Shown: positions 1 to 64,000 of the stretch, in pieces | How positions within the stretch are numbered: position 1 is the first letter of the stretch | Layout of the letters: the number at the start of each line of letters is the position of its first letter | Virus record (IMG/VR): IMGVR_UViG_3300024327_000003 | Coordinates: 1 to 64,000 of that record | Direction: 5' to 3' (one strand) | Length of the DNA: 64,000 nucleotides | DNA from: a virus | Translations under genes and position numbers: made by a program | The notes under the pieces: model-generated | The model's database searches: none | What the model saw: the letters and a program-made list of their open reading frames with translations, nothing else | What the model was told of the DNA's origin: nothing

Positions 1-24
1 CATTTTCTTTTTGTGGTCATAACA

Positions 25-354
25 CTATCTCCTGATCATTAATTCAATAATATCCATTAAAGTTTCATTTCGAGTTATAAGCCGTTTATTATGATCTACT
101 GTACGAGTTCTGGATTCCGTCATCTTACTTAATTGAATACTTAGATCTTCCTCCAAAGATTGCTGAGCAGCATGAGCTTCCAGATACTCTTTCTGCTTAT
201 TCTGTAATTCAATATTCTTAGCTACCATACGTGCAATATCCTCATCTTTCTTAGATATTACCTCTTCGTAACTGGATATAGTTCGTTTATCCATAGCTAG
301 AGCACGAACTTGTGTATCCATTTGCTTTTGCATTTGAGCTTTAGTTGGCATCAC
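25..354 (-). CDS. early hypothetical coiled-coil protein
   Basis: 109-aa ORF with AGGAGAT RBS; helical, E/K/Q-rich. Confidence 0.7.
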   Translation of the reverse strand: MMPTKAQMQKQMDTQVRALAMDKRTISSYEEVISKKDEDIARMVAKNIELQNKQKEYLEAHAAQQSLEEDLSIQLSKMTESRTRTVDHNKRLITRNETLMDIIELMIRR

Positions 355-593
355 TATCTCCTATTTTCTAATAGTTTAGTTAATTTATACGCTTTATCAG
401 GTATATAACCATCTCTTAGCATTCGAGCATGGTATTCGGTATCTGGCCAGATATGGAAAACACAGCCTATTTGACCGGAGTGATATAAACCATCATCCGG
501 ATCATAAACACTAAGCAATGCTTCTTCTATCCTACAATTCTTTGTTTCAGAGCAGGTAGCACATACTGCAGATGTTGGAGTATGCCGTTTCAT
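354..593 (-). CDS. early hypothetical protein with CxxC and further Cys/His (possible Zn binding)
   Basis: 79-aa ORF, AGGAGAT RBS, CATC..C..C..H. Confidence 0.65.
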   Translation of the reverse strand: MKRHTPTSAVCATCSETKNCRIEEALLSVYDPDDGLYHSGQIGCVFHIWPDTEYHARMLRDGYIPDKAYKLTKLLENRR

Positions 594-679
594 GCACTAT
601 CTCCTATAAATGGTTGAGGGCTTACCGATTATCAGTCGATAAGCCCTCTATGCTAAACAAGACGGGTTGGAGTCTTGAG

Positions 680-826
680 CTAGCTAATGGATATGGCGTA
701 TTGTACGCCGATATAAGCGATATATATTCCCCAAGATGCAATGCTCCAGAATAGGAATCTTTCGCCTTTATTCATAATCTGATGCCTTGTATTGCACATA
801 TAATGAACTGGTGCACGTTTTCTCAT
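680..826 (-). CDS. small membrane protein (48 aa, not in ORF track)
   Basis: MRKRAPVHYM...FLFWSIASWGIYIAYIGVQYAISIS*; ATGA overlap with upstream ORF stop. Confidence 0.5.
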   Translation of the reverse strand: MRKRAPVHYMCNTRHQIMNKGERFLFWSIASWGIYIAYIGVQYAISIS

Positions 827-1020
827 GATGTCCTCCGGTTATGACGATAATTACGTGAATCTTCGATACTGTATTTATCTATAATAAAAGCAGTATGATA
901 TCGTCGATCATTTAATACCCTACGATCTTCTTGTTCGACAGTAGCCGAATAATCTACTTGATGCTTATAGTTCTTAGATATAGCACGATATACCTCTTGA
1001 GGTAATATTGCATCGAACAT
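823..1020 (-). CDS. early hypothetical protein
   Basis: 65-aa ORF with AAGGAGAT RBS. Confidence 0.6.
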   Translation of the reverse strand: MFDAILPQEVYRAISKNYKHQVDYSATVEQEDRRVLNDRRYHTAFIIDKYSIEDSRNYRHNRRTS

Positions 1021-1031
1021 GATTAATCTCC

Positions 1032-1388
1032 TTAATAATCTATTTGTTTAATAACCAAATTATGTTTCTTGGCCAGATCTATCATATGGCCAGTGCCTTT
1101 ACTCTTCCCATCCCATGCTATGAGCGCATGAGTGGCGATCTTAGCCATTTCTTCATTACGCCTATAACCTGCTGATTTGCCGTATTTATCCCATTCAGCA
1201 GGCATTTCAATGAGTCTAAGGCCCATATTTATTGCTATTTGAATACCTAGGCTATCAGCGCCACGAGCCATACCGGATATAATAGTTATATTCTCTTTAG
1301 GCTGTTTATGTAAAAAATTAGTAAATGCATAAAGCAGTGTTTGATAATCAGTAAAGTCTCTTCCACCGGCTATGATGAGTTTAATCAT
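1032..1388 (-). CDS. DUF2493/YspA-like SLOG family protein
   Basis: IIAGGRDF, ISGMARGAD, AGYRRNEEM, WDGKSKGT motifs. Confidence 0.85.
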   Translation of the reverse strand: MIKLIIAGGRDFTDYQTLLYAFTNFLHKQPKENITIISGMARGADSLGIQIAINMGLRLIEMPAEWDKYGKSAGYRRNEEMAKIATHALIAWDGKSKGTGHMIDLAKKHNLVIKQIDY

Positions 1389-1498
1389 AATATCTCCTTT
1401 AAAGTTAATAACTTAGCTTAACACCAGACCTATATAGTCTGATGCTAAACTAAGTGCACTGGTATCCTGTACTCTGCGGATACCAGTGACTTAATGCT

Positions 1499-1945
1499 CT
1501 AGAACAGGCTGATGACTTCAGAAGCGCTGATTGCTTTGATGATGCCATCTTTAGCATGCCCTGCAACTGCAGGAATGTCTGAAGCATCCAATGAACGCTT
1601 AGCATCTCCATGAGTAACAAACGCAACAAACTTAACTTCAGTCACTACGTTATCTTGAGCATCTTTCTGCTCAACATGAAGCATAACTTTCAGAGACCGG
1701 CCTGTAGTATCAGTCTCTTCAATACTTGAGTTGCCTTTGGCATTCGTAAGCAGAGAAGTAAGTCTCTCTTCTGCAGTACGTTTGTCATTGGCCAGAGGCC
1801 TATTCAACAACTCTGCCAAATAATCACCTACTTCGCAATACCAACCGGATTTGCCAAGCATATATCTGGCTTTAGGCGCTTTAGCAGGCCCATTGATCGG
1901 TACTACTTTACCTACCTGTTGTTCGTTAACTTGAGGCATTGACAT
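1499..1945 (-). CDS. early hypothetical protein
   Basis: 148-aa ORF, AAGGAGAT RBS. Confidence 0.75.
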   Translation of the reverse strand: MSMPQVNEQQVGKVVPINGPAKAPKARYMLGKSGWYCEVGDYLAELLNRPLANDKRTAEERLTSLLTNAKGNSSIEETDTTGRSLKVMLHVEQKDAQDNVVTEVKFVAFVTHGDAKRSLDASDIPAVAGHAKDGIIKAISASEVISLF

Positions 1946-2075
1946 GGTGAATCTCCTTCTTACTTAAGGTTTACAGTTCAGGCAATAGTGCCCAGTTCTT
2001 AGATAGTTTAATTACATATCTAGGTAAATCATGGATATTAGCTCTATCCTCATGTTTTGACTGGTGTTAAACACA

Positions 2076-2095
2076 CCACTATCGCCACCAGGCGA
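2076..2095 (-). promoter_or_regulatory. candidate vRNAP hairpin promoter
   Basis: + (template) strand CC-N9-loop, stem tcgcc/ggcga, loop ACCA. Confidence 0.5.
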
Positions 2096-2213
2096 GAGTA
2101 AGAGCAGAGTACTATCGTACTGTCTTGAGCTAAAGAAACGAGAGGACTGTCTGATTGATTTGGTTTAACTTAATGATTAAATGAGGTCACTATAAATACC
2201 TTATAAATCCCAA

Positions 2214-2231
2214 TGCTCCCGTTAGGGAGCA
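2214..2231 (-). terminator. hairpin after ORF 2241-2543 (terminator or processing signal)
   Basis: 7-bp stem tgctccc/gggagca, UAAC loop on - strand; weak U-tract. Confidence 0.45.
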
Positions 2232-2240
2232 CCGGTGTTA

Positions 2241-2543
2241 TTACATGGATTTAACTTGCTCGAGGATATCAGGGATATCAGACTCCTGTAACATGACATT
2301 TGGCCTAGTTGAGACAAGAAAACCAAAAAACTTCTTTGTATTGGCATTGAGCAATACTATAAGGCTATTGCCTTCGTTTTCTTGAATGGCAGTTTCAGGA
2401 TCCAATAACACTTCTTTAAGCCTATCTTTAGTGTTAGGACTGTTAATTAATTCAATGCACTTACTTTCAGCTAACTCAATAAACAAATGCTTATTGATGT
2501 TGTAAATGTACCGAGCTGGTCTAGCAGGAATGATTTTGAACAT
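2241..2543 (-). CDS. early hypothetical protein
   Basis: 100-aa ORF, AGGAGAT RBS. Confidence 0.7.
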   Translation of the reverse strand: MFKIIPARPARYIYNINKHLFIELAESKCIELINSPNTKDRLKEVLLDPETAIQENEGNSLIVLLNANTKKFFGFLVSTRPNVMLQESDIPDILEQVKSM

Positions 2544-2574
2544 AATAAGATATCTCCTAGGAGTAATAGATTAA

Positions 2575-2742
2575 TTAGCTATGCTCCGGACATGGATTAT
2601 CTATGAAATAATTATAGCCACATCCTTCACATTGATATATATCTGTGTCCATCTGCTCAAGGTCAACTTCACGATCGACCATATGTTTGTAGTTCTTAAC
2701 TACAGTCCGGTAATCTTTAGGGTCTAAAGTAACGTCAAACAT
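2575..2742 (-). CDS. small Zn-ribbon-like protein (55 aa, not in ORF track)
   Basis: MFDVTLDPKD...CEGC...CPEHS*, AAGGAGAT RBS. Confidence 0.6.
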   Translation of the reverse strand: MFDVTLDPKDYRTVVKNYKHMVDREVDLEQMDTDIYQCEGCGYNYFIDNPCPEHS

Positions 2743-2751
2743 GGTATCTCC

Positions 2752-2997
2752 TTAGTCGAGATTGGGTGGTTCAGCTTGCAAATGCATATCCATGAGGATC
2801 TCGAAATCCATGGATGTATAAGCTGATTTCTTTTGGGCCAATACTTTGCCTTTCTTAGCCCAAATATTCCAAGCACGTTGAATAGCCATTAATACGATGA
2901 CTTCTTTATAAACAGCATGTATGAAGAGACACATGCCTACTGCACCAACAATAGCTATGACCGCTATTAACGTATAAATGAGTGTTTCAATAGACAT
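2752..2997 (-). CDS. small membrane-anchored protein
   Basis: N-terminal hydrophobic helix; GGGGG RBS. Confidence 0.65.
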   Translation of the reverse strand: MSIETLIYTLIAVIAIVGAVGMCLFIHAVYKEVIVLMAIQRAWNIWAKKGKVLAQKKSAYTSMDFEILMDMHLQAEPPNLD

Positions 2998-3009
2998 AAG
3001 ATGTCCCCC

Positions 3010-3186
3010 TTAATAAAGTGTTTCGAGGTCTTTGCTTAATGCATTGACCTCACCGATTAGCTTATCCAGCCTTAACCAAGCAGGACTATTATGTTCTACT
3101 TTCTGCTTAGCGTAGTACAACTTAATGCTTACTGAGTACAGCTGTTCTTGAACTGAACGTTCGGTAACAGGTGTAGGCTGACACAT
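3010..3186 (-). CDS. early hypothetical protein (58 aa, not in ORF track)
   Basis: MCQPTPVTER...KDLETLY*, AAGGAGAT RBS. Confidence 0.55.
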   Translation of the reverse strand: MCQPTPVTERSVQEQLYSVSIKLYYAKQKVEHNSPAWLRLDKLIGEVNALSKDLETLY

Positions 3187-3345
3187 ATACTATCTCCTTA
3201 ATAACAGGTTATAGATTAATAAATACTAGCTTCTCGACGCCCTTTATTCTTTCGGCATGTAACCGTAGATTTGTTTCATCTCTACGCTTCGAGAACCTAA
3301 TACTTATTAATAGGACTAGGGCTTAATTGCCCTAGTCCAATGGTA

Positions 3346-3684
3346 TTAGCTAGCAAGAGCAACGATAGCTTTACGCTGAGGATTGCTCTTAACAGGCCAA
3401 CAGATCTTCTTGGTAGCCCGTGATACCAGTACATCCATGCTGGGAACATAGATGTATTGAGTGCCATTGTGCTCAACATATACGGTTTTATTCGCACAGT
3501 AGAGATGATTAACGAGTATCGCTACCCGATTACCATGGCTGGCACTTTTATAAACTATTGAGCCAAGGTTATTCTTAATAACCATTGACTTAATGGACTC
3601 ATCCCAAGTGAGTCCTTCATCCAAAGTAACGCGGTATTTATGTCGTTTACCGTGAATGGTTAATGGAACTAATGAATAAGCCAT
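3346..3684 (-). CDS. early hypothetical protein
   Basis: 112-aa ORF, AAGGAGAT RBS. Confidence 0.7.
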   Translation of the reverse strand: MAYSLVPLTIHGKRHKYRVTLDEGLTWDESIKSMVIKNNLGSIVYKSASHGNRVAILVNHLYCANKTVYVEHNGTQYIYVPSMDVLVSRATKKICWPVKSNPQRKAIVALAS

Positions 3685-3727
3685 GAGATATCTCCTTAAT
3701 TAAGAGGTTATGGTGTTTTAATTAACA

Positions 3728-3750
3728 CCAATACCGGCACCAGCCGGTAT
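3728..3750 (-). promoter_or_regulatory. candidate vRNAP hairpin promoter
   Basis: CC-N9-loop; 8-bp stem ataccggc/gccggtat, loop ACCA. Confidence 0.5.
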
Positions 3751-3889
3751 GCTATAAGCAACGATTATAGTGTTCAGCAGAGTAAAGCATTGGTATGATT
3801 AAAGGTATCTTAAGGATTACCTAGTGATAGTGGGTTAGAGCAAGTCTTTTGGCGCTATCTTATAGTGTTATCTTGTGTGTAAAGGTAGG

Positions 3890-3915
3890 ACGTGGCCTCC
3901 CGTAGGAGACCACGT
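3890..3915 (-). terminator. cUACGg tetraloop hairpin downstream of first early gene
   Basis: - strand ACGUGGUCUCC UACG GGAGGCCACGU (11 bp incl. one G-U). Confidence 0.55.
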
Positions 3916-3926
3916 TATAGGAAGGA

Positions 3927-4145
3927 CTAAGCGTTGTCGTATTGCGCAATCTGCGCTTCGGACCACTTACTCTTATCGACAGCATTCAGCTCGTCGAAGG
4001 ACTCCGCAAGCTGGCTTTTGTATGCACCTTGCATACCGCTCTTGTACATCTTACCGGCATACCGAGTGCCTTGTACGACATCGGTAAGCAGATGAGCTGA
4101 TTCTTCTACCGTATGCGATACGGCATGGACGACTGGGAATGACAT
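3927..4145 (-). CDS. first early gene, hypothetical
   Basis: 72-aa ORF, AAGGAGAT RBS. Confidence 0.7.
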   Translation of the reverse strand: MSFPVVHAVSHTVEESAHLLTDVVQGTRYAGKMYKSGMQGAYKSQLAESFDELNAVDKSKWSEAQIAQYDNA

Positions 4146-4186
4146 AGGATATCTCCTTAGTAACAGTTAACTGTTGAGCGTTATTG

Positions 4187-4206
4187 CCCATAAGCCCATC
4201 AGGGCT
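4187..4206 (-). promoter_or_regulatory. candidate vRNAP hairpin promoter
   Basis: CC-N9-loop; stem agccc/gggct, loop ATCA. Confidence 0.5.
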
Positions 4207-4612
4207 GTGTAAGGTTGAGGTTTTAGGAAAAGGATAGTTATATTGAATAGGGGGGGATGGGGTTTTCGCTGACAGGGGTCAGTTAGTTAGTATTGCACGT
4301 ACGCACCTGTGAAAATATCACTATAAGCTTTTAGCTTATTATTATTATTTAGCATATAGCAGGTATATAGCTAATTAGTTTGTGTATCAGAATAACGCTA
4401 TTCTGATATATAAAACCCGGACCATCTTTAGCGAACAAGACGAGCTTTAGCGAGACGGTGATTTTATATATAATATAATAATAATATAATAGGGAGCCTG
4501 CGGTAGCCTAAGTCCGAGGACTGGAGGGTAGGGCGAAGCCCGGACCGAAAGTCCGAAGGACGCTTCTTCTTCTTAGAGAGCTAACTTAAGTAATATATAG
4601 AGAATAAAAAAA

Positions 4613-4661
4613 TATAAGTTGTCCCACCACCTTATATTTGGATTATAAGTTGTCCCACCAC
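4613..4661 (+). repeat. two perfect 18-bp direct repeats TATAAGTTGTCCCACCAC (31-bp period)
   Basis: copies at 4613-4630 and 4644-4661. Confidence 0.9.
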
Positions 4662-4680
4662 TTTAAAAAGTACTTTAAGG

Positions 4681-4709
4681 TTGCTTTATGTTGGTTTTGG
4701 GTATATATT
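4681..4709 (+). promoter_or_regulatory. sigma70-like late promoter
   Basis: TTGCTT-N17-TATATT upstream of first late ORF. Confidence 0.5.
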
Positions 4710-4741
4710 TAGGAAAATAATAACTCATATAAAGGTGGATT

Positions 4742-4933
4742 ATGTCGGCACTGAAAATACATAAAGTACGGACTGCTCCTAATAGCAGAACTCGTATTTC
4801 CAAGTATCCTTACGTAGTTCAATGTGGGAAAGATTTTGGTAAAATTACCAAATACGCTAATACTTGGACTACTGTTAATTGTGCTGATTGTTTAGCTAAG
4901 AGAATTTACCAACCACGTAAGAAAGGAATTTAA
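4742..4933 (+). CDS. small basic His/Cys protein (putative Zn finger)
   Basis: H...C...CADC, basic. Confidence 0.55.
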   Translation: MSALKIHKVRTAPNSRTRISKYPYVVQCGKDFGKITKYANTWTTVNCADCLAKRIYQPRKKGI

Positions 4934-4935
4934 TT

Positions 4936-5331
4936 ATGGATGATAATGTGAAAGCTAGTGATGAAGTAGAAATAGAAGTAAAGCCGGCTACCCAGGAAGA
5001 TGTAACTGAGGACCTGGATATCCCTAATGCAGAGAATCAGGTAGAGTCTGATACGCAGGACTCTGAACCTGAGGCTCCGGAGAAATGGGAAGGAGGCGAT
5101 GCAGGCGATGGAGTAGTAATAGGAGTAGATCCTGCTAGTGCTGAGCCAGAACCTGAAGTACCTGATCCTGGTGAAAAGAGTAATCCTGCTGAAGCCAAAC
5201 AACTTCCTGCGGAGAAAGAACAGCTGCCTGCTGAAAAAGAGCCACCTGCAGCTGGATATGATAAATCTCCTGTTGCAGGGAGAGCTGGACCGAATAAGCT
5301 GAGAGAACAGTATATTCGTAATAATAGTTAA
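4936..5331 (+). CDS. acidic low-complexity protein
   Basis: E/D/P-rich, QLPAEKE tandem duplication, AAGGA RBS. Confidence 0.65.
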   Translation: MDDNVKASDEVEIEVKPATQEDVTEDLDIPNAENQVESDTQDSEPEAPEKWEGGDAGDGVVIGVDPASAEPEPEVPDPGEKSNPAEAKQLPAEKEQLPAEKEPPAAGYDKSPVAGRAGPNKLREQYIRNNS

Positions 5332-5337
5332 TTAATC

Positions 5338-5580
5338 ATGAGGAGAATAAAGATGTCAGCATCTGTAGTATTCAAACAGGGTGATGAGATGCCTTTGGGA
5401 GCAAAAGAGTATCGTAAACACGCTACGGCTATGATGCTTGAAATGCATCAGACGTTTACGTGTCATAGCAGAGAAGGAGTATTGGATGGTCAGCCAGGAG
5501 ATTTCCTGGTAGAGGATGGACATGGAGGATTTTATCCTGTGTCTGCAGAGTTCCATAAAAATAACTATGTAGAGGCTTAA
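5338..5580 (+). CDS. PGDYG-like phage protein (start probably 5353)
   Basis: SREG..GQPGDFLVEDGHGGFYPV motif. Confidence 0.6.
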   Translation: MRRIKMSASVVFKQGDEMPLGAKEYRKHATAMMLEMHQTFTCHSREGVLDGQPGDFLVEDGHGGFYPVSAEFHKNNYVEA

Positions 5581-5581
5581 T

Positions 5582-5677
5582 ATAAAGGACTGGTTCCATT
5601 TGAGTCCGGACAGAGCCGGCTTATTTGGTGGATAAGCAAGGCAAATGGCCTAATGAGTTCCAGTCCTTTATTTTTTT
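5582..5677 (+). ncRNA. structured RNA or large terminator-like element
   Basis: 12-bp closing stem ataaaggactgg/ccagtcctttat, nested inner stems, followed by U-tract. Confidence 0.45.
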
Positions 5678-5688
5678 CTTAGATAAAT

Positions 5689-6030
5689 ATGTTTAATAAA
5701 TTAGAAATACAATCTGAAGAGTCTAAAGTAGTAGGCGGAGGTATGTTGGAAGCCCCGGGTGCTAAGTTATTCGCCAGATTTGTATTTAATATTAATAAGC
5801 AAAATATAGTAAAGGGCACACCTGAGACCATAATTAAGAGCACAAATATTACTGCCTGGGAATTCAAAGTAGGGATTAAAGAATTAAAAAGATATAATAT
5901 AATTAGGAAATATACGGCAAAAGAATATATGCTGAACCCAGATGTATCGTATAACGGAGATGACAGACGTTATTATGTGCTGAAGCATATGTGGGATACA
6001 CAAACTACTACGGGATTAAAAGAAGCATGA
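5689..6030 (+). CDS. RepL-like winged-helix protein
   Basis: GIKELKRYNIIRK...YMLNPDVSYNG resembles RepL C-terminal wHTH. Confidence 0.55.
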   Translation: MFNKLEIQSEESKVVGGGMLEAPGAKLFARFVFNINKQNIVKGTPETIIKSTNITAWEFKVGIKELKRYNIIRKYTAKEYMLNPDVSYNGDDRRYYVLKHMWDTQTTTGLKEA

Positions 6031-6356
6031 GCGCTGTATATTACAATACTGACGAGAAGACCTCGGCGACATGTAATGTGTCGAGTAAAGTTATTCGGCT
6101 AATTCTTCCCCTTTGGCTTAATATCGATAAGAATAACCAGGTCGACAAGAGAAAATTTGAGAAGAGGCTATCTAAAATAAAAGATTATCGCAGCTGGCAG
6201 AAATACTGGAAAGAACTCGTGGATAAGAATATTGTTATTTTTTTAGATAAGAATACAATAATGGTATCGCCGCACGAGTGTTATTGTGAAGGCGCATCGC
6301 AGAATACTTTGATTAATAAATGGAATGAGGCTCGTAATGGATCAACAGTTAGCTAA
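5991..6356 (+). CDS. second RepL-like winged-helix protein (start probably 6027)
   Basis: WKELVDKNIV...IMVSPHECYCEG parallels preceding ORF; ATGA overlap at 6027. Confidence 0.45.
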   Translation: MGYTNYYGIKRSMSAVYYNTDEKTSATCNVSSKVIRLILPLWLNIDKNNQVDKRKFEKRLSKIKDYRSWQKYWKELVDKNIVIFLDKNTIMVSPHECYCEGASQNTLINKWNEARNGSTVS

Positions 6357-7095
6357 TTTACCAGATAATGAATGTGAGTTAGAGACGACAGATTACTTGA
6401 GTAAAGAGATGCTAGCCGGTGCTGTACCCGATAAGCGCTTTCGTAAGCATGTAACTGACAAAGTTGTTGATGTAATTAATTCAGAGCCTGATTCTGAACT
6501 ACGAAGGGTGTTTAGAGACAATACCTTAAACTATGCTGCAGTGTTGTCGACTGGTAAGCATTCTCTATCTGCATATGTGAATGCAGTAAAGTTTGTTTCC
6601 CTTCGATTAATGGGGGATAAGGCCTCTACTGCGTATAGTAAGGTCTTTCCGGATAGATATCAGAATCTGATAGATCGAGGTGCCAGTGCTTCGTATATTG
6701 CCAGCTTCGCGGACAATTACAGTAAGAACAGCTTAATTACGAAGATTATGGAGCAAACCATGATCCCAACTCATATCCTAAACGCCGGAATATACCAGGA
6801 AGCTATTAATTGCCAGGCAGGGCTAATGCGAACTGCTAAATCAGAAATGGTTCGGCAGAAAGCAGCTGAGAGCCTTATGACTAATTTAGCAGCACCTGCT
6901 GCAGCTAAAATAGAAATTGATATCACCCACAATAACGATATGCTGCAAGACCTTCGTGATACCACCCGGGCTCTGGCTAAACAGCAATTGAGTTTGATTA
7001 TGAATGGCCAGGCCTCAGCCACAGAGATAGCGCATAGTGAAATCTTAGTTAAGAAGACTATTGAAGATGCTGAGGTTATCGATGTTGGAAACTAA
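6325..7095 (+). CDS. N4 gp69-like protein (putative terminase small subunit)
   Basis: YVNAVKFVS, AYSKVFPDRY, AKSEMVRQKAAESL; upstream of TerL. Confidence 0.75.
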   Translation: MRLVMDQQLANLPDNECELETTDYLSKEMLAGAVPDKRFRKHVTDKVVDVINSEPDSELRRVFRDNTLNYAAVLSTGKHSLSAYVNAVKFVSLRLMGDKASTAYSKVFPDRYQNLIDRGASASYIASFADNYSKNSLITKIMEQTMIPTHILNAGIYQEAINCQAGLMRTAKSEMVRQKAAESLMTNLAAPAAAKIEIDITHNNDMLQDLRDTTRALAKQQLSLIMNGQASATEIAHSEILVKKTIEDAEVIDVGN

Positions 7096-7513
7096 TATTT
7101 TAGATCTATTGCCTCAACGCTATCCGTTCTTAATGATCGACCGGATCATAGAATTAAAGTCCGATAGTATTATCACGCTTAAGAATGTTACGCACAACGA
7201 ACCCCACTTTGAAGGTCACTTCCCTGATAATCCTATAATGCCTGGAGCTCTTATTTTAGAAGCGCTAATGCAAACCAGCATATTGCTAGCTAAATACGAT
7301 ATTGAAATAGATAGTCGCGCAATAATGTATGTCACCACCATGGATAAAATACGCTTTCAGAAACCTGTATTACCGGGAGATCAAATGCATTTAAAAGTAT
7401 CTCGAGTAGGAGATATGGGATCAACTATCCGATTTGCAGGCGCTGCCTGGGTAGGTAAATATATAGTTGCTCAGGCAAGCTGGACTTCTATGCTTGTCAG
7501 TCCGGGATTATGA
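7061..7513 (+). CDS. fabZ: 3-hydroxyacyl-ACP dehydratase FabZ (start probably 7082)
   Basis: LLPQRYPFLMIDRI, KNVTHNEPHFEGHFPDNPIMPGALILEA (catalytic His/Glu), RFQKPVLPGD. Confidence 0.93.
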   Translation: MKMLRLSMLETNILDLLPQRYPFLMIDRIIELKSDSIITLKNVTHNEPHFEGHFPDNPIMPGALILEALMQTSILLAKYDIEIDSRAIMYVTTMDKIRFQKPVLPGDQMHLKVSRVGDMGSTIRFAGAAWVGKYIVAQASWTSMLVSPGL

Positions 7514-7698
7514 TTAATCCTTACGATAAATCTAAAGAGATCTGTATAAACTGCATTAATTGGGATGGAGATAATTCCGGAATGGAAGGATTGTGTGAAA
7601 AGAATGCCGATAACGTTAAATTACTTACTAGCCGGCTGGAAGAATGCGGTAATTTTATTAATCTTCATTTAGATATTAATTTAGATGGAACTGATTAA
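7510..7698 (+). CDS. small Cys-rich protein
   Basis: CINC...GLC...CGNF; overlaps both neighbours. Confidence 0.55.
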   Translation: MINPYDKSKEICINCINWDGDNSGMEGLCEKNADNVKLLTSRLEECGNFINLHLDINLDGTD

Positions 7699-9283
7699 AA
7701 AGACAGTAGATGAGTATCTAAATGCTATCGATTATAATGACGATCCTAATTACGTGCCTAGCCAATTTGCCCTTGAATTTATATCATTTGTTAAACTAGT
7801 TAATGGCGAGAAAGGGGAGGAACATAAGACCCCGGTCATCCATTATAAGATGGTCGACAAGATCGCCGGCAAACACCAGAATACAGCTAATATGTGTTTT
7901 CGCGGATCCGCTAAAACAAGTATATTTGCTGAATATTTGTTTCTCTATCTGGCTGTGTATGGTGAAATTCCAGGGTTTGGTACGGTACCGTACGCCCTGT
8001 ACGTATCTGATAGTATTGACAATGGCGTTAAAAAGATGCGATTACGTATCGAGCGTCGATGCCAACGCAGTGTGTTCCTAAAAAAATATCTTATTGAAGC
8101 CAAATTTACTGATATCAGATGGTATTTTAAGAACGCTGACGGTAATGAATTTGTCGTTACTGGCCATGGCGCCAAGACCGGTGTCCGGGGAACAGTTGAA
8201 TTAAATACTCGGCCGAACCTGGCAATACTCGATGATTTAATTGACGATGATGACGCCCGGTCCGAGACGGTTATTAGCAATGTCGAGGATACAGTCTATT
8301 CAGCTATTGATTACGCCCTGCATCCCAATAAACGCAAAATAATCTGGTCCGGAACACCATTTAATGCTAAAGATCCTCTATATAAGGCAATAGAATCGGG
8401 GGTTTGGTATGTAAACGTTTATCCAGTTTGTGAAGCTTACCCGTGCGCTGAAAAAGATTTTAGAAGTGCCTGGCCAGATCGATTTACTTTCGAATATGTT
8501 AAGGGCCAATATGATAAAGCTTTCGGCGTAGGTAAATTAGACTCCTTCCAACAAGAGCTCATGCTTCGTATCATGTCGCCGGAAGACCGCCTGGTGAAAG
8601 ATTCAGACATGGTCTGGTATAAGCGCATTCATGTGCTTAAGAACAAAGGCGCTTTCAACTTCTACATAACCACAGATTTCGCTACCAGCGATAAGCAATC
8701 ATCTGATTGGAGCGTAATTAACGTATGGGCCTTAAATAATAACGGCGACTTCTTGTGGACTGATGGATTCTGTAAAAAATGCCTCATGAAAGAAACGATA
8801 GATGAATTATTTCGTTTAGTTCAAGATTATAAGCCGCAAGAAGTAGGAATTGAGATCGACGGACAACAGGGTGGATTCATCTCCTGGATCCAGAATGAAA
8901 TGGGATATCGAAATAATTATTTTACGTTATCTACTGGTAAAAATAGCAACCAATTGGGAATTAAGAGCAATAAAGACAAAATGAGTAAATTCCAATTAAA
9001 TGCTATTCCGCTCTTCCAAAGTAAGAAAATATGGTTTCCTGAGGAATTAAGAAAAAGCGAAGAATTAGCAGAGTTGCTTTTGGAGCTATCTTTAGCTACT
9101 CTTAAGGGGTTCAAGAGTAAGAACGATGATCAGCTTGATTCGATTAGTCAATTAGGAGAGCTGAATACTTGGAGACCGAGTGAAGTAGGTCCCCATGATG
9201 AACCTGAAGAGGAGCCTCAAGAAGACGGTATGTGGGGTAATAATGATCTTAAAAAAGTAGGCGATAGTTCCTACTTCGTTTAG
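7685..9283 (+). CDS. terL: terminase large subunit (N4 gp68-like)
   Basis: FRGSAKTS Walker A, AILDDL Walker B, SGTP, YITTDFA nuclease, KNDDQLDS. Confidence 0.95.
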   Translation: MELIKKTVDEYLNAIDYNDDPNYVPSQFALEFISFVKLVNGEKGEEHKTPVIHYKMVDKIAGKHQNTANMCFRGSAKTSIFAEYLFLYLAVYGEIPGFGTVPYALYVSDSIDNGVKKMRLRIERRCQRSVFLKKYLIEAKFTDIRWYFKNADGNEFVVTGHGAKTGVRGTVELNTRPNLAILDDLIDDDDARSETVISNVEDTVYSAIDYALHPNKRKIIWSGTPFNAKDPLYKAIESGVWYVNVYPVCEAYPCAEKDFRSAWPDRFTFEYVKGQYDKAFGVGKLDSFQQELMLRIMSPEDRLVKDSDMVWYKRIHVLKNKGAFNFYITTDFATSDKQSSDWSVINVWALNNNGDFLWTDGFCKKCLMKETIDELFRLVQDYKPQEVGIEIDGQQGGFISWIQNEMGYRNNYFTLSTGKNSNQLGIKSNKDKMSKFQLNAIPLFQSKKIWFPEELRKSEELAELLLELSLATLKGFKSKNDDQLDSISQLGELNTWRPSEVGPHDEPEEEPQEDGMWGNNDLKKVGDSSYFV

Positions 9284-9296
9284 CTAAGGGAGCAAT

Positions 9297-9974
9297 ATGA
9301 AAGTTTCGGAACTTATTAGTGATTTAGTAGCAGGACCGTGCAGTAAACTTGCTTTTGCCAGCGTAGGAGATATGGTTACCAACCCCGGGAGCCCTACTGC
9401 AGCGCAGACTTTAAATAGAAATAAGTTTATTAGATATATAAATTTAGCTAATTTAGCTATACATAAACGATTTCATTTACTCAAAAAAACATTTGAATTA
9501 GATGCACCGATCGATGAAGAAGAATTTACTTTACCTTCCAATTTTCTTGTTCCGATTCATGCATATTACGCTGATACACGCGAAGAATTAAATATCAGAG
9601 ACGATTCTACTAAACTGGTTGATGAAGTAGATACCACCGTAACGCTGCTCATGCCTGAGCCATTTAAAATAGTAATTAAAGGCGTTGATCAGACCGTGCC
9701 AGTTCATGATTTGATTATTATAAAATACGCAGCTGCTCCTGTTAAAGCTACGACAGTATTTAATACCATATCAGTTAATGAAGTATACAGAGAAGCTCTT
9801 CTCAACTACGCTTCGTATCAAGCCCACAGCTCAATTAGCGGAGATATTAAAGACGAAAATAACACTTACTATCTGAGATATGAAGCCAGCTGTAAGCAGA
9901 TTGTTCAATCCGGTATGTGGGGAAATAATGAAATAAGCATAAATCTTAAATTAGAAGAGAACGGTTTCGTATAA
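9297..9974 (+). CDS. head-tail adaptor (N4 gp67-like)
   Basis: position after TerL; IHKRF, ALLNYASY, YEASC, KLEENGFV C-terminus. Confidence 0.75.
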   Translation: MKVSELISDLVAGPCSKLAFASVGDMVTNPGSPTAAQTLNRNKFIRYINLANLAIHKRFHLLKKTFELDAPIDEEEFTLPSNFLVPIHAYYADTREELNIRDDSTKLVDEVDTTVTLLMPEPFKIVIKGVDQTVPVHDLIIIKYAAAPVKATTVFNTISVNEVYREALLNYASYQAHSSISGDIKDENNTYYLRYEASCKQIVQSGMWGNNEISINLKLEENGFV

Positions 9975-9978
9975 TCAA

Positions 9979-10006
9979 TTGACTTATTTTTAGATTACCG
10001 TATGCT
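9979..10006 (+). promoter_or_regulatory. sigma70-like promoter for tail cassette
   Basis: TTGACT-N16-TATGCT. Confidence 0.4.
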
Positions 10007-10079
10007 GTTCTTGCGGATAGTCTACCTACGCTGAAAATAACCTGGATATTCCAGTCAATAATGGTAGAGGAGTTAGATC

Positions 10080-10457
10080 ATGGCATATTACCCCACCATT
10101 AATTTAGTAGCCGGCGATGACAAACCTGAAATCACCGTAGTACTCAAAGACAAAAATACAGCTGCAGCAGGCTATACTCTCGATCCCGAAGACCCGGATA
10201 GCTGGGCTCTTATCGATATTTCCGATCCTACAATTACAGTATTGTTTCGTGCTTTAGGAACTACGACTACTTTAGATACTCTAGTCTGTACAAAAGTAGC
10301 TCCGTATACTAACGGGGAATTTTATGCAACTTGGGGGCTTACTACCCTAGATGTTGCTCCCGGTACTTATGAAGGCGAAATTGTATTAACTTATGTTAGT
10401 GGCCGCATTCAAACTGTCTTTGATTTACTTAAATTTAAAGTTCGAGGAGATTTTTAA
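10080..10457 (+). CDS. BppU-N-like virion/tail protein
   Basis: GDDKP...GTYEGEIVLTY...IQTV. Confidence 0.6.
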   Translation: MAYYPTINLVAGDDKPEITVVLKDKNTAAAGYTLDPEDPDSWALIDISDPTITVLFRALGTTTTLDTLVCTKVAPYTNGEFYATWGLTTLDVAPGTYEGEIVLTYVSGRIQTVFDLLKFKVRGDF

Positions 10458-10870
10458 TGTCTATAGGTACCTCGTTAGTTAGTAAATTAAGTGGGGTTGT
10501 AACATGGGAAGATGCCAAAGCTAATATTACATTAGATTGGGATAGCAAGAATTTTAATCTAGCAGATACTGTTACGCCTTCAGATGCGTTCTTAGCTACG
10601 CTTAATAAAACCATTGCTGATCCTGCAGATATTGTTAATACAAGTGATTCTATAATCGTATCTCCCGGTATTAATATTGCTGATACACAGAGCGTAACAG
10701 ACGCATTAGTACTGGCAATCAATATTGCAATTACTGAAACTGTTATTGCATCAGATGCTATAACTGAATACGTTAATGGAACGCTTAATGGCTCAGCACT
10801 TAATACAAGACGATTAGCAGATGGAGATACGCCTGTATCAGGTACTAATATATTAATTACAATTACATAA
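10457..10870 (+). CDS. virion structural protein
   Basis: T/D/A-rich repeats, LNGSALN motif. Confidence 0.6.
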   Translation: MSIGTSLVSKLSGVVTWEDAKANITLDWDSKNFNLADTVTPSDAFLATLNKTIADPADIVNTSDSIIVSPGINIADTQSVTDALVLAINIAITETVIASDAITEYVNGTLNGSALNTRRLADGDTPVSGTNILITIT

Positions 10871-10894
10871 TTTAAATAGGATACGGAGTTTATT

Positions 10895-11341
10895 ATGAAG
10901 ACGCGTAAATTTGACGAACTTAAAGTTACGGGACATTTAAAAATTTTCCTTAATGGAAAAAAAGTAAGAGATATAGACAATCTAGTAGTCACAGAAGGCA
11001 AAGAATGGATTGCATCCAGAATGCAAGGCGTTACCGATGCTGTTATGGGTTGGATGACTATCGGTACAGGTACTACTGCAGCTGTTGTTGGAGATAGTAC
11101 TTGTGAAACCCAAGTATTTCATCAAGCTCTTACTGTTTCTGGCGGCTCAGTAGCAGGAGCGGTTATTACATTTGCAACTACGTATGCAGCTGGTGATGGT
11201 ACCGGCGCAATAACTGAAGCGTGTATTACAAATAACACGACTGTAGATACTGGCGATATGCTAGCTCGAACGGTATTTGGTGTTGTTAATAAAGCTGCTG
11301 GTGATACCATGACAATTAGCTGGTCAGTAACTATTTCCTAG
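10895..11341 (+). CDS. tail/tail-fibre-associated protein
   Basis: NLVVTEG, IGTG, GAITEA, MLART..VVNK motifs. Confidence 0.7.
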   Translation: MKTRKFDELKVTGHLKIFLNGKKVRDIDNLVVTEGKEWIASRMQGVTDAVMGWMTIGTGTTAAVVGDSTCETQVFHQALTVSGGSVAGAVITFATTYAAGDGTGAITEACITNNTTVDTGDMLARTVFGVVNKAAGDTMTISWSVTIS

Positions 11342-11352
11342 GGAGAATTATT

Positions 11353-12516
11353 GTGTTAGTAAAATTTTCAAATAATGTTGCCACAGCCCTAACTAATAGT
11401 ATTACAGATTCAGCTACGTCATTTGATTTAGATGACGTATCTGCTTTGCCTACGATTATATCGGGAGAGCATTTTTATCTTTCTATACTTAGCGGGGGCA
11501 ATGGAGAAATTGTTAAAGTAACTGGTGTAGCTGGTAATACGATTACTTGTGTACGAGGGGTAGATGGTACGTCTGGGACTGCTGGCTTAGCTGCTGATGT
11601 AGTTGAGTTACGCATTACAACTGCAATGCTTACGGATGCATTCGATGCCATTAGTGATTTAGCTCCTGCGTTACATTTTCTTTTTGAAACAACTACTACG
11701 GATGCAGACCAGGGTGCCGGATTAGTATCTGGAAATAATGCTACTTTTGCTTCTTCAACAATTTTATATATTACAGATGAAGACGATAACGGTGTCGATG
11801 TTTCTGGACAAACTTCTACTTGGGGAGATTTTGCTGGAGTTGGAACAGCAGTTAGAGGAACTATTGTTATTAGATCAAAAGAAAATCCAACAACTCGATA
11901 TGTTGCATTTCATATCAATGGCGCTTTAACAGACGGAACTGGTTACTGGAAATTCCCGGTAGCAAATGTTTATACTGCAGGCGTTTTGGTTGACGCTGAG
12001 CCGGTTACTATTGAATTTATTCAAGCTCCGGCTCAATCTGCATCAGCTACTTTAGCTGGAATTGTTGAATTACTTACCAGTGCTGAAGCTATTACTGGAA
12101 CAGATACCACAAGAGCTATGACTGCTGCAGCATTTCGAGCAGCGCTAGTGGACGGTAATGATACTATTTTAGGTAAGTTTAATCTTAAAGACTTTGGAAT
12201 GATTACAGTTGCTAAAGGCAATCTGGGAGCAACTCCTGCTTTTGATTTATCAGCTGGCAATTGTCAAACTGGTACTGTAGATGAAGCTATTACATCATCA
12301 ACTTTTACTAATCCGACTGGCTCAGATGAGCTCTGCTCATTTATTCTTTTCTTAACTAATGGAGGCGCATTTTCTGTGGCATGGCCTACAAGTGTTGATT
12401 GGGCCGGAGCAAGCGCACCGAGTTTGGTGGCTTCCGGAGTAGATATTTTAGCTTTTCATACTTATGATGGTGGAACTATTTGGCATGGAATATTGTTATC
12501 TGGAGATTCTAGCTAA
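11353..12516 (+). CDS. tail fibre protein
   Basis: FSNN..EIVKVT..RGVDGT N-terminus, ASATLAGIVEL, WPTSVDWAG..GVDILAF C-terminal domain. Confidence 0.8.
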   Translation: MLVKFSNNVATALTNSITDSATSFDLDDVSALPTIISGEHFYLSILSGGNGEIVKVTGVAGNTITCVRGVDGTSGTAGLAADVVELRITTAMLTDAFDAISDLAPALHFLFETTTTDADQGAGLVSGNNATFASSTILYITDEDDNGVDVSGQTSTWGDFAGVGTAVRGTIVIRSKENPTTRYVAFHINGALTDGTGYWKFPVANVYTAGVLVDAEPVTIEFIQAPAQSASATLAGIVELLTSAEAITGTDTTRAMTAAAFRAALVDGNDTILGKFNLKDFGMITVAKGNLGATPAFDLSAGNCQTGTVDEAITSSTFTNPTGSDELCSFILFLTNGGAFSVAWPTSVDWAGASAPSLVASGVDILAFHTYDGGTIWHGILLSGDSS

Positions 12517-13643
12517 TGTTTATATTTGGTGGTCCTAATTTTCTAATACCACAACCTACTTCAGGCAAATTGTTTGGATGGGGTAAGAATGCTTTTGGGT
12601 GTGTAGGGGATGGTACAACAACAAACCGTTATTCGCCTGTGCAAATCGGCTCCAACACAAATTGGAGTGGAGCTAAAGGCGGCTATGCCTTTACGTGTGC
12701 GATCAACACAGCGGGAAAAGCCTATGCGTGGGGTGAAGGTGCGGATGGTAGATTAGGAACAGGATCAACCACTGACACTTGTTCACCAAATCAAATTGGT
12801 GCGTTGACCGATTGGGTTCCGAAAGGCCCGTTTGCTATTGGTGGCACAAGGTATGGGATGCACTTTATCAAAGCCAATGGAACATTGTGGGCGTGGGGAA
12901 AAAATAGTTATGGGCAGATAGGTGATGGAACAACAACTGCAAGAAGTTCACCAGTACAGATAGGAGCCTTGACCACTTGGAGATATGTTTCTGCGGGAGC
13001 CAGTGAACACGTTATTGCAATTACCACTAGCGGGACTATGTTTTCGTGGGGAAGCGGCAGTAGTGGAAGAACAGGACATAGCAATACCACATCTTATTGC
13101 TCACCTGTCCAGATAGGAGCCTTAACCACTTGGGCTAGGGTTAGATGTGGTGGTTCTTCTGGCAACTGGGCTGTAAGAACTGATGGGAAAATGTTTACTT
13201 GGGGCACAGGAACAGGGGGACAGTTAGGACTTGGCAACACTACTGCTTACTCATCTCCAAAACAAGTGGGGGCCTTAACTACTTGGGCTTCGTCAATAAG
13301 CGGTACGCATCATGGCGGTTGTATAAAAAGTGACAACACCCTTTGGTCATGGGGAAGTGGTGGTAGTGGTCGAACGGGTCATAACAACACCACGGATTAT
13401 TCATCTCCGGTACAAGTAACAGCTCCGGCTGTGACATGGCTTTATGCAGATGCAGGACAGTACTCTACTATGGGACAAGATGTAGATGGCTATCTTTATA
13501 TGTGGGGTGATGGCGCACAAGGACAGCAGGGCGATGGTATCGGTTCTTCTGTGTCTTGTCCCAAACAGTTAGGAACAGAGAAGTGGCTTTCTATGCAATA
13601 TATTTCAATGGCAAATAAACATAAACATCAAATACGAACATGA
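12516..13643 (+). CDS. RCC1-repeat beta-propeller (putative receptor-binding protein)
   Basis: about 7 repeats of WG.N/G..G.LG.G.TT..SSPVQIGALTTW. Confidence 0.88.
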   Translation: MFIFGGPNFLIPQPTSGKLFGWGKNAFGCVGDGTTTNRYSPVQIGSNTNWSGAKGGYAFTCAINTAGKAYAWGEGADGRLGTGSTTDTCSPNQIGALTDWVPKGPFAIGGTRYGMHFIKANGTLWAWGKNSYGQIGDGTTTARSSPVQIGALTTWRYVSAGASEHVIAITTSGTMFSWGSGSSGRTGHSNTTSYCSPVQIGALTTWARVRCGGSSGNWAVRTDGKMFTWGTGTGGQLGLGNTTAYSSPKQVGALTTWASSISGTHHGGCIKSDNTLWSWGSGGSGRTGHNNTTDYSSPVQVTAPAVTWLYADAGQYSTMGQDVDGYLYMWGDGAQGQQGDGIGSSVSCPKQLGTEKWLSMQYISMANKHKHQIRT

Positions 13644-15412
13644 TATATTTTCTCTCATCACTACCAAGATCAGGAAGCACTTTGCTGGCATCATTGCTAG
13701 GGCAGAGAGAGGATACGCACGTTTCAAAAACGTCTAACCTGTCTGAAACTCTAGGGGCTGTTTACAACACTATTCAGAATAGTGGGGCGACAAAAGCAGA
13801 AGGCGGCACAGATGAAGATACCTTCCGTGCGCTTGAGGGGATTGTTAAAGCCAAGTATGCCACCACAGAAAAAGAATTTATCTTCGACAAAGATAGGATG
13901 TGGCCTAACCCTAACATTATGCCAATAATGAGAGAAGTGCAGGGCGGGGGCGCACCTAAAATTGTCGCAACCGTAAGACCTATTGTTGAGTGTATCGCAT
14001 CTTTTTATTTGATTGACAAGTCGGAGCTTTCCCCTAAAGAGTGGGTTAGAACTTCTCATCTATTTAAACATTTAATGGAGTCATATAAAACTCTACAGGA
14101 AGGCTATCAGCTTGCCCCTAAAAACTTTTGTATTGTAGAATATGACAATCTTGTAAATGACCCACAGAAAGAATTAGATCGTATTGCAGATTTCATTGGG
14201 ATGCCTCATATTGACTACAAGCCTGAGATTGAGCAAGTAGAAGAAAATGATGAGGTGTGGGGGATAGAGAATCTACACACTCTGTCACCAGAGATTCATA
14301 AAAATCATATAAATGCAAGGGCTGTTCTAGGGCAAGAGCTTTACGATCATTATTCTGGTGGTGAGTTTTGGAATGACAAGCCAGAGCCAGTTAAACCTCC
14401 GCAGGTTCTTGACTTGACCCTAGAGGCTGGCCTTCATGGGCATTTTGAAAAAGCTGAAAGCATGTTACGGCAAGAGATCAAGGTAAACCCCGGCAACGAA
14501 AGAGCGCAATTCAATCTTGGGCTATACGACATGATGAATGGCAACCAAGTCAGAGGCTATAGGCAGTTTGAGTATGGCAGGACTATGAATGTCTATGGCA
14601 ACAACAACACAGCCAAGACTGCTATGCCTAGATGGGACGGTAAGCAACCGGGAACAATCTTGATGGATATGGAAGGCGGTTATGGCGATCAGTTTTTCTA
14701 TATTCGCTTTGCTAAAGACATTGTTGACCGAGGGAATAAATTAATTGTTTCTGGATGTGAGTGGCTTTCTAATATTATGCGAAGCGTGGAAGGCGTTGAC
14801 ACCTTTTGTATGCACCAAGGGTCAGAGTTTGTTTATCATAACTACTGGCTCCCCTCAATGTCTGCCCCTTTAGTGATGGACTTGGAGTATTCTGATATGA
14901 GGGGGGAGGCTTATATCCCTAGGGTTTGCCCAAGTGAAGGGAAGATCGGGGTCAAGTGGGCTGGCAACCCAAAGTTTGAACACGAACAACATAGGCTGTT
15001 CCCTAAAGAAATGATGTGGGATGTTGTAGAGGGGTTCGATGTTATATCATTCCAACGTAATGATGAGACAGGCGAAACAGAAGGCCCAGAGTGGATGGAG
15101 AAAGCCGACCTCTTTTCATGGGATATAACAATGAAAGAGCTGAGTAAGTGCGACCTGTTGCTTACTTCTTGTACTGGGCTAGCGCATCTTGCTGGGGCTA
15201 TGGGGATTGAGACTTGGATTGTCACTCCATTGCTCCCCTATCATACTTGGGCAGTACCGGGGAATAAAAGTCCGCATTATAACAGCGTTACTTTATTTCG
15301 ACAGGAACAGTATGGAAATTGGGATAAGCCATTTTGGAATTTGAAGAAAGCCTTTAGACAGAGAATGTGGAAAACAAAAGATATTGAAGATGAACTTTTA
15401 TTGCATATATAG
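13640..15412 (+). CDS. sulfotransferase / TPR / GT9-like glycosyltransferase fusion
   Basis: SLPRSGSTLL PAPS loop, YDNLVNDP; WDG, EGGYGDQ, WAGNP, LAHLAGAMG. Confidence 0.8.
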   Translation: MIYFLSSLPRSGSTLLASLLGQREDTHVSKTSNLSETLGAVYNTIQNSGATKAEGGTDEDTFRALEGIVKAKYATTEKEFIFDKDRMWPNPNIMPIMREVQGGGAPKIVATVRPIVECIASFYLIDKSELSPKEWVRTSHLFKHLMESYKTLQEGYQLAPKNFCIVEYDNLVNDPQKELDRIADFIGMPHIDYKPEIEQVEENDEVWGIENLHTLSPEIHKNHINARAVLGQELYDHYSGGEFWNDKPEPVKPPQVLDLTLEAGLHGHFEKAESMLRQEIKVNPGNERAQFNLGLYDMMNGNQVRGYRQFEYGRTMNVYGNNNTAKTAMPRWDGKQPGTILMDMEGGYGDQFFYIRFAKDIVDRGNKLIVSGCEWLSNIMRSVEGVDTFCMHQGSEFVYHNYWLPSMSAPLVMDLEYSDMRGEAYIPRVCPSEGKIGVKWAGNPKFEHEQHRLFPKEMMWDVVEGFDVISFQRNDETGETEGPEWMEKADLFSWDITMKELSKCDLLLTSCTGLAHLAGAMGIETWIVTPLLPYHTWAVPGNKSPHYNSVTLFRQEQYGNWDKPFWNLKKAFRQRMWKTKDIEDELLLHI

Positions 15413-15421
15413 GAGTAGGTT

Positions 15422-15904
15422 ATGGCACAGGGAAATCATGTTTTAGTTGAAGGCGGGGTTGTTGTTTGGGGACCTGGAGAACTTCCTCGAAGTTGGAAGA
15501 ATCATTCAGGCTTGAATATGAAAAGTGTTGCTGATCTTAAAACACTCGGTTGGTTACCATGGTCAGAAGTGCTTATCCCCTATGACAATAAAACGCATTA
15601 CCGGGATGACTACACTCACGATATTCAAGCAGATCAGGTTATTTACACTGATATTATCAGGGCATTTACAGCTGAGCAGTTAACGCAAAATAACTGGAAT
15701 GACTGGTCAACTGAAATGAGTGAAAGTGATCGATTACTAAATCCCACTTCAGAGGGGGTACAACTTCCTCGGCAAATTGAAGATGTCGTGAATATGCTGA
15801 TTAATAAGTTTCCAAATATTTTGGACGAAGCAGGAAACGAAAAGATGAAAGAACGTTATGATGCAAAAAGGGCGTTAAGAGGCATTAAGCCTCCGCAACC
15901 ATAA
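15422..15904 (+). CDS. tail-fibre accessory/assembly-like protein
   Basis: LPRSWKNHSGL..LGWLP; location in fibre cassette. Confidence 0.55.
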   Translation: MAQGNHVLVEGGVVVWGPGELPRSWKNHSGLNMKSVADLKTLGWLPWSEVLIPYDNKTHYRDDYTHDIQADQVIYTDIIRAFTAEQLTQNNWNDWSTEMSESDRLLNPTSEGVQLPRQIEDVVNMLINKFPNILDEAGNEKMKERYDAKRALRGIKPPQP

Positions 15905-15928
15905 TTAATTATTGATACGGAGTTTCTG

Positions 15929-16165
15929 ATGCCAGATAGACTTTCGCCAATAGAAATTGACGAGTTAGCTGAAGCTATAGTGAAGAAGAGCTCAGAAACT
16001 GAATTCTATGTGGATCCGAAACTTCATTATAATCAGCATGAACGTTTAGAGCGGTTACTGGATGCATATGATGCAGCTAGTAATGTAATATTCAAATTTT
16101 TTATAGGGGCATGTTTAGTAGGACTGGTAGGATTCGCTGCTATGGGCCTGGGGTGGCACAAGTAG
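15929..16165 (+). CDS. holin-like membrane protein
   Basis: C-terminal TM helix; in lysis region. Confidence 0.45.
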   Translation: MPDRLSPIEIDELAEAIVKKSSETEFYVDPKLHYNQHERLERLLDAYDAASNVIFKFFIGACLVGLVGFAAMGLGWHK

Positions 16166-16190
16166 GAACATTTATCCCAGGAGGCATACA

Positions 16191-16532
16191 GTGGATGATT
16201 TAGACAGCATACGAACTTTGGTAACGTTAGCTGGCGTATTCGCATCAATAGCAGGTGCTTGGTGGCTTATGCGTTACCAAATTAATGAAATAAGAAAATC
16301 TATTCAAGAATTACGAGTAGATAAAATTTCAATGTGGAAAAAAGTAGATATTGGCCATGAAAAAGTTTCATTACTGGTACAGCAACAAGGAGTTATATCA
16401 GGAATGTTAAGACCTGATGCAGTAGCAGAGCAAGTAAGTAAAATGACTACTATGGAAGTTGAATTAAAATATTTACGTAGAGACGTTGACGAAGTAAGAG
16501 TATTTACAATACTAAAAAAGGAACCTAAATAA
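16191..16532 (+). CDS. membrane-anchored coiled-coil protein (lysis-related?)
   Basis: N-terminal TM helix; GGAGG RBS. Confidence 0.5.
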   Translation: MDDLDSIRTLVTLAGVFASIAGAWWLMRYQINEIRKSIQELRVDKISMWKKVDIGHEKVSLLVQQQGVISGMLRPDAVAEQVSKMTTMEVELKYLRRDVDEVRVFTILKKEPK

Positions 16533-16705
16533 TGGCACAAGATACCAGTACCAGTACTAATATTAATATTAAAACCAGTACTCTTGTTACTGGTCTTGCT
16601 ATATTAATTATTGGTATTCTAGGTTGGTCATTAAAAGGCAATTACGATAGTATTCAGCGACAATTAACTAAACAATGGGAAAAGATTGACGCCATTGAAA
16701 AGTAA
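16532..16705 (+). CDS. small membrane protein (57 aa, not in ORF track)
   Basis: MAQDTSTSTN...LVTGLAILIIGILGW...DAIEK*. Confidence 0.55.
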   Translation: MAQDTSTSTNINIKTSTLVTGLAILIIGILGWSLKGNYDSIQRQLTKQWEKIDAIEK

Positions 16706-16745
16706 TTTGTGCTGATCATCCTGTCCAATGTAAAGAACTTAACTA

Positions 16746-17186
16746 ATGCATATACGTGTTGATCGACATTCCTCAAACGAAGAAGCTACTCTATCTAAAA
16801 TTTACTTAGATGGTGATTTCTTCTGTTATGGTCTTGAAGATCAGTATCAAGAAGTAAAAGTTCCTGGAGAAACTCGTATACCTGCAGGAACATATAATAT
16901 TATTTTACGTACCGATGGAGGTATGACTAAAAGATATGCCGAACGATATGCTTTTCATCAAGGAATGCTTCATGTTCGATATGTACCTGGATTTACTTAT
17001 GTATATATTCATACTGGAAATACTGATGATCACACAGACGGGTGTCTTCTTGTAGGAGAATTTCAAGACGAAGAGAAATTTACTATTAGCTCAAGTAGAT
17101 TTGCGTATACACGGTTATACCGGGCTGTAATAGACGCCGCAGCTGCCGATGAATTAACTATAACCTACGAGGATAATGATGAGTAG
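16746..17186 (+). CDS. DUF5675 family, putative endolysin
   Basis: GETRIPAGTY, IHTGNTDDHTDGCLLVG. Confidence 0.8.
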   Translation: MHIRVDRHSSNEEATLSKIYLDGDFFCYGLEDQYQEVKVPGETRIPAGTYNIILRTDGGMTKRYAERYAFHQGMLHVRYVPGFTYVYIHTGNTDDHTDGCLLVGEFQDEEKFTISSSRFAYTRLYRAVIDAAAADELTITYEDNDE

Positions 17187-17685
17187 AACTAATATATTAA
17201 GTCCTAATCAAATGCCAGTTATGCGTCCACTGCCTATGGCAGATGGAGCGCCTCATCGCGAATGGGAACTTATGCGTAATTGGACTTTATGTTGTACCCC
17301 GTTAAATATTATATTTTTTATTCCAAGTGGTTTTATTTTTAATGGCGCTAGCGTACCTCGAGTATTCAGTAATATATTCCCAGCTACTGGTTATTTATTT
17401 ATTGCTGCATTAATTCATGATTATTTATATGGTAATGCTTGCTATATACAGATAAAAAACGGTCTCAAGAAAAAACAAAAAGTAGATAAAAAAATCTCTG
17501 ATAATTATTTTGCAGATATAGCCCAGTGGCTTTATAAAGACCATTGGTTTAAGACAAAGCTTGCTAAAGGGGCTTTAGTAGTAGGTGGCCAAGGCGCCTG
17601 GGATGCTTGTCGAAAGATCGACGGCACTTATGTAAAGCCTAAGAAATATATATATTTTGGAGATAACGAGGAAGACAATCAATGA
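17176..17685 (+). CDS. DUF1353 family protein
   Basis: IPSGF..NGASVPR, AALIHDYLY. Confidence 0.8.
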   Translation: MMSRTNILSPNQMPVMRPLPMADGAPHREWELMRNWTLCCTPLNIIFFIPSGFIFNGASVPRVFSNIFPATGYLFIAALIHDYLYGNACYIQIKNGLKKKQKVDKKISDNYFADIAQWLYKDHWFKTKLAKGALVVGGQGAWDACRKIDGTYVKPKKYIYFGDNEEDNQ

Positions 17686-17861
17686 TACGGTACGTATTAA
17701 TTTTTTTAATAGCTCTCGTACTATCTGGGTGCGCAACTTTTACAGCTGTTGTGTCTGGAGGAATGGCAGCAAAAGAAGCGTGGGATTACTTTACAGAAGA
17801 CGATCAAACAATAATTAAAGTTGAAAAACTTGAAATAATAATGCCAAAAGAAAAGGAATAA
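17682..17861 (+). CDS. small lipoprotein, possible spanin component (59 aa, not in ORF track)
   Basis: MIRYVLIFLIALVLSGC lipobox. Confidence 0.6.
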   Translation: MIRYVLIFLIALVLSGCATFTAVVSGGMAAKEAWDYFTEDDQTIIKVEKLEIIMPKEKE

Positions 17862-17864
17862 GTT

Positions 17865-18269
17865 ATGAAGAAATTAATTGCCGCCGTATTGTCGATATTT
17901 TTATTTTGCATGGTTACGAGCGCACATGCAGAAAGAGTTTGGGATGTAGGTAAAAAATGGAATAGTACATCTATTGCTCCAGACACTGATTGGTTTTCAG
18001 CAGATATTACACCTAATCAGCGAAACCTGGAAAGCGTTAAACATACTTTTCAATTCATGTGTCCTACAACGACTGTTGTTAATATGCAGCTAGTATTTAA
18101 TTCAATTACTAAAGTTCTTGCATTTAATTCTGGAGTTGCTCTAGATGCTAATAACGGATATGTATTTACGGTTCTGTTGCAGAAAAACATGTCATACAAT
18201 ATTCAACATAAAACTGGTACACAAAATTGTTCTGTAATTATTACTGAATCTGGGAATGCAGATCTATAA
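17865..18269 (+). CDS. secreted beta-rich protein with signal peptide
   Basis: MKKLIAAVLSIFLFCMVTSAHA signal peptide. Confidence 0.65.
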   Translation: MKKLIAAVLSIFLFCMVTSAHAERVWDVGKKWNSTSIAPDTDWFSADITPNQRNLESVKHTFQFMCPTTTVVNMQLVFNSITKVLAFNSGVALDANNGYVFTVLLQKNMSYNIQHKTGTQNCSVIITESGNADL

Positions 18270-18807
18270 AGGAAATATCATGAAAAAACTTATCTTATCT
18301 ATTCTATTACCATTAGTTCTGATATTTGGAACCGGTGCCGGTATGCAGGGTGAAAGGCCTGGAGCTGTAGGCTCATTTAACGTAGCAACTGGCGAAGCTA
18401 ACTCTAGGAACGCATTTACCCAGTTTCAAGTAAACGGGACGTCCTGGGGCCTTCAAACTGGAGCATTTGTTACTGTTACGACGTCGACTATATATAACGA
18501 TTATTGTGGCTCTATCTATTACATTGTTGGAGATAATGAAGGTGGATTACTTAATCCGACAATTACTATCTCTGATGCTGCTGATGTTCCTGGATGTAAG
18601 TTTACTTTTATTAGTGGAACAGATGAAAACGTAACTATTGCTACTACATCAGCTGCTAAATTTAGAGGCGGAGTAGGTGTCGGTCGTTTAGCAGATACAA
18701 GTATGAACGTTTCTGATATTGGAATTGGATTTACTATTATCTATACCAATGATGGTTTCTGGCAATTAATTGCTGGAGATGAGGATGCCATAACGTGGAC
18801 AGATTAA
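18256..18807 (+). CDS. signal-peptide protein with fibre-like C-terminus (start probably 18280)
   Basis: MKKLILSILLPLVLIFG after AAGGA RBS. Confidence 0.6.
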   Translation: MQIYKGNIMKKLILSILLPLVLIFGTGAGMQGERPGAVGSFNVATGEANSRNAFTQFQVNGTSWGLQTGAFVTVTTSTIYNDYCGSIYYIVGDNEGGLLNPTITISDAADVPGCKFTFISGTDENVTIATTSAAKFRGGVGVGRLADTSMNVSDIGIGFTIIYTNDGFWQLIAGDEDAITWTD

Positions 18808-19154
18808 AGATCTGTTTATTATTACTTTTACTCATTCCTGCAGCAGTTATGTACGGAAAAAGAGATAAAGTATTTAATTGCAGAGGAATGATCTCTAATT
18901 TACAAAAGAATATATGGCCTGTTGTTTTAACAGATCAATTACATGAAAGATATTGTCGAGGCACAGGTAAAGTAATTCCTCATCGTTCGATGATCTTGGC
19001 TTCTCTTGTAACTAAATACAATACGCCTTTACAATTAAAAGGCATGTCTCGTAAAGAAAAACTTATTGCTATAAATACTAGATTAGCTAATTCTAATGTT
19101 TATTATTTATATAAGAATGCTGCGATCGTAACTCTTAATGAATTACAGCATTAA
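18795..19154 (+). CDS. hypothetical protein with N-terminal hydrophobic segment
   Basis: 119-aa ORF, GAGG RBS. Confidence 0.5.
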   Translation: MDRLKICLLLLLLIPAAVMYGKRDKVFNCRGMISNLQKNIWPVVLTDQLHERYCRGTGKVIPHRSMILASLVTKYNTPLQLKGMSRKEKLIAINTRLANSNVYYLYKNAAIVTLNELQH

Positions 19155-19161
19155 GTTTTGG

Positions 19162-19608
19162 TTATGGTTTAACTTTATGAAGTTCTGTATCCCCTTTAAG
19201 ATATGGCGGCACCGGGTCTGGATATTTCTCAAAAAGTTTATTTACAATTTGCTGCATGTCTGCCTTATCAGTTTCTACCATTGAAACTGGTGGACGGTCG
19301 TCATTACATAAACCCCGCATTTGGGCATCGCGCAGTACTATCAAAGAAGCAATAGCCTTGGTTATGTGGTGGAGGCCACTGTCAGGGTCGATATCTTGAC
19401 CTTCCCAGTAATCTAATATATGCCCTATAGTAGCGTCGATATAAATACCGGCTCGAACACCGGCAACTCTATAATTATGCCGGCCGTACTTCATCGAACC
19501 TTCCATCATGCCTACACTTACTTCACGAAGTACGTTACCAGGTACATTTGTATAAAGCCTGGGTTTCTTAACAGCTATTCCATCTTTGGGGTTTGTTTCT
19601 TTTTTCAT
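19162..19608 (-). CDS. dATP/dGTP diphosphohydrolase domain protein (DUF5664-like)
   Basis: NPKD, GSMKYGRHNYR, GQDIDPDSGLHH motifs; AGGAGG RBS. Confidence 0.8.
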   Translation of the reverse strand: MKKETNPKDGIAVKKPRLYTNVPGNVLREVSVGMMEGSMKYGRHNYRVAGVRAGIYIDATIGHILDYWEGQDIDPDSGLHHITKAIASLIVLRDAQMRGLCNDDRPPVSMVETDKADMQQIVNKLFEKYPDPVPPYLKGDTELHKVKP

Positions 19609-19697
19609 GTAACCTCCTAGGATTATTATGATACGTTTGTATTAGCTAAATTAATTTGTTATATATAAATCAATATTTTATTTCATAAGGTATATAA

Positions 19698-20051
19698 ATG
19701 AGTGAAACATTTAAAGAAGAAGATTTTAGTACTTCGTCGTTTGATTTTACAGATGAGCAATTCTTATGCATCATCAACCATTTATTCAAATTGGATGCCC
19801 CTATGGGTGAAGATTTTGTTCCGATTGAGACAATGGATGAAGAAATTACTATCGAAAAATTAGATAGCTTGAGTGCTGTAGTTTTCTTTATCTGGATCTC
19901 TGAACTATTTGGGATCCCTGAAGACATGGTTAATGACTACATGGTGTCCGGAAAAAATACCGGCCGAGATTTAAAAGATTTTGTGATGAAGAACGCTACT
20001 CATACATATACTTATAAAGAAGCCGTAGAGTACAGCAAACGATGCTTTTAA
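19698..20051 (+). CDS. acyl carrier protein-like
   Basis: acidic; LDSLSAVVFFIWISELFGIP matches ACP DSL phosphopantetheine site and helix II; adjacent to KS. Confidence 0.75.
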   Translation: MSETFKEEDFSTSSFDFTDEQFLCIINHLFKLDAPMGEDFVPIETMDEEITIEKLDSLSAVVFFIWISELFGIPEDMVNDYMVSGKNTGRDLKDFVMKNATHTYTYKEAVEYSKRCF

Positions 20052-21058
20052 CCCACACTAATTCTGTATATTCTGAAAATATTTCTTTATTGGATTACGT
20101 TACGTATCCCCAATACGTACATGTCGTTAATAACGGTGGAGGACCCCTGGTTAAAAAGGGAATTAAAACAGCGTGCGAAGAACTGGTTAACTACGTATTA
20201 CAAGGTAAACATGGAGCTACTCCAGGAACTTTTGAATTTTTACGCAAGTGCACGGAGTCAGAATTCAATAAAGTAGGCCTTATATTGGCTGCCGGGGGTA
20301 CGCATTGGATGGGGCATTTAACTAGCGTTAAATGGTCAGATCAATATCCTACCTATAAAATACCGGTAATGGCTGAAACGCAGATCTACGCCGGCTCAAT
20401 AGCTAATAAGATCGGAGAATTTGAATATATCTCTACCGACGCCACAAGCTGCATCAGTGGACATTCCGCTTGGTACACAGCCCGTAACCTCATGAAAGTA
20501 GGGGCTTTAGATACAGTTGTTATTATCAGCGTGGATGACGGTATTTCAGAAGACTATTTGTCGATATTTGGAGAATTTGGGTTATCTAAACTAGTCGACG
20601 AAGAGAATAACCCAGCTATTACTAAGTTTAGGTGCGGCCAGGCCTGTAATATATCGGTATTTGAGACTGGGTATTCTGCCTGGAATAACGAACATAAAGT
20701 TATTGCCCGGATTGAGGATATGTATATTGGTGCCGAATCGCATAATACGCCTTTAGGTATATCAGCTTCTGGATCCGGATACCGTAAAGTGATAGATAGG
20801 GTGTATACTGATAAGATTGATTTTGTTAAAACTCACAGTACTTTCTCCGAGGATAACAAAATAGAGGAAATCCTTATTAAAGAATTATTTGGGGATATTA
20901 AGACAGTGAATTATAAACTACGTATCGGTCACACTATGGGGGCATCTACAGCTGTTGAAACTGCATTAGCTATCCAGGAAGAATCTGGCACGTTTTTAAG
21001 TTTAGGCGCCGGCATGGGTAATGTATTTTCATCTGCAGTGGTGAAAATTGAATCATGA
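20042..21058 (+). CDS. beta-ketoacyl-ACP synthase (FabB/FabF-like, shortened)
   Basis: ATSCISG (Cys), VKTHSTFS (His), KLRIGHTMGAS (His), SLGAGMG. Confidence 0.85.
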   Translation: MLLTHTNSVYSENISLLDYVTYPQYVHVVNNGGGPLVKKGIKTACEELVNYVLQGKHGATPGTFEFLRKCTESEFNKVGLILAAGGTHWMGHLTSVKWSDQYPTYKIPVMAETQIYAGSIANKIGEFEYISTDATSCISGHSAWYTARNLMKVGALDTVVIISVDDGISEDYLSIFGEFGLSKLVDEENNPAITKFRCGQACNISVFETGYSAWNNEHKVIARIEDMYIGAESHNTPLGISASGSGYRKVIDRVYTDKIDFVKTHSTFSEDNKIEEILIKELFGDIKTVNYKLRIGHTMGASTAVETALAIQEESGTFLSLGAGMGNVFSSAVVKIES

Positions 21059-21453
21059 TGTTTTCTCACGTTAATTTAATCCAAGAAGGCGAATCTGCAC
21101 TGTTTTATAGGTTTTCCCGGGAATTGCACGGTTACATGATAGCCGGCATATTCATTGCTCCGGATCTAGCTTCTAAAATGAATTTTGCTAAGATTTGGAA
21201 ATACTTCGTATCTTCGGTGGTTCAGGCAGACGATATCTATTGCTCTATTCTTTTAGGAACACAGAACTCAATGTTTAGTAATTATTTAGATTATCATGAT
21301 ACAATCAATGGGCTTAAGATATATAAAGTTGATAATTATCTTAAAGAACAATACAGTAGTTATGACATGCAAGCGAAGCGAGCTAAGAAGAGGCGCGATA
21401 TAGTACATATGACAAACCCTAAAAAATCCATTAAAGAGAGTATAAATCCATGA
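21055..21453 (+). CDS. hypothetical protein, possible GNAT-like acyltransferase
   Basis: ATGA-coupled to KS and portal; strand/helix pattern suggests GNAT, no diagnostic motif. Confidence 0.4.
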   Translation: MMFSHVNLIQEGESALFYRFSRELHGYMIAGIFIAPDLASKMNFAKIWKYFVSSVVQADDIYCSILLGTQNSMFSNYLDYHDTINGLKIYKVDNYLKEQYSSYDMQAKRAKKRRDIVHMTNPKKSIKESINP

Positions 21454-23531
21454 GTGACGAAGATGTTGGATTTGAAATAGATTTAATAGATACAGATGCG
21501 AGTACTCTAGTGGATTGGGAAAATCCACCTAGTCTTGCAGATCTTAAAGCAGATTTGGAATCCGCTCAAACTGCTCATAGTATTCATACTCTGGAAGTAG
21601 ATAATTGGATAAGAGTACTTGAAGGCAAACAAACTATTAACGCTAAGCGAGGTCGATCTAAATTAGTACCTAAGCTAGCGCGTAAGCAAGCTGAATGGCG
21701 TTACGCAGCATTATCAGAACCCTTCTTGTCTACCGACGACGTATTTAACACTTCCCCTGCTACCTTTGAAGATAAAGAGAAAGCCGAACAAAACGGCATG
21801 GTATTGAATTATCAGCTCAATTGCCGTATGGATAAGATTGGCTTTATAGATAATTATATTAGGACTGCAGTAGATGAAGGTACTGTAATAGTGCGTGTTG
21901 GTTGGGAATTCGAAAAGGGCATACGTACGGTTTACGAAGACGTATTCGAAGATCGATTAATGCAGGACCCTCAAACAGGACAACCTGCCTTGGATCCGTC
22001 TGGTGCGCCGCTATTAGAAAGGGTTAAAACTGGCCAAACAGAATCAGAACAAGAAATAACTATTAAAAACCAACCTGTATTAACAGTCTGCGATTATAAT
22101 AATTTAGTATTAGATCCCACCTGCGAAGGCGACATAGATAAAGCCAGCTTTGCTATTTACAGCTTTGAAACCTCATTATCCGAACTTAAGAAAGACGGTC
22201 GGTATAAGAATTTAGATCAAGTTAATTTCGAGAATGCTTCGGTATTAGCTGAAGCTGATCATAAAGTTAAAACTGACGATACTTCGTTTACTTTTAAAGA
22301 TAAAGCTCGTAGGAAGGTAGTTGCTCGGGAATACTGGGGATTCTGGGATATTGACGATACCGGAGAGGTTAAGCCATTTGTCGCCACCTGGGTAGGGAAG
22401 ACTTTTATTCGATTAGAAGAGAACCCCTTTCCGGATAAGAAATTACCCTTTGTATTAGTTCAGTATTTGCCCCGACGTCGAAATGTCTATGGTGAACCTG
22501 ATTCAGCTCTTATTGAAGATAACCAGAAGATCGTAGGAGCAGTAACGCGAGGAATCATTGATATCATTGGGCGTAGTGCGAGTGGGCAACAGGGCATCCG
22601 AAAGGATGCGCTGGATGTTACCAATGCAAGGAAATTTGAGCGGGGTGAAGATTTTAAATTTAATGCAAATGTGGATCCTAAAGTGGCATTTTACATGGAG
22701 ACATACCCGGAAATTCCTCGTTCTGCCATAGAAGTAATCCAGATGCAGAATAACGATGCAGAGGCTTTAACAGGCGTTAAGGCCTTCACACAAGGTATTT
22801 CTGGCCAGGCCCTGGGAGTTACAGCAACTGGTATTAGATCAGCCTTAGATGCTACTTCCAAGCGGGAATTAGGTATCTTACGCCGGCTGTCCAATGGAAT
22901 GACTCGAATTGGCCGTAAAATCATCTCTATGAATTCAGAATGGTTGGAAGACGAAGAAATCATTCGTATTACCAACGAACAATTAGTAGAGATCGATCGT
23001 AATGATTTAGGCGGTAAATACGATATTAAGCTTAATATTTCAACAGCTGAAGCAGATGAACAAAAAGCCAGCGAATTAGCATTTATGTTACAAACTGTAG
23101 GCAATAATATGCCTATTGAAATGACTCAGATGATTTTGTCAGATATTGCTAAATTGCGTAAAATGCCTGAGTTAGCTAAACAAGTTCAGGAATACCAGCC
23201 TCAACCAGATCCTATAGCCCAGGAAAAAGCTCAATTAGAAGTAGAATTACTACGAGCTCAAATAAGCAATGAGATCGCTAAAGGACGCGAGAATGAAGTA
23301 GATGTGGGTCTCAAGACAGCTAAAACTGCAACTGAAGAAGCTAAAGCACGGCAGATGCATAGCGATTCTGATAACAAAGATCTTGATTTTGTTGAGAAAG
23401 AATCTGGAGTAGCTAACCTTCGAGATCAGGATGCTGCTGAAACAAAACATGCTCAAGATATGGAAGGTAAAGAGCATGATAGATTATCTGCTCTTGACAA
23501 AGAAGCATTCAGTGCGTTAAATAAAGGATAG
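21450..23531 (+). CDS. portal protein (N4 gp59-like)
   Basis: WENPPSL, PKLARKQAEWRYAALSEPF, EALTGVKAF, KRELGILRRL. Confidence 0.95.
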   Translation: MSDEDVGFEIDLIDTDASTLVDWENPPSLADLKADLESAQTAHSIHTLEVDNWIRVLEGKQTINAKRGRSKLVPKLARKQAEWRYAALSEPFLSTDDVFNTSPATFEDKEKAEQNGMVLNYQLNCRMDKIGFIDNYIRTAVDEGTVIVRVGWEFEKGIRTVYEDVFEDRLMQDPQTGQPALDPSGAPLLERVKTGQTESEQEITIKNQPVLTVCDYNNLVLDPTCEGDIDKASFAIYSFETSLSELKKDGRYKNLDQVNFENASVLAEADHKVKTDDTSFTFKDKARRKVVAREYWGFWDIDDTGEVKPFVATWVGKTFIRLEENPFPDKKLPFVLVQYLPRRRNVYGEPDSALIEDNQKIVGAVTRGIIDIIGRSASGQQGIRKDALDVTNARKFERGEDFKFNANVDPKVAFYMETYPEIPRSAIEVIQMQNNDAEALTGVKAFTQGISGQALGVTATGIRSALDATSKRELGILRRLSNGMTRIGRKIISMNSEWLEDEEIIRITNEQLVEIDRNDLGGKYDIKLNISTAEADEQKASELAFMLQTVGNNMPIEMTQMILSDIAKLRKMPELAKQVQEYQPQPDPIAQEKAQLEVELLRAQISNEIAKGRENEVDVGLKTAKTATEEAKARQMHSDSDNKDLDFVEKESGVANLRDQDAAETKHAQDMEGKEHDRLSALDKEAFSALNKG

Positions 23532-23571
23532 AGGTTTAATAACTAGTTAATTTAACCATAAGGAAAATACT

Positions 23572-23910
23572 ATGCAGCCCATTGAACAAATTGAAGTTGA
23601 TATCGAGACAGCCGAAAAAGCACAAGCATTACGAGATCAATGTGTTAAATTACTTGATAACGAACATTTTAAAGTAATTATTGAAGAAGAGTATTTTCAA
23701 AAAGAAGCTGCTAGATTAACAATGGCTAAAAGTTCTGATCTTAATGATCAACAAATGCGAAATATTGAAAATATGATGTATGGGGTTGGTTCATTACGTA
23801 ATTTTCTTAGCGCTATTATGATTCGCGGTGCTCAAATGGATCAGTCTCTTAAACAAGACGAAGAAACTCGTGAAGAGATGTTAGCTGAGGAGATTGAAAA
23901 CCATGGCTGA
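23572..23910 (+). CDS. N4 gp58-like protein
   Basis: FKVIIEEEYFQKEAARL; synteny. Confidence 0.75.
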   Translation: MQPIEQIEVDIETAEKAQALRDQCVKLLDNEHFKVIIEEEYFQKEAARLTMAKSSDLNDQQMRNIENMMYGVGSLRNFLSAIMIRGAQMDQSLKQDEETREEMLAEEIENHG

Positions 23911-25087
23911 AGCTACAGAAACTCCAGGAACTTCTCTAGGAATATCTGACGAAGAGTTTTTAAAACAAGATCATAGTGAGTTTTTGTCTGATCCTGTTAT
24001 TCCGAAAACAGATGAAAAACCTGAAGATAAAGAAATTGAATCATCGGATCAAACCGATGAGGACGATAAAGAAGCATCCTCTGATAAAGAGGATAGTGAA
24101 GCACAGGAGCACACTGAAACTACCGCCGACAAGGAAGAAGTAGCCGACACTAATGAGGATACTCAACAGACGGATGAAACTTCTGAGGATAGTGATGATT
24201 CAGAATCTCTCGATACTGGTAAGAAAGACTCAACTGACACGAAAGGGGATACCCAGGATACAAAAGAGTTTGATTACAAAAGTGCATTTGAAAAGGTAAC
24301 TAGTCCTTTCAAAGCCAATGGCACTAAAATGCAGGTTAAGAATCCTGAAGATATTCAGCGTCTCATGCAAATGGGCGCTAATTATCAGAAGAAGATGGCT
24401 TCACTGAAGCCACATCTTAAGACAATTAAGATGCTTGAGAATAACGATTTACTTGATGAGGCTAAACTTCATCAATTAATCGATATTCATAAAAAAGACC
24501 CTAAAGCAATTGCCAAGCTTATTGAAGAAAGTGGAATAGACCCTTTAGATATCAATACGGATGACCAATCGGAGTATAAGCCGAAAGATTATTCGGTTAG
24601 TGACAAAGAATACAATTTAGATCAAGTACTGGAAGAGATCAAAGATACTGAAACTTTTAGTAGAACGATTGATGTTTTAACTAAAGAATGGGATCAGAAA
24701 AGCAAAAATGTTATTTCAGATAACCCAAACTTTATTACTATTATCAATCAGCATATGGGTAATGGAGTCTTTGATAAAGTTAATTCAGTAATGCAGCAAG
24801 ATAAAGCACTTGGTAAATTAAGAGGTGTTTCTGATGCTGATGCATATGGTCAGATTCTTGAAGATATGCATAAAAAAGGTATTCTTAAGCACACCGATGA
24901 TGATAAATCGTCATCTGAAAAGGTATCGAGCGAATCTGAAGACAAATCACAAGCTAATGCTGAACGTGATAAAAAACGTAAAGCTGCGGCGCTGGGTAAG
25001 CAAAGTACTTCAAAGAAAGAAGCAGCCGTTAAGAATTTTTTAAACTTATCGGATGAAGATTTTTTAAAACAAAATGCTCCCGGATAA
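23894..25087 (+). CDS. N4 gp57-like protein (acidic, scaffold-like)
   Basis: PFKANG, LMQMGANY; synteny. Confidence 0.85.
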   Translation: MKTMAEATETPGTSLGISDEEFLKQDHSEFLSDPVIPKTDEKPEDKEIESSDQTDEDDKEASSDKEDSEAQEHTETTADKEEVADTNEDTQQTDETSEDSDDSESLDTGKKDSTDTKGDTQDTKEFDYKSAFEKVTSPFKANGTKMQVKNPEDIQRLMQMGANYQKKMASLKPHLKTIKMLENNDLLDEAKLHQLIDIHKKDPKAIAKLIEESGIDPLDINTDDQSEYKPKDYSVSDKEYNLDQVLEEIKDTETFSRTIDVLTKEWDQKSKNVISDNPNFITIINQHMGNGVFDKVNSVMQQDKALGKLRGVSDADAYGQILEDMHKKGILKHTDDDKSSSEKVSSESEDKSQANAERDKKRKAAALGKQSTSKKEAAVKNFLNLSDEDFLKQNAPG

Positions 25088-25110
25088 TTTTATAACTCGA
25101 GAGAATTATC

Positions 25111-26409
25111 ATGGCTAACGAAAATGCATATAACAGTCCCACCGCAACCGATGCGGGGACTGCATCAGATATAGGCTTACAGGCCCGTACTGATTATTAC
25201 TATAAAAAAGCGCTTATTGCGGTTCGCGATAAGCAGTGGTTTATGCCCCTGGCTGACGTACGAGCAATGCCGAAGCACATGGGTAAGAAAATCAAGCAGG
25301 ATGTTTATGTTCCTCTGCTTGATGTACTGAATACCGGCGACCAGGGTATCAACGCTGACGGTGTTGTTATTCTTGCTGATGGAGAATGGTCTTCATGGGA
25401 TTCTTCTGGCGTAGTTACCGGTGTTTCAGATGCTTCTGAAGCAGCTGCTTTGGCTGCTGCTGGAGCTGGCGGTACATTCGCTATCAATGACCAGAACTTG
25501 TACGGTTCTTCTAAAGATACCGGTACGATTACTTCTAAAATTCCAGCATTAACTGAGAATGGCGGACGAGTTAACCGTGTTGGTTTCACACGTACGCAAA
25601 TTACTGGTGATCTGTATAAACGTGGTTTCTTCACTGAGTATACTCAGGAATCAATGGACTTCGATTCTGATGCAGAATTGCTGTCTCATATTACTGAGGA
25701 AGCTCTTGTTGGTGCCAATGAGCTGACTGAAGCCGAGCTTCAGGCAGATCTTATTACCAATGCTACAGCAAACGGTACTGCCTATTACATGGGAGGAACA
25801 ACCAAGGTCACAGTTGACGAAGTTGTTACATATACCGATCTGATGAATCTTTCTATTGCTTTGGATAACAATAAGACCCCAAAACAGACGAAGATTATCA
25901 GCGGTTCCCGTTTGATCGATACGAAAACCATTAATGGTGGTCGTGTTATGTATATCGGTTCTGAATTGATCCCGGTTATTAAAGCTATGGTTGATCTACA
26001 TAGTAACCCTGCATTCGTCTCTGTTGAGAAGTATGCTTCGGCCGGTAATATTCTAAATGGTGAGATCGGTACTGTTGATCAGTTCCGTCTGATCGTAGTT
26101 CCGGAAATGCAGTTTGCCGAGTATGGTGGAGCAGCTTCTGCTGATGTTGGCGGTACGGGTGCTTTGACAGATGCAGACATCTATCCAATGCTGGTTGTTG
26201 GTGATGGTGCCTTCACGACTATCGGTTTTCAGACTGATGGTAAATCTGTTAAGTTTGTTATTAATCACAAACCGCCTGGCAAAGATATTGCTGCGCTGAC
26301 TGACCCATATGGTGAAGTAGGGTTCTACTCTATCAAATGGTATTATGGTTTCATGGCCTTGCGCCCTGAACGTCTTGGTATTATTTGGACTGCCCTAACT
26401 GCAGTATAA
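25111..26409 (+). CDS. major capsid protein (N4 gp56-like)
   Basis: MPKHMGK, YVPLLD, LTENGGRVNRVGF, DPYGEVGFYSIKWYYG. Confidence 0.95.
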   Translation: MANENAYNSPTATDAGTASDIGLQARTDYYYKKALIAVRDKQWFMPLADVRAMPKHMGKKIKQDVYVPLLDVLNTGDQGINADGVVILADGEWSSWDSSGVVTGVSDASEAAALAAAGAGGTFAINDQNLYGSSKDTGTITSKIPALTENGGRVNRVGFTRTQITGDLYKRGFFTEYTQESMDFDSDAELLSHITEEALVGANELTEAELQADLITNATANGTAYYMGGTTKVTVDEVVTYTDLMNLSIALDNNKTPKQTKIISGSRLIDTKTINGGRVMYIGSELIPVIKAMVDLHSNPAFVSVEKYASAGNILNGEIGTVDQFRLIVVPEMQFAEYGGAASADVGGTGALTDADIYPMLVVGDGAFTTIGFQTDGKSVKFVINHKPPGKDIAALTDPYGEVGFYSIKWYYGFMALRPERLGIIWTALTAV

Positions 26410-26423
26410 ATAATATAAATTGT

Positions 26424-26461
26424 TTCCTCGGGAGCCTTCCAAGCTCCCGGGGAATACTTTT
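26424..26461 (+). terminator. intrinsic terminator after MCP
   Basis: ttcctcgggagc/gctcccggggaa stem followed by T-run. Confidence 0.75.
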
Positions 26462-26478
26462 CATAAGGAAAATAAAGC

Positions 26479-27132
26479 ATGAATGATACAACTGGAAAAA
26501 CAGGTGGCGAAATGAAACAAATAGCTGTTAAAGATATGGATGCTGGAGAAATACGTAAAGAACTTGCACAAAATAAAGTTACGTTGCATCACAAAACAGG
26601 CATAGAAAAGCTTATATCGACTCTTATTGCAGTCCGTACTGGCAATTACCAGGCTCCGGCACCTACAGAATCTGCGCCTAAAGCGCCTTCAAGTATTCCT
26701 AAACCGGTACCAGAAAAATTTGTAAAGCCTACTGCAGCTGCATTAGCAGCCAAAAAAGAACATGAAACACTGACTCGGGAACAGCGAGCAATGAAACTCA
26801 CACGAGTTATAGTTACTCCTAATGATCCCAATATGTCTTCGTATCCCGGGCTTATTTTTACAGTGGGTAGTTCTAAAGTAAATAACGGTCGTATGATTAA
26901 GAAATTCGTGCCTTTTAATAAAGAATCAGGTTGGCATGTTCCCCAAATTATTTTAGATACTATTGAAAATGCTGAAATGCAGAAATTTAAAACTGTTAAA
27001 TTGCCAGATGGTAATAAAACTTCACAGGCATATATAACCAAGAAATTTAATGTTCAAGTATTGGACCCGCTTACGAACGAAGAAATGCAGGCTCTTGCTG
27101 CATCTCAGCGAGCTGTTGGAGGGCTTGGTTAA
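26479..27132 (+). CDS. N4 gp55-like protein
   Basis: KKFVPF, GWHVP, VLDPLT..LAASQ; synteny. Confidence 0.8.
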   Translation: MNDTTGKTGGEMKQIAVKDMDAGEIRKELAQNKVTLHHKTGIEKLISTLIAVRTGNYQAPAPTESAPKAPSSIPKPVPEKFVKPTAAALAAKKEHETLTREQRAMKLTRVIVTPNDPNMSSYPGLIFTVGSSKVNNGRMIKKFVPFNKESGWHVPQIILDTIENAEMQKFKTVKLPDGNKTSQAYITKKFNVQVLDPLTNEEMQALAASQRAVGGLG

Positions 27133-27657
27133 ATGGCAGCATTAACTATTACAGACTTAACTGATAATATAGCTACCAGTGCTGCATTTGTCGTAACCGG
27201 TGACGGTGTATTTGACGATATGATGGAAACTGTTAATGCGCATTTTGATGCGCAGTTTCAGTTAAATCGTATTACTAATACTGATTTTGGACAAATATAT
27301 GCAGAAGCAGTAGCTGCTGTATTAGCTCAAGCTGTTGCATATACAATCGGAGTTCAAAAAGGCAATGCTGAAGAAACTTTGTTATTTCAAAAAGAAGTAA
27401 CTGAGTTTGCTCAGACTGGTCAAACAACGTTAGTTGCTCCAACTGCTGGCAGTATTCAAGGAGCCGCTGCTCTATTATCGGTTGAGCAAGCTAAAGGCTT
27501 TCTTTGGAATGCTGATCAGAAATATCTTAAAACTATCCTGGATGCCTGGGCTATTAATATCTCTACATCCGGCGTAGCAGCTACTGGTGTAGATGCCATT
27601 AACGAAGTAGGTGCCGGTAACATTAACACCCAAATATCTAACGCTGAGCCAACTTAA
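27133..27657 (+). CDS. N4 gp54-like structural protein (short form)
   Basis: GDGVFDDMM, NRIT; synteny. Confidence 0.75.
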   Translation: MAALTITDLTDNIATSAAFVVTGDGVFDDMMETVNAHFDAQFQLNRITNTDFGQIYAEAVAAVLAQAVAYTIGVQKGNAEETLLFQKEVTEFAQTGQTTLVAPTAGSIQGAAALLSVEQAKGFLWNADQKYLKTILDAWAINISTSGVAATGVDAINEVGAGNINTQISNAEPT

Positions 27658-27669
27658 TAAGGCTGTGTA

Positions 27670-30429
27670 ATGGGCTTTATATCTAGTATTTTTACAGCCG
27701 TTATTACGATTGTTGTCGCGGTTATAATATTCATTGTTGATGCTGTTGTCGCAATAGTAGAAGCAATTGTTCAATTAATCATGATACTCCTCGGTTGGGA
27801 GCCAGAAGGCCAAACCGTGGAGTATTTTGAAGTACGTAACATCCCACTCTTCGAAGATACTGATAGGCAAAATCCTCTATTAAGCGCAATTCTTTCCAGT
27901 ATTTTAAATAATACAGATCTCTCTACAGGTATTGTTTACTCTCAGACATTTACAAGTCTCAAAGGAGATTTTCGTGACTTCATGGCATTTATTGATGATG
28001 GAGATTATTTTGAATCATTTCCTACAGTAGAATCTTTTATCTTAATCCCAGATTATGATGAAGTAAATGCGGCATTGCTAACTCTTACTGGGGTTACTTG
28101 CACGGCAGAATCAATTCGATTAAATGCGTTAACTTTTATAGATTGGATTAAATATTGGCTTCAAGAAAATAAAGATTATGATGTTGGAGAAAATAGATTA
28201 GGATTAGAATTTACAGAAGATTTTACTGCTCCTGCTACCCCAGCAGCCACTACTAATACTTTTTTACATACGCTAACTATTACAGATGAAGTAGCCACAG
28301 AAGATACAATGCAAGTCAATGCAGAAACCCCTGTTAGTACTTCTCCAATTACGCCTGCAGCCACAGTAGTTGTTAAGACAATTGCATTAACTACAGCAGA
28401 TGAAGCAGCTACTGAAGACGAAATGACTGTAGAATCCCGGTGGCAAGTAGATTTTAGCGAGATTACTTATAACTCCGGTCCTGATGATTACACGATTGAT
28501 GTTTTTAATGATGATGGGGATACGGCTACTCTTGGGTATACAGCACCTGCTATTCCTACTCAATTGCATTATATCGTACTTTACTACAAGAATAGTGACC
28601 CAACTCGACAATACATATTTATATATCAAGTAGGTGAAGGTACATATGTTGATTTAGATACTGTTGAGACTCCTATCGATATTGCCGGCAATACGCTACA
28701 AACAGTACCCGCTATTCCTCTTCGAATCAGCAATTCTAATTACACTACTTTTGGTGCATCCAAAGAAGCAGCGATCGATGATATATGTGACTTAGTTAAT
28801 TTAGATGCAGAAGCTATTCTTGATGAAGTTTTAAATGACCCGGATGCAGATCCTGGAGATATAGATAACGTTTATATTAATTTTGGAATCCGGTTGAGAG
28901 ATACTTCTCAGGTAGGCATAACATATTTATTTAATATGTTTGAGAACTTGTTTCCATCACAGGGTACAACTCAAGCTGATTATGATGCTGCTTCTCCTGG
29001 AGACGATAAACCTCAGAATAATATCATTACGGAAACAGATGACAATAAACTGGTTTTCCAGTGGTCTTATATTACGTTCGAACACACTACTTTAGCAGCA
29101 ATTGATGCTGCCCCGGGTAGCGATGAATACGCAGTATATTATTCAGATGCATCGAAATTCAATGCCTCTAATCTCCTAGTTTCCCCTTACTACATTTCTT
29201 CAGCTAAAACTACGTACAATGTAGGTTTTAAAGCAGGTACATTAACTGAAGTAGCAGATTTCTTAACAGGTAGCGGAACAGTTAATTCAGGTACTGTATC
29301 TGCTGAAGCTACTAATTGGCTACAAGTAACTGAAAGGCTTAGCTATAATAACCCTACTCCTGTATTAAAAGATCCAGATAATACCACCAGTGCTTTATTA
29401 TTTTTAACTCCAGATCAGGTATACGAGAATAACGGATCCGGAGTATTACGATTAGTGAATTCAGCAGCTGAAGAAACTACCGTAGGGCAAGCAATTACCT
29501 ATTACTGCGCTGATGAGGACGGATTAGACGCCTATACTGTTGTCGCACCTATTGCTGCCATGAGAGTAATTGATGGGGACTCAGGCGTGTTCAGGACCGT
29601 TAAATTCAATCTGGGAGATGAGCTGGATTTAATGGCTCCAATGATCCATACTTTTGTTAAAGATCTGCCCAATTTTGCTGTTACCGAAGTATTCTTAGAT
29701 GGAGCTCATGTTTCTATCTATATAGCTCATTATGAAGTTATTCAGCCGGCTAGCATGAGTTTTCTTACGGCATTAGTTCTGCTTATAATTATTATAGTTA
29801 TAATTTATTTTGCTTGGGCAGCAGCTCCAGAATTAATAGCAGGAATTCAAGGAACATTCAGTGCCCTGGTTGCAGGCCAAGTTACGCTACTTCAAGTACT
29901 TCAAGCAGCTATTGTGCCTTTACTGAAGAAATTATTAATCAATTTTGCTGTTCAATTAATTATTACAGAAGTAGCTAAAGAAAATGAAGAATTAGCTCTA
30001 ATATTGTCTGTAGCAGCCATTTGGTATTTTGCTGAAGGCAGTGGTGTAGAGGGACAATTTACCAATATTGACTTTGCTGGATATGCTCTAGATGTCTTAA
30101 ATTCATATAATACTGTGCAGGAAGTAGCAATCCAAGAAGATTATCAAAAGCTCGAAGAAGAGATAAACGAGCATGAGAAGTGGTTTAGAGATCAATTAGA
30201 TGCTCTAGCCGCAATAGACGAAAGCATTGCTGTAGGATATGAGCGTATTAAACGGCCAGAACAAACCGGATCATTAAACCTATTTGCTAGTAGACTTCAA
30301 CATAGCGGAAGGTATATGAGCTCGGAAGCTTATATTGACCTGGCTACGAGTTATAATACTCTTGACCCTTTAATGTATGATTATGATAAGAAAATGTTAA
30401 CTCAGATAACAAATATAGCGCCTATATAA
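27670..30429 (+). CDS. N4 gp53-like virion protein with N- and C-terminal hydrophobic segments
   Basis: synteny; PAIPLR, YINFG; TM-like stretches. Confidence 0.75.
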   Translation: MGFISSIFTAVITIVVAVIIFIVDAVVAIVEAIVQLIMILLGWEPEGQTVEYFEVRNIPLFEDTDRQNPLLSAILSSILNNTDLSTGIVYSQTFTSLKGDFRDFMAFIDDGDYFESFPTVESFILIPDYDEVNAALLTLTGVTCTAESIRLNALTFIDWIKYWLQENKDYDVGENRLGLEFTEDFTAPATPAATTNTFLHTLTITDEVATEDTMQVNAETPVSTSPITPAATVVVKTIALTTADEAATEDEMTVESRWQVDFSEITYNSGPDDYTIDVFNDDGDTATLGYTAPAIPTQLHYIVLYYKNSDPTRQYIFIYQVGEGTYVDLDTVETPIDIAGNTLQTVPAIPLRISNSNYTTFGASKEAAIDDICDLVNLDAEAILDEVLNDPDADPGDIDNVYINFGIRLRDTSQVGITYLFNMFENLFPSQGTTQADYDAASPGDDKPQNNIITETDDNKLVFQWSYITFEHTTLAAIDAAPGSDEYAVYYSDASKFNASNLLVSPYYISSAKTTYNVGFKAGTLTEVADFLTGSGTVNSGTVSAEATNWLQVTERLSYNNPTPVLKDPDNTTSALLFLTPDQVYENNGSGVLRLVNSAAEETTVGQAITYYCADEDGLDAYTVVAPIAAMRVIDGDSGVFRTVKFNLGDELDLMAPMIHTFVKDLPNFAVTEVFLDGAHVSIYIAHYEVIQPASMSFLTALVLLIIIIVIIYFAWAAAPELIAGIQGTFSALVAGQVTLLQVLQAAIVPLLKKLLINFAVQLIITEVAKENEELALILSVAAIWYFAEGSGVEGQFTNIDFAGYALDVLNSYNTVQEVAIQEDYQKLEEEINEHEKWFRDQLDALAAIDESIAVGYERIKRPEQTGSLNLFASRLQHSGRYMSSEAYIDLATSYNTLDPLMYDYDKKMLTQITNIAPI

Positions 30430-30432
30430 AAA

Positions 30433-30461
30433 TAGACAATTATGTTAAATACCAGTAAGAT
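30433..30461 (+). promoter_or_regulatory. sigma70-like promoter for ejected-protein genes
   Basis: TAGACA-N17-TAAGAT. Confidence 0.45.
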
Positions 30462-30488
30462 ACGTTAACTTAATTTTGAGGAAAGAAC

Positions 30489-31085
30489 ATGCCACATACT
30501 GGATACGAAAGCAAATTTCCAAATAACAATAGTCGAAATGGAATAATTGCTCCATACAATGGGCATAATAGAGATCTTGGGCAGTCTGCTTTGCCCTTTC
30601 AAACACCAAATACTGGTCCAGATTTGCAGGAAAAGATAAGAAGACTTAAAGGCTATTCTGTGCCAGGTGATACTCCTAAACTAAGCAGTGTTACTGATCA
30701 GTTTAAGTCATTTAAACTTGGTGATGATTTTCAATTCGGACCAAAAGGGCAAGGCGAACTAGTTAATAGTAATTTTAGTAATAGGGGCAATTTTACTGGT
30801 CTTAGTGATGACAGTTCCTTTTTTAATTTCGATAATCTTGGTTTAGGTCTAAAAGGGTTAGATTTTCTTAAAGATGCCTATGGGCTATCTCTGCAAAAAG
30901 ATCAGCTTGCTCTTAATAAACAAGCGCTCGAAGATAATCGAGCTGTAAATACTTCTAATATAGCAGCCCGGGCAGAAGATCAAAGAGTTCAGAAACGATT
31001 GATCAATAATCAAATTCTTGCAGATAATAACTTTAAATCTATTGGTAAGCGAGCAGGTGGGTATGTGCTCAATGAAACCATTTAA
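30489..31085 (+). CDS. N4 gp52-like ejected protein
   Basis: synteny; GLGLKGL..YG..LQKDQL; no Cys seen. Confidence 0.6.
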   Translation: MPHTGYESKFPNNNSRNGIIAPYNGHNRDLGQSALPFQTPNTGPDLQEKIRRLKGYSVPGDTPKLSSVTDQFKSFKLGDDFQFGPKGQGELVNSNFSNRGNFTGLSDDSSFFNFDNLGLGLKGLDFLKDAYGLSLQKDQLALNKQALEDNRAVNTSNIAARAEDQRVQKRLINNQILADNNFKSIGKRAGGYVLNETI

Positions 31086-31098
31086 GTAGAGGCGTATC

Positions 31099-33168
31099 AT
31101 GGCTAAAGTGATTGATTACCAGAGAGCTCACCAAATAAGAGCGGCTGATAGTTCAGGTATTTTAAATAACATACGCAATACCAATAAAGATATTATTGCC
31201 AGTCTTGGCGGTATGGTTAATACCGGCGAAGAGGCATTAGAAGATTATGTTACTAACGCTACAGATAAATTCCAAGTACAAGCCGCTCAGTTAAAAACTG
31301 ATGAAGCACGGAAAGCTCTGTTAGCTAATAGCGATCAATCGTTTTTAGATCTCGATGATATTAGCAAAGGATTTGTTGATGCTCAAAATCAAGATTTTAG
31401 AGTATCGGCCGAAGGCCGTGCAGTAGCAGCTGAGGGTCGAGCTGTAACAGCAGACGAACGAGATATCCTACAAGACGCAGTAACTCTCGATACCACTAAA
31501 GAAGCATTACGGCACAGCAAAGAAATCAATCCTGTTTCTTTAGATCAAGCAATACAGTCATTAGATGCCAGTAAAAAAGAAGCAGCACATCTTGAAGCTC
31601 TCCGTCCTGGAGCATTAATTAAACAAGGTCAAGAAATTACCAAAAACAGTTTAGATACGTTTGGTCAATTACAAGATATAGATTTAGCTGAAAAAATAAA
31701 TCCACTCAAAGTAGAAGGAGAACAGTACAAAACTAAATCTGCTAAATATCAATCAATCTCAGATAAACGAGGCCTTAAATATAAACGAGAAGAGCACGAA
31801 GCTCTGAAGCAAGATGCTATAAATAAGCAACGTATCTTTGAACAAGAATCTCAGGCTTTAAGTGATGCAAGAAAGCGAGCTCAAACTAAAGATGAGCAGG
31901 ACAAAATTGATAACGCTCAAAAAAATTTAGAGACTAAACGTATAAACGATGAATACGATAATAACGTTGCTTATAAAGCTCTCAAATTAGCAAACGATCA
32001 GGCAAGAGAAGAAAATGTGCGTAAAGATCGAACAGATAAAATAGCTGTTCAAGATAGCATAGCTGCTTTTCAGCCTAGTGGTAATTTAGATAACGATATT
32101 GCCGCATATGATGTCTTAAGACAGGGCGCTATTGACGGAAGAATGTCTGAAGAAAACAAAGCATTACTTAAACCTATCGAAGATAGATTAGTAGATCGAT
32201 ATTCTACTGATATTGATGCTAGGTTAGAGCGTCTTACTGGCGAATCTACTTCTACACTTAAGGAAAACGCATACACATTTGACTTATATAAACAATTGCG
32301 CGATGGAATTGTTGGAAATTTAGGACAACCAAGTAAATTTCATTGGATGACTGAATCTCAATTAGAAACAATTGCTGATAAAGCTATCAATGATAATAAT
32401 CCTGCGAAAATAAAATTTCGTCGAGTTACTCAAGCACTTGAACTTAAAAATAAATTAGAAGCCAGATCTAGAGAAACAGTTGCAAAGAAATATGATTTAA
32501 ACCAAGAAGATATTGAAACACTAAATCGTGATCCTGAAGCCAGTATTTATGATCGTGTACAGACTCGGTTGAAAGATGTTGATTGGGATAAAGAAAATAT
32601 TCGAGCATTGCGAAACAGCATTTCTAATACGTTTATAAAACTACGCAAGGCACTACCTGGATTATCACTTGAAGGACAAGAACAATTAAATTTAGGTGTA
32701 TTAGATTTGTATGCAAAAGCTAATTTTAATCAGGATTATATTCCTTATAATCATAATGATTTTTCATTAGCTGACGATAAAGAAACAGATATTTCTGATC
32801 GAGAAATTCCTGCATTATTTCAAGTTATACAAAGAAGTTTTGGTAAAAAGACAGATTTAGGAGATGCAATTGCTGCAATAGATGCTGCAACTGCTGAAGC
32901 TAATAAGAAGAAAAGTCAGCTAGAGAAAAGTGCTGAAAAAGTAACTCCGAAGGGATTAACAAAAGAAGAATACAGAGCTAAAAAGAAAGCTAATTTAAAA
33001 AAATATGAACAAAATCTTAAAAATGCATTAAGTCCTGATCCAGAAGCAGTAGCTAAATTAGAAGCAGCAATTGCTGCTCTAGATCCTAATGATCCTAAGG
33101 ACGCTATACAATTAAAACGATATAACCGAGTTAATGATGTTAAAAAATTCTTTGGATTTGGGAAATAA
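31099..33168 (+). CDS. N4 gp51-like ejected virion protein
   Basis: synteny before vRNAP; helical; no Cys seen. Confidence 0.65.
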   Translation: MAKVIDYQRAHQIRAADSSGILNNIRNTNKDIIASLGGMVNTGEEALEDYVTNATDKFQVQAAQLKTDEARKALLANSDQSFLDLDDISKGFVDAQNQDFRVSAEGRAVAAEGRAVTADERDILQDAVTLDTTKEALRHSKEINPVSLDQAIQSLDASKKEAAHLEALRPGALIKQGQEITKNSLDTFGQLQDIDLAEKINPLKVEGEQYKTKSAKYQSISDKRGLKYKREEHEALKQDAINKQRIFEQESQALSDARKRAQTKDEQDKIDNAQKNLETKRINDEYDNNVAYKALKLANDQAREENVRKDRTDKIAVQDSIAAFQPSGNLDNDIAAYDVLRQGAIDGRMSEENKALLKPIEDRLVDRYSTDIDARLERLTGESTSTLKENAYTFDLYKQLRDGIVGNLGQPSKFHWMTESQLETIADKAINDNNPAKIKFRRVTQALELKNKLEARSRETVAKKYDLNQEDIETLNRDPEASIYDRVQTRLKDVDWDKENIRALRNSISNTFIKLRKALPGLSLEGQEQLNLGVLDLYAKANFNQDYIPYNHNDFSLADDKETDISDREIPALFQVIQRSFGKKTDLGDAIAAIDAATAEANKKKSQLEKSAEKVTPKGLTKEEYRAKKKANLKKYEQNLKNALSPDPEAVAKLEAAIAALDPNDPKDAIQLKRYNRVNDVKKFFGFGK

Positions 33169-36100
33169 TGAATTTTGATGAACGTCTTTTAGCTGTTCGA
33201 GATCAAGTATTATCAAAAAAAGCTGAAACAGCTACGCTTGTTGCTGATGCTAAAAATTCCTTTTTACCATCTTCTCAGCTTGCTGATGCAGATTTGTTCA
33301 GACAAACTGCGCAAGATGTCGATACTGATCTATTCAGAGAAGTTACTCCTGGTAGTACAGAGATATTTAAAGAAGTTGGTGAAGAGGCTACCAGTCTTAA
33401 AGCCAATTCCCCAATTGTATCTCAAGAAGGGCCTATATCTTTACATGAAGACGGCACCTATTCAGTAACCACTGCTGAAGGTGTATTCATTCCCGGGTTA
33501 ACTGAATTAAATGCCCGAGAATTTGCTGGATATAATCAAGAAAATGCCAGAGCTGTAAAAGCAGGAGCCCCTACAGATTTCTTAGGTACCAAAGCAAATG
33601 CTATTGTTCAGACCACTATCGATCTGGGAGCACAAGCTGCCTCAGCGTTTACTACAGATCCTGAAAATCTTAAAGCAATTAAAGACTTCTCTGCGAACCT
33701 TAAAACTAAAGTTCCAGTTAATCGTAAAGAACAAGTAGCTGCCCATACAGCTTTCACCACGATTGCTAAAAATAGTGGTAATTGGGAAGCTACTAAGAAT
33801 GCTTTATTTAACGATCTAGGTACTCTTATCTCACAGGGCATAGACAGTGTTCCCTACATGGTGGCATTCACCATAGGAGGACCTGTAGCCCAGACAGCTA
33901 TTCTTACCTCTTTAGCTATTGGTAAGGGTAATCAGGCCATTGAAGAATTCACCGAAAAGAACGGTCGCAGGCCTACTGAGAAAGAAGCTACTCGTATTAA
34001 ATTATGGTCAGCTGTTGGTACTGTTGCTGAGAAATACGGTGATATGGCAGCTGTTAAAGCTATCCCGGGTCGACTGGCTTGGATTAAGCAAGTTCAGAAG
34101 ACTGTCAAAGAAGTCACCCCACCCAGTATTCTTAGCTTAACTGTACTTCGACCAGCAAGAGGACTTGCCGGTGAAGGATTATCTGGAGGTATTACCTCTG
34201 CTACCGAACAATTAGCTGCTGAAGGTGAGATCACAGATACTGCAGCTATCACATACGATGCTCTGGCAGAAGCTGCTGGTACTCCTGGAGGAGTTGCCAC
34301 TATCGTTGCTGGTCTCACCGGTGTACATGCAAGTATTAAACTAACCGAAAGATTAGCTGATGCTGCTATCAGTCCTTCCAGTAAAACCAAAATTAAAGAA
34401 TCAATAGAGAAAGAGATTGCAGGTATTAAGGCAATTTTAGCAGGACAAGAAACTATAAAATTTGGTAATACAGAAGAAGGCGACAAATACATTAAAAAAT
34501 TAGCAGAGATAGAAGTAACTCTTGCGGCAGCAAATATTGATATTGATGGAAATTTTGATAAAGAAAAGGCTGATACTGAAAACGCAATATTTAATGGAAT
34601 GTACATGGCATATAAAGAAGCCAATCCATTAAGCAGTAATGAGGAAGCTAATGTTGAAACTAGAAAACAACTTCGAAAAGAAATTGCTGCATTAGAAGCT
34701 CATAAAAAAGAAGTAACAGAAAAACTAGATACTCCTCTTTCTGGTGACGAAACTGTAGATCATATTAAGGAATTAGAAGATACCAAAGTTTTTTTAGAAG
34801 GTCTTCTTGAGAAAGGTGACTTTTCTGACAAGACCATAACAAAGGATTTAAAAGACGCTAAAGAAACTATTAAACCTAGTAAAGAAAATACTGAGATTGA
34901 AGATGATGAATTCAACACTATTATCAAAGACGCTAATAAATCTACTACTCAAAAAACTATAGAGAGTTTAACTAAAGTAAGTAAACGCGTATTGTCTGCT
35001 TCTCAAAAAGCAGCATTGGTTATTAGCAATAATAAACTAATTAAAAAATTAACAGATAAAGTTGGAACAGTATTAGATGTTGTAGATAAAGTAAGTTTCT
35101 TTGGCAGCATAGGCCCAACTATTGCTGAAATTCAAACAGCTATTGATACTGCTAAAAATGATCATGATAGGGTACTTCTACAAGCTCAATTAGATGCTCT
35201 CAAAATAGAAGAGCAGTTAGATACAAAGTCTGTTGATAAAACCATGGCAGAAGTTCATGACGAAGTAGAAGAGGGCACATCTCAGAGATGGAGAGGCATA
35301 AAGAGCTATCAAGACGAGATATTAGATATTATTAATAGCGACATGCATTACCAATTAGCTCAGCAAAAGATTACAGTCCTTGAGCAACGATTGAAAGTGC
35401 ATGCAGATAATCTACAAAATAAAGCAGATAAATTTGCTGAAGCACATAAGCTAGCTCTTGCAGATCCCCAAGGACGTTCGATCCGTGTAGTTAGTCGGAG
35501 TGATAAAAAGGCTCGAGGCGAACGGGCTGTACGTTATGAAATTCCTAAGGGAGATGATAAATACGTTACTGAGAAAAACAAGAAAGCACCATTTACTACT
35601 ATTATTCATAAAAAGTCTAATACCTTAATTACTGTAGTTACTAAAGAAGCCTCTTATGGACAGTTAACAACCCAAGTAGTAAAAGGGCATAAGACTACTT
35701 CTTTTCATAAAAATGCTCAGCAACTCAAAAGAGATAAAGCTAATGCTGCTGCACAATTAGCAAAAGCAAAGTCTATAGAAGGCAATATTAAAACAGTAGC
35801 TGACCCTGCTACTCAAAAAGATATAAATAAGTTAAAGAATCCAGAAGGCAAAACCTCTCCCAAAGCTGACCCGGTGGAGGCGTCGGCGCAGCCAGAGCCG
35901 ACACAGGGCAGCGATAAAACAACTAAATCTGATGTCTTTCATTCCAATTCACCTGGAGTTAAACGAGCATTTGATATATTTGACATAGAAAAACTTCAAG
36001 AACAAATTAAAAGATTAGAAAAAATATTAGCTAACCCTGAAACAATTAAAGCTAATAGCGAACATACAGCAGCTGAACGTATTGCTCAGGCTAAATTAAA

Positions 36101-39100
36101 TCTTGAAGCAGCAAAAATACAATTAGAGTATTTACAAGAAGGTCAAGAAAAAGGGTTAGCTTCTCCAGAAAGTATACGATTTATAGTAGTAAAGACAGAT
36201 CAATTAAAAGCACAATTAGCTAAACTTAAATCAGGTACAAAAGCACACACTGCAAAAGCAGCTGAATTAAAAGAAGCGAATGATGCATTAACTGCTTTAA
36301 TTGATAAAGATGTAGAAACTGAATTAGATCTTAAGGAAGAAGAAAATGCTAAAAAATCAAAAACAGGAACTACGGGACAAGCTCCAGGATCTGGGAAAGA
36401 AACTTCGTCTACTACGGTTCCTCCTAAACGTTCTGGACAAAACAGGAATAATGAACGAGGAAAGCCCCAAGCAGCTCCAACCAAAAAGAAAAAGGTTCCA
36501 TCAGATTCTCCAATTAAAGTAGGAGATAAAGTTCAATGGACTTTACGGGGTGTAGATCAATTTAAAGAACCTACTACTGTATTAAAGATTTACCCGCTAA
36601 CTCCAGACGGTTTTACTTATGTAAAACTTGAAGGAACTAATACGGGTGCACTAATTACAGAATTAACTGTTGTTGATTCTACTAAACAGACAATTCCTAA
36701 AACATTTGAATTTACTAAAGATGAATCATTTGCTTTAGCAGATCCTGAGAATGGATATTCTCCAGAAGATATTCAACGATTACTGGATGATCCTGTATTT
36801 GCAGCAGAAGCTTTAGCTGAAGCGAAGCCTACCCCGTTAACTGCCGAAGAACAAGCAGCAGAAGATTTAGAGCGAGAAGAAAATGATGATTTTGGTATTA
36901 CTGAAGATTTTGCCGATGGTGGAGATACAGTTAAAATAGTTGCTGCCCTAGAGCGATTACAAGCATCTAGACAAGCTCCTTCAACCAATAAACTTACTAA
37001 AACGCTACTAAAAGGATTTAAAACTACAGACGTAGCTTTACAGTGGTTAATCGATAATGCAGTTAATCCAGAATTTAAAGGGGTAGCAAAACAACTATTA
37101 GGTACAGTTGGTAAACTAGAAGTTAGATTTAGCGAAAAAAGACCTGATAGTGCACTTGGATCTACTATAGTTACTGTAGATGGAGTGGAAGTACAAAGAG
37201 ATATAGAACCTACTGGCACAAGTACGTCTGTTACAGAATTTATTGGTATTGTCATTTATGCTAATGCTTTAGATAATAAAGTGCTTACTACAGAAGAAGT
37301 ATTATTACATGAACTTATTCATGTAGCTGTGCGGAATACTTTTACAAACCCCATAACTAAAGCACAAAAAGCAGCTGTTAAAGAGTTACACAAAATAAAT
37401 AGTTTATTGCGTGTTGAATTTGATGCTATAGAACATGGTGGTAGAGATCCTGAACGGGCATTTGGCGGAAAATTAACAAAAAAAGAAATTAATATTTTAG
37501 AAAAATTAGTAAATCAAACTCCAGAAGAATTTATTACATATGGATTGACGAATAAACTTTATCAAAATATCCTAAAGAAACTTCCTCCCCAGTATGAATA
37601 TGGTGAAACACCGAAGAATAAGCCTTCATCTTTATGGTCACAGTTTGTTAGTGTCGTACGTATTGTTCTCAATATCCCAGAACATCAGCATACTTTATTA
37701 ACTCAGATACTAGAAGCTAGCTCTGACCTAATACTAATTGCTGATGTAATTATTCCTTCTAATGAAAGTTTTGAAGACGTCGATCTTGATGCAATATTTG
37801 GTGCCGAAGGTAACTTTGGTGATTTCGAAAATGAATTTGCTGGTGAGAGTGCAGAAGAGCAAACACCTAAAGAGTTTTTAGAGGCAGATGCTAACAGGGA
37901 GCAGACTGCGGAAATAGAAGAAATAGATGATCTAGCTCCTTCCGATGTAACCGATCGATTTATACCTATTGAAGAGCTAAGCAAACAAGCTCTGTATCTG
38001 GTATTCCCAGAAGTCATTACCAGAAATGGGAAACTAAAAATAAAAGAGCAGGCTAATTTAACTGGACCGCAGAGAAAACAATTTGGATTAATACTAAATC
38101 AATTGGCCAGCTTATTTGATCTGGATGTAATTAAGAATAGGAAAAAAGATTTCCCAGCGTTATTAGATGCACTTAAAGATCTCGGTGATACCAAGAACTT
38201 TATTGAAGTAACTAAAGATACATTGCCTATTGTTATTACCGATGAGCAATTAACTGAGAATAAAACTAAAGCCCTCCCGGGTAGAAAACGTGCAGCTCAA
38301 AAGAAGGGCGAAAAAGCTCCAACATTAGAAGAACTAAAAGCAGATAGCGGAGATAGCGCCTTAGGTATTTTAAGTAAGAAGTTCGCTGAACTAGTTCAGG
38401 TGCGTGTAAATAAGAAAGGCAAAGAAGCTACTGGCATATTTGCTCTTCCTGATGTTGTCTTTAAAAGTGACGCAATGCTACAAAGAGCCTTAATCACATT
38501 AGGCTTAAGTAGACCTGCAGCTGTTCAGATGACCATCGAATATAATAGGTTCGCTAAAAAGTATCAGGACATTAAACTTACTGAAACCTTCTCTACCGGA
38601 ATTCCTGCTGCTAGAAAGCCACTATCTTTACTCCACCGAGGAGAAGAAGGATTACCTCCACAAATCATATTTGCAATGGCTATAGGCTCAATGCAGATGA
38701 TTAGTAGGAATCCTACTAATATAGCGTTTAGAAGTGGCTTTGCTAAATCAGAATTTTTATATAATACATACACTGATTTAACCGGAGAAGAGAGTGAGCA
38801 ACTTGATGAAGTAGGCTCCGGGTATAACAACACGGCAGAATCTACAGGTAAAAGCATTGCTGCTTTACTGAAGATAACTTCGGTCGATGTAGAGACCTCA
38901 GGTTACTTCGATCATTTAGAGATTGCTTTAGGACTAGCAGCTATACAAATAGAGCACGGTCCCAGCACTAAACTTAATAAATTAACTTTTGAAGAAAGAT
39001 CCAAATTACCAGATTCTCGCTATCATGTAGCGTCCCATATCTGGAATTTTAAACAAGTTCCTTATAATGCAGATCGTAAATTCAATAGCAAGATAACTCA

Positions 39101-42100
39101 AGAAATAGCAGATGAATTAAATAAGGATGTTACAAAACCTAAGAATTTAAAATATCATAGCCAAACAACGTATCCCACGGTTGCTTCGCTACAAGCAGTA
39201 ATGCAGCAATTACGTAATAAATTATCAAAAGATAAAACTGCCCTTAAAGCAATAATGGCAGACATGGCTATACTTCGTGCTGAACTGAATTACCGATCAA
39301 AGACTGTAGGGCTCAGAGACGCCACAGAATATAAACACATTCAGATTCATACACCTAGAGTCACTACAATAAGCGAAGACGGAACAAAAGAGCATAAAGA
39401 AACTCCATTTGAATTTTCAGATAAAGAAGCAGCTGCCTTAAAGGAAACTGAAGAGGCATTTGGTATTCAGTCCCATAATAAATTTCCTTTACAAAAACCT
39501 AGCAAAAATATTGTTACCGAGGTTAGGAATTCAAACGGTAAAGTACCGGAAGAAGTTACAGAAACACTTACAGGGATGCATAATAATGCCTGGACTAAAG
39601 CACAAGCTATGGACATGTTGTCTCTTGTTGCAGAGATCCCAGGTTTACGTGCTGTCATTGACACCTTGGCCGGCGTAGTTAAAATACATAAACGTGCTCA
39701 CGAAGCCGTTAAATTATCTGATTCCGCATCAAATGCTAATAAGACAATTGCTTTGGATGAAGTACTCGAAGCTAATAAGCCAGAAAATAATAAATTAGAG
39801 AAATTCTTTTTTACTTATCGTTTACAAAATCAGCTTCGTATTTTGATGGACGGTAATATTAACCCGCAACAAAGCAAAGTAACTAGACAATTACTTAGAT
39901 CAGATGACAAAGTTACTGTTTACACAAAAGATAATATTCATCTATTTAAGCAATCTGTCGCTTCTCATCTTGGAGTTAAAATAGATAAACAAAATTTAGC
40001 TGCCTCTGAAGCTGAATTCGATACCATAGTAAATGACCCGCATGTACAGAGGGCAGTAATTATTTTAGCTAACTTAGGAAAGAATCCTAAGAAAGACAAA
40101 AAATTAAAAACATTACTGCCTAAAATTCAGAATAAGTTTGGCGGAGATATTTCTATATTTGCTGCGCTGGTGGCATTAACTAATTATATGCCTGATGGGA
40201 AACCTCCTACTGAAGTAAGTGAGTCTTTTAGCTCAGATACTCTGCTTGAAATTGATGGCATCTCTAATGGATTTGCTCAGAACGTAGGACAATTTCCTAA
40301 TCTATACGGCGAAGAATTCAATGAACAGGTACAAAATCAGGTAGGGATATATAAAGGCAAAGAAGGAGATGAGATTCATCACAATACTGATGCTCTTGAT
40401 ATCTATCATACTCTCGTAGAAAAAGTAATCGAAGGAGAAGATGCAGATATTGCTGCAGAATACGCTAGAAAGAGAAATCAGTTTTTTAATGAAGATGCTT
40501 ATAAGAATAAAGATACTGCTCTAAAAGCTATATATAAGCAATTAAGGGATGAAAACTCTAGGGACTTGGTCAAGTATCCGTTTCTCATATTCATGTACGG
40601 AGGAGGCATTAAGAGCATCTCTGAAGGTGTTGCCAAACTGATAGTAGGAGAGATATACCAGCAATTAAGTGCTTTGAATATCAAGTATCAGGATCTTGTA
40701 GAAGACAAGACATTGACTGAAGCACAAAAGGCTCCTCTATTGGTAGCTGAAATAAAAAAAATTAGAAAACTTGCAGATCATTTAGAGACTATTGGCGCTT
40801 TTAAATTTAATAAAGGTAAAACAGATCGATTCCAAAGTAGAGATGATTTTGTCCGGAGTATAGTAAAAGGTACTTCCCAAACTAAATATCTCAATGACAG
40901 CTTTCTAATAACTAACGTAGGAGAGGTCCTGGCTCCTAGATTCCATCATGGATTAACCGGCATGCTTGGAGGTACCCAACAGGCTAGAGACGCTGTAATT
41001 CAATCTGGGGAGATCCTACATGCAGCCTTTATGGTGCATTTCGAGAAAGCTTATGCAGAGAAATTAGGTAAGAGATCTTCATTATCTAAAAAAGAGATAG
41101 ACGCTCTTATTGAAGAACAGTTATTAGATGTATTCCCGCAATACAAAGGCCCGCTCATGACAAAAGAAGAGCGAGCATTTGTTGACTTAACTAAACGGGC
41201 ACTATCACAGGCTATTAGTAATGAGGAAGTAAGTAAGTTTGCTTTCACAAATGAAAAAGGTACTCCTTCTGATGTCGGTGGGTCTCCACGACAAAGTGTA
41301 TTTGTATCTCCTGGAGTAAGTGCACTTATTAGATTAATCATTAATATGGACTCAGCCATATTAACTAAAGTATTAGCCAAGTTTCCAAATGCCCTAGCTC
41401 TACATGACGCAATTATGGCTAATCCTTCAATATTAGAAGATGTGTCCAATGAGTACGGAAATGTATTTAATGAGCTCCATAAAAATCATAGCATCCTGCA
41501 AACTATTAGCGATCAAGTAGACACAGTAATTAAAATTACTGAAGCTAAAGATAAAGCTAATGGTAATCGAGCTTTAATGCAGGCACTGAATACATGGTTA
41601 ATAACTGAAGGACATCAAAATCAATTTGCTAGAAAGACTGAAGATATTCAGGACCTTAATGCATTTCGGGCAAATATTGCTGAAGCTCTAGCAATTGTTA
41701 CCGAAGGTAGAGCTGAAAGACAGAAAGAAGTTTCTAAAGCAGGCGGGAAAGTATTTAATCATCAGCTATTCTTAGCTCGGAAAGAAAGTAAAAAAGCTAA
41801 AAAGAATACTAAACCTAAAGTAAAGAAGAAGAAAGTTACTTTAGAAACAGAGCTCGAAAAGAAAGTAGTTATAAGCGTTAAGCGAGCTAAGCGTCCTAAG
41901 ATGACAGAGACGATTGATATTATAGTGACGCCTACAGATTCCGATACAATTCCTTCTGTTCTTCATGGCGGTAAAGATGTTCCTGCTATTATTTTAGGAA
42001 ATTTTGCCGTACATAAAGGACAGCCTGATTCTGGTAAAAATAAAGATATTTTTGGAAAAGGAAAGACATCTCAAGTTACTCATATACCTAGCGGGGTAGT

Positions 42101-45100
42101 AGTAGTTAGAAACTTAACTGCACAAAAAGCTTATGAATGGGCATATGATTTTTCAGCGCTATTAGCTGAAGCAAATATAGATACTGCTGGCATAAAAACT
42201 AGAAAAGATATAGATAGAGTTACTCCAATTTGGAGATTTGCCCGAAATGCTCTTATGGCAGATGACGTTGATACCGCAAAAAGAGAATTTCTAAAAGAAC
42301 ATTCAACTACGGATCCAGATAGCTTAAATCAATTTGCTTCATTAGATAATCTGAAAAGAGACAATGAAGTTACGATTATGAATAAAGACGTTAATGGCAG
42401 TAATCTTATTTCTTTATTCGATACATTTGCTGAATTCTCTGCTAATTATTATGCCTCCACAGAGGATATGAATGCCCATACGCTAGTATTAAATAGAATA
42501 ATGAATATGCTAGCTAAAGGCATGGATGCAACTACCCAGATTAATTTAACTGTCGAAGAAATTGATGGAATTACCCAGGGTAATTACGACTTAGCTCGTG
42601 ATGCTGTAAGGCTCTCACTTAGCCGGCAGCCTCCAGTATCTGCTAATGGACAGTCACCTCAGGAAGTGTATACACATGAAATGGTGCATGCAATGGTAGC
42701 TGCTGCATTAGCTAGCGAGCCTTTGCTTGCTAGACGAGTTGAACAGCTATATAACCAGACTTTACATGAAATAGGTCCTGTCAGTAAAGGACATTTAATC
42801 TTCCTGGAAGGCATTACAAATCCTTCTGCAGAGGATGTTATTGCAGCCAAGCGACAGTATAATTATCTTTTCGATAATCCTACAAAAGAAGCAAATAGAT
42901 TACATGAATTTTTAGCTTACGCTGTAACTAATAAATCTCTTATTAAATATCTATCTGGTACTAATATTAAATTACCGGTACGAAATAAAGGGCTATTAGG
43001 TAAATTATTGCATTTGGTTGATCTTATTGTTGATGAGTTTAAAGCACTTATTAATCGTAAATTTCATAAGAGACAAGGACGAGCCAATTCTTTTGAAGAA
43101 ATGATAGCAGTAACTGAACAGTTAATAGCTATTCAGAGTAAACATGAAAGCATTCTTCGAAAAGAGATTACTAAAATATACACTCATCTCTCTGATACTG
43201 ATCAGAAAATTAGAAATTATGCTGAAGAACAGGGACTTAAATTAATTCAATTAGAGTCTGTGGGAATATTTAAACAAGTAGTAAGCGATCTTGCCAGTGT
43301 AGGTGCTCTCACTATGAGTGATTCTGCCAGTGCTCATAACGCAAGACAACATATGTTTCTGACTCTTAATAAAACATTAAGATCTATAGCTAATGAAGTA
43401 GGTAGAGGTTCTCTATCTAAAATAATGATTGATAGATTATTACATGCTAAAGTTAATATTTCTAAAGCTCGACAAGAAGCAGAGAGATTTACTACTAACT
43501 GGTTTAATGGTATTTGGAAAACAGTAAAACCAAGTGATCCGCATGGTATGACAGTAGATATGAGAGAAGCTTTAACTGACGTATTGCTTAGAGCAGATAT
43601 TTCTAGTTTAAAACTTATAGGGTTATCTTCTCGAGCCATTGTACGTTTAATTGGCGCTGATAGAATAAGTAGGCAAGCAATATTAAAAGAACAGGCAGCT
43701 ATCTTAACTAAATTGAATATTGCACGTTCACATAGAGCAATCAAATACGCTGATGAACTTGGGTATCACATCAGCACAGGCAATACTAAATTACATGGCG
43801 CATACCAAAATGCTTATAGTCTTGCTATTGGTGAACTTGATAATCCTACTGCTGAGCAAGTACAATTATTAGATGCGTATGCTTCGTTAGCTGCATTAAA
43901 TTATGCTGATCCTCGAAAACTGGAACAAGTAAAAACTTTAGCCAATAACGAAATGGAAGCAAATTCTAAAGATAATGGCATTGTAGATATGATAGATAGC
44001 CATCTTCTATTTAAGCGCAATTCGTTAGAACATTTGTTTAAGAGCAATCCTACACAAATGGTTAAAGGATATATTATCGAACGAGTAGATAATTTTACTA
44101 GTATGAGAACAGGTTTCTCTACACAAGAAAAACAAATGAGTAAGGAAGGGTACACTGAAGCTTATTCATTGGGAGAGATTTTAGGTATTCCTCAGGCTCA
44201 TGATACTTTATATATTACCCGGACCACTCCTGAAGTTCCTGATGCGTCTGGTGTCGTATCAACTACAAATCAGAGAAATATGGGTACCACGCTAACTGAA
44301 ATCTTAGCTAAGCATAAGGGTTTTCAGGACAGCAACGGTAATCCTGACTTTTTTAAAATAGAAAGAAAAGTTGCAGCATTTCATCAAACACAATTAGCAG
44401 AAGGTAAAGTATTAATTGAAAATAAAAAAATAAAACTTCGTCCTCTTCGAGATGATCAAAATAAAATTGTTGATTATCGCGTAATGATGGGTAATGAAAC
44501 TAAAAAACAATTACTACGCCCAGATCTAGAAATACAAAATGTATTTGCTCATATGCATTCCGTGTATATTGATCGTAAAAATACAATTGATAATGATTTA
44601 GAAGTAGTAAAGCTTTTAGTTCATGAACAAAGCGATATGCATAAATCGCATCCAGATATATTTATTGATTTTATAAATGATCCTAATTATGTAGATCGAT
44701 TTAGAAAACTCCCAAAAGAAGTACGTGACTATATGAAGTCTTTTGCTGTAAATGGAAAATTTATGGTTAGGGAGGATATAGTAGATAAAGTATTTGGATA
44801 TAAAGTATGGGATTTTAGTCAATTTAAGTTTTTGCAAGGCGAGTCAATGGGGAGAGTTAAAAGATACGTAGGTATCTTTCATTATATACTTAGGCAAATT
44901 GTAGGTTACGGTAAGGACCGTATTGTTGTAGCAATGCCTAAGGTAGTTTTTGGTAATATGATTTCAAACATTGCTCAATTAAGCATGCGAAACATCCCTA
45001 TAACTTTTACTATCCGTAAAATACTAGAAGGATTTCATGAATACCAAAGATACCGAAAAGATACTGATGCACGTACATCACTATTACATAGAATTGGGTC

Positions 45101-45794
45101 TAAGCAATTAGGAGCTAATAGCCCAGAAGCTATAAAAGCTGAGCAACTAAAAGTAAGAATTGAGAATAATAAAATTCATAGAATGACTGCAGCAGGACTT
45201 AATTCACTTATTGTGGAAGACGTCAACGAAGCTCAAATTGATGGATTTTTTAATCGTATTAAACGTACTCTTAAAGTAGATAAAACATTTTCAGAGTTTG
45301 CTGATAGGGTTCCTAATTCAGTAAGTGAAACTGCTGCTATTATGTTTATGACTAAGACCAGTGCACCATATCAACTGGCTAGACAAATGGTACAGCTTAC
45401 CGATTTCTTAGGTAGATATGTAATGATTGAACATCTTACTACTGTAGAAAATAAAGACTTTGAAGTAGCTATGCATGAATCATTAGATGCATTTGTATTA
45501 TTTGATGAGGCGTTAACACCTGCTTTAGAAGCAATAGATGCAGTCGGAGCTACCTCATTTATTTCTTATTTCATGCGTAATCAAAGAGCCGCTAGAAGGT
45601 TAGCTCAAACTAATCCTACTGGAGTAGGTTTATCTGCTGCAATCCAAGGTCTTACTGGAATACCTACTTTAGGTAATGTAAATGCTGCATGGCTTAGCGG
45701 GGATATATCTCCTAATATGCTTCAGTTCGATGATCTGCTTGATGAAGCCAATAACGTATCTTTATTAGAAGCACTAAAAGATATATTTGGTTAA
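33168..45794 (+). CDS. virion-encapsidated RNA polymerase (N4 gp50-like), 4208 aa
   Basis: NPQQSK, LEIDGISNG (motif A), RDLVKYPFLIFMYGG (B), LHDA (C); no Cys seen; position. Confidence 0.93.
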   Translation: MNFDERLLAVRDQVLSKKAETATLVADAKNSFLPSSQLADADLFRQTAQDVDTDLFREVTPGSTEIFKEVGEEATSLKANSPIVSQEGPISLHEDGTYSVTTAEGVFIPGLTELNAREFAGYNQENARAVKAGAPTDFLGTKANAIVQTTIDLGAQAASAFTTDPENLKAIKDFSANLKTKVPVNRKEQVAAHTAFTTIAKNSGNWEATKNALFNDLGTLISQGIDSVPYMVAFTIGGPVAQTAILTSLAIGKGNQAIEEFTEKNGRRPTEKEATRIKLWSAVGTVAEKYGDMAAVKAIPGRLAWIKQVQKTVKEVTPPSILSLTVLRPARGLAGEGLSGGITSATEQLAAEGEITDTAAITYDALAEAAGTPGGVATIVAGLTGVHASIKLTERLADAAISPSSKTKIKESIEKEIAGIKAILAGQETIKFGNTEEGDKYIKKLAEIEVTLAAANIDIDGNFDKEKADTENAIFNGMYMAYKEANPLSSNEEANVETRKQLRKEIAALEAHKKEVTEKLDTPLSGDETVDHIKELEDTKVFLEGLLEKGDFSDKTITKDLKDAKETIKPSKENTEIEDDEFNTIIKDANKSTTQKTIESLTKVSKRVLSASQKAALVISNNKLIKKLTDKVGTVLDVVDKVSFFGSIGPTIAEIQTAIDTAKNDHDRVLLQAQLDALKIEEQLDTKSVDKTMAEVHDEVEEGTSQRWRGIKSYQDEILDIINSDMHYQLAQQKITVLEQRLKVHADNLQNKADKFAEAHKLALADPQGRSIRVVSRSDKKARGERAVRYEIPKGDDKYVTEKNKKAPFTTIIHKKSNTLITVVTKEASYGQLTTQVVKGHKTTSFHKNAQQLKRDKANAAAQLAKAKSIEGNIKTVADPATQKDINKLKNPEGKTSPKADPVEASAQPEPTQGSDKTTKSDVFHSNSPGVKRAFDIFDIEKLQEQIKRLEKILANPETIKANSEHTAAERIAQAKLNLEAAKIQLEYLQEGQEKGLASPESIRFIVVKTDQLKAQLAKLKSGTKAHTAKAAELKEANDALTALIDKDVETELDLKEEENAKKSKTGTTGQAPGSGKETSSTTVPPKRSGQNRNNERGKPQAAPTKKKKVPSDSPIKVGDKVQWTLRGVDQFKEPTTVLKIYPLTPDGFTYVKLEGTNTGALITELTVVDSTKQTIPKTFEFTKDESFALADPENGYSPEDIQRLLDDPVFAAEALAEAKPTPLTAEEQAAEDLEREENDDFGITEDFADGGDTVKIVAALERLQASRQAPSTNKLTKTLLKGFKTTDVALQWLIDNAVNPEFKGVAKQLLGTVGKLEVRFSEKRPDSALGSTIVTVDGVEVQRDIEPTGTSTSVTEFIGIVIYANALDNKVLTTEEVLLHELIHVAVRNTFTNPITKAQKAAVKELHKINSLLRVEFDAIEHGGRDPERAFGGKLTKKEINILEKLVNQTPEEFITYGLTNKLYQNILKKLPPQYEYGETPKNKPSSLWSQFVSVVRIVLNIPEHQHTLLTQILEASSDLILIADVIIPSNESFEDVDLDAIFGAEGNFGDFENEFAGESAEEQTPKEFLEADANREQTAEIEEIDDLAPSDVTDRFIPIEELSKQALYLVFPEVITRNGKLKIKEQANLTGPQRKQFGLILNQLASLFDLDVIKNRKKDFPALLDALKDLGDTKNFIEVTKDTLPIVITDEQLTENKTKALPGRKRAAQKKGEKAPTLEELKADSGDSALGILSKKFAELVQVRVNKKGKEATGIFALPDVVFKSDAMLQRALITLGLSRPAAVQMTIEYNRFAKKYQDIKLTETFSTGIPAARKPLSLLHRGEEGLPPQIIFAMAIGSMQMISRNPTNIAFRSGFAKSEFLYNTYTDLTGEESEQLDEVGSGYNNTAESTGKSIAALLKITSVDVETSGYFDHLEIALGLAAIQIEHGPSTKLNKLTFEERSKLPDSRYHVASHIWNFKQVPYNADRKFNSKITQEIADELNKDVTKPKNLKYHSQTTYPTVASLQAVMQQLRNKLSKDKTALKAIMADMAILRAELNYRSKTVGLRDATEYKHIQIHTPRVTTISEDGTKEHKETPFEFSDKEAAALKETEEAFGIQSHNKFPLQKPSKNIVTEVRNSNGKVPEEVTETLTGMHNNAWTKAQAMDMLSLVAEIPGLRAVIDTLAGVVKIHKRAHEAVKLSDSASNANKTIALDEVLEANKPENNKLEKFFFTYRLQNQLRILMDGNINPQQSKVTRQLLRSDDKVTVYTKDNIHLFKQSVASHLGVKIDKQNLAASEAEFDTIVNDPHVQRAVIILANLGKNPKKDKKLKTLLPKIQNKFGGDISIFAALVALTNYMPDGKPPTEVSESFSSDTLLEIDGISNGFAQNVGQFPNLYGEEFNEQVQNQVGIYKGKEGDEIHHNTDALDIYHTLVEKVIEGEDADIAAEYARKRNQFFNEDAYKNKDTALKAIYKQLRDENSRDLVKYPFLIFMYGGGIKSISEGVAKLIVGEIYQQLSALNIKYQDLVEDKTLTEAQKAPLLVAEIKKIRKLADHLETIGAFKFNKGKTDRFQSRDDFVRSIVKGTSQTKYLNDSFLITNVGEVLAPRFHHGLTGMLGGTQQARDAVIQSGEILHAAFMVHFEKAYAEKLGKRSSLSKKEIDALIEEQLLDVFPQYKGPLMTKEERAFVDLTKRALSQAISNEEVSKFAFTNEKGTPSDVGGSPRQSVFVSPGVSALIRLIINMDSAILTKVLAKFPNALALHDAIMANPSILEDVSNEYGNVFNELHKNHSILQTISDQVDTVIKITEAKDKANGNRALMQALNTWLITEGHQNQFARKTEDIQDLNAFRANIAEALAIVTEGRAERQKEVSKAGGKVFNHQLFLARKESKKAKKNTKPKVKKKKVTLETELEKKVVISVKRAKRPKMTETIDIIVTPTDSDTIPSVLHGGKDVPAIILGNFAVHKGQPDSGKNKDIFGKGKTSQVTHIPSGVVVVRNLTAQKAYEWAYDFSALLAEANIDTAGIKTRKDIDRVTPIWRFARNALMADDVDTAKREFLKEHSTTDPDSLNQFASLDNLKRDNEVTIMNKDVNGSNLISLFDTFAEFSANYYASTEDMNAHTLVLNRIMNMLAKGMDATTQINLTVEEIDGITQGNYDLARDAVRLSLSRQPPVSANGQSPQEVYTHEMVHAMVAAALASEPLLARRVEQLYNQTLHEIGPVSKGHLIFLEGITNPSAEDVIAAKRQYNYLFDNPTKEANRLHEFLAYAVTNKSLIKYLSGTNIKLPVRNKGLLGKLLHLVDLIVDEFKALINRKFHKRQGRANSFEEMIAVTEQLIAIQSKHESILRKEITKIYTHLSDTDQKIRNYAEEQGLKLIQLESVGIFKQVVSDLASVGALTMSDSASAHNARQHMFLTLNKTLRSIANEVGRGSLSKIMIDRLLHAKVNISKARQEAERFTTNWFNGIWKTVKPSDPHGMTVDMREALTDVLLRADISSLKLIGLSSRAIVRLIGADRISRQAILKEQAAILTKLNIARSHRAIKYADELGYHISTGNTKLHGAYQNAYSLAIGELDNPTAEQVQLLDAYASLAALNYADPRKLEQVKTLANNEMEANSKDNGIVDMIDSHLLFKRNSLEHLFKSNPTQMVKGYIIERVDNFTSMRTGFSTQEKQMSKEGYTEAYSLGEILGIPQAHDTLYITRTTPEVPDASGVVSTTNQRNMGTTLTEILAKHKGFQDSNGNPDFFKIERKVAAFHQTQLAEGKVLIENKKIKLRPLRDDQNKIVDYRVMMGNETKKQLLRPDLEIQNVFAHMHSVYIDRKNTIDNDLEVVKLLVHEQSDMHKSHPDIFIDFINDPNYVDRFRKLPKEVRDYMKSFAVNGKFMVREDIVDKVFGYKVWDFSQFKFLQGESMGRVKRYVGIFHYILRQIVGYGKDRIVVAMPKVVFGNMISNIAQLSMRNIPITFTIRKILEGFHEYQRYRKDTDARTSLLHRIGSKQLGANSPEAIKAEQLKVRIENNKIHRMTAAGLNSLIVEDVNEAQIDGFFNRIKRTLKVDKTFSEFADRVPNSVSETAAIMFMTKTSAPYQLARQMVQLTDFLGRYVMIEHLTTVENKDFEVAMHESLDAFVLFDEALTPALEAIDAVGATSFISYFMRNQRAARRLAQTNPTGVGLSAAIQGLTGIPTLGNVNAAWLSGDISPNMLQFDDLLDEANNVSLLEALKDIFG

Positions 45795-45961
45795 TTCTCT
45801 TCTATTGATGACTTAATCACATAATATATAACAAGAATTAATATGGCAAAAATTGCTACTGGAATAGTTAAAAATATAATAATAAGAGCAGCAATAATTG
45901 TCGCTATTAATCCTATTGCCCATAAAATACTTTTAGTCGTTAACCAGAATTTTTTGAACAT
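45791..45961 (-). CDS. small membrane protein (56 aa, not in ORF track)
   Basis: MFKKFWLTTKSILWAIGLIATIIAALIII...SIEEN*. Confidence 0.55.
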   Translation of the reverse strand: MFKKFWLTTKSILWAIGLIATIIAALIIIFLTIPVAIFAILILVIYYVIKSSIEEN

Positions 45962-45992
45962 ATAGTTACCAGTGTTTATCCATCCAGGCGAA

Positions 45993-46559
45993 TCACGAGA
46001 ATAGAGAGTCAGTATTTAGCTTCTCAGTCGTTGGTATTGAGGGCTCTTCAGAAGCTGGAAGTTGTTCTTCTCCATTTACGAATACTTTGCCACCAGGTTC
46101 TTCAGCTGCAGCTTCTTCTGCGAGCTCCTTAGAGGCTGCATCCATGCCCTGTTTAGCCATCTCATCAATACGTACCTTTTTAAGGGTATCTTGCTTAGCT
46201 TTTTCCTCAGCAGTTTCGTCTATTTCGACATGCGCTTTAGCTTCTCCTTTCTCCTCAGGAGTTAGATTCCTGCCTAATTTAAGTTCTAAATCATGTAGAG
46301 CTATTTGTTCAGGATTTCTACGTGTACCAGGTCTAGGGCCAAATTCCCATGTAATATTACTGGGTGCCTTATTGATTGCAGGTTTAGTAGTTGATGCTGC
46401 TGGAGTATGTTGCTGTTGACCAGTTGTAGCAACTGTAATAGTTTTTCTTGGTTCTGGATCAGATACAATTTCTATCTCTGTACCAAAATCTATTTTTTCT
46501 AGAAGAATTTTACGAATTTCTTCCCGAAGAACTTGTTCGATATTAATTGTGATCTCCAT
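45993..46559 (-). CDS. hypothetical protein
   Basis: 188-aa ORF ending SLFS. Confidence 0.7.
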   Translation of the reverse strand: MEITINIEQVLREEIRKILLEKIDFGTEIEIVSDPEPRKTITVATTGQQQHTPAASTTKPAINKAPSNITWEFGPRPGTRRNPEQIALHDLELKLGRNLTPEEKGEAKAHVEIDETAEEKAKQDTLKKVRIDEMAKQGMDAASKELAEEAAAEEPGGKVFVNGEEQLPASEEPSIPTTEKLNTDSLFS

Positions 46560-46569
46560 ATTTTATTCC

Positions 46570-47028
46570 TTATATGTTGGATAGCCCATAATGAGCTATC
46601 ATTAATGCATCAGATCGGCCATCAATTAGGCCACCTTTAGGTCCACGAATATTAGCTGCAGGATATATTGTTGAAGCCACTTGAGCAACTTGCTTCTTAA
46701 TCATAGATCCTTTAGCTGTGATTCCTATATGTTTTTGCCACACTCTAGGGACGACTGATTTAGGTAGCAATCCCTTGGTACCAATTTCACATATACTCAT
46801 TGCAATTCCATAGCTGCGACCAAATCCAAAACTAGATTTAGCAGCCATACCAGGAAAAGCATGTATCTTCTCTAACCAAATTACATTTACATTTTGATCA
46901 TGCAACCATTTAGCTGCATCATAAATAGTGTTTAGATGGAAATCGAACAGGGCAATATGTGCTGGATCATTAGAATCCAGCACACACATTGCCCCTCGAG
47001 TTCCTGGATCCATTCCACAGACTCGCAT
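46570..47028 (-). CDS. RuvC-like Holliday junction resolvase
   Basis: GMDPGTRGA, LEKI, FGFG, PRVWQK, DGRSDALMIA. Confidence 0.85.
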   Translation of the reverse strand: MRVCGMDPGTRGAMCVLDSNDPAHIALFDFHLNTIYDAAKWLHDQNVNVIWLEKIHAFPGMAAKSSFGFGRSYGIAMSICEIGTKGLLPKSVVPRVWQKHIGITAKGSMIKKQVAQVASTIYPAANIRGPKGGLIDGRSDALMIAHYGLSNI

Positions 47029-47780
47029 TAGTTAAATAACGAGCTTGCAGCGTTACCGGCTACGTTTTCAGGAGATGCAGTATTTGATTGTCCACCTCCC
47101 ATGATGTCAGCAGCAGAAGCTGCACCAGCATTCTTGGTAGTTTTGTCAATAACATTGCCGGTATTCTTCTCGGCCCATTTAGTGAACATTTCGGCAGGCT
47201 TATCCCCCAGAATTTCTTCTGTAGTTTTGCCTTCGATATTACCAAAGAATTTACACTCGTTAATTGTACGAGATTCACCAGTCGATTCATACTGACCAGC
47301 TGCATTCTTCTTTTGCTTATCTTCGGTAACCTGGTGAACAGCTACCTTAACTGCTTTGTTAAGCAAATTTGCCAATACAGGACGTTCAGTTGGAACCTCT
47401 TCTTTCTTATCATAATCGTAAATCTTGACCATTTTCTTTTCAGCTGTATCCATACACTTAGATAAGCTGAGTCCTGTAGCAGCTACGCACATAGAGTTAG
47501 CAACTGAATAACCAGGAAGTGGATAATTCTTACTATCTTTTGTGTAGTAGGTTTTGTTACCTTTTGCAGTACCAGATTTAATCCAAAAGGATTCTTTCAG
47601 TTCCTTACCTGCAGAATTTTGCAAAACAACATTAAAGCTTACTGCTTTAGAGTCGGCTTGATTCAGATATACCATGGTAATATTGGCATCATAGACCCCA
47701 GATTCCCAAGCAAAACCTCCACCTAATCGTTCGATAGATTGTTTCTCAGTACCTGTAGGCAATTCCCATTCTTCACTCAT
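47028..47780 (-). CDS. ssb: single-stranded DNA-binding protein (N4 gp45-like)
   Basis: LGGG..ESGVY, YPLPGY, C-terminal SLF. Confidence 0.85.
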   Translation of the reverse strand: MSEEWELPTGTEKQSIERLGGGFAWESGVYDANITMVYLNQADSKAVSFNVVLQNSAGKELKESFWIKSGTAKGNKTYYTKDSKNYPLPGYSVANSMCVAATGLSLSKCMDTAEKKMVKIYDYDKKEEVPTERPVLANLLNKAVKVAVHQVTEDKQKKNAAGQYESTGESRTINECKFFGNIEGKTTEEILGDKPAEMFTKWAEKNTGNVIDKTTKNAGAASAADIMGGGQSNTASPENVAGNAASSLFN

Positions 47781-47814
47781 AATTTTTTATCCTTCTGTTA
47801 CGGGGTTATTAAAA

Positions 47815-48018
47815 TCACTTTCTATTAGCTAAATCAATCGGTACTTGTTTTTTGGCATTTTCTATATAGCCATCCAAGATATGAGTAAAATCTCTAAGAG
47901 TCATACCAGGTTTTTGTGCTATAGCTTGAGCAGCAAGTTCTTGAACTACTGCAATGCCGAACTCTGTACCAGCGAATACTAGATTCTGAGTAAGAGTAGT
48001 TTCTAATTCTTTTTTCAT
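47815..48018 (-). CDS. hypothetical protein
   Basis: 67-aa ORF, ATGA overlap. Confidence 0.6.
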   Translation of the reverse strand: MKKELETTLTQNLVFAGTEFGIAVVQELAAQAIAQKPGMTLRDFTHILDGYIENAKKQVPIDLANRK

Positions 48019-48470
48019 GTGCCCTCCAGAGTTAATCCAACTATAGATATATTGGCTTCCTTAAACATTAGTGTGGCTTCTTCGCTATTATGCCGTGCCA
48101 TATCATCATCTGTTTGTTCATAGATGATATGTTTAATTCCTGCTTGAATTATAATACCGGCACAATCAGCACAAGGATGGTGAGTAATAGCTAGAGCACT
48201 GCCACTTGTACTGATCCCCTGGTTAGCAGCTTCGACAATAGCATTAGCTTCAGCATGTACAACACGGGGATATTTACGAGTTTTATCTTCATAGAGATCT
48301 GGTTTATCTGAAGTATTTCTGGGAAATCCATTATAGCCAGTAGTGATAATAGTTTTCCTAAATGGATTGAAAATTACTGCACCAACTTTAGTAGAGGGAT
48401 CCTTAGAAAACGTAGCTATTAATTTAGCCATCTTTAACATTCTAGATTCCCACTTATTTGCCATTTCCAT
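48015..48470 (-). CDS. dCMP deaminase
   Basis: SKDPSTKVGA, GYNGFPR, HAEANA, PCADC. Confidence 0.92.
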   Translation of the reverse strand: MEMANKWESRMLKMAKLIATFSKDPSTKVGAVIFNPFRKTIITTGYNGFPRNTSDKPDLYEDKTRKYPRVVHAEANAIVEAANQGISTSGSALAITHHPCADCAGIIIQAGIKHIIYEQTDDDMARHNSEEATLMFKEANISIVGLTLEGT

Positions 48471-48563
48471 TTAGATACCCTTGGTAAGTTATTGAACTGA
48501 GGTAACGATAAACAGGACAGAGGGAGATTAATATCCTATATTGTGTATTGTTACCCCAGTCCT

Positions 48564-48736
48564 AAAGAAAGACGCCCTCCCTGGGAGTGTGAGCCAGGGA
48601 GGACTAGAGTTTTATAACCCTTCGGTTAAGATAGGCCCCGTAGAAGGAGGTTTGCCTTCATAAGGAAAGGCCAATACAGTCCTATCCCGCATTAGATTTA
48701 TTTAACGTCGCTCTTATAATGCGATACGAGCCACGC
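48564..48736 (-). ncRNA. candidate stand-alone small RNA with pseudoknot and terminator
   Basis: promoter TAGAAG-N17-TATAAT (48767-48739), H-type pseudoknot, terminator 48604-48564. Confidence 0.5.
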
Positions 48737-48774
48737 TAATTATACCTAAATAGGGAATATTCTTCTACCTATAA

Positions 48775-49509
48775 TTATACACAATAGTAATCAGTTAAAC
48801 GTTGAATAACGAGTTGAACGTTATTATCGATATATGTTTCTTTTGGAGTCCACATTCCCATAGGAGCTCTAATACGCTCATTAACCGTTTCTTTAGTCAA
48901 TGTGGTTTGAAATACATATTTGAATCCTAAAGCTTCTTCTTGCGGAGTAACTTGAAATAATGGCGAATCAGCATTATCTTTAGTAAATTTAGCTAAAGCA
49001 AGTTTCTTAGATGAAATAACGTTAGTGAAATAACTTTCAATACCGTTATTCATCAATGAGCCTTTAACTTTAACAAGAGTCTCGGTCACCATTTCAGTCT
49101 CATTAAACAGATCTGCACTATGAGCTAAAAAAATTACATTCTTTGTTGATTTAGCTACTTTATCAGACATTAGTCTTTTAAAGAACTGAGCATAATTACC
49201 CCATGCTTTTCTACTTTCTTTTTCTCCTACAGTTAATACACGCGTAGTTTCATACAAATCTAGCATGTAAGTTAGGGTATCGATAATAATAGTATGAATG
49301 TCTTTTCGTTCTTCTGCTTGATCAAATGCTTGGTATATTACAGCGCAATCAGTAATAACAAGATTTTTAAAATCATTTTTAAATGGCAGTTTTTTACCCA
49401 TATCGCAATTTAGGTAAACGACTCCTGGTTGATTTTGTATATCTCTTAAACTGGCACTTTTACCCGTTGCGGATTTCCCACTGATCAATACCAAATGATC
49501 ATTTGTCAT
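48775..49509 (-). CDS. AAA_24/Sak4-like ATPase (N4 gp44-like)
   Basis: GKSATGKS, IIIDTLT, ERIRAPMG. Confidence 0.85.
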   Translation of the reverse strand: MTNDHLVLISGKSATGKSASLRDIQNQPGVVYLNCDMGKKLPFKNDFKNLVITDCAVIYQAFDQAEERKDIHTIIIDTLTYMLDLYETTRVLTVGEKESRKAWGNYAQFFKRLMSDKVAKSTKNVIFLAHSADLFNETEMVTETLVKVKGSLMNNGIESYFTNVISSKKLALAKFTKDNADSPLFQVTPQEEALGFKYVFQTTLTKETVNERIRAPMGMWTPKETYIDNNVQLVIQRLTDYYCV

Positions 49510-49684
49510 AATAAGTATTCTCCTTATGAATGATTTTATAGTTAGAAACGCAAAGCGGATTACAGAAGTAATATACTCCTATTTTCCAATAACCAACGTA
49601 GGCAGGAACTATTCGTCCTTGTATTAGCTGTGACCATTGACCATACCAAGGCTTATTACATTGCCGGCATCGGTAAATAATCAT
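49499..49684 (-). CDS. small Zn-binding protein
   Basis: CRQC...FCNPLC. Confidence 0.5.
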   Translation of the reverse strand: MIIYRCRQCNKPWYGQWSQLIQGRIVPAYVGYWKIGVYYFCNPLCVSNYKIIHKENTYYDK

Positions 49685-51844
49685 TTAATTGCCTCGTTTT
49701 TGAACCTCTTTACTAATAGATTTAACTGTACTATTTCTGAATTGCTGTTCAGGTAGGGGTGATTCTAATCCTTTATTAAAGTTCTCTAATCGTTCGATTA
49801 TTTCACCTAAAGCCAGGCCTGCATCTACCATCACCATTCCATATCTATATAGATGTGTGGCTCTATTGCCTTTAGATGTATGTGTCATAAACCAACGCTC
49901 GATGTTATTTACTCCAGTAGTTGAAATCGTTTCTTTAGTTTCATCAGAACGTTTAGTCTGTGGAATAAACATAGTGGCGTCAATAACGTTTCCTTCGTTA
50001 TATTCATAATGCCCTTTATGTGCTGCCCACTTTCTGGAGATATCTTTGGTAGCTTCATCTACAGGAAATGGTAACCATTCGAATACATTTGTCATAAATT
50101 TAGCGTATTCTTGAGGGCCTAATTGAAGACGATGAGATATAGGCAGAATAAGCCTAAATCTATTTTGCTCTGCAGTATGTCGTTTGGTAGTAGAAATTAA
50201 GAAGGCATAATCTTCTAATAAGACTTTAACAATAGAGATGCTTACATCTCCATCGCAGTCTAAAATAATAAGATCAAAGCCCGGGATAGCATTCTCACTC
50301 TTACGATGGCCATTCACGAATCCGTGTGCAGTGTAATGGTACCCCGGGGCAGTGGTCAATTTATGAAGCTTCTTAAATGGAGGATGACTAGTCTCATAAT
50401 CATAGGCAATATCTTTGCTAATTCCTGTCGTCATATGATTCAGATCTGTCTCCAGGAGAGTTTCTCCAGAAAAGAACTCGATATTGTCCGATGTACGCCT
50501 TCTGATGATGATATTGTTCTTATACCCAAAGGACATAGCTAACGTCATTATGTCCTTCCTCTGGGCTTCTGAGCCCTTATAGAAGGGCAATTCTTCCAAT
50601 AGCTCATGTTGGGTCACTTCGTTGTTACAATCGGCCAAATAGTGAGCTAAACGCTCATATGAGCCTTGTTTACGCATGAGGGTGTGGAAAGCTTCCCCGG
50701 AGTCCTCAACTACGCTAATAGCACAATCCAGATGGTTTTTAGTGACTTCTGTGGAATTGTCTGAAAATGCATACGCTCCAGCTAATTTAAGAGCTTTATA
50801 GTACCTGTGCATCATTTCAGCCTTATGGATACCCATATGCTCTCTGAAATTATCAGCCAGGGTTTCGCACCGTTCCTGATACTCAATTAAATAAATAGAA
50901 TTGACTTCAGACATTAGCAATACAGGATTAAATGGACGCTTAGCAAAATTAGCAAATGCTGTCTGAATAGCTTGCATTTCTGTAACTAAACTAACATCGA
51001 CCATTTGCTTATATCTGTCTTTAGCAGAAGCATATTTAATGCGATGAGTTTCTGTCGTATACCCAAATAGCAATCTACGAGCATATCCAGTTTCAAGAAA
51101 TTGCTTAAATTCTTCTTCAGTTCGGCCTCCATCTAATAGCTTGGTTGGGGTTCCGAACATCATAAGATTAGTGGGTGTATTACCAGGAAGCTCTTCAGAT
51201 CTAATATTTTCTACTGTATTCTTAATAAGCTTTTGCTTAATTAAGCCTACGTCGTAGAGCTCAAGAAATGCATTAAGAACGTCTACATTAGCAGACATAT
51301 TAGAGCCAATCTCATCCAGCTCTAAATTCATAGAGCCGGCTGAGGCTAGCAAAAGTTTCTCCCGCATCTGTTTGACCGCTGGAGCGGTTCCACTATCAAA
51401 GCTGAATGCTAACTCTCCTAAACGATCGAAATGTTTTTGAAACTTATCTTCTTGAATAGATGCTTCTTCTAATACATTGGCACATGTACTTTGACCGGCA
51501 TTAAATAATCTATGAGCAGCTTCCATAGCTAAAGATTGAATATGCTCTTCGGCTTTTCGAGGGAATACAACATTTAGAAATTCATGTTTAAAGTGAGCTA
51601 CAAATTCTCTTTCGAGAATATTAGTAGAATGTCCTTTACCTGCTCCAGATGGCATTAAATTTAATACATAGGTATTTACTGGTATGACGTCCCTATCGTT
51701 AGTCTGAATATTACAGCGCATCATTGAAGCTACTTTAGATAAGTAATACCCTGCTAGAATACGAAAATAATGCCTATTATTGTTATTCGTTTTACGAGTA
51801 AGGACATCGACTATTCTTTCAGCAAATGGATGGTATTTTTTCAT
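49685..51844 (-). CDS. DNA primase (N4 gp43-like)
   Basis: SGAGKG, DEIGSN, GYARR, LDCDG, TTKRH, FRLILP, GNR. Confidence 0.88.
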   Translation of the reverse strand: MKKYHPFAERIVDVLTRKTNNNNRHYFRILAGYYLSKVASMMRCNIQTNDRDVIPVNTYVLNLMPSGAGKGHSTNILEREFVAHFKHEFLNVVFPRKAEEHIQSLAMEAAHRLFNAGQSTCANVLEEASIQEDKFQKHFDRLGELAFSFDSGTAPAVKQMREKLLLASAGSMNLELDEIGSNMSANVDVLNAFLELYDVGLIKQKLIKNTVENIRSEELPGNTPTNLMMFGTPTKLLDGGRTEEEFKQFLETGYARRLLFGYTTETHRIKYASAKDRYKQMVDVSLVTEMQAIQTAFANFAKRPFNPVLLMSEVNSIYLIEYQERCETLADNFREHMGIHKAEMMHRYYKALKLAGAYAFSDNSTEVTKNHLDCAISVVEDSGEAFHTLMRKQGSYERLAHYLADCNNEVTQHELLEELPFYKGSEAQRKDIMTLAMSFGYKNNIIIRRRTSDNIEFFSGETLLETDLNHMTTGISKDIAYDYETSHPPFKKLHKLTTAPGYHYTAHGFVNGHRKSENAIPGFDLIILDCDGDVSISIVKVLLEDYAFLISTTKRHTAEQNRFRLILPISHRLQLGPQEYAKFMTNVFEWLPFPVDEATKDISRKWAAHKGHYEYNEGNVIDATMFIPQTKRSDETKETISTTGVNNIERWFMTHTSKGNRATHLYRYGMVMVDAGLALGEIIERLENFNKGLESPLPEQQFRNSTVKSISKEVQKRGN

Positions 51845-51851
51845 GTTATTC

Positions 51852-52277
51852 CTATTCGTCGATAGTTTTAAGAACTAGTTGTATGTCTCCGTCTTTTGCA
51901 ATGACATCAATAATAGCTTGTTTGCTAACTTCTCCAATTCCAGCCATCCATAATGAGGCAGAATGGTGCATAGTAAAACTGGGGTCAGGTCCTATATTAG
52001 GTTTCATTAATGTGCTTTCGCACATTTTTAAAAATTCACCAACTGTAATAGCTGCATTAGTTTGATTAAATGCCAAATCTTCTGGATGCCCTGCATAAAT
52101 ATGGGGCATACCTGGTGACCCTCCAGATGCAGTCATTACTAATAGTCCTTTACGCTCTCTCTTAAGAGCCTTAATCAAACTACCTAATGTCATCTGATTA
52201 TTGCCACGAGGTTTAGGCTTATATGAATGTAATTTTTTAAATAGTTCTTTTACATGTTTCTTTTTAGGTAGCCGCAT
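51852..52277 (-). CDS. hypothetical protein
   Basis: MTLGSLIKAL..DLAF phage-type motif. Confidence 0.65.
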   Translation of the reverse strand: MRLPKKKHVKELFKKLHSYKPKPRGNNQMTLGSLIKALKRERKGLLVMTASGGSPGMPHIYAGHPEDLAFNQTNAAITVGEFLKMCESTLMKPNIGPDPSFTMHHSASLWMAGIGEVSKQAIIDVIAKDGDIQLVLKTIDE

Positions 52278-52953
52278 GTGTTTTCTCCCAGGCTTCTAGA
52301 GATACTGGAGCTACTGATTTAGCTAATAGCAACATAGCTTCAGCATAAACCCTGATTTCATATTGAGCATGACTGTGACATCTCAATGTAAGAAATTTCA
52401 TAAAATTAAGAAGGTTTACTGTAGCAAACATATGACTGTAAGTAGCCAGAGGAAGTACACATCTAGCTAATTCACGAGGACATCCATCTTTTAGCATTTG
52501 TTTATATAGATGAAATGCTTGGCTATTAGATTCCATCATATGTGCTCGAAATACAGCAGCTTTAGGATTTTGTTCATCTGTACGCATTTGCTTATTGTCA
52601 GTAGATTGGGTAGTAATTTGCTCTGCTTGAGGAATATAAAATTCTTCAGGAAGTTCTTTATACCGTGCTGATAGCTCGTTATAGCTCCATGTTCTATGTC
52701 TATGCCATTGCCTATAGACAAAGATAGGAGCCTTAACTTCAAATGTAAGAGTGACTGATTCGAATGGAGTAGAATGTTTATTCTTCCAGAGATAATTAAT
52801 TAATTTAGTATCTCCTCCAGTATCATTACCAGCTCTCCATGCTGCATCATATGAGACTCTGGCAGATCGAACTACAGAAAGATCGTTTCCCATGAAATCC
52901 ACTAAACGTACGAAGCCGTGATCAAGTAAATCAATTTTATCATTCTTTTCCAC
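52264..52953 (-). CDS. thyX: FAD-dependent thymidylate synthase
   Basis: HSTPFE, RQWHRHRTWSYNELSARY, ELARCVLP, HAQYEIR. Confidence 0.95.
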   Translation of the reverse strand: MEKNDKIDLLDHGFVRLVDFMGNDLSVVRSARVSYDAAWRAGNDTGGDTKLINYLWKNKHSTPFESVTLTFEVKAPIFVYRQWHRHRTWSYNELSARYKELPEEFYIPQAEQITTQSTDNKQMRTDEQNPKAAVFRAHMMESNSQAFHLYKQMLKDGCPRELARCVLPLATYSHMFATVNLLNFMKFLTLRCHSHAQYEIRVYAEAMLLLAKSVAPVSLEAWEKTHAAT

Positions 52954-53134
52954 TATACCAATCTCCTTGATAAGGTTTAAAACACATTAAATATTCATAC
53001 CAGCGCCTAGTTGGGTATGATCTAAAATAATAACAATTTTGTATCTCAAGAAATACATCATCAAAGTATTTAAATAAATTATACGTTTCTTCTACATTAA
53101 AAAATTGTCTGCGGTTTAACCGCATGAAGGGCAA
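52940..53134 (-). CDS. hypothetical protein
   Basis: 64-aa ORF, AGGAG RBS. Confidence 0.5.
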   Translation of the reverse strand: MPFMRLNRRQFFNVEETYNLFKYFDDVFLEIQNCYYFRSYPTRRWYEYLMCFKPYQGDWYSGKE

Positions 53135-53334
53135 TCTCCTATCCTATTAGCTTCCATTTTTTCTAATAAATATGTTGTACGATGTTGTGGGGGAATTGAA
53201 TTTTCAATAGACCAGCTAGCTTGTCTTAGTATAGCTGCTGTATTAGCGTCGCTACTTCTTCTCATATAAACATCGGCGTCTAGACTAAGTCTTTCTGTAA
53301 TTCCAAATAAGAATACAGCTGTTGCATAATTCAT
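53116..53334 (-). CDS. hypothetical protein
   Basis: 72-aa ORF ending CPSCG; AAGGAG RBS. Confidence 0.55.
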   Translation of the reverse strand: MNYATAVFLFGITERLSLDADVYMRRSSDANTAAILRQASWSIENSIPPQHRTTYLLEKMEANRIGDCPSCG

Positions 53335-53348
53335 ATTAACTCCTTAAT

Positions 53349-53642
53349 TTATCAGGCGGACAGTGAGCTCCGCAACTGGATCTCTGTGCCTTTAATGGGC
53401 TGATAAGCCTAGGACTAGCTCTTACCCAACCTGGTAAAACTGATCTGCCAAAGTAACACACCATAAAGGATTCACAGCTACTGCTCCGGCGAGGTTGAGC
53501 GACCGATAGCGCTCTCCTGGCAGACCTTTAAATTAAGCAAAACTGGTCTCGACCAAATACGATTTCCCTAGTAGGAGCGGGTATAAGATAAAGACCAGTC
53601 TCCGCGTACAGACTGGACGGTTACGATCCGCAACCCGGTCTG
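53349..53642 (-). ncRNA. array of structured RNA domains downstream of tRNA
   Basis: about 300 nt GC-richer non-coding sequence with four closed stems. Confidence 0.45.
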
Positions 53643-53653
53643 ATAAAATATGA

Positions 53654-53726
53654 AGCCCTTAGATGGGTTCAAACCACCGACCTAAGCTTTACAAGAGCTT
53701 TGCTCTGCCAGCTGAGCTATAAGGGC
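53654..53726 (-). tRNA. tRNA-Thr(UGU)
   Basis: GCCCTTA/TAAGGGC acceptor, GCTC/GAGC D arm, AAGCT-CTTGTAA-AGCTT anticodon arm, T-loop TTTGAAC; 3' TCA rather than CCA. Confidence 0.88.
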
Positions 53727-53732
53727 AATAAA

Positions 53733-54722
53733 CTATAGTACTAAACGTCCACTTGCCAGCATTTCTTCTGCTTGATCGCAGACACCAACAACTGCACAAT
53801 ATTGACATGCTTTGACTTCGCCAGGAACAGTTTTAATGACACCGACATCGCCATCATTAGCTTTACGAGTTATAGCATCCTGTATATCATCAAAATTTTT
53901 GGTAGACCTAGACATCGAGTTAGGATTTTTATAGTACTTGTGCACCGTCTTAGAGGCCCATAATTCTTCATCTGTGCATTTTGGGAGCAAATCTTGAGTA
54001 GCATCAGCTAATTCTTGATATGCTTCGAGCCTATTCATGATCCAATGTTCGGTCTCTTCAGGTCCCCAAAGAGGATATTTTTTAGTTATACATCGTAGTT
54101 GAGGATACCCTTTCGGATCCTGTCTAGCGTTAGCAGCTGACCAATCTGTGAATATATAATTAATATTAATATACTCACTGGTAATTTTATCTTGATTAAG
54201 CCACTTATAAATACTGCCTTGTTTAATATGATTCTGGGCATTACTATCATAGATATAGCCCCAGACACTGCCAGTTTTATAATCGTTAACTACACCATGC
54301 ATAACTAAATCAAATTTACCTGTGACAACATAACCAATGATTTCTTTTTCTGTACGTTGCTCTACATAAATAGCAATTTCATCTTCTTTAACTGGCTTAT
54401 CAGGATTAATTCGAATACTCTCAATAGCTATATCAGATGCGCCCGCTAACTTAAGAGCTTTGGCAATATTATCCATATCTGTCCAAGCTTTTTCACAGCC
54501 ATCATGAATAGATGAGCCCATACGAGATGCTACTAGATCAGAAATATCTACTGTTTTAAGCAGTTGCTTGTTTTGCTGACTAAGTACTATCTGACGCATT
54601 GGTTTCATGAGACTCGTAGCGCTGATAGCATTAGATCTCTCGTCATAACCATAGTCGTCATACATTAAGAAGACTGCTAGAGCTAATGGAATATTATGTT
54701 TATTTGTGTAAGTAAATGCCAT
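53733..54722 (-). CDS. PD-(D/E)XK exonuclease (N4 gp42-like)
   Basis: SATSLMKP, GSSIHD, GKFD..DYKT, Q..IY, C-terminal Cys cluster. Confidence 0.85.
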   Translation of the reverse strand: MAFTYTNKHNIPLALAVFLMYDDYGYDERSNAISATSLMKPMRQIVLSQQNKQLLKTVDISDLVASRMGSSIHDGCEKAWTDMDNIAKALKLAGASDIAIESIRINPDKPVKEDEIAIYVEQRTEKEIIGYVVTGKFDLVMHGVVNDYKTGSVWGYIYDSNAQNHIKQGSIYKWLNQDKITSEYININYIFTDWSAANARQDPKGYPQLRCITKKYPLWGPEETEHWIMNRLEAYQELADATQDLLPKCTDEELWASKTVHKYYKNPNSMSRSTKNFDDIQDAITRKANDGDVGVIKTVPGEVKACQYCAVVGVCDQAEEMLASGRLVL

Positions 54723-54736
54723 AGTAATTCCTTATA

Positions 54737-56059
54737 TTAACCACCGTTTATATATACGTTTTTACTAGCTCGAGTAAGAGCAACATAGAGTAATCTGGCT
54801 TTAACAGCTGGGATATGACATTTATTAATATTTGTTCTATCTATGAATACGGCAGGAAATGTTCCACCTTGAGCTTTGTGAGTAGTACCAGCAAATGGTG
54901 GGCGTAGATCAGCTAAAGATTGCTTTAGTTCATAGAAATGTACCCAGGCTGCTTTAGATTTAGTTTTAATAGCCCTATCTTTATGCACATTAAGAACCTT
55001 ATCTACTGCTGCTTTATTTTTAGGAACAAATACTTTTTTCTTATCAGAACCATTAGCAGGATTAAAATCTCCGCGTACTGTTACAAAGTACCCGGGAATT
55101 TCAGCAAACTCTCCTTCTTCATACGAAATAACATGTACTGCTTCGTTATTTGTTAGAAGAGGACGTTCTCCCCGCATAACAACACTATTAGTAATTAATC
55201 TTTCGCCTACATAGAAAGGTTTGATAGTGTCTTCAAGGAAATACGCTGCCTTACGAATCATATTATTATAATTAATAGCAGATTCATTTGTGTAAGTACA
55301 GAGTGGCACATCTACTGGTGCTCCAGCAGAATAGTCTACATATTTATGAACGAATTTAGTAATAAATTCTGTATGAGGTAATATGTGAATACCTTCGCCT
55401 TTAGCGTTAATACATGTTTCTATTACTGGCTCAACATTACGAATACCTTCTATAAATTCACGGAACTCATTAGCCTTCTCGAGGATAGGATTACCTCCTG
55501 CTTGTCGATGGACTTGAGTAAGTGTGAAAGTTTGCAACGAGCCGTCAAAGATACTGCAAGTATCTGTAGGCGGCGGCAGTTGAAAGGGATCTCCTACAAA
55601 TAATATTTTTAGAGACCGTTTCTTAATGATATCTACAATAGCATGTAAGAATTTGTTCCCAATCATTGATGTCTCATCAATAATAAGAACAGATCCATAA
55701 GGAATATTGCACATCCCAGTACTTTTAAGAGTTTCTTTTCCAAATTTATCAAGACTAGGGCGTAACTTAAATAATGAATGAGCTGTCGTTACAGGCTCTC
55801 CTGAAATATCTCGAAGTACCATCGCAGCTCTATGAGTAGTAGCAGACAATTCAACATTAGTTTTTTGGGTATGTTGACTAATTCTATCAAGAATTTCCGT
55901 AACTACAGTAGTCTTACCAGTACCTGCTGACCCGGTAAGAACTGCTATGGCATGAGATTTATTAGAAGGATCAAGTAACGTACGACAAATACCGTCTACT
56001 GCATCAACCTGATCCTGTGAGAATTGGAAAGACATCTGTAATTTCCTTAAGAGTTGCAT
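54737..56059 (-). CDS. SF1B Dda/RecD-like DNA helicase (start probably 56035)
   Basis: GSAGTGKT, IIDETSM, GDPFQL, HRQ, THKAQG, YVALTRA. Confidence 0.92.
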   Translation of the reverse strand: MQLLRKLQMSFQFSQDQVDAVDGICRTLLDPSNKSHAIAVLTGSAGTGKTTVVTEILDRISQHTQKTNVELSATTHRAAMVLRDISGEPVTTAHSLFKLRPSLDKFGKETLKSTGMCNIPYGSVLIIDETSMIGNKFLHAIVDIIKKRSLKILFVGDPFQLPPPTDTCSIFDGSLQTFTLTQVHRQAGGNPILEKANEFREFIEGIRNVEPVIETCINAKGEGIHILPHTEFITKFVHKYVDYSAGAPVDVPLCTYTNESAINYNNMIRKAAYFLEDTIKPFYVGERLITNSVVMRGERPLLTNNEAVHVISYEEGEFAEIPGYFVTVRGDFNPANGSDKKKVFVPKNKAAVDKVLNVHKDRAIKTKSKAAWVHFYELKQSLADLRPPFAGTTHKAQGGTFPAVFIDRTNINKCHIPAVKARLLYVALTRASKNVYINGG

Positions 56060-56711
56060 TGTTATGTAATGGGACTAATTTATCCCAAGACTTACCGACT
56101 TCAAGTGAAGCTTTCATAGGAACATCTGTAGATCTAATTAGATCATTATCGTTCCATTCCATCTCCTCTATCAGTACATCATTTAAAAATTTAATATACT
56201 GAGGTTCTGCTTTTACTAAGAAATATCCTGCATCATGAATCATGTTACAGGGAAGAATAGCAGTTCCATGCCCAGCTTCTTCAATACGTCTATTAGCAGC
56301 AATGATTGCTCGATTAAGCAACATGCCCCATGACTGAGTTACTGCGTTATTAGCGCTACGTCCTTCGCTTTCAGCTTCATAGGGAGTTTTAGAATTTCCC
56401 ATTACGCACTGCGAAATAATCGGAGTTCTTAGCTTTAGTCCGAATGCACATTCTATATAGCCATGCTTCTCCATAAATTCTTTATTCTTCTTATTGAATT
56501 CCCCGGAGACCGCGTAGAGTTCATGAAATGATTTCTCTATCTGTTTAGCTTGTTCTTTAGGAAAGCCTGTTCGTTTATGCAATGTAAACCAGGTACCGTC
56601 GTATTGAAGAGCAAACGTAGGAGGCTTAGATTTAGTTCTAAGCTCTGAATATTTAGTAGCGATAGAATTAATTGTTCCAGCTAAATATTCTTCTTTAGTT
56701 ATAAGATTCAT
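56004..56711 (-). CDS. DNA polymerase A, fragment 3 (motifs B and C)
   Basis: RTKSKPPTFALQYDG, GRSANNAVTQS, IHDA. Confidence 0.9.
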   Translation of the reverse strand: MNLITKEEYLAGTINSIATKYSELRTKSKPPTFALQYDGTWFTLHKRTGFPKEQAKQIEKSFHELYAVSGEFNKKNKEFMEKHGYIECAFGLKLRTPIISQCVMGNSKTPYEAESEGRSANNAVTQSWGMLLNRAIIAANRRIEEAGHGTAILPCNMIHDAGYFLVKAEPQYIKFLNDVLIEEMEWNDNDLIRSTDVPMKASLEVGKSWDKLVPLHNNATLKEITDVFPILTGSG

Positions 56712-56719
56712 AAATACCT

Positions 56720-57298
56720 CTATTTAGGATATGAAATACTATTTTGTTTATCGTGAGGTAGCCAATTACGATAGATATCTATTGAATTGAATCCTTCTAG
56801 ATCACGTTTATCTTCTAAAAGTTGACTAACTTTAAGAGTTGCAGGTAATCCATAAGGTTCAAAATATAATCTAGCTGGATAGATTTGAATAAAAGAATTT
56901 AAATTTGTGAAATAAGCATAATAATATTCATCAGATTTACTATGTTTAGTTACTTCTACTTCAGCTATTTCAGGTACATCACACATTAATTGTGATAATT
57001 CAGATTCAGGAGAATTTGCTTTTATTTTTCCAAAACTTGAAAATGTAGAATTTAATGTTTGTATATCAACAGGATCAGTAAAAACTAATTCTGCATCGGC
57101 ATACATAAATATATTGTCATATTCCCCTGGAAATATAGTATCTGCTGGGTTTACATAATCATATCCTTGTGCTTCTATTCTTGAAGCAATAATAGTAGTT
57201 GACTGTTCTTTAGCCCATTCAAGTAATTTACATCTAATTTCATAAGTTACTGCAGGTTCTGATATAAAATTATTCACAACAATATTCTCCTTTATCAC
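56720..57298 (-). CDS. unknown protein inserted between polymerase fragments 2 and 3
   Basis: 192-aa AT-rich ORF, no recognised motif. Confidence 0.6.
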   Translation of the reverse strand: MIKENIVVNNFISEPAVTYEIRCKLLEWAKEQSTTIIASRIEAQGYDYVNPADTIFPGEYDNIFMYADAELVFTDPVDIQTLNSTFSSFGKIKANSPESELSQLMCDVPEIAEVEVTKHSKSDEYYYAYFTNLNSFIQIYPARLYFEPYGLPATLKVSQLLEDKRDLEGFNSIDIYRNWLPHDKQNSISYPK

Positions 57299-57656
57299 TT
57301 ATCCAGAATTTAGTAGCTGTTTTAGCTTTAGCTAGTGCAGAAGTAATATCTGGCATTTGATCAGCAAAATATTTGTAAGCCCTCATAGAATGGCCATCAT
57401 ATCCATCTGTATATACTTTAATCCTATTAGGATCTTGACTTAAAATAGCGCCAATACGCTCCTCAAGAGCTGAAAAATCAGCACCAGCAAAGAGCCAACC
57501 AGGATGGTATTCAAATGCTTCTTTAACTTGTTGTTGTAATTCAGACGGTAATGTATTAACTAGTGTTTCAAATTGTTCACAATCTTTTATTTCATTTCTT
57601 TTAATTAAAGAATTAATCTCTAACAGAGTATTAGATGTGCTGGTGCTGTAATTCAT
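57270..57656 (-). CDS. DNA polymerase A, fragment 2 (motif A)
   Basis: PGWLFAGADFSALEERI...GYDGHSMRA..YFADQMPD. Confidence 0.88.
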   Translation of the reverse strand: MNYSTSTSNTLLEINSLIKRNEIKDCEQFETLVNTLPSELQQQVKEAFEYHPGWLFAGADFSALEERIGAILSQDPNRIKVYTDGYDGHSMRAYKYFADQMPDITSALAKAKTATKFWISDKGEYCCE

Positions 57657-58134
57657 ATATTCTCAAATGCTCCTGCAAGTTATTATCAATAAAATATTGT
57701 TTACGGGCTTGATGAGCTTCTAATGCATCATCAAATTTACCGATTTCAATTCGTTTATTTTTAATAGTTACTCTAGCAAACCATTTTTCTTTTTTTTTAT
57801 GCCAATTAACTCCTACATATCCTGAGGTATTTTTAACAGTCATACCTCGATTACCTGCTTGGCATTCTGCAGGTATCCAAGTGCAATTTTTAGGAGTATA
57901 CCCAAACGTAAAATTTTTACGTTCAATAGTTAATTTGTCTGTGTATCCATTTAATAATGCCCAGGCCATAAATTCATTAGCGTTGTTTCTCCAATTGGGA
58001 CATACAGTAATACCTTTAGCTCCGTATTTGGAATACCCTGAGTAATTTGGGTTATGGCATCTACCGTTTATAGATTCCCATGTTCTAAATAACCTAGTGT
58101 CTTGTATTCTTGCGTACTGTCCCATAATAAGCAC
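57631..58134 (-). mobile_element. free-standing HNH-like/AP2 homing endonuclease
   Basis: YGAKGITVC, LTIERKN..GYTPKNCTW..QAGNR, AP2-like SGYVGV..WFAR..G.F. Confidence 0.85.
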
Positions 58135-58137
58135 CTC

Positions 58138-59844
58138 TTAAGGGTTATTGATTGGAGCCAGTATAGCATTCCATTTTACACTGTCAACTGTGTATTTTTT
58201 ACCAGGAGCAACAATACAACTTTTTGTGAGTTTACCCATTGGACCGTGCGCAGGGAGATTAGTAAGATTAGGATCGCTACTAGACAAACGCCCTGACTGA
58301 GCACCACCCAATTTAAGACTACCATGTAGAAAATCCTTCTCTTGCATAAATGCTTTTATAAAAGTTCCATTAATTTTATTGGCTTCAGCTAGCTCTCGTA
58401 TAAATTCGAGCAAATCAATTACATTTTGATTAGTTGTATGATTAGCTAAATTCTCTAATATATCTCCGCTAGTAGAAGGAGCTCCTGTCTTTGTTTTCTC
58501 TAATACAGGTAGTCCTAACGTATCAAAAAATAATTGCCCTATCTGTAGAGGGCTTCGTGGATTAAATTCGATATCTTGAAAAGCATCAATTGTTTTAACA
58601 GGAGTACGTACCTTTACTCCCTGTAATATTCTTTCAGCACGATCTGCTTTATTTTTATCACAAGCTTTCTTTCGCAATAATATATTAAAATGCATTACGC
58701 AGCTATTATCTTGAATTTGCTCATTAAGAATTTTTTGCTTAGCTGCCAGAATTTGATTTACCTCTTTGACTCTATCTGAATCCATAGGCAAACCAACTAG
58801 CATCATTTTAAGAATAGGGTAGATACTAGGCTGGAATATTTCTACGTAAGGTCTGGAAGTAATTTCATCTTGGTACTTCTCCCATAGGTAGAAAGTACCT
58901 AAAGTATCAATCAAGTTGTATTGCAAGATTTCTTGCTTGGTATACTTGGTTATATCTTCGATCTCGATAGCATAATTACCGACATAATCGAGAGCTAGTT
59001 CTTTAAGTCCCAGTCCAACATGCGTAGTTGCATTCTTAGCTATAAAAGCTAATAGCATCGTGTCATCAATATCCTTAAAATATTTTAAACCTTCAAGCAT
59101 ACCTGCATAGTCAGTGCCATGTTCCATCCATAAATGTCGAATGAGCATCTTTCCGTCATATAGTCCTCCATGGAATATTAGCTTACCTGTGTAAGCTTGA
59201 AGGAATTTACGTAGGTAATACATACCTGTAATAGATAAATCAATTGCAATTCCATCATGTTTACTCCATGCGAAGGATACCGATACGATCTGATCATAAA
59301 GAGTTAGCCCGGTAGTTTCAATATCTGCTGCCAGTACAGGATACTTGTGTAGTGAATCTAATAATTCTCTATCGGATCCATATTCGAATCCGTATTGAGC
59401 TGTCTTAATTAAAACAGAGGTTCCTGTACCAGCTATAGCTTTAAGTCCTAGATCAATTAATTGCGAGTTTTCAGGTTGCTTAAAAAGTGTCTTATAATTC
59501 GGAACATATACGCAATTAAATGCTGAATATCCATCATGTTTACCTTTTATTGTAGTGCCATAATACGTAGATACTTTTCCTGCACCAGTAATAAATTTGT
59601 AATAGCTACTATCTGCAATAATTAAATTAATAACAGTATCAGGAATCCTGCTAAGTAATTTATCTAGATAAGCTTTAGCAGTTTTAGCGTAAACTTTAAC
59701 TGCATTATTATAATATAAAGGCTTTATTAATATAGCATCAGTAGGGATTCCTTCTTTAGCTAAAGGCTGCAAGTAGTGGGTATCAATTGCTGCAGTACCC
59801 ATTGCAGATTCTTTAATTAAAATTACTGTAGTTATATCAGGCAT
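58138..59844 (-). CDS. DNA polymerase A, fragment 1 (N-terminal domain, 3'-5' exonuclease, thumb)
   Basis: ADIETTG, YD, YNLID, FNPRS, GAQSGRLSSSDPNLTNLP. Confidence 0.92.
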   Translation of the reverse strand: MPDITTVILIKESAMGTAAIDTHYLQPLAKEGIPTDAILIKPLYYNNAVKVYAKTAKAYLDKLLSRIPDTVINLIIADSSYYKFITGAGKVSTYYGTTIKGKHDGYSAFNCVYVPNYKTLFKQPENSQLIDLGLKAIAGTGTSVLIKTAQYGFEYGSDRELLDSLHKYPVLAADIETTGLTLYDQIVSVSFAWSKHDGIAIDLSITGMYYLRKFLQAYTGKLIFHGGLYDGKMLIRHLWMEHGTDYAGMLEGLKYFKDIDDTMLLAFIAKNATTHVGLGLKELALDYVGNYAIEIEDITKYTKQEILQYNLIDTLGTFYLWEKYQDEITSRPYVEIFQPSIYPILKMMLVGLPMDSDRVKEVNQILAAKQKILNEQIQDNSCVMHFNILLRKKACDKNKADRAERILQGVKVRTPVKTIDAFQDIEFNPRSPLQIGQLFFDTLGLPVLEKTKTGAPSTSGDILENLANHTTNQNVIDLLEFIRELAEANKINGTFIKAFMQEKDFLHGSLKLGGAQSGRLSSSDPNLTNLPAHGPMGKLTKSCIVAPGKKYTVDSVKWNAILAPINNP

Positions 59845-59861
59845 ATTACTTCCTTTAAAAA

Positions 59862-60026
59862 TTAATACGGTTCTATTTGCATAGTTCCTGTGTGCTCTAT
59901 ACTTTGTATAGGATCATCATCATTTAAAGCATGAAAATGATCACCTAATTTATTTATAGCATCGTCTATATCTTTTGCTTCAAATACAATATCTGCAGTA
60001 AAGTGAAATTTTTTATCAGTCGACAT
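59862..60026 (-). CDS. small hypothetical protein (54 aa, not in ORF track)
   Basis: MSTDKKFHFTADIVFEAKDIDDA...EPY*, AGGAG RBS. Confidence 0.5.
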   Translation of the reverse strand: MSTDKKFHFTADIVFEAKDIDDAINKLGDHFHALNDDDPIQSIEHTGTMQIEPY

Positions 60027-61110
60027 AAATAGTTTCTCCTATATTGCATGGTTCGTGCTCTGAATTGCATATCCATAAAATAGGATAATCTACTTCATCC
60101 AATTTCTCTTCGCCGTATAAATCAGTGAAATATACAAGAGCCTGGGTAGGATTTTCGGCTACGTAGTCTAGTACTGGCATAAAACTAGTGCCTCCACCTC
60201 CATGAAAGCTCAAGGACATTATATCAGTATTCTGATTAACATCGTGTACTTTATGAATCTTGGCGTCACAATCTATAATAGTCATTCGTTCAGGATTAAA
60301 TACATCTCTGATGCCTTTAATTTCGCTTAGCATAGCGCTCAATTCTTCATCACTTACACTGCCACTCGTATCAATTGCGAAGGTTAAATGCCCTAATCCG
60401 TAGCTGTGCAGGCTAGGCAGATAAGTAGACCTAAATCTACGATTTCTCCGTGCCCAGGAGTATTCTTCTCGAGTTCTTTGATCTAAGAATCTATTTAATA
60501 TAACTGGCCAAGGCAATTTAGGATTTAGGAGCTTATCGATAACTCTGGCAATCTCATCTGGGATCTCTCCAGCTGATTTCTCACCAGATATCTGTGCTTG
60601 AGTCTGAGCTCGAACAATAATATCAGTGATGGTAGATCGAGCATCAGGAGCCTCTGCTCCTTCACCATAAATAAGATCCAGCATCATATTATTGCAAGGC
60701 TTACCTTCTTTAATTAGATCATCATATACACCATCAGTAGACCAACCATTTCCGTATTTAGAGCTGAGTAACCCATTAACAGGTATTTCAAATCCTGCTT
60801 TAATAAGCATATGATTAATTATATAGTCTCCTGCATGATTCCATACATCCGGGCATCTATCTCCTCTACGACCGGCATGTTGAAATGCCAGATGCCAGCA
60901 TTCATGAGCTATTAATCCAGCAAATTGTGAGACTGTTTGTTTTTCTATAAAATCAGGATTATAGCGGATAGTAGTTTTGCAGACATCAGCGGTTTTAGTG
61001 GCAGGAGTAATTATGTGACGAACACTTAATGCAATAGTAGAAATAAAGACCGATCGAGTCATCAGCTCTATCTTGGCCTTGAGTAATTTACTCTCCAGTT
61101 CTTTAGACAT
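60016..61110 (-). CDS. metallopeptidase/vWA domain protein (DUF2201-like, N4 gp25-like)
   Basis: AHECWH, WNHAGDY.IN, DTSGS MIDAS, GGGGTSF, FTD. Confidence 0.88.
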   Translation of the reverse strand: MSKELESKLLKAKIELMTRSVFISTIALSVRHIITPATKTADVCKTTIRYNPDFIEKQTVSQFAGLIAHECWHLAFQHAGRRGDRCPDVWNHAGDYIINHMLIKAGFEIPVNGLLSSKYGNGWSTDGVYDDLIKEGKPCNNMMLDLIYGEGAEAPDARSTITDIIVRAQTQAQISGEKSAGEIPDEIARVIDKLLNPKLPWPVILNRFLDQRTREEYSWARRNRRFRSTYLPSLHSYGLGHLTFAIDTSGSVSDEELSAMLSEIKGIRDVFNPERMTIIDCDAKIHKVHDVNQNTDIMSLSFHGGGGTSFMPVLDYVAENPTQALVYFTDLYGEEKLDEVDYPILWICNSEHEPCNIGETIYVD

Positions 61111-61113
61111 AAA

Positions 61114-61524
61114 TTATCCTACTTCAGTCATATAATAAATAATACGATGATTCTCATCTATCGTATCAGGAAATGCTTCTAAAATATTTCTAGCGTGTTT
61201 CTGACATGGCTGTAATTTAGTAGAATCTTGCTGTAATAATAAATCAGCAATTATCATTTTTAATTCAATAACAAACATATAGCTATATGTTTTTTTATAA
61301 GGTTTACGATGCGTATTTACAAAACGTTCATCACGTTCTACTTGCACTTTTTTACTAGCACCGGATGGTATGCCTTGTCGAAGTGGGCCTGTAAATTGAT
61401 TTTCTTTATGCCAACAAAATAACATCCAGTATAAAGTAGAATCGTGAGGAAAACACATTTCTCCTATTAACGTCCAAACATTATTTACTTTTTCTTCTGC
61501 ATACATAAAAATATTAAGACTCAT
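61114..61524 (-). CDS. hypothetical protein
   Basis: 136-aa ORF. Confidence 0.6.
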   Translation of the reverse strand: MSLNIFMYAEEKVNNVWTLIGEMCFPHDSTLYWMLFCWHKENQFTGPLRQGIPSGASKKVQVERDERFVNTHRKPYKKTYSYMFVIELKMIIADLLLQQDSTKLQPCQKHARNILEAFPDTIDENHRIIYYMTEVG

Positions 61525-61532
61525 AACATTTC

Positions 61533-62423
61533 CTATATATCAGATGGGTCTCGAAATCCTATGAATACGGGATGTCGAGGTAATTCTTTTACCCCAATAT
61601 GAAAATATTTATATTTAATTAATCTGCCCATTTCTTGCTTACGACCATCCCATATATCTTGACGTAATAAATCTGAGAATCCTGTACCAACGTTAAATAC
61701 AAAACCGGTTTCTGTATCTCGACAAATTAAAGCTCCTAATGTTCCTGTAGGAACTTTGTTTTCTTGATGGGATGAACGTTGAGTTCTGCCTAATTCATTT
61801 GTTTTAGCTTCATTGGCATTGTGCATACGCTCTTCAAATCCAACGATAGTAGCTTCAGAATCAGTAAATCGTTTTACTTTAATAAGATGTCCTTGCTTAG
61901 CTGTGGATCTACCGTATTTATATTCAGCACCTGGATCTCGGAGAATAATTCCTTCATATCCTTGCAGTAAACAAGATTCTTCATACGCTTGCATCTCATT
62001 CATATTAGTAATAATTTGAGATTGAAGAATTTGAATATTTTCAGGTAAGGGAAATTCTTTTAATAAATTAAATCTATCTATATACGCATTTGCATTTAGA
62101 CAATGATCAAATACATAGAATGTGAAATTAGGTATTCCGGATGATCGCATAACAGCACTAACTGTTTGGTTATACACATCATGAGCAGTAGGACTGCCCA
62201 CAATTAATTCTCCATCTAATCCATTAAATTCTTCTTTAGCTAATAGAATCTTAATGTGCTGATTTTGAATTAATTTAAGAGACCTAGATAGAGCTATTCC
62301 ATTTTGAATTAAACAACGGATGCCGTCTAGTTTAGGAGAGGCAATCATGTGACCGAATTTATCTATTAAATCTTTAATCTGTATATCTGTAGCTTTAGCA
62401 GCTAGCATAGGTTTAACTGGCAT
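61533..62423 (-). CDS. ATP-dependent DNA ligase
   Basis: KPMLA, KLDGIR, DGEL, VFD, EGIILR, KVK, VGTGFS, PRHPVF. Confidence 0.93.
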   Translation of the reverse strand: MPVKPMLAAKATDIQIKDLIDKFGHMIASPKLDGIRCLIQNGIALSRSLKLIQNQHIKILLAKEEFNGLDGELIVGSPTAHDVYNQTVSAVMRSSGIPNFTFYVFDHCLNANAYIDRFNLLKEFPLPENIQILQSQIITNMNEMQAYEESCLLQGYEGIILRDPGAEYKYGRSTAKQGHLIKVKRFTDSEATIVGFEERMHNANEAKTNELGRTQRSSHQENKVPTGTLGALICRDTETGFVFNVGTGFSDLLRQDIWDGRKQEMGRLIKYKYFHIGVKELPRHPVFIGFRDPSDI

Positions 62424-62610
62424 AATTACCCTCTAAAAAATGTTTAACTTTAGCTTGTAAAGCTTTTTCGTATGTTGAGTAAACTCCAATATTTTTCCAG
62501 CAATTTTTTTCAACTTCATAATCTAGAAAAAATTGATCTCGTTGATACTGGTTATAGTGCTCAATACGATATCTCATCAGAACATAATGCTTGCATTTCT
62601 TGAAATCCAA
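62413..62610 (-). CDS. hypothetical protein
   Basis: 65-aa ORF (start perhaps 62577). Confidence 0.5.
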   Translation of the reverse strand: MDFKKCKHYVLMRYRIEHYNQYQRDQFFLDYEVEKNCWKNIGVYSTYEKALQAKVKHFLEGNYAS

Positions 62611-63623
62611 TTAACAATAGAAGGATGTTTCTGTAATTCAGGAGTTCTCTTATAAATATCTTTAAAAGTAATTACCTGGAAATCGATAGGCAATCGTTCA
62701 ATAGCTATGATAATTTTATCTATACTTTCTACAGTAGTATTGTGAGATAGCATCGTAGTCACAGCATATTGCTCACTAGGTTCTGTAGGAACTTTCCATC
62801 CTGATCTAGGATCTTTAAGTATTTCTTCGATCGTAGGTAAGCTTTTATAAATATCAGAATAGACTGCTAGTTCAGATGCAGCTCCTGCTCCAACTGTGCC
62901 GGCTAATCTGATTTTAGTAATTTCCCCTAATGTGGTTTTATTAGTAATAATTTTAGAAGCAAATTCCCATGTACGAGGACATGGAAAAGTAAGCTCCTGG
63001 GTATTTGGATCAAATTTATGCAGAATATCTGGTTTAAATTTAATGAAAGAGATAATACGATGATCAAGGTTATTGGCATTTGCCCAATCGATCCATGCTC
63101 TATGATCAATTTGCAATCTATAATTAATTAATCGTGAGGTAGTAGCGGTGCTTTGAGTATTTACGATAGCTCTATCTGTGATTAAATTACCGGCTGCAGC
63201 AATTAGACATTTTGGATGTAATTTATGTTTATATACTTCTCTATCCAAAATTAATTTATATGATGCAGCTTCGGTTTGTTTATTTCCTGAATTAAGTTCA
63301 TCAAGAAATATTAACCATCCTTCGTATCGCTCTGTAGGATCTTCTGGATTGTTTGTCAGTGGTAATTCATCTCCCACAATAGGAAAGTATTCGGGGATAT
63401 GAAAGGTCATCCTTCCGTCTATGACTCCAGGATAACCTTGCATATCCACTGGCTCACATTGAGATACACGAATATCAATAAGTAAGAGTTTAAACTGTTT
63501 AGCTACATCTCGGATAATATCTGATTTACCCATACCCGGACTGGATGCTACCATCGGGGTAAGGCCTGCTTTGAGATCTTCAATTAAGCATTCACGTAAT
63601 TGCACGGTATTTACTTCATACAT
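62577..63623 (-). CDS. MoxR-like AAA+ ATPase (N4 gp24-like)
   Basis: SPGMGKS, FLDE, AAGN, PCPRTW; partner vWA gene nearby. Confidence 0.88.
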   Translation of the reverse strand: MYEVNTVQLRECLIEDLKAGLTPMVASSPGMGKSDIIRDVAKQFKLLLIDIRVSQCEPVDMQGYPGVIDGRMTFHIPEYFPIVGDELPLTNNPEDPTERYEGWLIFLDELNSGNKQTEAASYKLILDREVYKHKLHPKCLIAAAGNLITDRAIVNTQSTATTSRLINYRLQIDHRAWIDWANANNLDHRIISFIKFKPDILHKFDPNTQELTFPCPRTWEFASKIITNKTTLGEITKIRLAGTVGAGAASELAVYSDIYKSLPTIEEILKDPRSGWKVPTEPSEQYAVTTMLSHNTTVESIDKIIIAIERLPIDFQVITFKDIYKRTPELQKHPSIVNWISRNASIMF

Positions 63624-63624
63624 T

Positions 63625-63999
63625 TTAGTTTCCTTCGAGTAGATTGGTTGTTAATCGGTTTTTAAGAAAATCTGGTTCCGGAGGACTTATTATTTTAGTT
63701 TTAGTTTTCTTTTTAGAACTTTTAACAGGTTCAGGTGGAAAATATTTATGTAAAGACTCTGGCCAAACCTTTTTTAATTGAAGTGATCCAGAATAAGTAT
63801 CAGTAGTTGTGTCCAGAAAATTTTTCATTTTGCCCTTTTCTGTATTTAGGGCGATAATTTCTTCACATAATTCAGCTGCGGAATCTTGCAATCTTCGATC
63901 TAAATTGGATTTTGCATGCTTAAGATTTCCAAGAAAAATTGGATCAGGATTAATTACATTTTTAGTTTGTTTATATTCCCAAATTTCTTGTAAAGCGTA
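63625..63999 (-). CDS. 5'-truncated ORF, possibly Nmad5-like
   Basis: frame open to window edge; QLKKVWPE motif. Confidence 0.45.
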   Translation of the reverse strand, partial: YALQEIWEYKQTKNVINPDPIFLGNLKHAKSNLDRRLQDSAAELCEEIIALNTEKGKMKNFLDTTTDTYSGSLQLKKVWPESLHKYFPPEPVKSSKKKTKTKIISPPEPDFLKNRLTTNLLEGN

Positions 64000-64000
64000 T

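Follow-up and report, generated by a model that had tools for sequence, protein, structure and literature searches.

A virus-restricted cassette of carrier protein, reduced ketosynthase and putative acyltransferase among the late virion genes of marine N4-like phages

Three short open reading frames (ORFs) stand directly before the portal gene of a marine, N4-like phage, where they open the late head-gene block and run in the same late direction as the portal. A preliminary description had read them as an acyl carrier-like protein, a condensing enzyme and a possibly GNAT-like protein, that is, as parts of an acylation system functionally coupled to the portal gene. What would such a set be doing among virion genes, and is it tied to the portal at all? 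We analysed a window of 64,000 nucleotides (bases 1-64000 of a 74.7-kb IMG/VR virus record). The layout of this genome is N4-like, with genes for a large terminase, an SU10-type adaptor and portal and a capsid protein, and a 4208-aa ORF that presumably encodes the virion RNA polymerase. A megablast search of the region against GenBank phages returned no match.

Layout of the locus

The three ORFs had been described as overlapping one another and running into the portal gene, and their coordinates bear this out (Table 1). The carrier and ketosynthase (KS) ORFs share 10 nt, the junctions between KS and ORF3 and between ORF3 and portal are ATGA overlaps, at 21055 and 21450, and the stop codon of ORF3 is overlapped by the start of the portal gene. 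All of the motifs quoted earlier (LDSL, ATSCISG, KTHST and IGHTMGAS) are found in the sequence. Compared with relatives of about 65-90% amino acid identity, dN/dS lies between 0.02 and 0.17 for carrier, KS and ORF3, values that are approximate because dS is saturated; all three are under purifying selection. These ratios, together with homologues in about 90 viral contigs, lead us to consider the three ORFs as real genes. A scan of the region for promoters and terminators gave nothing better than shuffled sequence.

Table 1. Genes of the cassette, the adjoining portal gene and the FabZ gene (window coordinates)
Feature	Position	Strand	Remarks
Carrier protein (ACP/PCP superfamily)	19698..20051	+	117 aa; presumed phosphopantetheine site Ser57 in LDSL; phrog_28189
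Minimal FabF-class beta-ketoacyl synthase (KS)	20042..21058	+	338 aa; Cys137, His265, Lys292, His297; phrog_35856, E 3e-101
ORF3, minimal GNAT-fold protein, putative acyltransferase	21055..21453	+	132 aa, core residues 1-100; phrog_28689
Portal gene	21450..23531	+	693 aa; Pfam SU10_portal E 9e-138; phrog_1216
FabZ (3-hydroxyacyl-ACP dehydratase)	7061..7513	+	Adjoins large terminase gene; Pfam FabA E 2e-26

Nature of the encoded proteins

Profile comparisons, an invariant serine and the genomic context suggest that the first gene encodes a carrier protein of the ACP/PCP superfamily. Asp56-Ser57 is invariant both in an alignment of 27 homologues and in one of 24. When the profile of the 27 homologues is compared with PDB sequences, the best match is a stand-alone peptidyl carrier protein (PCP; E 0.0024). 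The alignment spans the DSL motif and helix II, with DSL in register and the serine at the start of the helix, and the matches that come next are D-alanyl carrier proteins and NodF. With a broader profile, to which the carriers of variant loci were added, about 20 of the 31 PDB matches are carrier proteins (PCP, plant, bacterial and mitochondrial ACPs, and NodF). The Pfam PP-binding HMM (PF00550) gave no match to the carrier even at E <= 10, and an hhalign comparison of the carrier profile with E. coli AcpP put the two DSL motifs in register with negligible probability. In the ESM Atlas, PP-binding appears in 11% of one viral cluster, which is a weak lead. The ACP-like identity proposed at the outset thus agrees with the invariant Asp-Ser pair and with the carrier proteins that the family profile finds in the PDB. 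The remark that the protein is longer than housekeeping AcpP also holds, the difference being 39 aa. Its helix II is hydrophobic, whereas that of AcpP is acidic.

Family models barely recognise the KS. Pfam Ketoacyl-synt_C gives E 0.17 and 12.3 bits for a cut-off of 20.8, the NCBIfam fabF-type models give E 4e-9 and about 30 bits for cut-offs above 400, and the FabF (KAS II) equivalog TIGR03150 gives 32 bits for a cut-off of 494. We built an AlphaFold (AF2) model from 20 homologues (pLDDT 78.5) and compared it with known structures using Foldseek. Actinorhodin KS/CLF, FabF, KasA, FabB and the DEBS KS were retrieved at E 1e-13 to 1e-11 with TM scores of 0.70-0.74. In the PDB at least 500 structures match at E <= 0.001, and all those listed within the top 50 ranks are KS of fatty acid or polyketide synthases (TMq 0.60-0.74). 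As modelled, the protein has the thiolase-type fold of the elongating beta-ketoacyl synthase superfamily (FabB, FabF and PKS KS).

The catalytic residues point the same way. C137, H265, K292 and H297 align on C163, H303, K335 and H340 of E. coli FabF; this Cys-His-Lys-His set shows no exception among 20 close homologues, and nearly all of 117 more distant relatives and references have it in the alignment. The Cys-His-His triad is intact, as first reported. The C-terminal LSLGAGMGN stretch aligns on the glycine motif of FabF, with Met at the position of the gating Phe400. The phage protein is 18% identical to E. coli FabF and 75 aa shorter (about 70 had been estimated) through two deletions, with some 38 N-terminal and some 32 C-proximal residues missing.

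How far is this protein from cellular ketosynthases? With phmmer, 1.84 billion representative proteins were searched exhaustively, and only 136 matches at E <= 1e-3 were obtained. By length they group at about 330 aa, at 346-391 aa and below 305 aa; canonical KS of about 400 aa come up at E 1e-5 or weaker only. In a quick maximum likelihood tree (IQ-TREE), a branch of length 1.36 with SH-aLRT support of 100 has on one side 80 of these proteins, including every member known to be viral, and on the other E. coli FabF and the canonical forms. When we scanned one genome per species in 185,579 prokaryote species, a single member of the clade was found, and it lies on a phage-sized contig of 62.9 kb that was binned into a metagenome-assembled genome (MAG). 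The clade is essentially viral and far from cellular KS. Within it, our KS is a strongly reduced member with its catalytic residues intact, and is predicted to be active. The phylogeny against cellular FabF called for in the preliminary description therefore places this clade outside the FabF clade, on a long branch with full support. Since the clade is virus-restricted and so distant, a simple copy of a host gene is argued against. The GC content of the cassette matches that of neighbouring genes, and this also fits the earlier opinion that the set is the phage's own and not a recent capture.

Sequence-family searches with ORF3 return no match except phrog_28689, whose function is unknown. 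In its AF2 model (pLDDT 80) the secondary structure elements follow the order beta-beta-beta-alpha-beta-beta-beta-alpha. All Foldseek matches listed for this model are GNATs, with weak E-values of 0.02-0.1, and in the VIA all-against-all structure search the top 50 matches are GNATs without exception, with moderate Z scores of 6.0-7.9 over model residues 1-100. The best of them is AcrVA5, a minimal GNAT of 95 residues that comes from mobile elements (Z 7.9 over 85 residues); at rank 47 stands GphF, a GNAT-like decarboxylase of PKS loading (Z 6.0). The guess that the third ORF is GNAT-like holds at the fold level, in two independent structural searches. On the predicted structure, ORF3 has a minimal GNAT fold (core beta2-beta7 with alpha3) and is a putative acyltransferase. 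The N-terminal third of the standard fold is absent. GNATs bear after beta4 a pyrophosphate loop, motif A (Q/RxxGxG/A), which ORF3 lacks: the equivalent stretch, APDLASKMNFAK, has no Gly-x-Gly and is not conserved as such in 24 homologues. The invariant residues are I29, Y50, F51, V56, Y62, F74 and K91, and there is no invariant His among them. A complex prediction for KS, carrier and ORF3 gave a score of 0.00 for ORF3 as partner, which speaks neither for nor against binding.

The preliminary description saw no FabG, FabI, FabD or phosphopantetheinyl transferase (PPTase) in the window, and this was right: we found no FabD, no FabG/FabI-type SDR and no PPTase in the whole 74.7-kb record, nor any PPTase in related phage records. 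The phage must therefore rely on its host for these activities, as had been supposed. The phage does, however, encode another enzyme of fatty acid synthesis (FAS), a genuine FabZ, 12 kb upstream of the cassette. This protein scores 144.4 bits against the NCBIfam FabZ equivalog NF000582 (cut-off 113). The gene accompanies the cassette in all four records that reach this region (the window, two IMG/VR records and the MAG contig), and the three related records without it end before the region. FabZ is thus a probable fourth component of the pathway in the N4-like lineage. It alone is host-like, unlike the KS and the carrier.

Distribution and gene-order variants

Searching with the KS recovered approximately 90 IMG/VR loci, down to 43% KS identity, and all of them have the order carrier-KS-ORF3-portal as far as their contigs reach. 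Divergence within these loci is greatest for the carrier (about 30-50% identity) and least for the portal. A scan of viral contigs for the mini-class KS (P0323) again retrieved N4-like loci only.

A similar trio occurs in a second, unrelated lineage of podoviruses, represented by the 57-kb circular genome MW202545 and contig L091. It is composed of a 93-aa carrier (phrog_28189), a KS of 314-362 aa and an ORF of 143-146 aa. FabZ was not found in this lineage. The late operon has the trio at its end, and immediately after the trio come a 639-675-aa ORF, a homologue of DNA ejection proteins and a protein with an SLT domain; the portal gene is 20 kb away. An hhalign comparison of the ORF3 profile with the third gene of this second trio detected no similarity; for the latter, the ESM Atlas gives DUF2824/Acetyltransf_3, a weak lead.

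We also surveyed N4-like relatives using the portal, not the KS, as the anchor. Some loci have the full carrier-KS-ORF3 trio upstream of the portal. In others we found a carrier and ORF3 with 4-nt overlaps and no KS (L109, L114, L115), or ORF3 alone (L148, L152, L165, L167), or, without ORF3, a mid-class KS together with a DUF2269 membrane protein and a carrier of 87-89 aa that contains GLDSLDW (L129, L133, L134), or none of carrier, KS and ORF3. The KS is absent from 30 of the 52 loci that have at least 1.5 kb upstream of the portal. The portal-upstream site in N4-like relatives is a variable slot. Many relatives whose portals are 57-67% identical have no cassette, so assembly in general does not need it. 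The carrier is always accompanied by a KS or ORF3 in the variants examined. The persistence of the carrier-ORF3 pair with its 4-nt overlap in KS-less loci argues for a functional link between these two, and the occurrence of both ORF3 alone and carrier plus KS without ORF3 indicates that the parts can work apart.

These arrangements bear on the coupling to the portal that was first proposed. The synteny looked for was indeed recovered in some 90 viral loci, but the link to the portal is absent from the second lineage, where the trio precedes ejection genes, and portal linkage is therefore not the conserved feature. Given also the variability of the slot in N4-like phages, functional coupling as first proposed is not supported, and we consider the linkage as positional rather than demonstrably functional. 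Common to both lineages is a placement in the late virion block.

Possible roles of the cassette

Rhizobia offer the nearest parallel to a carrier, a KS and an acyltransferase acting together: NodF is a specialised ACP, NodE a specialised KS, and NodA an N-acyltransferase that uses acyl-NodF. By analogy, the reading we tentatively prefer, giving it a little less than an even chance, is that of a phage-private acyl-transfer module centred on the carrier, in which borrowed host FAS enzymes help to build an acyl chain and ORF3 transfers it. A host PPTase would activate Ser57 of the carrier and host FabD would load malonate. The minimal KS, given its fold and residues, could then perform the decarboxylative Claisen condensation on the carrier, and the chain would be processed by host FabG and FabI with the phage FabZ. 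The acyl product would accumulate on a carrier probably ignored by the lipid enzymes of the host, until the mini-GNAT encoded by ORF3 moves the acyl group from the pantetheine arm of the carrier to an amine acceptor, for which a virion or ejection protein, a host protein or a small molecule are candidates. From the position of the genes, where the late head-gene block begins, synthesis of the product would coincide with morphogenesis.

The likeness to the Nod system lies in a private carrier and KS that would borrow the housekeeping type II FAS, in a dedicated acyltransferase proposed here to serve an amine, and in the absence from the set of FabD, FabG, FabI and PPTase. The differences are substantial. 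NodA does not belong to the GNATs, NodE has the full KS length of about 400 aa and is recognised by the family models, and the Nod acceptor is a chitooligosaccharide, while the phage cassette is viral, much reduced and sits in a virion gene block. With type II FAS itself (FabF/FabB, AcpP and FabZ) the cassette shares the KS fold, the triad, the Lys and the C-terminal glycine motif, as well as the DSL serine of the carrier; it departs from it in the missing parts of the KS, and in the greater length of the carrier, its hydrophobic helix II and its failure to match the PP-binding HMM.

In favour of a NodF/NodE/NodA-like reading we count the fold and catalytic residues of the KS, the Asp-Ser signature and profile matches of the carrier, the GNAT matches of ORF3, purifying selection on all three genes, a gene order kept in about 90 viral loci, the comparable trio of the second lineage, the KS-less carrier-ORF3 pairs, the virus restriction of the KS clade, FabZ in four of four informative records and the dependence on the host for the other enzymes. 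Some observations run against it. The carrier escapes the Pfam PP-binding model; ORF3 has neither motif A nor the first, N-terminal third of a GNAT, and no Z score of its matches reaches 8. Moreover, the parts occur separately, no sequence similarity to ORF3 was detected in the last gene of the second trio, and many relatives with portals of 57-67% identity have no cassette.

Could the slot simply be permissive and house two independent modules? ORF3 would then be a stand-alone mini-GNAT, either using acetyl-CoA or non-catalytic, with a role in morphogenesis or host modification like that of T7 gp13-type genes or AcrVA5, and a lipid or polyketide-like product, perhaps meant for the membrane, would come separately from carrier, KS and FabZ. 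The loci with ORF3 alone upstream of the portal and those with carrier, DUF2269 membrane protein and KS but no ORF3 are what this explanation would predict, and the best structural match of ORF3 is itself a stand-alone minimal GNAT. AcrVA5 (PDB 6IUF) aligns with ORF3 over 85 of its 95 residues at 7% sequence identity, and shows that a GNAT of similarly reduced size can be an active protein acyltransferase; however, its donor is acetyl-CoA and its role, early in infection, is anti-CRISPR, whereas ORF3 lies among late genes together with a carrier gene. A GNAT gene beside internal virion protein genes was also published for other podoviruses, the cobaviruses and SIO1 (pc40), and proposed to be equivalent to T7 gp13 (PMC6775973). 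Like it, ORF3 is a small acetyltransferase-fold gene within a morphogenesis block, and the third gene of the second lineage heads such a block, but the published genes stand alone, with no carrier or KS (PMC6775973). The connection of ORF3 and the lineage-2 gene to T7 gp13 or P22 gp14 (DUF2824) is a lead, drawn from position and a weak language-model match. The HMM of P22 gp14 (DUF2824, PF11039) has no match at E <= 10 in this genome, L001 or L091, and that of T7 gp13 (PF11090) has one spurious, out-of-frame match inside the KS gene and none to ORF3 or the lineage-2 third gene. The KS-less carrier-ORF3 pairs with their 4-nt overlaps are hard to explain if ORF3 makes no use of the carrier, and no other form is nearly as common as the full trio. 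We hold this explanation to be rather unlikely.

An alternative with a somewhat smaller chance in our view is that KS, carrier and FabZ are auxiliary metabolic genes that boost or rewire host fatty acid or lipid A synthesis, ORF3 being unrelated. FabZ is near-canonical and above its equivalog cut-off, and viral FAS genes, described as host-like auxiliary genes, have been reported from marine viromes and prophages (PMC10653327, PMC8224337). An ACP reported in one Schitoviridae isolate, R22Y, was interpreted in this way (PMC11705849). Roseobacter prophages carry host-like fabG-acpP-fabF auxiliary genes (PMC8224337); these are on phage-derived DNA too, but keep the host gene order and host-like sequences, whereas the present cassette is diverged, virus-restricted and within a structural module. 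The distance of KS and carrier from any host gene (only 136 matches to the KS in 1.84 billion proteins), the hydrophobic rather than AcpP-like acidic helix II of the carrier, a location in the late virion block of two lineages instead of among early or metabolic genes, and the absence of FabZ from the second lineage all weigh against an auxiliary metabolic role.

PKS loading modules are built from a GNAT, a carrier and a KS, and the cassette might accordingly start chains: ORF3 would be a GNAT-like decarboxylase of the CurA or GphF type turning malonyl-carrier into acetyl-carrier, which the KS would extend, so that fatty acid or polyketide synthesis could start independently of FabH. We hold this to be very improbable. 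GphF does figure among the structural matches of ORF3, but far below ordinary acyltransferases; the CurA-type mechanism is expected to involve an invariant His, of which ORF3 has none; and the KS-less carrier-ORF3 variants do not fit.

To return to the carrier-centred acyl-transfer module, a more specific version of it would have the phage lipidate its own virion or ejection protein. HlyC-type acyltransferases carry out acyl-ACP-dependent acylation of lysines in RTX protoxins, which aids membrane insertion, and provide the precedent for acyl transfer from ACP to protein that virion acylation would need. ORF3 would be a mini-GNAT acting in the manner of HlyC, the modified protein would enter the host envelope during genome delivery, and the stand-alone GNAT-like genes that head podoviral ejection modules would represent the ancestral form of this activity. 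HlyC, however, uses host ACP and has no dedicated KS, whereas the phage cassette has its own carrier and KS, and no HlyC-family structure is found among the 50 listed VIA matches to ORF3. We consider this version improbable.

Literature searches for the carrier-KS-ORF3 cassette found no paper describing it. We view it as a specialised type of carrier/KS/acyltransferase cassette, virus-restricted and abundant in the ocean, with a predicted function. If the proposed module works, abundant marine phages would run a private acyl-carrier pathway during particle assembly, something that is undescribed for tailed phages in the literature searched, and three PHROG families now labelled unknown would receive a function. 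The cassette would also add very short KS-like proteins (338 aa, with related forms of about 265-297 aa) that keep the catalytic residues; to our knowledge these are among the shortest known. The long-unexplained GNAT-like morphogenesis genes of podoviruses would become directly testable, for which the natural variants (carrier-ORF3, ORF3 alone, carrier-membrane protein-KS) are ready-made experimental comparisons.

The DNA is present in many seawater metagenomes. Three seawater metatranscriptome runs contain identical contigs over parts of KS and ORF3, although contigs as such do not demonstrate transcription. In the same runs a contig covering the scaffold and capsid genes is several-fold deeper than the rest, whereas a DNA run is flat; this depth pattern is a hint, short of proof, of late-gene transcription.

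Genes immediately upstream of the cassette

The cassette of carrier, ketosynthase (KS) and GNAT-fold ORF3 is adjoined on its upstream side by a PF18909 gene on the opposite strand, and this position beside the cassette is kept in many related loci. Because the PF18909 gene is on the minus strand and its position is conserved, the cassette opens a new plus-strand block. Further upstream, the 59-aa ORF encodes a signal peptide and an LSGC lipobox, features by which its product looks like an outer-membrane spanin. This candidate would place the lysis genes just upstream of the cassette.

Features of the window and of two related loci
Feature	Position	Strand	Remarks
Small ORF, RepL plasmid replication protein family	5689-6030	+	PF05732, E 2e-7
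FabZ dehydratase, bona fide	7061-7513	+	just upstream of large terminase gene
Large terminase gene	7685-9283		directly 3' of FabZ
RCC1-repeat protein, then 590-aa sulfotransferase-domain protein	12516-15412	+	tail-fibre region
DUF5675 and DUF1353 proteins, then 59-aa ORF	16746-17861	+	
dATP/dGTP diphosphohydrolase-like gene	19162-19608	-	PF18909, E 4.5e-19
DUF2269 integral membrane protein	L129:2395-2838; L134:1179-1637		between carrier and KS

FabZ and KS-like proteins in related phages

FabZ, which lies 12 kb from the cassette in the window, is conserved in related phages that carry the cassette. A phage-type FabZ is also encoded, together with the phage KS (66% identity), by a contig of 62,951 bp (JAJFHN010000039.1) that binning had placed in a Hyphomicrobiales MAG. 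Judged by its length and the genes on it, this contig probably represents the genome of an N4-like phage and not a piece of a bacterial chromosome or other bacterial DNA. Shorter KS-like proteins from the phmmer search (P0302-P0394, about 265-297 aa) constitute a class of less than 305 aa that retains Cys-His-Lys-His and appears in the tree as a sister group to the N4-like class.

Variant arrangements upstream of the portal gene

Some N4-like relatives present a canonical-looking carrier of 87-89 aa, a DUF2269 membrane protein and a KS of 360-379 aa, followed directly by the portal gene, with no ORF3. In the KS-less variants L109, L114 and L115, where carrier and ORF3 form a pair upstream of the portal gene, the carrier C-terminus bears an additional Gly/Tyr/Asn-rich tail (for example, NKGNYKGNYFGG), which is absent from KS-paired carriers.

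Metatranscriptome contig depth and other window genes

In two seawater metatranscriptome runs, the contig over the scaffold and capsid genes (window 23381-26823) was 4-10 times deeper than the contigs over the cassette and portal, and depth over the same stretch was flat in one DNA run. In the tail-fibre region, the RCC1-repeat protein matches PF00415 (E 2e-52) and the 590-aa protein carries its sulfotransferase domain (PF13469/PF00685) at the N-terminus.
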